From Candidatus Iainarchaeum sp. (lineage in GTDB: Archaea; Iainarchaeota; Iainarchaeia; Iainarchaeales; UBA10191): 35,388 nt of DNA. Location of the stretch: NCBI GenBank assembly GCA_043801115.1, contig JAZDMJ010000029.1, positions 1 through 35,388 of the forward strand, in the 5' to 3' direction. The notes under the pieces are model-generated. The model saw only the letters and a program-made list of their open reading frames with translations, did not search any database and was not told where the DNA came from. The position numbers were made by a program, and so were the translations under genes. Every line of letters begins with the position of its first letter. The first letter of the stretch is position 1. Below are positions 1 to 35,388 of the stretch, piece by piece.

Positions 1-242
1 AAGGAATCGACATCATGCTCGTAACCGACATGATTCAAAGCGCGTACCAGGACAAATTTGACACCGCACTTCTGGCAAGCGGAGACGCCGACTACGTTCC
101 CGCCGTCCACCTGGTCCAAGAACTCAAAAAAGACGTCGTCAACCTCCACCTGTATGCTGGAAGTTCGGCCGAACTGCGAAACGAGTGCGACTTCCACAAA
201 CTCGTCAAAACCGATGCAAGCGGGAAGGTCTACTTTGTCTAA
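1..242 (+). CDS. NYN/LabA (PIN-like) domain protein, 5'-truncated by window edge
   Basis: Reads GIDIMLVTDM...DTALLASGDADYVPAV...ELRNECDF, matching the NYN motifs KGxD and SGDxD. The frame is open to the window start. Confidence 0.85.
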   Translation, partial: GIDIMLVTDMIQSAYQDKFDTALLASGDADYVPAVHLVQELKKDVVNLHLYAGSSAELRNECDFHKLVKTDASGKVYFV

Positions 243-289
243 CGTGTGCTCAAGATACCTTTAAATAACAGTTTTTTACCAATTCATCA

Positions 290-1183
290 ATGAAATTGGC
301 TCAACTTATTGTGTTGGTTTTTATTTTGCTCGTTTTGAGTTTACCTTTGTTTGGATGTATAAGTTCCAGTTCTGTAAAGGAAGACTCAGAAATTAATTCT
401 CAAACACAAAATTCCCAAACAATCGGAAAAATAGATTTAGAAAAAGCCGCATCTGACTGCAAAAAATGTGACTACACAGGTTCCACATGCACAGCGGAGA
501 ACACCTGCCTCTTTGATAAAATGAATTCAGAATTAGACTGCCAAAAAATTATTAGTTATGTAAAATCTGAAAACGCGTATTATACTACAAATTTTACAAG
601 CGATGATGTTGCAGATTGTTTTAAGTATTGGGCAATTAAAACTCAAAATCTAGAACTATGCAAGAGTTCTGGGGGTCTTCAACCAGATTGCTATTTTGAG
701 CTTGCGAAAACATCAGACAAAATAACATTAGCTATTTGCGACAAAGCGGGGATAGCATACAATGCGTGTTACGCAGGAATTGCAATAAGAGAACAAAATC
801 CTGAAATTTGTACAAAATATGTACCAGAAAACACAAGCAACAGATATTCCATAAGTATTTGTTACTATGACTTAGCAATGAATACTAACAACATCCAAGT
901 TTGTGGAATGGAACAAATCATAACTGTAACACAAGATAAAATGAACATAGAGCAGTGTGCAACACAGATTTTTGACAGAATATGCCCAACAGATTCAAAC
1001 TGCAGCGCCACAAAAACAGATTGCGATTCAATAAAAAGTATTGCAACTAGATTTAATAATGAAATAAGCGCAGACCCTTGTTATAATACAATTGCAATAA
1101 GAGATAAAGACAAAGATGCTTGTAATCAAATAGTCATTCAAAAAACAAAGCAAGAATGCTTAGACATATTAGCTCACTCATAA
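290..1183 (+). CDS. Secreted/lipid-anchored cysteine-repeat surface protein
   Basis: Hydrophobic N-terminus ending LFGC (lipobox-like). Repeated CY-x3-A-x7/8-C units. TTTAAATA box ~30 nt upstream of the ATG. Confidence 0.75.
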   Translation: MKLAQLIVLVFILLVLSLPLFGCISSSSVKEDSEINSQTQNSQTIGKIDLEKAASDCKKCDYTGSTCTAENTCLFDKMNSELDCQKIISYVKSENAYYTTNFTSDDVADCFKYWAIKTQNLELCKSSGGLQPDCYFELAKTSDKITLAICDKAGIAYNACYAGIAIREQNPEICTKYVPENTSNRYSISICYYDLAMNTNNIQVCGMEQIITVTQDKMNIEQCATQIFDRICPTDSNCSATKTDCDSIKSIATRFNNEISADPCYNTIAIRDKDKDACNQIVIQKTKQECLDILAHS

Positions 1184-1395
1184 GGAACTCATTATTTTTG
1201 ATCGACACAGAAACAAAATTTACCATTTTTTCCTTCACATTATTCTGACGTCTTCCTATCCGAAAAGGAACGGATTTCCATATTTGATAAAAGGCGCGGG
1301 AATACCACAAGAATTCATAATAGAGAAGCAATAGACAAAAGCCCATTTTCTTGCTTTCAATTTGCCTTTTTAAACTTCGCTTAAAGAATTTTCAA

Positions 1396-2538
1396 ATGCG
1401 ATTAGGAATAAGAAAGCCCTCAATTAAGGGCAGGATATCTGCGCGCCTTTCGCCAAAGAGGTATATCCGCCATAAACTCGGATTAAAGATGCCACGAGGT
1501 CTTGGCATCATTTCAAACCCCAAAAAAGCAGTTTACAATCGAATATATAACAGAACAACCCTTAGCGTAGACTCTCTTTTAAAAAATCGCAATCAATCAA
1601 AAACTAGTGTTTTCGATAAAGTTGGTTCTAAAATAGAAAATCTAAAAAAAGATTTTCATAATACGAATGAATTGAAAAAAATAAATTCGTTGTTTTTAAC
1701 CATTAAAGAAGTGACAGATTCTTTGGAAAGCGCTTCACCTGAAATCATTGCGAAAAGAGGCATAGCAAAACAAATCTTTAATGATGTAAATAAAGTTGTT
1801 GGCGGAGTTGAATCATCAATCTACAAGTCAACCATTTTAAGTTTTTGTACCACTTTTGAAAGTATACCAAAAATGACTGAAGAGGAGCGGCTGCAAATTC
1901 TACCATTGATTGAAAAGTACAAAAAACTAGTCCAATCTGAAAGCTTTGTTTCAAGAGGAGAATATGACGACTTTTTGAAAGACTTGGAAACCTTTTCAGA
2001 GAAGTACCCAAAATGGTTTTCGAATGGTCAAAGACTAATTGAAGTGCAGCAGAAAATAGAGGCAGGAATAGGTTTGGAGGAAATGGAAAAAGTTTTGGAA
2101 TCGGAAAAGCACAGGATTGAAGATTATTTGAAAAAAGTCAACCAAGAAGATGAGTTCTTAACTGAAACAAATTTTGGAATCTTATCACCGTATGAATTTG
2201 AATAATATATTGCCAATTTGTTTGGATTGATGGGTTATGAGACAAAACTAACTCCAAAAACCAATGATTTTGGAGTAGACGTGTTGGCCATTAAGAAAGA
2301 CGAGCGGATTGCAATCCAAGTCAAAAAATATTCTCAAGGAAACAACGTCGGAAACGATATCGTTCAAAAGCTACTGGGCGCAATGCAACAAAAAAATACA
2401 AAAGCCAACAAAGGAATCATTGTAACAACTTCAGACTTCACAAAATCTGCAAGAATACAAGCAGAAGAAACCCCAATAGAACTTTGGAACGCTGAAACAC
2501 TCAAAACCAACATTAAAAAATACAAATTCAAAACTTGA
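1396..2538 (+). pseudogene. Mrr-family (PD-(D/E)xK) restriction endonuclease with basic N-terminal domain, interrupted by in-frame TAA at 2203-2205
   Basis: ORFs 1351-2205 and 2218-2538 share a frame and read SPYEFE*YIANLFGLMGY...DFGVDV...IQVKKY...GIIVTTSDFT (Mrr_cat motifs). Likely start is ATG 1396, with TTTTAAAC ~25 nt upstream. Confidence 0.8.
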
Positions 2539-2569
2539 CAAAAATCACATTCGCCAGGTCAAAAACCTT

Positions 2570-3475
2570 CTAAATTCTTTCATATATTTGACTCAGTTGT
2601 TGGTATAACGGAGAACTTTCGTCTGCTTTTTCCATTCTTTCAAAAATTCTTTCTTTGATTGGAAACAAATTATACCCACCAATCCCCGCAACAAAAACAG
2701 GGTTTGATGTTTTCAAGTTTTGACAAATACATCTCACGGCGCTTTCTGGGTCTGCATAAACTAAAACTTCACAGGCCAATACTGCATATTTGTCCTTTTC
2801 ACTCATCCACCAGAGGTGACCAATTAGGCTTCGATTGAATATTCCAGCTATAGTGCCTGGTTGTTCCCTTTCTTGGTTCAGTAAGAAAATCAATAATTGG
2901 TGTGATGCATCCCATAAATCGTTATTCGCGAACTTTTGAATTATTTCTTGCAATAGTGAAATTCCTTTTGGATCAAATTCGACTATTTTATTTGACGCTT
3001 TTTTTGTAATCTCGTCAGCGAGTGTTTTTGGAAGACTTGTCTTCCCAGATTCGATTGCGCGCTTTAACTTTTCTAAATCTTTGCAAAATTCTTTTGGTTC
3101 GACTTTGGGCTTGGTTTTGGCTTCATTTTTTTGTTGACTTGGTTGATTGTTGATATTGTAAGTGACATTCATATTTCCTTTTTGCACAACCCCCATAGGA
3201 CTGTATTTTGGATTTATTTGCTTTTGAATTTGCGTTTGTTTCTTATCCTCTGCAAAGCTATCGATCACATTTTCAAAAAGTTGTTTCAACAACGGCCCAA
3301 AAAAATCGGGTTTGATGAAACAGCATACACCAAGAATTCCAAAAACTCCGGCAAAAGTGCCGACAAATATGCCAGACAAATTCAACCCTTGACCAATTGC
3401 AATGTATCCTAAAATTACTAAGGCTACGACACCACCGATTCCTGTCAAATAACTGCCTTTGGTCTGGTCATTCAT
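2570..3475 (-). CDS. Hypothetical membrane protein (two N-terminal TM segments, Q/K/P linker, helical C-terminal domain)
   Basis: 301-aa ORF in AT-rich DNA with two hydrophobic segments at the N-terminus. No family recognised. Confidence 0.65.
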   Translation of the reverse strand: MNDQTKGSYLTGIGGVVALVILGYIAIGQGLNLSGIFVGTFAGVFGILGVCCFIKPDFFGPLLKQLFENVIDSFAEDKKQTQIQKQINPKYSPMGVVQKGNMNVTYNINNQPSQQKNEAKTKPKVEPKEFCKDLEKLKRAIESGKTSLPKTLADEITKKASNKIVEFDPKGISLLQEIIQKFANNDLWDASHQLLIFLLNQEREQPGTIAGIFNRSLIGHLWWMSEKDKYAVLACEVLVYADPESAVRCICQNLKTSNPVFVAGIGGYNLFPIKERIFERMEKADESSPLYQQLSQIYERI

Positions 3476-3595
3476 GCAGAAAACTCCTTATGTATCAAAT
3501 ATAAACGTTTCGAAGGGAGGCAAACCTGCATTTGCAGTTCAAATTTGTCCAAAAGCCAGCACATTTTAACTAATTAAGGCCTGTAGGAAAGACTA

Positions 3596-3649
3596 GCGAT
3601 GACGAGGTTAATCCCTGCCGACGAAAGGATGACGACCAAACCACTCCGA
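3596..3649 (+). ncRNA. Candidate C/D-box-like guide sRNA
   Basis: Intergenic GCGATGA(3596-3602)-N15-CCGA(3618-3621)-N4-AGGATGA(3626-3632)-N13-CCGA(3646-3649), i.e. C, D', C', D box order and spacing. AT-rich TATA-like stretch at 3564-3577. All boxes are non-consensus variants. Confidence 0.35.
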
Positions 3650-3672
3650 GCACTTTAATACTTGGTGAAACC

Positions 3673-4350
3673 ATGCAAAGCGTTCTGAACTTCAAGCCCG
3701 AAGAAAAAAAGAAAGTACTCGAAGCCTTGAAACAGTTCAAGCCCAAAAACGCGGGAAGCGAATTCGAAGCGCACGCCGTCGAAATTGACGGGTGCAGAGT
3801 AACATTCTTCCAAAGCGGAAAACTGCTCATTCAAGGAGCGAACGCGGAGCACGTGAAGGAAAAAATTCTGCAATTGGTGGAAACGGAAGACGAGCTCGTG
3901 CTGGGCATTGACGAAGTCGGACGAGGGGAAAATTTCGGGCCTTTCATTGTAGCCGGAGTGCTCGGATGGACTTCCAAATTGAGAGAATTACGGGATTCGA
4001 AAAAAACGGCCGACATTGAGGGAAAAAAGAAAATCGTGGACGAGAACGCGGTCGGGCAGAGTTTGGTGGTTGTCAGCGCGGGAGAGATTGACGAGCGCAG
4101 GGGAAAGGGGGAAAATTTGAACCAAATCCAAGCCGAGTGCGTGAACCAGATTATCGGATTCTTCCGCAAAAATTTTGCGGAAAAATTCAAAATCATCGTG
4201 GACGGGAGTCCGATTGCGGGAATTTCCGGAGTGGAATTCTTGCCCAAAGGGGACGACTTGGTTCCGCAGTGCGGGGCTGCATCCATTGTAGCGAAGCATG
4301 CGCGGGATAAAAGCGCGGACAGGGAAAAGAGAAAGAGTTGGAAAAACTAG
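3673..4350 (+). CDS. Type 2 ribonuclease H with RNase HIII-like N-terminal TBP-like domain
   Basis: GIDEVGRG..FGP, RDSKK, IVDG and KGD...AASIVAK..RD motifs. N-terminal VTFFQSGKLLIQG resembles the RNase HIII N-terminal domain. Confidence 0.85.
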   Translation: MQSVLNFKPEEKKKVLEALKQFKPKNAGSEFEAHAVEIDGCRVTFFQSGKLLIQGANAEHVKEKILQLVETEDELVLGIDEVGRGENFGPFIVAGVLGWTSKLRELRDSKKTADIEGKKKIVDENAVGQSLVVVSAGEIDERRGKGENLNQIQAECVNQIIGFFRKNFAEKFKIIVDGSPIAGISGVEFLPKGDDLVPQCGAASIVAKHARDKSADREKRKSWKN

Positions 4351-4351
4351 T

Positions 4352-4924
4352 TCATTCGATGAGTTCTTTTTTGAGCAAAATTTTGTTCGTCATTCCGAAA
4401 CTGTGCTTTTCCAGCACGCCCTTGGCTTCGAGTTTTTTGATGGCCCTGTGCGTTTGAACTTTGGACAGTCCGGAGTCTTTGGCAATTTTGGCCTGCGTGG
4501 CTTCGTAATTGTTCCGCTTCAACGCTTGGATGATTTTTTTCTCGTCGGGAAGAAGCAGATTTTCGGCCATTTCTTCGCGCACTTTCTTGATTTCTTTTTC
4601 TCGAATCAACTGCCAGATGGAAAAGCCGGCCAGAATAGCCACGATTCCGCTGATGAGCAGCACGATGGAAATGGGGGAAGAAACTGCATCGAGCGGGTTG
4701 AACGGGCTTTCGCGCGGAGCCCTCAAAAAATTGGCATCGCGAAAGGACGCGTTTGCGTCAAACACCCGGTTGGCGTCGAAAGCGGGGACGACGTCCGCGT
4801 GCCAGACGGCCGAATAGGCTTGGAAAAAGAAGAACAAAATCGCAAAACCGCCGTACAAGAAGCAGACTAGCATCATGAGAGCGTATCGGCGCTTTACTTT
4901 TAAAGCAGTTTCAAGTTGTTTCAT
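4352..4924 (-). CDS. Membrane-anchored winged-helix transcriptional regulator
   Basis: Two TM segments, then LLPDEKKIIQAL...TQAKIAKDSGLSKVQTHRAIKKLEAKGVLEKHSFGMTNKI (wHTH). Divergent from the ABC operon. Confidence 0.85.
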   Translation of the reverse strand: MKQLETALKVKRRYALMMLVCFLYGGFAILFFFFQAYSAVWHADVVPAFDANRVFDANASFRDANFLRAPRESPFNPLDAVSSPISIVLLISGIVAILAGFSIWQLIREKEIKKVREEMAENLLLPDEKKIIQALKRNNYEATQAKIAKDSGLSKVQTHRAIKKLEAKGVLEKHSFGMTNKILLKKELIE

Positions 4925-4994
4925 GTTTCAACCTTTTTCACGTATTGTAACCATTCGTTTCAGGTTGTTACAAACAATCCTATTAGGGGTTGCA
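4908..4994. promoter_or_regulatory. Putative operator array in divergent promoter region
   Basis: GTTTCAAGTTGTTTCA (4908-4923) and GTTTCAGGTTGTTACA (4957-4972) match at 14/16. TTGTAAC(4945-4951)/GTTACAA(4967-4973) form an inverted repeat. Further GTTNCA hexamers at 4925 and 4989. Confidence 0.5.
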
Positions 4995-5008
4995 AAACTA
5001 TTTAAAAC

Positions 5009-5731
5009 ATGCACTCGGTTGAAAAGAGTCTTCCCGTTCTCGAATTGCGGAACGTGCGCAAGAGCTACCAATTGGACTCCGTTCTAGTGGAAGCCGTCAA
5101 AGGCATTAGCTTGGCGATTGGAAAAGGAGAAATGGTGGCAGTGGTGGGCGCTTCGGGTTCGGGAAAATCTACAACGCTGCACTTGATGGGCGCGCTGGAC
5201 GTTCCAACCTCGGGCAACGTGTTGTTGGACGGCGTGGAAATTACTTCGTTGCCCGACAACGAACTGGCCCGCTTGCGCGGCCAAAAAATCGGCTTCGTAT
5301 TCCAGTCCTTCTTTCTCTATCCGACTCTTACGGTTTATGAAAACATCGCCCTGCCTATGCGCATTCACGAATTCGACGAAGGGGAAATCCGGAAAAAGGT
5401 CCAAGAACTGGTTGCATTGGTGGGATTGGAAGACCGCGCTTCGCACTTGCCCGCCCAGCTTTCGGGCGGAGAACGGCAGAGAGTGGCCGTCGCCCGAGCA
5501 TTGTCCACTTCTCCGTCCATGCTGCTCGCGGACGAGCCCACGGGAAATTTGGACTCGAAGACGGGACTGGAAATCATGGAATTGCTGTCGAAGTTGAACC
5601 GCGAAGGCATGACGGTCGTCATCGTCACGCACACGAGCGAGTGGGCCGACTATGCCCCGCGCATTGTCACGCTTCGGGACGGAAAAATTCTGTCCGACGA
5701 AAAAAACAGGAAAAGGAGAAATCGAACATGA
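5009..5731 (+). CDS. ABC transporter ATP-binding protein, LolD/MacB family
   Basis: GASGSGKST, LSGGERQRVAVARAL, LLADEPTGNLD, VTH. Confidence 0.95.
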   Translation: MHSVEKSLPVLELRNVRKSYQLDSVLVEAVKGISLAIGKGEMVAVVGASGSGKSTTLHLMGALDVPTSGNVLLDGVEITSLPDNELARLRGQKIGFVFQSFFLYPTLTVYENIALPMRIHEFDEGEIRKKVQELVALVGLEDRASHLPAQLSGGERQRVAVARALSTSPSMLLADEPTGNLDSKTGLEIMELLSKLNREGMTVVIVTHTSEWADYAPRIVTLRDGKILSDEKNRKRRNRT

Positions 5732-7227
5732 ATGGAAAAACGAAAATTTTTGGAATCGGGCTCGCATTCCTCGCATTCGCGGTTTTGGCGAGCGCCGCTT
5801 CCACTACCTATATTGCCGAGCCGGCCTATTTGATCAACCTCTCTTCGACAACTTTTTTGCCGTCCACGCTCGCCCCCGGCGACGAGGCCAGCCTGGCCGT
5901 TAACGTGCAAAACAAGGCGACCACGATTTCCATCCAGGACTTGAACGCGTCGCTCTTGCTGGGAAACCAGTTTGAAGGAATCGACTTGAACCAGTTCACT
6001 TCGCTCATCCAGTACGGGAGCACGCAAACTTTGGTGTTCAAGTTCCGCGTCAAAGAAGACACGCTTCCAGGATTCTATCCCGCTTCGATTAACTTTTCCT
6101 ACACACGCGACGGAGAGCGCGTTTCCGAGCAGAAATCGGTTTCCATTCCCGTTTCGGGCTCGTCCAAAAAGCTCGACGTCAGCGTTTCTCCCGCCGTCGT
6201 CAACCCGGGCAACCAGACCGAACTCTCGTTTGCCGTGAAAAACCTTACAGGAAGCCCAGTTTCGAATGTTTCCGTTTCCTGGACGGAAGCCAGCAATCTC
6301 GTTCTTCCCGTCGGAACGGACAACGTGCGCTATATTTCATTAATCGAACCGGGCGAAACGGCTTCCGTTTCCTACATTGTCGCCGCCGACCCGAACATTA
6401 CGACGGGATTGTACTTGCTCGACGTCAATGTTTCCTATTCGGGCGCTTCGGGCAGCACATCCCAAAAGTCCAAACTCGGACTCATGGTGGGAGGAGCAAC
6501 CGACTTTGAAGTCAGCGCCGAAACGAGTTCGACGGGAACGCTCTCGCTGAGCATTGCCAACATCGGCTCGAACGACGCTGACGCCGTCGTCGTCAAAATT
6601 CCCTCCCAGGCTTCGGTTTCGGTTTCGGGCAGCAGCACGTACATTTTGGGCGCGCTGAACAAAGGAGACTACACGCTCGCCAGTTTTCAAATCCGAACCA
6701 CAGTTGCTGCGCAAGGCGCCGGCGGAGTTGACCCCCTTTCCTCTGCCGGGCCTTTCCAGCGCACGGGAACAACTGACCGCAACGCGTTCGACCGCAATGC
6801 GTTCGGCGGAACGCAAAAAATTTCCATCGAAATCGACTACACGGACACGACGGGCATCCGCCAGAAAGTAATCAAAAGCGTCGACCTCGTTTCTTCCGCC
6901 GCATCCCTTTCTTCGGCGGCGGCCGCCCGAACGCGCTCGTCCGACTCGCCCTACATTCCCTACGCCCTCGCAATTTTAATCGCGGGAGGATTCGCCGCTT
7001 TTAACTATTGGAAGGCGAAAAAGTCGTGGAAAATTTTTGGAATTTTTGCGGGAATTTCCGTTGTATTGTTTTTGGCCGTCATTTTCCTGCTCTCGTCCAA
7101 TTTATGGGCGAGCATACTCGTGGCCGTTGCTTCCATTCTCGCAATGGCGGGACTGTTTTTTCCCGAAAAACTCCGAATAGTTTGGGAAAAATTGAAAAAG
7201 CTCGTCCAGCGGAAAAAGGGAAAGTGA
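5728..7227 (+). CDS. COG1361-like S-layer/Ig-fold envelope protein with C-terminal TM segments
   Basis: ATG 5728 overlaps the upstream stop (ATGA). Signal peptide, repeated PG..L.V.N beta-sandwich units, and three C-terminal hydrophobic helices. This position between ATPase and permease is typical in archaea. Confidence 0.8.
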   Translation: MNGKTKIFGIGLAFLAFAVLASAASTTYIAEPAYLINLSSTTFLPSTLAPGDEASLAVNVQNKATTISIQDLNASLLLGNQFEGIDLNQFTSLIQYGSTQTLVFKFRVKEDTLPGFYPASINFSYTRDGERVSEQKSVSIPVSGSSKKLDVSVSPAVVNPGNQTELSFAVKNLTGSPVSNVSVSWTEASNLVLPVGTDNVRYISLIEPGETASVSYIVAADPNITTGLYLLDVNVSYSGASGSTSQKSKLGLMVGGATDFEVSAETSSTGTLSLSIANIGSNDADAVVVKIPSQASVSVSGSSTYILGALNKGDYTLASFQIRTTVAAQGAGGVDPLSSAGPFQRTGTTDRNAFDRNAFGGTQKISIEIDYTDTTGIRQKVIKSVDLVSSAASLSSAAAARTRSSDSPYIPYALAILIAGGFAAFNYWKAKKSWKIFGIFAGISVVLFLAVIFLLSSNLWASILVAVASILAMAGLFFPEKLRIVWEKLKKLVQRKKGK

Positions 7228-7233
7228 TTCTCG

Positions 7234-8532
7234 TTGAAGTGGAACGACGCGTTCAAGCTCTCCGTTAACAACATCACCCACCGCCAGTTGCGCGCGTGGC
7301 TCACTTTGCTGGGCATTGTCATCGGAGTCGCAGCCGTCGTTTCCATTATTTCCATCGGAGACGGCGCTTCGGCAAGCCTCGAACAACAGCTTTCGCGCTT
7401 CGGAGCGGACGTTATTACGGTAACGGCGGGCTTTTCGCGCGCGGAAGCTTTCGGCGGGGGCCCTCCTTCGAGCGGGGGAGGATTCGAAGGAGGCTTTGAA
7501 GGAGGCGGAACGACAACAGTTCGCCGGACGACCACTTCGACGGTCACGCCCGAACTCAAAACCCAGGACGTTCAAACCATCAAAGCCAATCCCAATATTA
7601 TCGCCGTCAACCAAATCGTTTCGGGGCGCTCGAAAATAACCTTCATGTCCCAAACCATTACCGCCCAAATCCAGGGCGTCAATCCCCTGACGTGGACGCA
7701 AACCAACAGCATTACGCTTTCTATGGGAAGACTGCTCACGTCGAGCGACTCGACGGCCGTCGTCGTCGGCTACGGCCTGGCCAATACGTCGTTCAAACAA
7801 GTCATCACGCTGGGAAGAACAATCGACATCAACGGAAAAGGATTCACAGTAGTGGGCATTCTCGCGGCCACGACCGGCGGCATGGGAGGCGGGGGAGACA
7901 CGATTGTTTACATGAACTATCCTTCCTCGTATAGCGTCATCGACATGAACAAGAATACGTTTTCTTCCATCCAGGCTAAGGCTTCCAGCACGGACGTGTT
8001 GGACGACACGATTACCGAACTAACGGCTTCATTGCAGGCCGAGCGCAAAGTGACCGCCCGCACGCAGGACTTTTCCATCACGTCGAGCGAATCCATCAAA
8101 GAACAAATCAGCAGCATGACTGACACTCTGACTTTGTTCCTCGGGGCCATTGCCGCCATCTCCCTTTTAGTAGGAGCAATCGGCGTGGCCAACAGCATGT
8201 TCACTTCTGTATTGGAAAAAACGCGCGAAATCGGAATTTTGAAAGCATTGGGCGCAACGAACAACGAAGTCATGCAAGTGTTTTTGTTCGAAAGCGCGCT
8301 GTTCGGGCTCGTGGGGGGAATTTTGGGCGCCATTTTGGGAATGCTCATGGCTTCGCTCATGTCCATGCTCGGACTCAGCCTCGGAATCACGGGAGACGTT
8401 ACCACTCTTGTTACCCCCCAACTGCTCATCCTCGCCGTCCTCCTTTCCACCATCATTGGAGTCATTTCCGGCCTCGCGCCCGCGCGCAACGCGTCCAAGC
8501 TCAACCCCATCGAGGCGCTCCGCCATGAATAG
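7234..8532 (+). CDS. ABC transporter permease, MacB/FtsX family
   Basis: RAWLTLLGIVIGVAAVV; SVLEKTREIGILKALGA; PARNASKLNPIEALRHE. Confidence 0.95.
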   Translation: MKWNDAFKLSVNNITHRQLRAWLTLLGIVIGVAAVVSIISIGDGASASLEQQLSRFGADVITVTAGFSRAEAFGGGPPSSGGGFEGGFEGGGTTTVRRTTTSTVTPELKTQDVQTIKANPNIIAVNQIVSGRSKITFMSQTITAQIQGVNPLTWTQTNSITLSMGRLLTSSDSTAVVVGYGLANTSFKQVITLGRTIDINGKGFTVVGILAATTGGMGGGGDTIVYMNYPSSYSVIDMNKNTFSSIQAKASSTDVLDDTITELTASLQAERKVTARTQDFSITSSESIKEQISSMTDTLTLFLGAIAAISLLVGAIGVANSMFTSVLEKTREIGILKALGATNNEVMQVFLFESALFGLVGGILGAILGMLMASLMSMLGLSLGITGDVTTLVTPQLLILAVLLSTIIGVISGLAPARNASKLNPIEALRHE

Positions 8533-8956
8533 CCGCGCGCTCATGCTATCTGCGCTTTTGGCGGGCCTCGTTACTGCGCTCTTGCTCTCAACGGGCTGTG
8601 TCCAAGGCTCGGCGAAAACCTACACGCTTCAAGAAGTTGCCCAGCACAATTCTCCCTCCGACTGCTGGATTGCATTGCAGGGAAAAGTGTACAATGTGAC
8701 GGAATTGCTCGCACGCACGCCCGAAAATCCGCTCGCACAAAACTGCGGAACCGAAGTGCAATACTTTGGCGGCCTTCCCCCTTCCGACTTCAACAATTTT
8801 GACCGCAACAATTTCGACGCCAACCGCGCGCGCGACTTCAACGCGCGCCCCGCCGACTTTAATTCAATGGACCGAAATGGCCCCGACCCCGACCGCAACC
8901 AGTTTGGCGCGCAGGGAATGCTGTCCCAATACTATATCGGCGACCTGCAACCGTAA
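8525..8956 (+). CDS. Lipoprotein with degenerate cytochrome b5-like domain
   Basis: LSTGC lipobox. YTLQEVAQHNSPSDCWIALQGKVYNVT...CGTE...LSQYYIGDL is b5-like, but the HPGG heme ligand motif is absent. Confidence 0.8.
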   Translation: MNSRALMLSALLAGLVTALLLSTGCVQGSAKTYTLQEVAQHNSPSDCWIALQGKVYNVTELLARTPENPLAQNCGTEVQYFGGLPPSDFNNFDRNNFDANRARDFNARPADFNSMDRNGPDPDRNQFGAQGMLSQYYIGDLQP

Positions 8957-8958
8957 AT

Positions 8959-9498
8959 TCAATGCCCGGCCAGAAAGACGAAATGTTTCAGTTTCGCGGC
9001 GTCTTTTGCGGAAAGTTTTTTCTTTTCCACTTTGTTTCCAATCAATGCAGAGTTTCCGAACGGGTCTTTCACGATTACTGTAAAGGGAATTTTTCCTTCC
9101 TTCATGGAGTCGATTTTGGATTTCAACTGGTCGGACTTTTTGCCCGGAACTGTTGCAAGCACGGAGCGGACGCGGTCGAGCAATCCTTCCATGTTGGAAA
9201 TGTAACCGTCGGCCAACGGGCCGGGTTCAATCGTAGTGCCTAACTCTGGGATTTCAACCGTTCCCGAAGTCGAACGCACGATTTTGACTTTCAAATCCGA
9301 AGCAGAGCGCACTTTTGCTTCAAAATAGACGGGCTCATTGAAGGCGGTGTTCCAAACATCGTTCAATTTCAAACCGCAGTGCGGGCAGGAAAGCGTTGAA
9401 AGCAAGACTTCGCCGAATTGTTCGACGTTTTCGGAAACTTGCAATAAAAAAGCGGGCTTGGAACAGGAAGGACAGGGAACCGACAACTGGGGTTCCAT
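8959..9498 (-). CDS. zpr1: ZPR1-related zinc-finger protein
   Basis: CPSC and CPHC fingers; EIPELGTTIEPGP; ISNMEGLL; DPFGNS. Confidence 0.92.
   Translation of the reverse strand: MEPQLSVPCPSCSKPAFLLQVSENVEQFGEVLLSTLSCPHCGLKLNDVWNTAFNEPVYFEAKVRSASDLKVKIVRSTSGTVEIPELGTTIEPGPLADGYISNMEGLLDRVRSVLATVPGKKSDQLKSKIDSMKEGKIPFTVIVKDPFGNSALIGNKVEKKKLSAKDAAKLKHFVFLAGH
9233..9245 (+). repeat. GTAGTGCCTAACT motif, copy 1 (inside zpr1, antisense)
   Basis: Exact 13-mer also at 11418, 13175 and 14146. Confidence 0.9.
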
Positions 9499-9502
9499 GG
9501 TT

Positions 9503-10471
9503 TCACTTTCGGCCGCGAAAGGCCAAATCGTGCAAGAGCTTGTCTTCTTTTTCTTTCCGCTTGGCGGATTTTTTGCTCTCTTTCAATACTTTTTCCTTCA
9601 AACCCTTCAAGTCGACTTCGGCGTTCGAGACTGCTTTTTCGAGTGCGTCCAATTTCGTGACGACTTGGGAAATGTCGGCCGAAGTTTTGGGCTTACCGTA
9701 ATAGTGCTTGAAAGTGTCTTCCAATACATTCAAGCGCTTGTGCGCGTTGTCGACTCTTTGAACGTGCGCGTCCGCGCGCTCGTGCTTGGAGTGGTGCAAT
9801 ACGAGCTGGTTTTCGGCGCGCGAAAGGCGCTCTTTCAAAATTTCAACGCGTTTTTCCAATGCTTTTTCGTCAAACTTTCCCTTCAACTTTTGAGACTGGA
9901 CAAAATTGTACTCGAGCTGGTTTTCAGCAGTCTTCAACCTGCCGCGGACGAGCTCGAAACGCTTGTCCAATTGCTTGACGTCCTGTTCGAGCTTTCGCTC
10001 CAATTTTTCCAGCTTTTCAGAGTGAAGCGAAATGGGAGAAACGAGGGAAGAAGTGGTTTGGAGTTTTTGCTCCAATTTTTTCAACGCGTCAAACGCCAAA
10101 TCTACTCGGCCTTCAATCGCAAGAACGTGCGCGCGGGCGTTCTGCACCTGCTTTTCCGTCGAAAGCGGGCTCTTTTCAACAGCTTCGAGGCGTTCGAGCA
10201 GGGAATCCTTCTCTTTCTCCAAGCTTTCCAAACGCTTTTCGAGTTCGGACAAATTCTCGGAAGGTTTTGCAACCGCAGAAGGGTAGGGAACAAACTGGGG
10301 CGCTTCGGTCTCTTCGAGCGCGGTTCTGTCGAAATAGACTTCTCCAAAGTACGGCTCTGAATCGGCAACAGAAGAAGCAAGTGCGCGCATTTTGGGCTTC
10401 CAACTGTCGACAACGACAACAGCTGCGCCCAACACAACCGTAAGTCCGGCCAATGCAATCGTAACCCACAT
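9503..10471 (-). CDS. Membrane-anchored long coiled-coil protein
   Basis: N-terminal hydrophobic helix followed by >200 aa of heptad-like E/K/L-rich sequence. Confidence 0.75.
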   Translation of the reverse strand: MWVTIALAGLTVVLGAAVVVVDSWKPKMRALASSVADSEPYFGEVYFDRTALEETEAPQFVPYPSAVAKPSENLSELEKRLESLEKEKDSLLERLEAVEKSPLSTEKQVQNARAHVLAIEGRVDLAFDALKKLEQKLQTTSSLVSPISLHSEKLEKLERKLEQDVKQLDKRFELVRGRLKTAENQLEYNFVQSQKLKGKFDEKALEKRVEILKERLSRAENQLVLHHSKHERADAHVQRVDNAHKRLNVLEDTFKHYYGKPKTSADISQVVTKLDALEKAVSNAEVDLKGLKEKVLKESKKSAKRKEKEDKLLHDLAFRGRK

Positions 10472-10518
10472 GAGTGAAAACCTTTCAACAAAACAGTAAA
10501 AGAAAGGCTTTAAAAAGC

Positions 10519-11268
10519 CTACAAGTGGTTTTCGAACAATTTTTCACTATTTAAAGTTATTTTTGACTCGAGTTCGGAGAGGGAAACTTCTTTCAAAAGC
10601 GCGATTTTTTCGCCCAATTTTGGAATCAGAAAAGGCTCGACGGCGTTCCCTTGCACGCGCATGGGTGCGTCGCTTTCGAGCAGCAAATTTTCCAAGGAAA
10701 GGGATTGGAAAAAAGCGTCGTTCCAGTTGTTGTACAACGCGCTGCAATTGGCGGAAACAAAAAAGCCCGCCTCTTGTACTTGCCGGGCCTGCGCTTTCGA
10801 GCCCGAAAAAAAGTGCAACAATACTTTCCCCGCGCCCTTTTCCCGCAATATTTTCAAGCACTCCGCGCGCGCCCCGCGCGAGTGCACTTCCAAAGGCTTG
10901 TTGAATTCTTTCGCGAGGGAAATGAATTGTTCGAATACTTTCAACTGCTTGCTCTGCTGGGGAAGGGAAACCGCGAGCTTGAAATCCAATCCGACTTCTC
11001 CAAAGCCCGCGCACTCTTCCGCGTGCGCGCGCGCAAATTGGAGGGCCAATTCGATTTCCTTTTCCGTCAACTGCAAAACGTCTCCCGGATACAAGCCCAA
11101 GCAGGCTTTCACTTGCGGAAATGCGCGCTGCAATTCCAGGGTTTTTTCCATCGAGCGCAAATTTGCGGAATTGGAAAAAAACAATTGGACATTCTCCTTC
11201 TCCGCGCGCTCCAATACCCCCTTCACGTCCGGAACGGAGTCCAAGTGCAAGTGTACATCGGCCCACAT
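10519..11268 (-). CDS. tatD: TatD-family DNase/amidohydrolase
   Basis: DVHLHLD, GEVGLDF, VHSRGA, LHFFSG, LLESDAP. Start placed at ATG 11268 (MWADVH). Confidence 0.92.
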   Translation of the reverse strand: MWADVHLHLDSVPDVKGVLERAEKENVQLFFSNSANLRSMEKTLELQRAFPQVKACLGLYPGDVLQLTEKEIELALQFARAHAEECAGFGEVGLDFKLAVSLPQQSKQLKVFEQFISLAKEFNKPLEVHSRGARAECLKILREKGAGKVLLHFFSGSKAQARQVQEAGFFVSANCSALYNNWNDAFFQSLSLENLLLESDAPMRVQGNAVEPFLIPKLGEKIALLKEVSLSELESKITLNSEKLFENHL

Positions 11269-11318
11269 GAGACGAAAAAGGGAGAAAGAATAAAACAACT
11301 TAACGCTTCGAACAGGGT

Positions 11319-12194
11319 ATGAAGGGAAAAATTGCACTCCTGGCCATACTCTTGGCCGTGCTGGCCATTGCCGCGTTTTTCTATTTTTCCCAAGCGGAGC
11401 GCGGTTCGGCCCCGAATGTAGTGCCTAACTCGTTCGACGGAAACTTGCGCGTTTGGATTTTGGACGTCAACCAGGGAGACTCCATTCTGCTCCAGCTTCC
11501 GAACGGAAAAAACATTCTCGTCGACGCGGGCCTGCCCGAGCAAGGGGAAAAAGTCGCCGCGTTTTTGAAACAGCAGGGCGTTTACAGGCTGGACGCGCTC
11601 GTCGCCACGCACTCCGACTCCGACCACATCGGGGGCATGGACGAAGTTTTGAAACAAATTCTAATTTCCGCATTTTTCGAAAACGGACGCGCGTGCGAAA
11701 CGCAAACGTGCAAGGGACTGGACGAAGTACTGGGCGAAAAACAAATTCCGCGCGCCGTGCTGAAGGGGGGAACGGATTTCAACATTGGCGGCTTTTCATT
11801 CTCTGTACTGAACCCCTGGCCGGAAGACTCTCAAACCGACAACGACGCCAGCATCGTTCTCCGCTTCGCATTCAAGAATGAAATTTTCATGCTCGCGGGA
11901 GACTGCACTTCGCTGTGCGAGCAAACCATCGAAGCGCACTTCATTGAACTGGACGTGAATGTGTTGAAAGTGGGCCACCACGGGAGCGCGTATTCTTCTT
12001 CTGCCCCCTTTTTGCAGCGCGTTTCCCCTCAATTCGCCCTCATTTCCGTCGGAGAGAACTCATACGGCCACCCTCCCCCGCAAACCATTCAACGACTGCA
12101 AGAAAGCGGAGCAACTGTTCTGCGCACGGATAAATCGGGAAACATTGAATTGAACACGGACGGAGAAATTTTGACGATTTCCCATGACAACTAA
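11319..12194 (+). CDS. Secreted ComEC/Rec2-like metallo-beta-lactamase-fold hydrolase
   Basis: LDVNQGDS, LVDAG, THSDSDHIGG, NDASIV, LKVGHHGS, SVGENSYGHP, LRTD..G; signal anchor. Confidence 0.92.
   Translation: MKGKIALLAILLAVLAIAAFFYFSQAERGSAPNVVPNSFDGNLRVWILDVNQGDSILLQLPNGKNILVDAGLPEQGEKVAAFLKQQGVYRLDALVATHSDSDHIGGMDEVLKQILISAFFENGRACETQTCKGLDEVLGEKQIPRAVLKGGTDFNIGGFSFSVLNPWPEDSQTDNDASIVLRFAFKNEIFMLAGDCTSLCEQTIEAHFIELDVNVLKVGHHGSAYSSSAPFLQRVSPQFALISVGENSYGHPPPQTIQRLQESGATVLRTDKSGNIELNTDGEILTISHDN
11418..11430 (+). repeat. GTAGTGCCTAACT motif, copy 2 (inside ComEC-like gene)
   Basis: Exact 13-mer, encoding VVPN in the linker after the signal anchor. Confidence 0.9.
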
Positions 12195-12759
12195 ATCTTT
12201 TTGGAACAAAATCGAATTGGATGTTTTCGACTCCGTCTACGAGCCGCGCGAGGACTCATTTCTCCTCGCCGAAGCGCTGCATGTACCGAAAAATTCCACA
12301 TTCCTCGACATGGGGTGCGGTTGCGGCATTCAAAGCGTTTCCGTTTTGCACCAGGGAGCCCAAAGCGCGCTTTGCGTTGATGTAAATGCGAAAGCGGTTG
12401 AAAATGCAGTACACAACGCGTCGAAATTTGGAAAATGCAAGGGAAGAGAGAGCAATTTATTCGCGAACGTGCCGGAAAAGTTCGACTGCATTGCCTTCAA
12501 TGCCCCGTACGTGGTTTCGGAATCCATTCAAGAGCGCGCGGATGACGGGGGCAAAAGGGGAAGGGAAGTTTTGAACCGATTCCTGCGCCAAATGCCCGAA
12601 CATTTAAATGCGCGGGGAGCGTGCTATTTCGTGCAAAGCTCGCTCAATGGAGAAACGGAAACAAAAAAATTGCTGGAAGAATTGAAGTTGAAGGGAGAGA
12701 TTGTCGCGCGCGAAAAAACCGCGTTCGAAGAACTGCAAGCGTGGAGAGTGGAAAAGTGA
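12184..12759 (+). CDS. HemK2/Mtq2-like SAM-dependent methyltransferase
   Basis: VYEPREDSFLL, LDMGCGCG, FNAPY (NPPY variant), DGGKRGREV. Confidence 0.9.
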   Translation: MTTKSFWNKIELDVFDSVYEPREDSFLLAEALHVPKNSTFLDMGCGCGIQSVSVLHQGAQSALCVDVNAKAVENAVHNASKFGKCKGRESNLFANVPEKFDCIAFNAPYVVSESIQERADDGGKRGREVLNRFLRQMPEHLNARGACYFVQSSLNGETETKKLLEELKLKGEIVAREKTAFEELQAWRVEK

Positions 12760-13163
12760 AGTGCGTGATTATTGGAAGCTTTCACCACTTTTACCAAGAA
12801 GTGGTCTATGCAAGAGAAGACTTTGAAGCGCTCGGAGTCGAAGTATTGTCTCCCGAAAAATCGCACGTCCTCGATCCAAAAGAAGATTTCATCATTCTCG
12901 GCTCGGACCCGGAAAAATTCTCCATTCGCGAGATCGAAGACGTTGTATTGGATAAGATTCCCAAAAGCGATTTCGTTTATTTAGTAAATCCTGACGGGTA
13001 TACGGGAAAGACGGCCAGTTTTGAAATCGGGGCAGCCGTGGCCGGCCAAGTTCCCGTATTCGCAAAAAGCGTTCCGGATGATGTTCTCATCAAACAGTAC
13101 ATTCTCGAAGTCGGAACGCCCGAACAAATCTTCGAAATCATGAAAAAAGCGCGCAAGCATTGA
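12756..13163 (+). CDS. Nucleoside 2'-deoxyribosyltransferase-like (flavodoxin-like fold) protein
   Basis: GTG start overlapping the upstream TGA. IIGSF...VEVLSP...KIPKSDFVYLVNPDGYTGKTASFEIGAA pattern. Confidence 0.65.
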   Translation: MKCVIIGSFHHFYQEVVYAREDFEALGVEVLSPEKSHVLDPKEDFIILGSDPEKFSIREIEDVVLDKIPKSDFVYLVNPDGYTGKTASFEIGAAVAGQVPVFAKSVPDDVLIKQYILEVGTPEQIFEIMKKARKH

Positions 13164-13166
13164 CGA

Positions 13167-13187
13167 TTTAAATTGTAGTGCCTAACT
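13167..13187 (+). promoter_or_regulatory. TATA-like box (TTTAAATT) immediately followed by GTAGTGCCTAACT motif copy 3 (13175-13187)
   Basis: The box lies ~28 nt upstream of ATG 13195. The motif sits between the box and the start codon. Confidence 0.7.
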
Positions 13188-13194
13188 AATTTGC

Positions 13195-13320
13195 ATGTAC
13201 GCGCGAAAGAAAACCGTCAAAGGGCACACTTACTACTACTTGGTTTCTTCGCACCGCGTGAACGGAAAAGTGGTCCAGCACCACGAAAAGTATTTGGGAA
13301 AAACAAAGAAGGGATTTTGA
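13195..13320 (+). CDS. 41-aa basic microprotein, predicted three-stranded beta-sheet DNA-binding domain (not in ORF track)
   Basis: MYARKKTVKGHTYYYLVSSHRVNGKVVQHHEKYLGKTKKGF*. The KxxxGxxYYYLVxSxRxxGKVxQxxxxYLG pattern recalls N-termini of IS1634-type transposases and archaeal integrase-associated domains. TATA box at canonical distance; TGA directly abuts the next ATG. Confidence 0.75.
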   Translation: MYARKKTVKGHTYYYLVSSHRVNGKVVQHHEKYLGKTKKGF

Positions 13321-14460
13321 ATGCCGGTAAACGCGGGGCCCGAATACGCGAAAGCCGAACGCAAGTACATTGACGCACGCACGCCCATGGAAAAATTGGC
13401 GGCGTTGCAGGAAATGAAGAGCACGGTTCCAAAACACAAGGGAACGGAAAATCTGCTCAAAGAAATCGTGCGAAAAATTTCCCGCATCAAGGCGGAAATG
13501 GTCAAACAAAAGGAGATGGCCGCAAAAAGGGGAAGCGGCCGAAGCGCCATGTCCGTGCGAAAGGAAGGATGCGGGCAAATCGTTTTAGCAGGATTGCCCA
13601 ATTCGGGAAAAAGCACTGCATTGCACGCATTGACGGGAATCGACGTTGAGATTGCGCCCCACCCGTATACTACGGTAAAGCCCGAAGTGGGAATGTTCGA
13701 CTTTGGCGGCGCAAGAATTCAGCTCGTCGAACTGCCCGCGGTAGTCGAAGGGAGCGCGGACGGAAAAGCGCAAGGAAACCAGGTGCTGAGCGCAGTGCGG
13801 AATTCGGACGCAATCGTTTTAGTGGTTGATGCGGAAAGCGCTCGAAAAGAAGCGCAACTGCTCGAAAAAGAACTCAAAAAGGCCGAAATATGGCTGAATC
13901 AGGCGCCGCCCAAAATCCAGATCAAAAAATCCTCCTTTCCCGGACTCTCGATTACAGGAAAAGAGCATTTGAAGATTTCCGAAAAAAACTTGTTGGAATT
14001 TTTGCGCTCCGCGGGCTACCCGCAAGCGTCTGTAACACTTGAAGAGGACGCCGACTTGGGAAAAATCGCGCAAGCATTGGACGAAAAAATCTGTTATAAA
14101 AAGGCGCTCGTCCTTGCCAACAAGAGCGAGGGCATGGAAAAAATTGTAGTGCCTAACTTCAGGGTCGTACAAGTGTCAGACTGGAACAGCGCGCACGCGC
14201 TCGAAGAAGTCAAAAGCGCGCTGTTCGCCCTGCTCGGAGTGGTTCGAGTGTACACCAAGCGTCCGGGGCAAGAGCCCGACTATCAAGAGCCGCTCGTCGC
14301 GAAAAAGGGAAGCACGGTCGAGCAAGTCGCAAAACACTTGCACAAAGAGCTTGTCCGGTCGCTCAAGTTCGTGCGCGTGTGGGGCAGCACGAAATTCGAA
14401 GGCCAGCGCGTTTCAAAGGATTATGTTTTGCACGACCAGGACATTATTGAAATCAACTAG
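13321..14460 (+). CDS. DRG/OBG-family GTP-binding protein with TGS domain
   Basis: PKHKGTE, GLPNSGKST, PYTTVKP, VYTKRPG, RVWGSTKFEGQRV...LHDQDIIEI. Confidence 0.92.
   Translation: MPVNAGPEYAKAERKYIDARTPMEKLAALQEMKSTVPKHKGTENLLKEIVRKISRIKAEMVKQKEMAAKRGSGRSAMSVRKEGCGQIVLAGLPNSGKSTALHALTGIDVEIAPHPYTTVKPEVGMFDFGGARIQLVELPAVVEGSADGKAQGNQVLSAVRNSDAIVLVVDAESARKEAQLLEKELKKAEIWLNQAPPKIQIKKSSFPGLSITGKEHLKISEKNLLEFLRSAGYPQASVTLEEDADLGKIAQALDEKICYKKALVLANKSEGMEKIVVPNFRVVQVSDWNSAHALEEVKSALFALLGVVRVYTKRPGQEPDYQEPLVAKKGSTVEQVAKHLHKELVRSLKFVRVWGSTKFEGQRVSKDYVLHDQDIIEIN
14146..14158 (+). repeat. GTAGTGCCTAACT motif, copy 4 (inside GTPase gene)
   Basis: Exact 13-mer; shares AAATT upstream with copy 3. Confidence 0.9.
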
Positions 14461-15746
14461 TCTTCGTCCGCTGTTTTGAAAAATTTGTCCTTGTTTTGCA
14501 AAACGTATATGGCAACCAGAATGACGACCAAAATTCCCGCGCCGTACAAGAAAGGAGTAATGTCCGCTTCGGGCTCTACGGTGGAAGTAAAACCGTCCCG
14601 GTAAACGTTTCCCGCATTCGTCACGGCTTTGGCCGCGAACGAAACCGCGTCCGCGTACTTGTTCTGCGAATATGCAGCCGTGGCCTTGTTCCAATTCGAC
14701 TGGAATTCTTCCAGCTGGGACTGGTTCACCCACAAGTCCTTGTTGTCCGTGGAAAGTGCGGAGTCGGCGAACTGCGAGAGGGAAGAGAATTTGTTTTCCG
14801 TTACTTTTCGCAGCGAATTATTGTCGCCGTACAATGCAATATAGGCGGAAGCGCGCTGCACGCGCAAGTCCAAACCGTCCGCCGCGTTCGACGCGCTCGC
14901 CTGCGCCGAGTCGAGCAAATCATTGACGGCCGTCGTGTTGGCCAAACCAATTCCTTTCTTGTTCGAGCTTCCCTGATAGATGGAATACAATTGCTGGGGC
15001 GGCTCGGCAAGGGAAATCAAATAACTCTTTTGCGAAGATTCCATCGTCGATTTTGAAAGCAAATTCGTCAGCTGTTTTTTCAGTCCGTCATAGGCAATCG
15101 CCTTTGCTTCCAAAGAATCCAAAACCGGCTGGACGGCAACCAGCTTTGAATGGAAAGAATCCACTTTTTCGACGGCGGGAGCGGAAAGAAAATCGTTTTC
15201 CGACTCTATCGCGTCATCAATGGCCGAAGAAGCATCACCGCAAAGGGATTGGATGTCCTTCAAATTGTTCTGCATCAAAATAGCCTGCGCTCTGACTTCC
15301 AAACTGTTTCCGTCGTTTTCAATAATGGACAAGTCGCCGTCGATTTCGTTCTGCAGCAACTGTTTCAACGTATTGAAATAGCCGGACTGCGTGGAAGAAA
15401 AAATCCACTGCCCCTGCTGGACCGCGCTCGATTTCAAATTCTGGTAGCCGCGCAAGAAAGCGCCCGCGCGGAACACTTGCAAGTTCGAACTCTTTTTGGA
15501 AAGCAATTGCGGGGGGGATTTGTCCAGCACCGCGAGATAACCGGAAACCGTATTGCTCTGCAGCAACGCAATAACCCAGTATGCGGAGTTGCCGTACTGG
15601 AGGGGGGAAGTGGAAAAAATTTCGGGCGTTTCGTTCGCGTAAATCCACTGTCCGCTTTGGGCAAACTGGAGCGCTTCCTGGGACGAAATCGCGAAAGCAA
15701 TGCTTGAAAGCAATAGCAGGGCGAGAAGGACGGGTTTTCCGCGCAT
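14457..15746 (-). CDS. Hypothetical secreted protein with C-terminal membrane anchor
   Basis: Signal peptide, helical body, C-terminal TM followed by a charged tail. Confidence 0.75.
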   Translation of the reverse strand: MRGKPVLLALLLLSSIAFAISSQEALQFAQSGQWIYANETPEIFSTSPLQYGNSAYWVIALLQSNTVSGYLAVLDKSPPQLLSKKSSNLQVFRAGAFLRGYQNLKSSAVQQGQWIFSSTQSGYFNTLKQLLQNEIDGDLSIIENDGNSLEVRAQAILMQNNLKDIQSLCGDASSAIDDAIESENDFLSAPAVEKVDSFHSKLVAVQPVLDSLEAKAIAYDGLKKQLTNLLSKSTMESSQKSYLISLAEPPQQLYSIYQGSSNKKGIGLANTTAVNDLLDSAQASASNAADGLDLRVQRASAYIALYGDNNSLRKVTENKFSSLSQFADSALSTDNKDLWVNQSQLEEFQSNWNKATAAYSQNKYADAVSFAAKAVTNAGNVYRDGFTSTVEPEADITPFLYGAGILVVILVAIYVLQNKDKFFKTADED

Positions 15747-15861
15747 GAAAGAGGGAAGAAGTTCGAAGTATTAAAAACCTGCGCCAAAATCCCCGAAATC
15801 GCGCGGCATCCACGGCTTTTTAAATCATACGTTTGAAAATCTGCTTTGGAGAGAGTGGAAA

Positions 15862-16095
15862 ATGCCCAAAAAACCGCGCGACCACATCGAAAAAGCCGAA
15901 GACAGGATTTGGCACGAGTGGTTCGACAAGCTTACGGACAAAGACCACAAAGCCTACATGCAAAAACTGGGACTGGACGACGAAGACCAGGCCGAACTGC
16001 CCGAAATCGAAAAAGAACTGAACGAAATCAACTCGGGAGATACTGTACAATTGCAAGAGCAAAAACACTCTATCAAAAAGGGAAGGAAAAAGTGA
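15862..16095 (+). CDS. Small charged hypothetical protein
   Basis: 77-aa ORF with host-like codon usage, TTTTAAAT box upstream, and a 4-nt gap to the next gene. Confidence 0.65.
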   Translation: MPKKPRDHIEKAEDRIWHEWFDKLTDKDHKAYMQKLGLDDEDQAELPEIEKELNEINSGDTVQLQEQKHSIKKGRKK

Positions 16096-16099
16096 AAAC

Positions 16100-16471
16100 A
16101 TGGCCGACATTCGAATATTGAAACTCAAAGAAGACGATGATGTATTGGAAAGCGTGCAGGAATTCTGCGAAAAGGAAGGAATCAAGCTCGGAGACTTTGT
16201 TTCCGCAACGGGAAGAATGAAAGACTTCGAAATTTCCGCCTTTTCCGGACAGGGCGGAATCGAAAACAAGAGTTCGACCACTCCGCACGAAGTCGTAAAC
16301 GTTTCGGGAAAAGTGCAAAAAGCGCGCGGAGCGTTCGACATCAGCATGAAGCTCTCCCTGGCAAGGCCCGGACTGAGCACGATGCAGGGAAAACTGCTGA
16401 AAGGAAGGGCTTCGGGAAGCCTTGAAATCGCCATCCGAAACGTCAACTTGGGAAAAATCATCGAAGCGTAA
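16100..16471 (+). CDS. PPC/DUF296-like protein (degenerate)
   Basis: ILKLKEDDDVLESVQEFCEKEGI...VSATG...HEVVNVSGKV matches the PPC layout, but the HxH and GGH histidines are missing. Confidence 0.7.
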   Translation: MADIRILKLKEDDDVLESVQEFCEKEGIKLGDFVSATGRMKDFEISAFSGQGGIENKSSTTPHEVVNVSGKVQKARGAFDISMKLSLARPGLSTMQGKLLKGRASGSLEIAIRNVNLGKIIEA

Positions 16472-16475
16472 CCGC

Positions 16476-17927
16476 ATGCCAGAATTCCGCTATTACAGCA
16501 CGAACAATCCGAGCGAGCAGGCGAATTTTGAAACCGCGCTCTTGAAAGGGATCGCCCCCGACTTTGGATTGTACACGCTTTCGCCGCAGGACATTCCCAA
16601 AATTTCCAAGCAACAATTGCGGGAAATGCGCTCGCAAAGCTTTGCCGAAATCTCGTTCGAAGTGCTTTCCCCTTTCACCCAAAACGAAATCCCCGAAGAC
16701 GAACTGCGCGCGCTCTTGGAAGACGCCTACAACGAGCGCATCATTCCGACAACGTTGCAAACCGTCAGCGAAAAAGAATCCATTTTGTGGCTCACGAAAG
16801 GCCCGACTTATTCGTTCAAAGACTATGCCGCGCGCTTTCTCGCCCGCACCTTGAACTATTTTTTGGGAGTGCGAGAGCTCAAAAGGACCGTTATCGTTGC
16901 CACGAGCGGAGACACGGGAGGAGCGGTGGCGGACGCCGTGCACGGGCTCGACAACATCGACAACGTCGTGTTTTTTCCGAAAGGCTCCATCAGCGAAGGA
17001 CAGCGAAGGCAAATGACTACTTTGAAGGGAAATGTATTCGCGTTCGAAGTCAACGGAGACTTCGACGTTTGCCAGGCCTTGGCCAAATCCTTAATCGGAG
17101 ACAAGATGTTCGCGGAAAGCGTTTTCGGGGACGCACAGCACTTGACTTCCGCCAACTCGATCAGCTTGGGAAGGTTATTGCCACAGGCCGTATATCCGTT
17201 TTTCGCGTTTTCTCGCCTTGCTTCCGAAAAACCTTTCGTGGCGAGCGTTCCTTCGGGAAACTTTGGAGGCATAATGGGAACAGTATTCGCGAAAGCCATG
17301 GGATTGCCCGTGCAAAAAATATTGTGCGGAGTGAACGAGAACAGGGAATTTCCAGACTTTCTTTCCACGGGAAAATACGAAGTAAGGCCTTCCATTTCTT
17401 GCCCATCTTCAGCCATGATTGTTTCCCATCCTGGAAACTTGGCCCGCCTCGTCGACTTCTACGGCGGCCACTTGTTCGACGAAAGAGATCCCGAAACGCG
17501 CAAAGTGAAACGAGAAGGCGTCATTTCGCGCATGCCCGACCTGGAACGCATGCGCAAGGACTTGTACTCTGTCAGTATTTCCAATCCCGAACACTTTCAA
17601 ACCATGAAAGAAGTGTTCGAACAACGCGGAATTATTTTGGACCCGCACGGAGCAGTCGGGTGGAAGACATTGCAATATTTCGCGCGAGACCATTCTTTTG
17701 ACCAGGCCATCGTGTACGAAACCGCCGACCCGGGAAAGTTTCCTGAAGACGTTCAAAAGGCGATTGGAATTACTCCCCCGCTCCCGCCCAAAATGCAAGC
17801 GCAAGCGGAGTCCGACGAGCGCATTTACTCCATTGAAAGCGCTCCTTTGCAGACGACGCAAGGGTTAAAGCTGAGCGACGCGCAAGTGGAAGAAGCCCAA
17901 CGCAAAATCCGGCAACTGTTCGCCTAA
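16476..17927 (+). CDS. thrC: Threonine synthase (long bacterial/fungal type)
   Basis: YYST, GPTYSFKD (PLP lysine), ATSGDTG, GDFDVCQ, SANSIS.GRL.PQ, VPSGNFG, DPHGAV, TADPGKF. Confidence 0.93.
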   Translation: MPEFRYYSTNNPSEQANFETALLKGIAPDFGLYTLSPQDIPKISKQQLREMRSQSFAEISFEVLSPFTQNEIPEDELRALLEDAYNERIIPTTLQTVSEKESILWLTKGPTYSFKDYAARFLARTLNYFLGVRELKRTVIVATSGDTGGAVADAVHGLDNIDNVVFFPKGSISEGQRRQMTTLKGNVFAFEVNGDFDVCQALAKSLIGDKMFAESVFGDAQHLTSANSISLGRLLPQAVYPFFAFSRLASEKPFVASVPSGNFGGIMGTVFAKAMGLPVQKILCGVNENREFPDFLSTGKYEVRPSISCPSSAMIVSHPGNLARLVDFYGGHLFDERDPETRKVKREGVISRMPDLERMRKDLYSVSISNPEHFQTMKEVFEQRGIILDPHGAVGWKTLQYFARDHSFDQAIVYETADPGKFPEDVQKAIGITPPLPPKMQAQAESDERIYSIESAPLQTTQGLKLSDAQVEEAQRKIRQLFA

Positions 17928-18475
17928 GCCTTTTTGTGGGCGGCAATGTATTCGTCCATTTGCTGCAAAAACTGAGCGGGCTGGATGGGATTGCACCCCA
18001 GCGCGCGCGTAATGGATTCAATGTTTGGAATATGGATTGACGAATCGTTGTTTTCGGTCAAAATTTCCACTTCCAGCATTTTGCCAAAATTTTCGACATT
18101 TTGAAGGCACACAATGTAATCAAATCCACTCAGCGGATACACGAATTCCCGCTTGTGCTTGATCCACGGCGGGTCGGGTTTGAAGTTCAGCGATTCCAGC
18201 AAAGAGTCGAACGCGTTCCACTCTTTCAAGGACGGCAGCGGAATAACTAGTTCTTTCCGGCAAACATGCGTGGGATCGCCTTCCTTGCAGACCAACTCGC
18301 AACGCTTGTCCGACCTGCGCAGTCGGACGTCAGAAGGACGGAAGCGCTTGGTGAAAATGGTTTCCTCGTTAAACATTTCCAGCTTTTTTGGAAGTTCGTT
18401 CCACAATTCGGCGAATTTTTCCTCGGACAACAGCGACTTGAGCTCGATTTCGAAAAACCATTTTCCCTCTTCCAT
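17924..18475 (-). CDS. CYTH-domain protein
   Basis: N-terminal EIELK (ExExK), VRLRR, KHKREF, LEVE. Confidence 0.8.
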   Translation of the reverse strand: MEEGKWFFEIELKSLLSEEKFAELWNELPKKLEMFNEETIFTKRFRPSDVRLRRSDKRCELVCKEGDPTHVCRKELVIPLPSLKEWNAFDSLLESLNFKPDPPWIKHKREFVYPLSGFDYIVCLQNVENFGKMLEVEILTENNDSSIHIPNIESITRALGCNPIQPAQFLQQMDEYIAAHKKA

Positions 18476-18526
18476 ATTCCCTCTCCAGGAGCGAATCTTT
18501 TAAACCCCGCCTGCTTATTCCAAAGC

Positions 18527-19075
18527 ATGGACTCCTGGTCGAAGAAAATCAAAGCGCTGCGGCAGGCGTTTGCCGAGCGCGAATTCTGGAAATTGAAAGA
18601 GCACAGCACGGAGTGGATTCAGGAAGCGGCCGCGTCGAACAATCCAACAATTGCAAAACTGGCCGTGCTCGCATATGCGAGTTATAAAATGCAGAGCAAG
18701 GCGCACATCGTGCAGAATCCGAAATGGAAGAACGCGCGTGCGGAGTTTTTGCAAGCAATGGACCGCGCAGAGCAATGGCTGCGGAGGAACAATTTGCAGA
18801 GCTTCCACCAGAGCCTTCAAAGCGCGGAGCAAGTGCTGATACAATTAGACCAGCAGATTGGAAATTATTCCCAAACAACTGTCAAAAAGGCCAAAATCAA
18901 GATGGCCTCGAACGCGTACGCGTTCGGAATGAGCATTGCCCAAAGTTCCGCGCTCACGGGAGCGGACTCGGACGACGTGCAAGCCTATATCGGCATTACG
19001 CGCATGCACGATGAAACTCCAATCTTTCGCGGAATCGCCGACCGCGTGCGCAAAATGGAAGAGGCCTTGAAATGA
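18527..19075 (+). CDS. Hypothetical helical protein with possible C-terminal HTH
   Basis: ATG 18527 with TTTTAAAC ~25 nt upstream. C-terminal GMSIAQSSALTG. ATGA overlap with the PIN gene. Confidence 0.7.
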   Translation: MDSWSKKIKALRQAFAEREFWKLKEHSTEWIQEAAASNNPTIAKLAVLAYASYKMQSKAHIVQNPKWKNARAEFLQAMDRAEQWLRRNNLQSFHQSLQSAEQVLIQLDQQIGNYSQTTVKKAKIKMASNAYAFGMSIAQSSALTGADSDDVQAYIGITRMHDETPIFRGIADRVRKMEEALK

Positions 19076-19746
19076 ATTCCATTGTGCTGGATTCGAGCAG
19101 CCTGATTTCCATTTCCAAAACCTGCCTCATCAATGTACTGCCCCGCCTCGCGGAAAAAGCGGGATTCGAGCTCGTCATTCCCTACCGCGTGGAAGAAGAA
19201 ACCGTCGAACGACCGCGCTCCATCAAACAATTCGAATTGAACGCGCTCCGCATCCAGCACTCCATCGAAAACGGCTGGCTGAAAGTGAAAAAGCTGGAAG
19301 CGGAGGGGAGAAAAAAGAGCGACGAATTCATTTCCCTGGCCAACGACTTGTTCTATACTGATTTGGGCGCGCTGTCCATCATCCAAGGAGGAGAAGCCGA
19401 AACCATCGGACTCGTCAAAGAGTCGGGCGCGAAACTGCTCGCGGTGGACGAGAGAAACACGCGCATGCTCGTCGAAGACATTGAAGGGTTGAAGAACTAT
19501 TTGCAGAAAAAGTACGGAAAAATTAGGATGAACGAAGACAACGCGGAAAAAATGAAGGAACTGGTTTCGGGAATCAATGTAATCCGTTCTTCCGAATTCA
19601 TTGCGTGGGGCTTCCGGCAGAAAATGTTCGAGCCCGACATCGCGAATTCGCTGCAGGGGCTGGAAGCGGCGCTGTATGCCGTCAAATATTCGGGCTGTTC
19701 GGTTAGCGAGCAGGAAATCCGCAATTTTTTGAAGGAAAGCCAATGA
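19072..19746 (+). CDS. PIN-domain protein (DUF3368-like)
   Basis: IVLDSSSLI, VEEE, GGEAETI, LAVDERNTR acidic motifs. Confidence 0.75.
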   Translation: MNSIVLDSSSLISISKTCLINVLPRLAEKAGFELVIPYRVEEETVERPRSIKQFELNALRIQHSIENGWLKVKKLEAEGRKKSDEFISLANDLFYTDLGALSIIQGGEAETIGLVKESGAKLLAVDERNTRMLVEDIEGLKNYLQKKYGKIRMNEDNAEKMKELVSGINVIRSSEFIAWGFRQKMFEPDIANSLQGLEAALYAVKYSGCSVSEQEIRNFLKESQ

Positions 19747-20168
19747 TTCGGCCCGCGAAAAAATCCGAATCGGAAGAATTGACGCGCATTATATTGCAAT
19801 ACTTTCCCTACACGAAAGCGACTGTTGAAAAAGTGGAAAAGCGATTGAAGAGTGAAAAGTTTTTGCTGTTCGTGGACAAGGCCGAAAAACTGCGCGGTTT
19901 TTTCGAGCTCGAGTTTTTGGAAAACGAGTGCCGGCTGAATGGCATCGCCGTCTATCCCGAATTCAGAAGGAAAGGAATCGGAAAAGCGCTGATGGAGCGC
20001 GCATTGGAAGAAGTGAGGAAGCGCAAGTGTTTGCGCATTTTCCTGCTCGTCCGGCCGGACAACAAGGAAGCGATTGAATTGTACGAACAATTCGATTTCA
20101 AAGAGAAAGGATTCTGGCCCAAATTGGTAGACGGAAAACAAGTGCTCGAAATGGAATTGAAGGTTTAG
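19743..20168 (+). CDS. GNAT (RimI-like) N-acetyltransferase
   Basis: IAVYPEFRRKGIGKALM; LLVRPDNKEAIELYEQFDF. Confidence 0.9.
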   Translation: MIRPAKKSESEELTRIILQYFPYTKATVEKVEKRLKSEKFLLFVDKAEKLRGFFELEFLENECRLNGIAVYPEFRRKGIGKALMERALEEVRKRKCLRIFLLVRPDNKEAIELYEQFDFKEKGFWPKLVDGKQVLEMELKV

Positions 20169-20578
20169 CGCTTGGTGGCCTGTTTTTTCAAAAACGGCAC
20201 GAGCGCGTCCAGATTCGGGTATTTGAGAAGAAAAGACGGAATGGAGTTCAAATTGCGGAAAACTATTTCCGCGCCCACTTTGCGCACCAATTTTTGAGCC
20301 CCGCCCGCGCCGACCCAATTGGCCAAAAACGAAATGTCTTTGGCAGAGTGTTTTTCCAAAAGCGGCCGAACGAACTCGGGCGAAAAGTCAATCATGAATT
20401 CGCCGGCCTTGAATGTTCCGAGCTCTTTTTCGACTTTGAGCATGAGCCGCGGGCCCAATCTCCTGCACCGTTGGATTGTTTTCGGCCCGTTGTGCGAAAT
20501 TTCCTCCAAAAATCGTTCAAATTCGGCATTTCGGGCGGAACGCCGACTCGGTTTTCTTATCCTGTCTTTGAGCGGCAT
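20165..20578 (-). CDS. Hypothetical protein
   Basis: 137-aa ORF filling the gap just downstream of proS on the same strand. Confidence 0.55.
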   Translation of the reverse strand: MPLKDRIRKPSRRSARNAEFERFLEEISHNGPKTIQRCRRLGPRLMLKVEKELGTFKAGEFMIDFSPEFVRPLLEKHSAKDISFLANWVGAGGAQKLVRKVGAEIVFRNLNSIPSFLLKYPNLDALVPFLKKQATKR

Positions 20579-20587
20579 ACTGTTTTC

Positions 20588-22066
20588 CTAGTATTGAAAC
20601 GCGATATATGTAACTTCCTTCGCGGGCTTTCCGCACACGACGCAATCCGAAAAGGGCTTTTCCTTCTTGTCGACCCGAGTCCCTCGAACGGTTGCTTGGA
20701 GTTCTTTTTCCACGCGCTCCGCGCACTTGGCCCCGTCCATTTCGTTCGAGCAGAAGGAAACGCGGGCAATGTGCCGCTTTGCAAGCACGGTTTTGACCTC
20801 TTCAAAGGTTTTCGCGTCGACGATGAAGTTTTTGAATTTCTTGTCCGCCCTGCTTTTCAAATTTTTCGAAATTTCTTCGGCGGACTTTTCGACGAACTTT
20901 TCGAGCGTGGAAATTTTGACGACTTTTTTTTCGTCCGTGTCCCGACGGAATGCAATAACCTGTTTTTTGGCCAATTCGCGCGGCCCGATTTCGAAGCGGA
21001 GAGGGACTCCTTTCATTTCCCAGTAGAAGAATTTTTCGCCCGGACGCTTGTCCGAGTCGTCAACAACAACGCGGTAGCCTTTCGACTGGAAGGATTGCTG
21101 CATGGATTTGACCGCTTTCAATATTTTCTCTTCGCCTTTTCCGACAAGAATTGGAACAATCACGATTTGCTGCGGGGCGATGCCGAAGGGAAAGACGAGC
21201 CCGCGGTTGTCCGAGTGGACGGATACGACGCCGGCGAAAATGCGCGAAATGCACGGGCCGTAGCACGTGAGAAAAGCGAGTTGTTCTTTTCCGTCCTTGT
21301 CCATGAATTTGACGTTGAAGGGTTTGGAAAAATTCTGGCCCAAATTGTGCGTGGAAGGCAATTGCAGGAATTTTCCGTCCGGCATGAACGCGTCGGCCGC
21401 ATACGTATCAACCGCTCCGGCAAACTTGTCCCATTGCGGGCGACGGAAGAAAATGAACGGAAGGCCCCACTTTTCGTACAGCGTTTCCTTTGTCGTTTCC
21501 ATGTCCTCGTGCACTTGCGCCATCGCGTCTTTTTCGGTTGGAAACGCGCAATGCGCTTCAATCCAGTGGAATTCGCGCGAACGCAAAAACGGGCGTGTGG
21601 CTTTGGTTTCGTATCTCCAAATATTCGCGCGCTGGTAGGTTTTGAACGGGAGATCCTTGTACGAGCGGATCCACAATGAAAACATTTGATAAAAGGCGGT
21701 TTCGGAAGTCGGGCGGAGCGCGAGCCTTTCTTCGAGCTTGTCTCCCGAACCCGCTTCGCTCACCCAGAATACCCCCGGAGCGAACCCTTCCACGTGCTCT
21801 TTTTCCAAATAAAAGTTTTTTTCGGGAATCACGGACGGATACCAGTAGGGCGAATGGCCTTTGGCCTGCAATATTTTTTCCAAGTCGGAATACATGGCTT
21901 CCATGCTCCAAACGCTCCACGGCTGAAATACGACAAAGCCTTTCACGTTGTAGCGCAAGTCGGCCAATTCCGCCCGCTTGACGATTTCGGAAAACCATTC
22001 GCTGAAGTTTTTTTCCTTGTCGAAAGAGAATGTTACTTTCTTTTGTTCGGACGGCTTTGCCTGCAT
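20588..22066 (-). CDS. proS: Proline--tRNA ligase, archaeal/eukaryotic type
   Basis: KEHVEGFAP, ALRPTSET, TRPFLRSREFHW.EAH, THNLGQNFSK, C-terminal Zn-binding CVVC...AFQY. Confidence 0.97.
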   Translation of the reverse strand: MQAKPSEQKKVTFSFDKEKNFSEWFSEIVKRAELADLRYNVKGFVVFQPWSVWSMEAMYSDLEKILQAKGHSPYWYPSVIPEKNFYLEKEHVEGFAPGVFWVSEAGSGDKLEERLALRPTSETAFYQMFSLWIRSYKDLPFKTYQRANIWRYETKATRPFLRSREFHWIEAHCAFPTEKDAMAQVHEDMETTKETLYEKWGLPFIFFRRPQWDKFAGAVDTYAADAFMPDGKFLQLPSTHNLGQNFSKPFNVKFMDKDGKEQLAFLTCYGPCISRIFAGVVSVHSDNRGLVFPFGIAPQQIVIVPILVGKGEEKILKAVKSMQQSFQSKGYRVVVDDSDKRPGEKFFYWEMKGVPLRFEIGPRELAKKQVIAFRRDTDEKKVVKISTLEKFVEKSAEEISKNLKSRADKKFKNFIVDAKTFEEVKTVLAKRHIARVSFCSNEMDGAKCAERVEKELQATVRGTRVDKKEKPFSDCVVCGKPAKEVTYIAFQY

Positions 22067-22121
22067 AGGCTTTATTGAAAAGCAAAGCCATTTAAAAGCC
22101 TAAAAGCCTCTCTTTGAATAT

Positions 22122-23972
22122 ATGCAGTTTTCCGCATTGTCCGACCATTTTGAACGCTTGGAACGGGTATCCGGCCGGCTGGAAATGACCACGATTCTGG
22201 CGGAACTGCTTTCGAAAACGCCCGCCAAGGAAATCCAAGAAGCCATCTATTTGCTCCAGAGCCAGCTCGCCCCCTCTTACAAGCAAGTCGAAATCGGAAT
22301 GGGCGAAAAATTCGTCATGGAAGCCATTGCCAAAACTTCCGGCTATTCTCGCCCGGAAGTCGAAAAAAAGTACAAAGAGCTCGGCGACTTGGGAAATGTT
22401 GCGGAAGAACTGCTCAAAAAGAAAAAGCAGAAAGCGCTGTTTTCGGAAGCGCTGAGCCTGCACAAAGTGTACTCGAATTTGTACAAAATCGCCACCGCCA
22501 GCGGAACGGGAAGTCAAGACTCGAAAATCGGCCTGCTCGCCGAACTCTTGAACTCCGCTTCCCCTTTGGAAGCGCGCTACATTACGCGCTTTCCCATTGG
22601 AAACATGAGACTGGGAGTGGGCGATCCGACTTTGATGGACGCGCTCGCGGACGAGTTCGTTCAAGAATACTTGAAAGACAAAAAATTCCGCGAAGAAGTC
22701 GAAGAAAACGTTCTCGCGAAGAAGGAGAAAGAGCGCGAAGAAGAGTTGTACAAAAAAGCGCGCGGAAAAATCCGAGAACAAATCGAAGCCAAGTACAATA
22801 TTCACCCGGATTTGGGAAAAATCGCGGAACTGCTCAAAGAAAAAGGGTTGAAAGGATTGGAAGAACTGGAAATCGAGCCCGGCATTCCCATCCGGCCCAC
22901 CTTGGCCGAAAGACTGAATTCGGCGGAAGAAATCATCGAAAAACTGGGCAAGTGCGCGGTCGAGTCCAAGTACGACGGCTTCCGCCTCGCGATTCACAAA
23001 AAGGGAAACGAAGTTTGGATTTTTTCGCGCCGCTCGGAAAATGTCACTGAAATGTTTCCAGACATTGCGGAAGCGGTGCGAAAACAAATCAAGGCCAAAA
23101 CGGCCAATTTTGAAGGAGAAGCCCTCGCCGTCAAGGAAGAGACGGGACAATTCTAACCCTTTCAAATCACGATGCAGCGCAAGCGCAAGTACGATGTTCA
23201 AGAAAAAGCCGAAGAATTTCCCCTCAAACTGTTCTGCTTCGACGTTTTGTACATTGACGGAAAAAGCGCGATGGAGCTTCCCTTTCACGAGCGGCGGAAA
23301 AAGCTGGCGGAATTGATTTCCAAAGGGGAAACCATCGCGCTCACGAAAGGCATTGAAACGGACAATGCAAAAGAACTGGAATCCTTTTTCCAAAAAAACG
23401 TCGAAGACGGTTTGGAGGGAATCATTGCCAAGGATTTGGACGCGCCCTACATTGCGGGCGCGAGAAAATTCGCGTGGATCAAGTTGAAGCGCTCGTACAA
23501 GGGAGAATTGCAGGATTCCGTCGACGCCGTCATTGTCGGATTCTACAAGGGAAGGGGAAAACGAACCGAGTTCGGACTGGGTGGACTTCTGACAGCAGTG
23601 TACGACGAGCAAAAGGACGAGTTCAAGACGATTTGCAAAATCGGAACGGGGCTTTCGGAAGAACAATTGGAAGACTTTGAAAAAATGCTCAGCAAAATTG
23701 CGCGCAAGGGAAAGCCCGCGCGCTTGGATTCGAAACTCACTCCGGATATTTGGTGCGAGCCAAAATACGTCATCGAAGTGAGGGCGGACGAAATCACGCG
23801 CTCTCCCATTCATACGTGTGGATGGAGAGAGGGAGCGGGGCTCGCGCTCCGCTTTCCGCGCCTCATTTCCGTGCGCAGCGACAAAAAAGCGGAAGAATGC
23901 ACTTCCGTCAAAGAAATCGAGGAAATGTTTAAAGCGCAGAAAAGCGTCCAAGTAGGAGAAGGCGAAGGATGA
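22122..23972 (+). CDS. lig: ATP-dependent DNA ligase, interrupted by one in-frame TAA at 23154-23156
   Basis: ESKYDGFR (motif I) and EGE(A) (III), then GQF*PFQITMQRKRK, FDVLY (IIIa), EGIIAK (IV), WIKLK (V), LRFPR...R.DK (VI). Both ORFs are in the same frame. Confidence 0.93.
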
Positions 23973-24268
23973 TGTTTTCACGCATTCGAAAAGCGTTCAA
24001 AGAGACAGTTCGACCGCTTCAAAATCAGCATGGAAGAATCGGCGCCGAACCGCCACTGCATCCGGAACTGGCCAAAAAATGGGAAGCTCTTGAAACGAGA
24101 GAATTTTTGGCGCATGCGAGAAAGGGAAAACTAATCAAGCCGGAAAAAATTCTCAAAATATTGAACTTGGAACATCATTCGAAAAAGTTTCCTCTAACGC
24201 ATTTCGAAATCAGGAGAAAAATTTCGGAAATCATCGAACGAAACGAGCCATACGAGTGGGAAGGGTAG
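23969..24268 (+). CDS. Hypothetical protein
   Basis: 99-aa ORF with ATGA overlap to lig. Confidence 0.55.
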   Translation: MMFSRIRKAFKETVRPLQNQHGRIGAEPPLHPELAKKWEALETREFLAHARKGKLIKPEKILKILNLEHHSKKFPLTHFEIRRKISEIIERNEPYEWEG

Positions 24269-24272
24269 TAGC

Positions 24273-24530
24273 ATGCGACAGCGCATCCAATACCATTCCA
24301 AAAAATTCCCCTCCTGGGTTCGAGTGATTATCTATTTGGCCGCATTCGTGCTCGTCCAAGTGTTTTCCATGGCCTTGGCCTACCAGTTCAACCCCTACTG
24401 GAGGACGGTTTGGTTTACGGGAGACTACGTTTCCATGATTATTATTTTGGCCTTTACTTTCATTGTCGGAAAAGTATTGGAAGTGCTGTTGAACATTTTC
24501 TACATCCTGCAGTTCGAGCGGAGGGGTTGA
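24273..24530 (+). CDS. Small two-TM membrane protein
   Basis: Two hydrophobic segments; tight operon spacing. Confidence 0.65.
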   Translation: MRQRIQYHSKKFPSWVRVIIYLAAFVLVQVFSMALAYQFNPYWRTVWFTGDYVSMIIILAFTFIVGKVLEVLLNIFYILQFERRG

Positions 24531-24531
24531 A

Positions 24532-25530
24532 TTGGAATTTTCCCCCTTCAGACTGCTCATCATCGCGATTTTCACGATCGCGCTGTTGTATGCCTTGGCC
24601 GCGTACATTCTTCCCTCTTTGTTTCAAGCCGACGTGACGAAAACCATTGCCGAAATCGTTCCAATTGCCGAAACGCAAAACGGGACAAGCGTGGAACGGG
24701 AAAACATTGCCGCGAACGCGGGAACATTCATTCCCGCGCGCTCGTTCGAAAAAACAGGACGCGTCATCACTTTCGAATGTTTATCTTCCACACTATGCTG
24801 CGGCCCCGCCGAAATAAGCTGTTCAAAGCCGTTGAAAGTCGCGCTGAAAGAGTTGACAATCGTCAAAAGCACGCAAATTGATTTGAGCGCGCGCTGTTTC
24901 CTGCAGGAAAACATTTACACGTGCAAAGTGTTTTTCGGAGGCACTCCCGCGCAAGTAGAATTTTCGAACGTTCGCGCACCGCAAGAAATGCAGTTGGACC
25001 AAAACAATGTCTTGCAATTCTCCGTCGACATCGAAAACGCGGGCGGAACGGATTTGGCGGACGAATTGCAAGTAAAGCCGCAAGTGTGGAAGACGATTTC
25101 GAACGCGGGAATCGGAACGGAAGAGTTTTTGGCGAACGTGGAATCTCAAAACATTTCCCCCCTCCGCATGGGACAAAAGAAAACAGTTTCCTTCGCCTAC
25201 AAAGTGCCTTCCATGGGAGACTATCACGTGAAAATTTCCGCGTCTTCCGAACTGGCGGGAAAAACGTTCGCGGAATTCCGCGTGCACACGTTCGGCAATC
25301 CCGCCAACGAGTGCATCGCCTCTTCGAAAGAAAGCCCGTTCATTTTCTCCAACCTTGACCCGCGCTTCCAATACTTGTACGGCCAGTGCGTAGCGAAGGC
25401 AAACTGCACGAACTGCACGCTCATTTCGACGGACTGCGTGGACGCGTGGGAAGCGAAAGAGCCCGGAACATACTGGGGAGTCGTTCCCGAATACGCGTAC
25501 GAAATCCTTCCGCCGAGTTTGTGTCCGTGA
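24532..25530 (+). CDS. Membrane-anchored extracellular protein with Cys clusters and CARDB/Ig-like domain
   Basis: N-terminal TM; FSVDIENAGG...LRMGQKKTVSF Ig-like pattern; Cys clusters on both sides. TTG start. Confidence 0.7.
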   Translation: MEFSPFRLLIIAIFTIALLYALAAYILPSLFQADVTKTIAEIVPIAETQNGTSVERENIAANAGTFIPARSFEKTGRVITFECLSSTLCCGPAEISCSKPLKVALKELTIVKSTQIDLSARCFLQENIYTCKVFFGGTPAQVEFSNVRAPQEMQLDQNNVLQFSVDIENAGGTDLADELQVKPQVWKTISNAGIGTEEFLANVESQNISPLRMGQKKTVSFAYKVPSMGDYHVKISASSELAGKTFAEFRVHTFGNPANECIASSKESPFIFSNLDPRFQYLYGQCVAKANCTNCTLISTDCVDAWEAKEPGTYWGVVPEYAYEILPPSLCP

Positions 25531-25959
25531 CTATTTCAACGGATTGACTGCGCGAATTTGCTTCGCGCCGCGCAGTTCTTCCGCCCCTTCGCCGAAAAAC
25601 AATTCCACATGATGTTCTTCGCACACGGCAAGGGAGAGCGCACAGGAATAGGGAATTTCGAATTTTTCCATCACTTCCAGCGCGCGTGCCACGGTGGTTG
25701 GAGAGATAGGGAGTATTTGAAAAGCATCCGAAATTTCCAGAATAATTTCGCGCGTTTGCGAAGCGGAGAGCGGAGAACGAACATTTTCCGTCAAAATTTC
25801 GGAAAGTTCGAGCAGGGAATGGACAGAAACGAAGTTGTTTCCGCTCTCTTTTCTTTCCAATAAAAATTGCAGCGCCTTTTCGCGTTTTTCCTTTTCTGAA
25901 ACGTCCAAAGCAGCGAGAAAAATGCCCGCATCAACGAGCGCACCCTTCTCCGACTTCAT
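25531..25959 (-). CDS. VapC-like PIN-domain protein
   Basis: LVDAGIFLAA, VSVHSLLEL, VARALEV. Translationally coupled to the upstream antitoxin. Confidence 0.8.
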   Translation of the reverse strand: MKSEKGALVDAGIFLAALDVSEKEKREKALQFLLERKESGNNFVSVHSLLELSEILTENVRSPLSASQTREIILEISDAFQILPISPTTVARALEVMEKFEIPYSCALSLAVCEEHHVELFFGEGAEELRGAKQIRAVNPLK

Positions 25960-26162
25960 TTCAAACCGCCCAAATAGGTTCCCTTTTCAATCCTGTCCAA
26001 CAATTTCTCCCATGCGCGCTTCTTGTTCCCTTCTTCCGCCTTTTCCAGCGCTTCCCGCACGACTTTGGCCATCGAGCCCTTTTTTCCCCCGAAACGCTCC
26101 CTCGCCAGTGCTCTCAGTTTTTGCTCTGAAGCCCCGTCCAACGCAATCGTTACATTGCCCAT
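25956..26162 (-). CDS. Ribbon-helix-helix antitoxin (VapB-like)
   Basis: MGNVTIALDGASEQKLRALARERFGGKKGSMAKVVREAL, 68 aa from ATG 26162; overlaps the PIN gene start. Confidence 0.8.
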   Translation of the reverse strand: MGNVTIALDGASEQKLRALARERFGGKKGSMAKVVREALEKAEEGNKKRAWEKLLDRIEKGTYLGGLK

Positions 26163-26191
26163 ATACGTACATCTCCAACATTTACGTATAT
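26161..26191. promoter_or_regulatory. Inverted-repeat operator of the vapBC-like pair
   Basis: ATATACGTA-N13-TACGTATAT, a perfect 9-bp inverted repeat spanning the start codon to the TATA region. Confidence 0.65.
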
Positions 26192-26241
26192 ATACTTTTG
26201 CCTGTTTCGGGCGAATTATTAAAAATTCCGCGCGCCTTGGA

Positions 26242-26784
26242 ATGGGTGTGAAAGAAGAATTGATTCTCGTCGACGCGGCCGACCAGCCTGTCGGGACTGC
26301 GGAAAAACTCGAAGCGCACCGCGCGGGAAAACTGCACCGCGCGTTTTCCGTCTTCGTATTCAATTCGAAAGGGGAAATGCTCCTGCAAAAGCGCGCCTCC
26401 ACAAAATATCATTCGCCGAATTTGTGGACGAACGCGTGCTGCGGCCATCCACGTCTCGGAGAAACCATTGCACAAGCGGCACATCGGAGGCTGGGAGAGG
26501 AAATGGGATTCGACTGCACGCTGAAAGAATTGTTCCACTACACCTACAAAGTCAAACTGGACAAGGGACTGCGGGAGAACGAATTCCTGCACGTGCTGGC
26601 CGGAAAATTTAACGGAAAAATCGCCCCGAACGCAGAAGAGGCAGGAGACTGGAAGTGGGAAAAGTTCGACAATGTCGTCCGAAACGCGCACTCCGACGCG
26701 GAGCAGTACACGCCGTGGTTCAAGATTTCCGTCAACGACCACGAGAGAGAATGGAGAGCGCTCTTGAAAAAACCGCTTTTTTAA
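26242..26784 (+). CDS. idi: Isopentenyl-diphosphate delta-isomerase type 1 (NUDIX)
   Basis: KLEAH..GKLHRAFSVF, LLQKRA..KY, WTNACCGHP, ENEF, YTPWF. Confidence 0.95.
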   Translation: MGVKEELILVDAADQPVGTAEKLEAHRAGKLHRAFSVFVFNSKGEMLLQKRASTKYHSPNLWTNACCGHPRLGETIAQAAHRRLGEEMGFDCTLKELFHYTYKVKLDKGLRENEFLHVLAGKFNGKIAPNAEEAGDWKWEKFDNVVRNAHSDAEQYTPWFKISVNDHEREWRALLKKPLF

Positions 26785-26807
26785 CCCTTTCACTCTACCC
26801 ATTCCAC

Positions 26808-27485
26808 ATGCCGTTGAAAGAACCAATTTTGTTCGTCAATTTCAAAACCTACGACGAGGCGAGCGGGGAAAACGCGCTCAAGCTCGCGCGAGAGGCCGAA
26901 CAGCTGTCGAAACAAACAAAAAAAACAATCGCACTCGTCGTTCAAGCCTTGGATTTGAAGGAAATCGCGCGCTCTGTGAAAATTCCAATATTTGCCCAGC
27001 ACGTCGACCCAATCGACGCGGGCTCGAACACGGGAAAGATTTATCCGCAAGCCGTCCGCAATGCGGGAGCGACCGGAACAGTGCTGAACCACGCCGAAAA
27101 CAAATTGTCGAATGAAATTTTGGAAAAAAGCATTGCCAAGGCGAAAGAAGTCGGACTTCTCGTAATGGTTTGCGCCGAAACCGTTGAACGAGCAAAACAA
27201 ATCGCCTCTTTTTCCACAAAGCCCGACTATATTGCAATCGAACCTCCCGAACTGATTGGCGGAAACGTTTCCGTCTCTTCCGCCAAGCCAGAAATTATTG
27301 TTGATACTGTGAAAGCCGTGCACGCCATCGCGCAAATTCCAATCATTACGGGCGCCGGAATCAAAAACGGGGCGGACGTGCGCAAGGCAATCGGGTTGGG
27401 CACTATGGGAGTGTTCGTCGCTTCTGGAATTGTCAAAGCGCCCGAGCCGAAAAAAGCCGTTCTCGAATTGCTGGATGGATTCTGA
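26808..27485 (+). CDS. tpiA: Triosephosphate isomerase, archaeal type
   Basis: VNFKTY, AQHVD, LNHAE, AIEPPELIG, GAGI, VASGIVKA. Confidence 0.96.
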   Translation: MPLKEPILFVNFKTYDEASGENALKLAREAEQLSKQTKKTIALVVQALDLKEIARSVKIPIFAQHVDPIDAGSNTGKIYPQAVRNAGATGTVLNHAENKLSNEILEKSIAKAKEVGLLVMVCAETVERAKQIASFSTKPDYIAIEPPELIGGNVSVSSAKPEIIVDTVKAVHAIAQIPIITGAGIKNGADVRKAIGLGTMGVFVASGIVKAPEPKKAVLELLDGF

Positions 27486-27535
27486 ATCGGGCCAAAGGCA
27501 GTGTTTTTAAAGCGCTTTTCCCCTTTCTTTGAAAC

Positions 27536-28882
27536 ATGCCCGTGCGGGAATTTTTGAAACAACACAAGCTCAAAGAAGGAGACACTGTCCGCGTCGAACA
27601 GGGAGCGAGCGAGTTTGAAGGAACGATTATTCCTTCGGCGGAAAAAAACCTGCTCGCGCTCAAACTCAAGAGCGGATACAACACGTTGCTCGAATTAAAG
27701 GATTTGAAAGTGAAAAAGCTGGGAGAAGGGGCGAAAGTGGGAAAAGCGGAAGCGCGAGCCGTGGAAAAAAAGCCGGGCCTTCCAACCATTTCCGTACTGC
27801 ACACGGGCGGAACCATTGCCTCGCGCGTGGACTATCGAACGGGAGCTGTGTATTCGAGTTTTTCGCCGCAGGATTTGCTCTCCATGTACCCTGAACTGGA
27901 ACGCATTGCCAATTTTTCGCCCAAGTTTGTCGCCAACATGTGGAGCGACGACTTTCGCTTCAAACATTTTGAAATCCTCGGAAAAGCAGTCGAAGAAGAA
28001 ATTCGTAAAGGCGTTCACGGAATTATTATCGGGATGGGAACGGACAATTTGGCCGTCGCCAGCGCCGCCCTCGCATTTGTATTGGAAGATGTTCCAGTTC
28101 CCGTCATTTTGGTCGGGGCCCAGCGGTCTTCCGACAGGGGAAGCTCGGACGCGGCCATGAACCTGGTGTGCGCGGCCACGTTCATCTCCAAAACCGACTT
28201 TGCAGGTGTTGCCATTTGCATGCACGAAACTTCTCAAGATGACTGGTGCGCCATTCTTCCCGCGTGCAAGACGCGCAAACTTCATTCGTCTCGGAGAGAC
28301 GCCTTCCAGCCAGTAAACGATTCCGTCATCGCGCGCATCAATTACAACAGCAAGCAAATCGCTTTCGTGAAAAAAGAATATTTGAAAAGGGATTCCAAGC
28401 GGGCGTTGAAATTAAAGCCAAAATTTGAGGAAAAAGTCGGACTGCTCAAAATTCACATCAACATGTTTCCCGAAGAATTCGGCATTTACTCCAAATGGAA
28501 GTACAAGGGCCTCGTGATTGAAGGAACGGGGCTGGGGCAAACTCCAGGGCATGTTCCCAACGAGTGGGCGAAAGAGAACGCGAAAATTTTTCCCGAAATC
28601 AAGCAGTTGATTCAGTCTGGATGCGTCGTCGTTATGACTTCGCAGTGCATTTTCGGGAGAGTGCAAATGCACGTGTACGACAAAGCTATGGACTTGGTCG
28701 AACTGGGAGTCATTCCCGGAGAAGACATGCTCTCGGAAACGGCGTTTGTGAAATTGGCTTGGCTCTTGGGGAACTATCCGAAAGACCAGACCAAAAAATT
28801 AATCGCCAAAAATTTGCGCGGGGAAATTTCGGAGCGGAGCTCTCTTGATTACAGCGTGCAAAAAATGAACGGGGAAAGGTAA
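27536..28882 (+). CDS. gatD: Glu-tRNA(Gln) amidotransferase subunit D
   Basis: LKLKSGYN, TGGTIASRVDYRTGAV, GTD, GAQRSSDRGSSDA, RKLHSSRRDAF. Confidence 0.96.
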   Translation: MPVREFLKQHKLKEGDTVRVEQGASEFEGTIIPSAEKNLLALKLKSGYNTLLELKDLKVKKLGEGAKVGKAEARAVEKKPGLPTISVLHTGGTIASRVDYRTGAVYSSFSPQDLLSMYPELERIANFSPKFVANMWSDDFRFKHFEILGKAVEEEIRKGVHGIIIGMGTDNLAVASAALAFVLEDVPVPVILVGAQRSSDRGSSDAAMNLVCAATFISKTDFAGVAICMHETSQDDWCAILPACKTRKLHSSRRDAFQPVNDSVIARINYNSKQIAFVKKEYLKRDSKRALKLKPKFEEKVGLLKIHINMFPEEFGIYSKWKYKGLVIEGTGLGQTPGHVPNEWAKENAKIFPEIKQLIQSGCVVVMTSQCIFGRVQMHVYDKAMDLVELGVIPGEDMLSETAFVKLAWLLGNYPKDQTKKLIAKNLRGEISERSSLDYSVQKMNGER

Positions 28883-29149
28883 ATGTTCTGGGACGTTTTG
28901 GGAGCGCTCGGACTCGTCATCCTGCTACTTGCATTCATTTTGAACGCGGGAAAGCACACGAAGCGAAACACGTTCCTGTTCAACGGTCTGAACTTGATCG
29001 GCTCTGGACTCCTCGCCGGATACGCCTTTCAAATCGGCGCATGGATTTTTGTCGTACTCGAAACGATTTGGGTGTTTTTCGCCGCCTACTTCCTGCTCCG
29101 CCTGACGCACCACAAAGTGCGCAACCGAAAGGTGAAAAAAGGTGCCTAA
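28883..29149 (+). CDS. Small three-TM membrane protein
   Basis: G..ILLLAF...LNLIGSGLL..YA...FVVLE.IW pattern; sits between gatD and gatE. Confidence 0.75.
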   Translation: MFWDVLGALGLVILLLAFILNAGKHTKRNTFLFNGLNLIGSGLLAGYAFQIGAWIFVVLETIWVFFAAYFLLRLTHHKVRNRKVKKGA

Positions 29150-30974
29150 ACTCAAATGCGGACTCGAAGTGCACCAGCAGTTGAATACGGGAAAACTGCA
29201 CTGTCGCTGTCCCTCTCTATTGCACGAAGAAGCCCCCGAAAGAGTCGTACGCAGAAAAATCCGAGCGGTTGCGGGAGAATTGGGACAAACGGACGCCGCC
29301 GCGCGCGAAGCGTTCTTGAAAGGCACTACTTTCGCCTACGAAGCCTTCGACGACTGCAATTGTTTGGTCGACTTGGACGAAGAACCGCCCCAAAGCGCGG
29401 ATTCGGAAGCCGTCGACATTGCGCTGCAAATCGCGCTCATGTCGCACTGTTTGATTCCGCCCAAACTGCAAACCATGCGCAAAACAGTAGTAGACGGGAG
29501 CAATGTTTCCGGATTCCAGCGCACCACGCTGATGGGAACGGACGGGTGGATTGAAGTTTCGGGAAAAAAATATTCCGTGTTAGGAGTGATATTGGAAGAA
29601 GACGCGGCGCGGCCCGTGCGCAAGGACGAAGCGCGGAACGAAATCGTTTATCGATTGGACAGATTGGGAATTCCATTGATCGAATTCGCAACGGGTCCCG
29701 AAATTTCTTCCCCTTCCGAAGCCAAAGCAGTCGCGCTCGCCATCGGACAATTGTTCCGGCTCACGGGAAAAGCGCGGCGCGGTTTGGGAACCATCCGGCA
29801 GGATTTGAACATTTCCATCGAAGGAGGAGCGCGCATTGAATTGAAAGGCGTGCAGGATTTGGACAAAATGGACTTATACGTGGAAAGGGAAATGGAGCGC
29901 CAGGAAAAACTGCTCGAAGTCAAAGACGCGCTGTTGGAGCGGGGCGTTTCGGAAAAAACATTGAAAGAGTCGCAAATTGAAGAAATTCCCTCGCAAAACG
30001 CGGGCGCGAAACTGCTGCAGGGAAAGCGCGTTTTCTTCCTCCGCCTCCCGCATTGTAAAGATTATTTGGGAAAGGAAATCCAGCCCGCGCGGAGAGTGGG
30101 AACCGAGATCGCCGGCTACGTGAAAGCGCGCGCGGGATTGAAAGGCTTTATCCACTCGGACGAAAACCTTTCCAATTACGGATTTTCAAGCGAGTTTTTG
30201 CAATTGTTGAGTTCAAAAGTGCAGGCGAGCGACGCGTGGGCGCTCGTGGCCGAAAACAACCCTGAAAAAGCCAAAAAAGCGCTCGAAACCGTGCGCGAGC
30301 GCTGCATCCAATTATTGAAGGGGATTCCGGAAGAAACGCGCAACGCATTGGAAGACGGAAACTCGGAATACTCGCGCCCTTTGCCCGGAGCCGCGCGCAT
30401 GTATCCCGAAACCGACCTCGCGCTCGTTGATGTTCCGCACGAGCGGTTGAAAGCGTTGGAGAAAAAACTGCCCAAGAGTTTGGAAGAGCGGATGAAAGAC
30501 TATTTGAAGCTTGGCCTTTCCAAGCAAGTCGCGGAAAATTTGAAACTGTCCAACTTCGCTCCTTTTTTCGAAAAAATGGTTGCAGAGAAAGTGGAAGCGA
30601 AAAGCGCGGCGTGGCTGTTATTGGAAGGATTAACGCAGTTGAAACGCGAAAGGGTTGCGGTTGAAAAGATTTCCGAAAAAATGCTCGAAGAAGCGCTGAA
30701 GGCAAAAATTCCGAAAGAAAGCGTGTTGGGCGTTTTGTCTGAATGGAGCCGTGCGCCGCACAAATCGCTCGCCGAAATCCGCGGTGAAACACTTTCAAGC
30801 GCGGAATTGGACAAGCTCGTTTTGGAAATTGTTCGAAAGAACGAAAAATTCGTCAAAGAAAAGGGCACGCAGGCCATCGGCGCGCTGATGGGCGAACTCA
30901 TGCGCGAGGCGAAGGGAAAAATTTCCGGCAAGCAAGCCAGCGAAGCGCTCAAAAAAGCGATTGAAAAATCTTAG
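29142..30974 (+). CDS. gatE: Glu-tRNA(Gln) amidotransferase subunit E
   Basis: GLEVHQQL.TGKL, LVDLDEEPP, MRKTVVDGSN.SGFQRT, RRGLGTIRQDLN.SI, RPLPGAARMYPETD. GTG start. Confidence 0.96.
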   Translation: MPKLKCGLEVHQQLNTGKLHCRCPSLLHEEAPERVVRRKIRAVAGELGQTDAAAREAFLKGTTFAYEAFDDCNCLVDLDEEPPQSADSEAVDIALQIALMSHCLIPPKLQTMRKTVVDGSNVSGFQRTTLMGTDGWIEVSGKKYSVLGVILEEDAARPVRKDEARNEIVYRLDRLGIPLIEFATGPEISSPSEAKAVALAIGQLFRLTGKARRGLGTIRQDLNISIEGGARIELKGVQDLDKMDLYVEREMERQEKLLEVKDALLERGVSEKTLKESQIEEIPSQNAGAKLLQGKRVFFLRLPHCKDYLGKEIQPARRVGTEIAGYVKARAGLKGFIHSDENLSNYGFSSEFLQLLSSKVQASDAWALVAENNPEKAKKALETVRERCIQLLKGIPEETRNALEDGNSEYSRPLPGAARMYPETDLALVDVPHERLKALEKKLPKSLEERMKDYLKLGLSKQVAENLKLSNFAPFFEKMVAEKVEAKSAAWLLLEGLTQLKRERVAVEKISEKMLEEALKAKIPKESVLGVLSEWSRAPHKSLAEIRGETLSSAELDKLVLEIVRKNEKFVKEKGTQAIGALMGELMREAKGKISGKQASEALKKAIEKS

Positions 30975-31171
30975 AACTGTTTTCCCGCGAATTTGCGCGC
31001 GTTGCGCAGGCATTTTTTGTGCCAGTACTGTCCCATCCACTTTTTTTCCGTCCCCGGCTTGCCACACAACGAGCATTCGTTCGCGTATTTAACGTCTCCG
31101 CTCTCCGCTTCCGTTTCCGCTTCGGCGGGCGGAGCCACTTCCTCTTTTTTTCCGAACAGGTTGAAGGCCAT
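30971..31171 (-). CDS. 66-aa zinc-finger microprotein (CxxC...WHxxC)
   Basis: MAFNLFGKKEE...CSLCGKPGTEKKWMGQYWHKKCLRNARKF. It is the C-terminal part of a long shadow ORF, with ATG 31171 and a TTTTTAAT box upstream. Confidence 0.75.
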   Translation of the reverse strand: MAFNLFGKKEEVAPPAEAETEAESGDVKYANECSLCGKPGTEKKWMGQYWHKKCLRNARKFAGKQF

Positions 31172-31225
31172 GCAATGAACGAGTGGTTTTGGCATTAAAA
31201 AACCATTGCCCTTTCTCTCTATTTC

Positions 31226-32206
31226 ATGAACTGCGTTGAAGTGCAAAATTTGTCCAAAAAGTTCAAAGACTTGGAAGCGGTCAAGGGAATCTCGTTCTCC
31301 ATCCAGGAAGGCGAACTGTTCGGACTGCTCGGCCCGAACGGGGCGGGAAAGACGACCACTTTGAACATGCTGTCCACGATGATGCTTCCCACTTCGGGAA
31401 AAGCGTTCGTGTGCGGAGTGAATGTAGTGGAAAAGCCGGATGAGGTGCGCAAAAACATTGGAATGGTCTTTCAAGACCCCGCGCTGGATCTGGACTTGAC
31501 GGCGAGGGAAAATTTGCAATTGCACGCGGAATTGTACGGTTTGAAAAAAGAAGAAATGAAAAGCGCGGTCGAACGCGTGTTGGCGCTCGTCGACTTGAAA
31601 GAGTTTGCCAACAAGCAAGTTCGCACCTTCTCGGGCGGAATGAAAAGAAGGCTGGAAATTGCCAGAGGATTGATGCACAGGCCGCGCGTGCTTTTTTTGG
31701 ACGAGCCAACTTTGGGACTCGACCCGCAGACGAGGGCAACGATTTGGACGTACGTGCAAAAGCTCGCCAAGCAGGAAAACATGACCATTATTCTCACAAC
31801 GCACTACTTGGACGAGGCGGACGCGCTGTGCAACCGCATCGCCATCATCGACCACGGAAAAATCGTCGCCATGGACACTCCAACCAATTTAAAAAAAGCG
31901 CTCAAAGGGGAAAGAGTGGTCGCCAAATCGAAAGACGCGAATGAATTGGCCAAGCTTTCCGTCAAGGCGAGCACGGTCGTCCAAACCGACCACGAAGTTT
32001 CTTTTACTGTAGAGAATGCGAGCGCTTTCATTCCGAAACTTGTAACGGAAGCGCAGAAGAAAAAAATAGAAATCGAAACCATTGAAACGCACAAGCCATC
32101 GCTGGACGACGTTTTCCTGCAAGTAACGGGAAAAGCGATGAGGGACGCGGAAATCGACTCTTCCGAAGCGTGGATTGAACGAGCGAGAGCGCGGAGGAGA
32201 ATGTAA
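31226..32206 (+). CDS. ABC exporter ATP-binding protein (DrrA-like)
   Basis: GPNGAGKTT, FSGGMKRRLEIARG, LFLDEPT.GLD, TTHY, PSLDDVF...TG. Confidence 0.95.
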   Translation: MNCVEVQNLSKKFKDLEAVKGISFSIQEGELFGLLGPNGAGKTTTLNMLSTMMLPTSGKAFVCGVNVVEKPDEVRKNIGMVFQDPALDLDLTARENLQLHAELYGLKKEEMKSAVERVLALVDLKEFANKQVRTFSGGMKRRLEIARGLMHRPRVLFLDEPTLGLDPQTRATIWTYVQKLAKQENMTIILTTHYLDEADALCNRIAIIDHGKIVAMDTPTNLKKALKGERVVAKSKDANELAKLSVKASTVVQTDHEVSFTVENASAFIPKLVTEAQKKKIEIETIETHKPSLDDVFLQVTGKAMRDAEIDSSEAWIERARARRRM

Positions 32207-32943
32207 TGGCCGGAATCTTGACGCTCTGGAAAAGAGAATTGCTATTGTACACGCGCTACAAGTCGAGAATCATCGGAAGTTTGGGCGTTCCATTCTTCTT
32301 CCTCGTCTCGCTCGGATTCGGACTCAACGCCGTCATTCAAACGGGAAACGTTTCCTACTTTGCCTTTCTTGCTCCGGGAATCGTGGGAATGATGCTCTTG
32401 TTCAACGGAATGTTTTCCGGACTCTCCGTCATTCAGGACAGACAGTTCGGGTTTTTGAAAGAAATGCTCGTAGCGCCCATTCCCCGCTCTTCCATCGTGC
32501 TGGGAAAGGCGTTCGGAAACGCGACCACTTCCGTCGTCCAGGGACTGCTCGTGCTCGCCATCGCCATTATTTTGGGCCTTTCGCTGAACTGGCTCATGCT
32601 GCCCGCCATCATGCTCACCATGTTCCTCATTTCCATCGGATTTGTCGCGCTCGGAGTAGGGCTCGCCGCCATTCTCACCGACCCGCAGGGATTCCAGTTC
32701 ATCATGAACTTTCTCGTATTTCCCCTCTTCCTGCTCTCGGGCGCTCTTTTTCCCCTAAGCAATTCCCCGCCCGCACTGCAAACCGTCGCCTACGTCGACC
32801 CGCTCACATACGGAGTGGACGCATTGAGAGGACTCGCGCTCGGAGCCAACCACTTGCCCTTATGGATTGACTTTACCGTCATCATCGCGTTTTCCGTTGC
32901 AATGGTATTGATTGCGACGTGGCTGTTCCGCAGAATGCAATAA
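32206..32943 (+). CDS. ABC-2 type transporter permease
   Basis: DRQFGFLKEMLVAP, LSGALFP, DPLTYGVDALR; six TM segments. Confidence 0.93.
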   Translation: MAGILTLWKRELLLYTRYKSRIIGSLGVPFFFLVSLGFGLNAVIQTGNVSYFAFLAPGIVGMMLLFNGMFSGLSVIQDRQFGFLKEMLVAPIPRSSIVLGKAFGNATTSVVQGLLVLAIAIILGLSLNWLMLPAIMLTMFLISIGFVALGVGLAAILTDPQGFQFIMNFLVFPLFLLSGALFPLSNSPPALQTVAYVDPLTYGVDALRGLALGANHLPLWIDFTVIIAFSVAMVLIATWLFRRMQ

Positions 32944-33432
32944 TCAGCCCGTGTTCAATTCCCACAATTTCAACGCCTGCTTGGAGAAAGCGCCGCCAAA
33001 ACTGCTGCCCGTCAAATTCGGCAGAATTCGCACCGAAAATCCTTTGTCGAACGCATTCATTGCGGTGGAAAAAATGCAACACTGCGTGTCAAACCCCGCC
33101 AAATCCAATTGTTCGATATTTTTCTTTTTCAATCTCTGTTCGAACCCTTTCGCGTCGAACGCGCTGAACGAAGCACGCGAAAATGTGTTTCCCGAAAACG
33201 CGAACGCTTGCACTTCTTCCGCCAGCTTCGCCTTCGGATCCTTTTCCGTCAGCTCTTTAAAGCCTGCCTTCCACAATCCCGAACCCGACTTGTTCACATA
33301 GCGCAAAAAGATAACATCATCATACTCGCAGAATTTTTTCTGCAAAAACTTTTCCAAATTCTTGAAAATGCGCTTCGTATGTTTATTCTTGAAATATTCC
33401 TGCGCATCGACCACGATTAACGCTTTTTTCAT
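32944..33432 (-). CDS. Isochorismatase-family cysteine hydrolase
   Basis: ALIVVDAQ, SFSAF, LAGFDTQCCI..TAMNAFDKGF. Confidence 0.88.
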   Translation of the reverse strand: MKKALIVVDAQEYFKNKHTKRIFKNLEKFLQKKFCEYDDVIFLRYVNKSGSGLWKAGFKELTEKDPKAKLAEEVQAFAFSGNTFSRASFSAFDAKGFEQRLKKKNIEQLDLAGFDTQCCIFSTAMNAFDKGFSVRILPNLTGSSFGGAFSKQALKLWELNTG

Positions 33433-34115
33433 GCAAGAACGCTTGTTGCATTTGTTTTAAAAGGTCGAATATGGAACCCTTCTAACCTGTCCAAATGGTG
33501 CTTGTTAGAAAAGCCGACAATTTCCAAATACGCTTGAATGCTTTCCTGTTTTGTAATCCGCAAGACGTGAGCGTCGCCGGATTTTGTGATTCTCGTCGTT
33601 TCGATGCCGTTTTCCACCAGAATTTTCTTGGCCTGCTCTAAAAGCGGCTTTGCGTTCATTTTCAGCGCCATCACCAAATAATGCGGGTAAAACTTTTTCT
33701 GCGAAGCGAACTGTTTTGTATAACGGCGGAAAATCGAACCGTCCGTATTCCAAATGCCTCGAACACAGGCGAGGCGAAATTCTTTGTCAGTCATGATTGC
33801 CGGCGGAATCGCCATTGAGTTCGGCTTATCTCCAACCGGAATGCCTAAGTTTTGAAAAAATTCAAACACCCGCTTGTTGGCGATGTGGAACCGCGTCGAA
33901 TTGTCCGATTTTCGAATGAATAACCTTCCTTTCACGCCAAAATTTTGCTGAAAAGCGGGAGAAACAAATTCGCGATAGTAGGGAAAGTCAAAACGACTTC
34001 CTGTAAACGCAACTTCCCAACGCCATCGCTTTTCGGTTCTCGCAAAATAGCAAGAAAGGCAACCATCTCCCAAAAGCGCGCCAACGACTTCGGCTAACTC
34101 TGCATTCAATTGCAT
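33429..34115 (-). CDS. Free-standing two-motif LAGLIDADG (intein DOD-type) homing endonuclease-like protein
   Basis: LAEVVGALLGDGC and ACVRGIWNTDGS motifs, plus IPVGDK...IP and IVGFSN..H. Start moved to ATG 34115 because the longer ORF overlaps the tRNA. No intein splicing motifs. Confidence 0.85.
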   Translation of the reverse strand: MQLNAELAEVVGALLGDGCLSCYFARTEKRWRWEVAFTGSRFDFPYYREFVSPAFQQNFGVKGRLFIRKSDNSTRFHIANKRVFEFFQNLGIPVGDKPNSMAIPPAIMTDKEFRLACVRGIWNTDGSIFRRYTKQFASQKKFYPHYLVMALKMNAKPLLEQAKKILVENGIETTRITKSGDAHVLRITKQESIQAYLEIVGFSNKHHLDRLEGFHIRPFKTNATSVLA

Positions 34116-34169
34116 GTCCAAATTGCGAATTACATCAATTAATCCGTTTTGAAGCCAGTTTTCCGGTCG

Positions 34170-34183
34170 AAAAAAGAAAAAAA
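34170..34183 (-). terminator. Oligo-T terminator after tRNA-Lys
   Basis: TTTTTTTCTTTTTT on the minus strand immediately 3' of the tRNA. Confidence 0.55.
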
Positions 34184-34184
34184 G

Positions 34185-34285
34185 CGAGCCCAGGGGGATT
34201 CGAACCCCCGACACCCTGATTAAGAGTCGCACCGAGAACATTTCTTCATTCTCACAGGTGCTCTACCAGGCTGAGCTATGGGCCC
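34185..34285 (-). tRNA. tRNA-Lys(CTT) with 27-nt non-canonical intron (34228-34254) at position 30/31
   Basis: GGGCCCA/TGGGCTC acceptor stem, GCTC/GAGC D arm, GGGGG-TTCGAAT-CCCCC T arm. Spliced anticodon arm is CCTGA-CTCTTAA-TCAGG. A BHB motif is present at the junctions; no encoded CCA. Confidence 0.92.
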
Positions 34286-34313
34286 ACTTGAAAAGAAGTG
34301 AAACAGCAGGCTT

Positions 34314-35276
34314 TTAATCGCTTAAGGCGAGCGAGCGAATTAATTCATCCAGAACTTTTCCGAACCCTTCCAGCGATTTCGCTTCGGCGAATTTTTTCCG
34401 CCACTCGGGCGCGCTGGAAAGCCCGCGCGGAAAACCGATCCAGTACTGCCGGCACGCGTTGTCCGAAAGTTCGAACTCTTCCGCAAGCTCCAAAAAGCGC
34501 TCTCCCTCTTCCTGCATCGCCCGCGCATCGCGGACGGGAATCTTTTGGCCCGCCAGCGCCGCGTTCGCCTGCTGAAAGAAAAACGCGTTTCCAATGCACG
34601 CGCGGCCGACCATTTCAAAATCGCACTTTGTTTCCTTTTTCATGCGGACAACGTCTTCGGGCGTCCAAATGTCCCCGTTTCCGATGACGGGAATTTTGAC
34701 GGCTTTTTTCAGCGCGGCGATTTTGGACCAGTCGGCTTTTCCCGAATATCCCTGCACGGCTTTTCGTGCGTGCAATGCGAGCGCAGAAGCGCCCGCCTTT
34801 TCCGCCGCGCGCCCTACTTGCAAAAAAGTTTCCTCTTTCAACCCCAAGCGCATTTTGATGGAAACGGGCTTTTTCGTTTCGCTTCGAATGGCCGAAATAA
34901 TTTCGGCAATTTTTTCCGGCTCCTGCATGAGCGAAGCGCCGTACTTTCCCCGCACGGCTTTTTTTACGGAACAACCGCAATTCACGTCATACAGCGCAAA
35001 GTCAAACGACGCTTCCAGTTTTTTCACCGCGTTCGCAAAGTCCGAAGGAAAATCGCCAAACAACTGGCAGCCCGCGGGCTTTTCCGCGTCCGCGATGCGC
35101 AGCATTTCAGAAGTTTTGCGGTTTTTCTGCAATACGGACTTGGCCGAAATGAGTTCCGTGTATGCGAGCCCCGCTCCGTACTCTCGGCACAGCACGCGAA
35201 AGGCGATGTTGGAAACGTCCGCCATGGGCGCGAGCAACACTTCGCTGTCGAGTTTCAGTTTTCCGATGGAAGACAT
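34314..35276 (-). CDS. dus: tRNA-dihydrouridine synthase (Dus, DusB-like)
   Basis: LAPMADV...FR, YTE, QLFG, DVNCGC, G.GASLM, SIKMRLG, LHAR, IPVIGNGDI, MVGRA. Confidence 0.93.
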   Translation of the reverse strand: MSSIGKLKLDSEVLLAPMADVSNIAFRVLCREYGAGLAYTELISAKSVLQKNRKTSEMLRIADAEKPAGCQLFGDFPSDFANAVKKLEASFDFALYDVNCGCSVKKAVRGKYGASLMQEPEKIAEIISAIRSETKKPVSIKMRLGLKEETFLQVGRAAEKAGASALALHARKAVQGYSGKADWSKIAALKKAVKIPVIGNGDIWTPEDVVRMKKETKCDFEMVGRACIGNAFFFQQANAALAGQKIPVRDARAMQEEGERFLELAEEFELSDNACRQYWIGFPRGLSSAPEWRKKFAEAKSLEGFGKVLDELIRSLALSD

Positions 35277-35327
35277 ATGCAGAAAGCCAAAGCAAGTATT
35301 TTAATCGGAAACCTGCCCAATTCGACC

Positions 35328-35388
35328 ATGAAACTCGTCTTCATCTATGGACCGCCTGCCGCTGGAAAACTCACCGTCGCGAAAGAGT
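35328..35388 (+). CDS. P-loop NTPase/kinase, 3'-truncated by window edge
   Basis: MKLVFIYGPPAAGKLTVAKE Walker A; TTTTAAT box ~28 nt upstream. Confidence 0.75.
   Translation, partial: MKLVFIYGPPAAGKLTVAKE

Follow-up and report, generated by a model that had tools for sequence, protein, structure and literature searches.

A 41-residue basic protein related to the N-termini of IS1634 transposases and the 13-mer at its promoter: a candidate autorepressor and operator in an Iainarchaeum genome

Transposases of the DDE type are expected to bind the ends of their elements with their own N-terminal region, although for the N-termini of the IS1634 family we know of no experimental test of such binding. 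Some insertion sequences encode products that consist of the DNA-binding part alone and repress the expression of the transposase, such as InsA of IS1 and OrfA of IS911; these carry helix-turn-helix or zinc-finger domains and belong to an active element. In archaea, the region between the TATA box and the start is the usual place where repressors block the recruitment of TFB or RNA polymerase. To our knowledge, almost no regulators are known from DPANN archaea, and very few DNA-binding proteins of these organisms are known at all.

The window analysed here is a stretch of 35,388 nt from Candidatus Iainarchaeum sp. (source genome G000, 877 kb, 85 % complete). It contains a 41-codon gene whose product is homologous to the N-terminal ~40 residues of IS1634-family (IS4-like, DDE) transposases. 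Two IS1634 copies also have, in both of their ends and again beside the start of the transposase, a word of the type seen at the promoter of the small ORF. In contrast to these transposases, the 41-aa protein has no DDE domain, ends after the N-terminal module and does not belong to a bounded element. Similarly to InsA and OrfA, it represents the short, presumably end-binding part of a transposase on its own, with a site predicted to overlap its promoter; unlike them, it has a predicted all-beta fold, lies among housekeeping genes of the chromosome and heads an operon with a GTPase gene.

Two other groups of small DNA readers are comparable. The AbrB/MazE and Arc/MetJ/CopG domains of type II antitoxins are also small, read DNA by beta strands (as predicted here), have operators at their own promoters and are associated with toxin-type domains (Fic/Doc, Zeta, nucleotidyltransferase). 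The module differs from AbrB and ribbon-helix-helix proteins in that no helices are predicted and no Pfam match was found at E ≤ 1 or E ≤ 10, and from antitoxins in that it is fused N-terminally to the toxin-type domain in one chain and that its words are mostly asymmetric. The arm-type domains of the lambda, Tn916 and HPI integrases and the AP2-type domains likewise use a three-stranded sheet and read asymmetric sites of 10-13 bp, often phased direct repeats; unlike them, the module has no supporting helix and no sequence-family match, and its structural matches are insignificant. Among the matches listed in our literature search, which covered abstracts and so does not prove absence from print, there was no description of the IS1634 N-terminal module, the 13-mer or the module-Fic fusions.

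In our preferred reading, which we consider probable, a domesticated transposase end-binding domain reads GTAGTGCCTAACT and negatively autoregulates its own two-gene operon.

The small gene and its promoter

The features of the locus are summarised in Table 1. The preliminary description had listed a TATA-like box, the 13-mer, an ATG and a 41-aa ORF whose stop abuts the start of a GTPase gene, and this layout can be read directly from the window. Seven bases (AATTTGC) separate the 13-mer from the ATG at 13195. A TAA within the 13-mer shuts the upstream frame, so that 13195 is the earliest possible start. The upstream gene stops at 13161-13163, and the 31-base gap behind it is taken up nearly completely by the TATA-like box and the 13-mer. 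At the other end, the stop codon TGA (13318-13320) is followed immediately and in frame by the ATG of the GTPase gene, which is probably co-transcribed with the small ORF. On 632 long ORFs of G000, we found that TATA-like hexamers peak between -31 and -27 (17, 34, 36, 27 and 12 cases, with a background of 0-8). This is the geometry of leaderless transcripts, and the TTTAAA of the small ORF at -28 falls inside the peak. The 41-aa protein would thus be translated from a leaderless transcript.

Table 1. Features of the locus, further copies of the 13-mer in the window, and words before the small ORF in related genomes.
Feature	Position	Strand	Sequence	Remarks
TATA-like box	13167..13174	+	TTTAAATT	promoter of the small ORF; TTTAAA begins 28 nt 5′ of the ATG
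13-mer, proposed operator	13175..13187	+	GTAGTGCCTAACT	spans roughly -20 to -8 relative to the start codon (presumed transcript start)
41-codon gene	13195..13320	+	MYARKKTVKGHTYYYLVSSHRVNGKVVQHHEKYLGKTKKGF (translation)	basic, predicted all-beta protein; free-standing IS1634-type N-terminal module
DRG/Obg-type GTPase gene	13321..14460	+		379 aa; Pfam MMR_HSR1 7.4e-17, TGS 1.8e-14, MMR_HSR1_Xtn
13-mer copy	9233..9245	+	GTAGTGCCTAACT	antisense in ZPR1-type gene (8959..9498, -; Pfam jr-ZPR1 7.1e-17)
Companion box	11394..11400	+	GCGGAGC	precedes the 11418 copy by 17 nt; also at the G001 ortholog
13-mer copy	11418..11430	+	GTAGTGCCTAACT	in metallo-beta-lactamase-fold gene (11319..12194), read VVPN
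13-mer copy	14146..14158	+	GTAGTGCCTAACT	in the GTPase gene, read VVPN
Small-ORF word, G001			GTAGTGCCTAACT	exact; position as in G000
Small-ORF word, G002			GTAGTGCCTAACA	1 mismatch; position as in G000
Small-ORF word, G152			GTAGTGCCTAAAA	
Small-ORF word, G156			GTGGTGCCTAAAA	
Small-ORF word, G136			ATAGTGCCTAAAA	
Small-ORF word, G057			GTAGTGACTAAAA	
Small-ORF word, G050			CTGGTGCCTAACT	twice
Small-ORF word, G034			CTGGTGCCTAAAA	

A genome of the same genus (G001) has a 41-codon ORF with 88 % identity at the equivalent place. The dN/dS between the two is 0.15 (10.5 synonymous and 7.5 non-synonymous changes), close to the value of 0.10 for the adjoining GTPase. At E ≤ 1e-3, phmmer matched 36 of 1.84 billion representatives, and roughly half of these matches are 43-83 aa long. 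With the same threshold, a profile built from 15 small stand-alone members (A3) recovered 1036 proteins with lengths of 22-111 aa; at E ≤ 1e-4, it has matches in 95 of the 215 genomes of the class. The size of the small relatives is conserved at 40-60 aa. Their sources, labelled 'hypothetical protein', are Woesearchaeota, Diapherotrites and Nanoarchaeota with a few bacterial MAGs. The protein collection already contains the 41-aa sequence as a called protein (P0001), and the sequence also occurs in the ESM Atlas, where the matches are unnamed clusters only (46-48 aa). The sequencing runs listed include two DNA runs with small shares (0.06) and no RNA run, and have no bearing on expression or habitat.

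Judging from its selection, promoter geometry, homologs and predicted fold (see below), we take the 41-codon ORF to be a genuine, selected, stand-alone gene, as the preliminary description had supposed. It might be argued from its very short length and its position abutting the GTPase start that the ORF is untranslated and that the conserved stretch instead serves the GTPase gene as a 5′ leader or a regulatory RNA. However, the conservation acts at the protein level, homologs with 50-70 % identity are found in entirely different gene contexts, and the promoter geometry sets the transcript start at the ATG of the ORF, and we regard a leader RNA as extremely improbable.

A basic module shared with IS1634 transposases

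AlphaFold2, supplied with the homolog alignment, predicted a three-stranded antiparallel sheet (strands 2-8, 11-22 and 25-35; pLDDT 86.6) and no helix. The protein contains ten lysines and arginines and a single acidic residue, and its pI is 10.2. The model is consistent with the basic three-stranded beta motif proposed earlier. Searches of Pfam, NCBIfam and PADLOC gave no credible match for the protein or nine of its relatives, and the IS1634 transposase model NF033559 did not match the protein at E ≤ 1. The precomputed annotation lists DUF6788 (PF20586) for two relatives with tandem modules (P0037 and P0002), but hmmscan with DUF6788 found no match in P0001, P0002 or P0037 at E ≤ 10 and none in G000. 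The module, about 37 residues long and strongly basic, is without a Pfam or NCBIfam model.

The structural searches were similarly unrevealing. Foldseek against PDB gave no match at E ≤ 0.001; arm-type domains appeared at ranks 31 and 48 with insignificant values (3rmp_C, E 4.7; 3jtz, E 5.6). The best Z in the wide VIA-align search was 3.7, also insignificant, and a profile search of PDB gave no match at E ≤ 10, i.e. no solved relative by sequence. The homodimer prediction scored 0.01 (mark 0.42) and is evidence for neither outcome.

The relationship to transposases comes from the profile A3, which matches the N-termini of three transposases (G065:C126, 3.5e-10; G034:C27, 9.3e-10; G072:C60, 3.2e-7). 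All three meet NF033559 (1.2e-90, 5.2e-84 and 1.5e-44), and the likeness to IS1634 transposase N-termini suggested in the preliminary description is thereby borne out. A3 aligns to the first ~40 residues, while the NF033559 match starts at residues 28-55. The module is found at the N-terminus of other proteins as well: Fic proteins of ~320 aa (many in relatives and two in G000), methyltransferases (Methyltransf_33, one in G000) and, in related genomes, a Zeta-toxin protein and a nucleotidyltransferase.

Two IS1634 copies carry words that, compared as sequences, resemble the 13-mer and its variants. Each terminal inverted repeat of the first (L066, a whole contig of 1.6 kb) contains CCTAGTGTATAA, which recurs twice near the transposase start. 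The second (L099) has near-terminal inverted arms, ACATAGTCACTAAAAA and TTTTTAGTTACTATGT, and a third copy at the transposase start; read by eye, 11 of 13 bases are equal between its words and the small-ORF words of G057 and G136.

No IS1634 transposase was recovered with NF033559 in any of the four genomes of the family (completeness 81-92 %), including G000 at E ≤ 0.001, and the earlier statement that no transposase body is present therefore extends to the three family relatives. All four 13-mers of the window lie on the plus strand, so no inverted pair flanks the small ORF, and we found no element bounded by inverted repeats around it in the window.

These data bear on the possibility that the locus is a relic, i.e. 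a decaying IS1634 N-terminal stub accompanied by scattered remnants of inverted repeats or MITEs and functionless today. The module and the word type are indeed common to IS1634 elements, arrays of the 13-mer in G003 lie at contig ends and look repeat-like, and the words of G050 flank repeated segments of 54-220 nt. On the other hand, the ORF is under purifying selection, its size is steady among the many small relatives, and the lack of an IS1634 transposase in the family argues against live MITEs. Moreover, the IS1634 copies of G034 do not carry the word that is expanded in that genome, and copies of the 13-mer lie in frame in conserved housekeeping genes, one of them being kept at the orthologous site in G001. 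We consider a functionless relic quite improbable.

Words at the promoters of module genes

The preliminary description had proposed to look for a motif shared near homologs of the gene, and such a motif was found. Outside G000, 8 of the 13 intact stand-alone orthologs have a word of the type GTG(C/A)CTAA, with 0-4 mismatches to the 13-mer, directly before the start codon (Table 1); the other five (G149, G143, G012, G051 and G007) have no recognisable word there. The genomes with word-bearing stand-alone orthologs span at least five taxonomic families, and in an alignment of six upstream regions only the word is conserved.

The gene neighbourhood changes meanwhile. The order of small ORF and GTPase gene is found in 2 of 17 loci searched (G001 and G002 only) and in none of the 15 further loci beyond the family. 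Genes neighbouring the small ORF in the window are housekeeping genes, and in G156, G152, G136, G057 and G149 it lies between a PrgI-family gene on one side and a VirB4/TraG-type ATPase gene on the other (identities checked by Pfam in G156). The word stays with the small ORF although its surroundings shift from the PrgI/VirB4-type cluster to the GTPase.

The module genes in general show a similar tendency. Similarity to the 13-mer within 60 nt before the start exceeded 95 % of random windows from the same locus at 15 of 36 loci. Exact repeats of at least 9 nt were present within 90 nt upstream of 12 of 27 module genes versus 7 of 48 control genes from the same loci (Fisher p 0.005), and the pattern GT[AG]G-N2-6-TAAC, picked post hoc, upstream of 8 of 27 versus 1 of 48 (p 0.0009); both p-values are overstated, because the compared genomes are kin. 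In G000, one Fic gene is preceded by two copies of GGTGGTGAYAACT (upstream of one of the Fic paralogs), and the methyltransferase gene has an inverted pair of TAGTGACTAAA around its TATA box. In several subfamilies of Fic and methyltransferase genes, the TATA box is surrounded by two copies, direct or inverted, of a word peculiar to the subfamily, for example TGTAG(A/T)GGGTAGG with an inverted copy, TGTGGTAAC, GTAGTTATAACTAC or GTGCCCCCTAA. Fic proteins of G099, G060 and G038 have nearly the 13-mer itself at their own promoters (GTGGTGCCTAACT and similar). From these upstream regions, non-transposase module genes appear often to carry a subfamily-specific word of the form GT(A/G)G-N(2-6)-TAAC at their own TATA box.

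We infer DNA binding, its specificity and repression from the position of the word and from comparative genomics. Sequence-specific reading of DNA is the most likely role of the module, and the 13-mer before the small ORF is most likely the binding site of the protein itself. A candidate site over the core promoter of its own gene that is conserved in orthologs, as expected for an autorepressor, is seen here. Bound between the TATA box and the start codon, the protein would hinder the recruitment of TFB or RNA polymerase, and the small ORF and the DRG-type GTPase gene would be repressed together. On transposases the module would serve in end recognition, and on other proteins, or free-standing, in autoregulation. 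Several points speak against this reading: five of the 13 stand-alone orthologs have no recognisable word, no solved DNA-binding fold matched significantly, most copies of the 13-mer lie outside promoters of this kind, the 14146 copy is missing from G001, some copies have companion boxes, and G003 has 29 copies although no stand-alone ORF was found in its assembly (81 % complete). Besides, an asymmetric site of 13 bp is long for one monomer of 41 residues, and part of the likeness between the words could be due to common descent of a cassette of promoter plus gene.

Taken as a whole, the earlier interpretation is partly supported. A transposase DNA-binding domain domesticated into a minimal autorepressor would be of a known kind; new, as far as the sequence comparisons indicate, would be that it is built on a module without a family model.

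Further copies of the 13-mer and their possible role

The window contains four exact copies of GTAGTGCCTAACT. Shuffled sequences gave a mean of 0.12 copies with up to two mismatches, and none of 100 shuffles reached four. The whole of G000 has seven exact copies and three with one mismatch, and the reversed control word is absent. The copy at 11418 is kept exactly at the orthologous place in G001, where the flanks are about 68 % identical. For the region of the 9233 copy, no homolog was found in the fetched loci; since this copy is antisense in its gene, the orientation of the word is independent of gene strand. The 14146 copy has no conserved counterpart in G001; 5 of the 13 bases differ there, one amino-acid change included. 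Copies within genes are always read VVPN or LGTT; we dismissed this coincidence of frame as trivial, as three of the six frames of the word are stop-free and the others contain stops.

The four genomes of the family have 7, 11, 28 and 29 copies of the 13-mer, and 54 of 57 other genomes searched in the order have none; the reversed control is absent from all of these genomes. A second family has its own variant, T(G/A)GTGCCTAA(A/C), in 38 and 27 copies (reversed control 0), and three further genomes have only 2-3 copies of their word. Among 78 copies of the 13-mer examined in the family, nine have a TATA-like hexamer just upstream, so that most copies are no operators of the kind seen at the small-ORF promoter, and we rejected a reading of the extra copies as a simple regulon. 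The combination of TATA-like box, word and start is essentially limited to the small-ORF promoters of G000, G001 and G002. It had been proposed that the protein coats sites 1-4 kb around its gene. The copies do cluster locally, but G001 conserves no others than the promoter and 11418 sites, and the scarcity of TATA-like boxes in the family likewise weakens that claim.

Relative to genes the copies point either way, but along a contig they tend to share one strand: by hand count, 40 adjacent pairs lie on the same strand versus 4 on opposite strands, and 19 versus 4 when only pairs at least 300 nt apart are counted. In G002, the orientation flips beside a tRNA-adjacent tyrosine-recombinase gene. 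Arrays with spacings of 22 and 44-45 nt are present in G003 and G002, and a spacing of 67 nt also occurs among the arrays. Companion boxes accompany some of the 78 copies, GCGGAGC 17-19 nt upstream in six cases and GCTCCGC 16-18 nt downstream in 13, and their fixed spacing hints at a larger complex or a second factor. Two other explanations of these segments were tried and discarded. ARAGORN and Rfam, run on the word and companion segments, gave ordinary nearby tRNAs, none of them overlapping. A CRISPR-like or coding-repeat nature of the arrays, judged by eye, does not fit the periods of 22, 44 and 45 nt, which are not multiples of 3, or 'spacers' of merely 17-18 nt.

We take the extra copies as secondary sites of the small protein, mostly not promoter operators. 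The facts from the family are compatible with a role that is architectural or centromere-like, and also with a second factor that binds the word. In the former case, the word and the small protein would form a chromosome-level site system, centromere-like or polar architectural, instead of or besides a promoter switch. Such a system is favoured by the strand coherence independent of gene strand, the flip in G002, the phased arrays with fixed companion boxes, the pairs spaced 47 nt apart in the second family and the missing TATA box at most copies; moreover, four of the seven exact copies of G000 are clustered within 5 kb around the gene of the protein. However, copy number is low (2 to 38 across protein-bearing genomes), the count of orientations is inflated by the tandem arrays, and long-range polarity is beyond the reach of such short contigs. 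No partner ATPase or segregation gene adjoins the ORF, and the arrays of G003 occur where no stand-alone ORF was found (assembly 81 % complete). We regard a site system of this kind as unlikely.

In the latter case, the 13-mer would be bound by another factor, such as a module paralog, a recombinase or an unrelated regulator, and the small protein would be the product of one of the genes under the control of that factor, with a different function, for example in binding RNA or in acting on the GTPase. The link between protein and word is indirect, the companion boxes suggest additional binding partners, and G003 keeps its 29 copies without a detected stand-alone ORF. In addition, with nearly the same word at the Fic promoters of G099, G060 and G038, a related module could cross-bind. 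This assignment is nevertheless doubtful: each subfamily of the module comes with a promoter word of its own, in several taxonomic families, the word accompanies the small ORF through the change of neighbourhood, and IS1634 copies carry it in the element ends, the expected target of the N-terminal region of the transposase.

Autorepression by the free-standing module, our preferred reading, can also be extended to a broader scenario, to which we give little credence. There, the module would be a programmable reader of words of the type GT(A/G)G-N-TAAC that spread in DPANN from IS1634 transposases to Fic, Zeta, nucleotidyltransferase and methyltransferase proteins, in which it acts as an inbuilt autoregulator. 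In at least two lineages, the free-standing form would have been recruited for a system of sites that extends over the chromosome and has the gene of the protein at its centre. The free-standing module together with tens of co-oriented, phased words would then have a centromere-like, polar or architectural function.

If the module binds the word, the two would be among the smallest self-contained protein-operator pairs known, with 41 residues and 13 bp. The locus would then illustrate clearly, for a prokaryote, how the end-binding domain of a transposase can become a host regulator. It would also provide a function for more than 1000 unnamed small proteins and for the so far unexplained N-termini of many DPANN proteins of the Fic, Zeta, nucleotidyltransferase and methyltransferase types. 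The subfamily-specific words would form a natural series on which the reading of DNA by a three-stranded sheet could be studied, and the expansions of the word, with 7-38 co-oriented copies, phased arrays and companion boxes, may point to a role in genome organisation.

The small ORF and its neighbours

Within the window, the basic 41-codon small ORF and the DRG/Obg-type GTPase gene lie in the same frame and are separated by a single TGA (TTT TGA ATG, 13318-13323). The junction is arranged likewise in the same-genus genome G001; in G002, another member of the family, about 35 nt lie between the two genes. The in-frame junction probably reflects termination-reinitiation coupling. Hypothetical read-through of the TGA would produce a fusion of the module with the GTPase, resembling the module-Fic proteins.

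In five genomes of other families the small ORF belongs to a type-IV-secretion-like cluster: it is flanked by genes for a PrgI-family membrane protein and a VirB4/TraG-type ATPase, and its stop overlaps the start of the ATPase gene. Pfam was used to check these neighbours in G156. About 2 kb downstream, both G152 and G156 hold a copy of the 13-mer-type word in inverted orientation.

Coordinates of the features discussed (G, genome; C, contig; L, fetched locus)
Feature	Position	Loci
Composite element, window	GCGGAGC 11394-11400; 13-mer 11418-11430
Composite element, elsewhere	G000 C4:2896, C12:8804/8824	L032, L036-L042, L048
13-mer arrays with recombinase neighbourhood	G002:C49:1-10000; G003:C102	L043; L035
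Type-IV-secretion-like clusters	G156; G152; G136; G057; G149	L054; L055; L052; L012; L051
60-70-nt segment	G000 C13:8052, C22:12420, C43:220, C75:20183, C83:186
60-70-nt segment and relatives		L029; L088-L092
Variant 13-mer pairs	G034	L078-L087
16-mer (examples)	G000 C4:10863, C16:2265, C27:3605

Turnover and variants of the 13-mer

Comparison of the copy at 14146 with its G001 ortholog (window 14131-14160) revealed five differing bases, including a Ser/Val codon change. The site was either gained in the lineage of G000, the genome containing the window, or lost in G001, and copies therefore turn over within a genus. In G034, from another family, the variant CCTGGTGCCTAAA occurs in pairs spaced by exactly 47 nt, which enclose the conserved box ttttCCCTCTgaaaa and are frequently found 45-90 nt 5′ of genes.

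Other repeats

A segment of about 60-70 nt, GGCCCTTGCGTGAGCCGGCGACGC...CCATCTTCGC...GCTCGATG, is present five times in G000, and tRNA-like sequence adjoins two of these copies. The segment comes after the distal 13-mer in G001, and a related one in G050, outside the family, is bounded by a variant of the 13-mer. An Rfam scan of the related segments in the G001 and G050 loci returned no family.

Separately, the 16-mer AAAAGCCCGGGGAAAA occurs seven times across G000, each time preceded by a GGCCTTTT-like sequence able to pair with it; these pairs are possibly terminator-like hairpins.

Arrays and companion boxes of the 13-mer

Alongside the arrays in L043 and L035 lie genes for a PRC-barrel protein and a tyrosine recombinase, together with two unnamed ORFs of 140 and ~200 aa. 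In G002, the 5′ end of the recombinase gene holds two copies of the 13-mer. Orientation of the copies flips inside the L043 stretch, and a tRNA gene adjoins the array in L035, the locus covered by the tRNA scan. The region may be either a chromosomal landmark or an element that has integrated there.

Among the 78 copies examined in the four genomes of the family, six have GCGGAGC 17-19 nt upstream and 13 have GCTCCGC 16-18 nt downstream. We define the 13-mer with either or both boxes, GCGGAGC before and GCTCCGC after, as a composite element. In G003 and G002 the element recurs in the form 13-mer-N18-GCTCCGC-N6-7-13-mer with a period of 44-45 nt. The composite element suggests an additional binding partner or, alternatively, a larger nucleoprotein complex.
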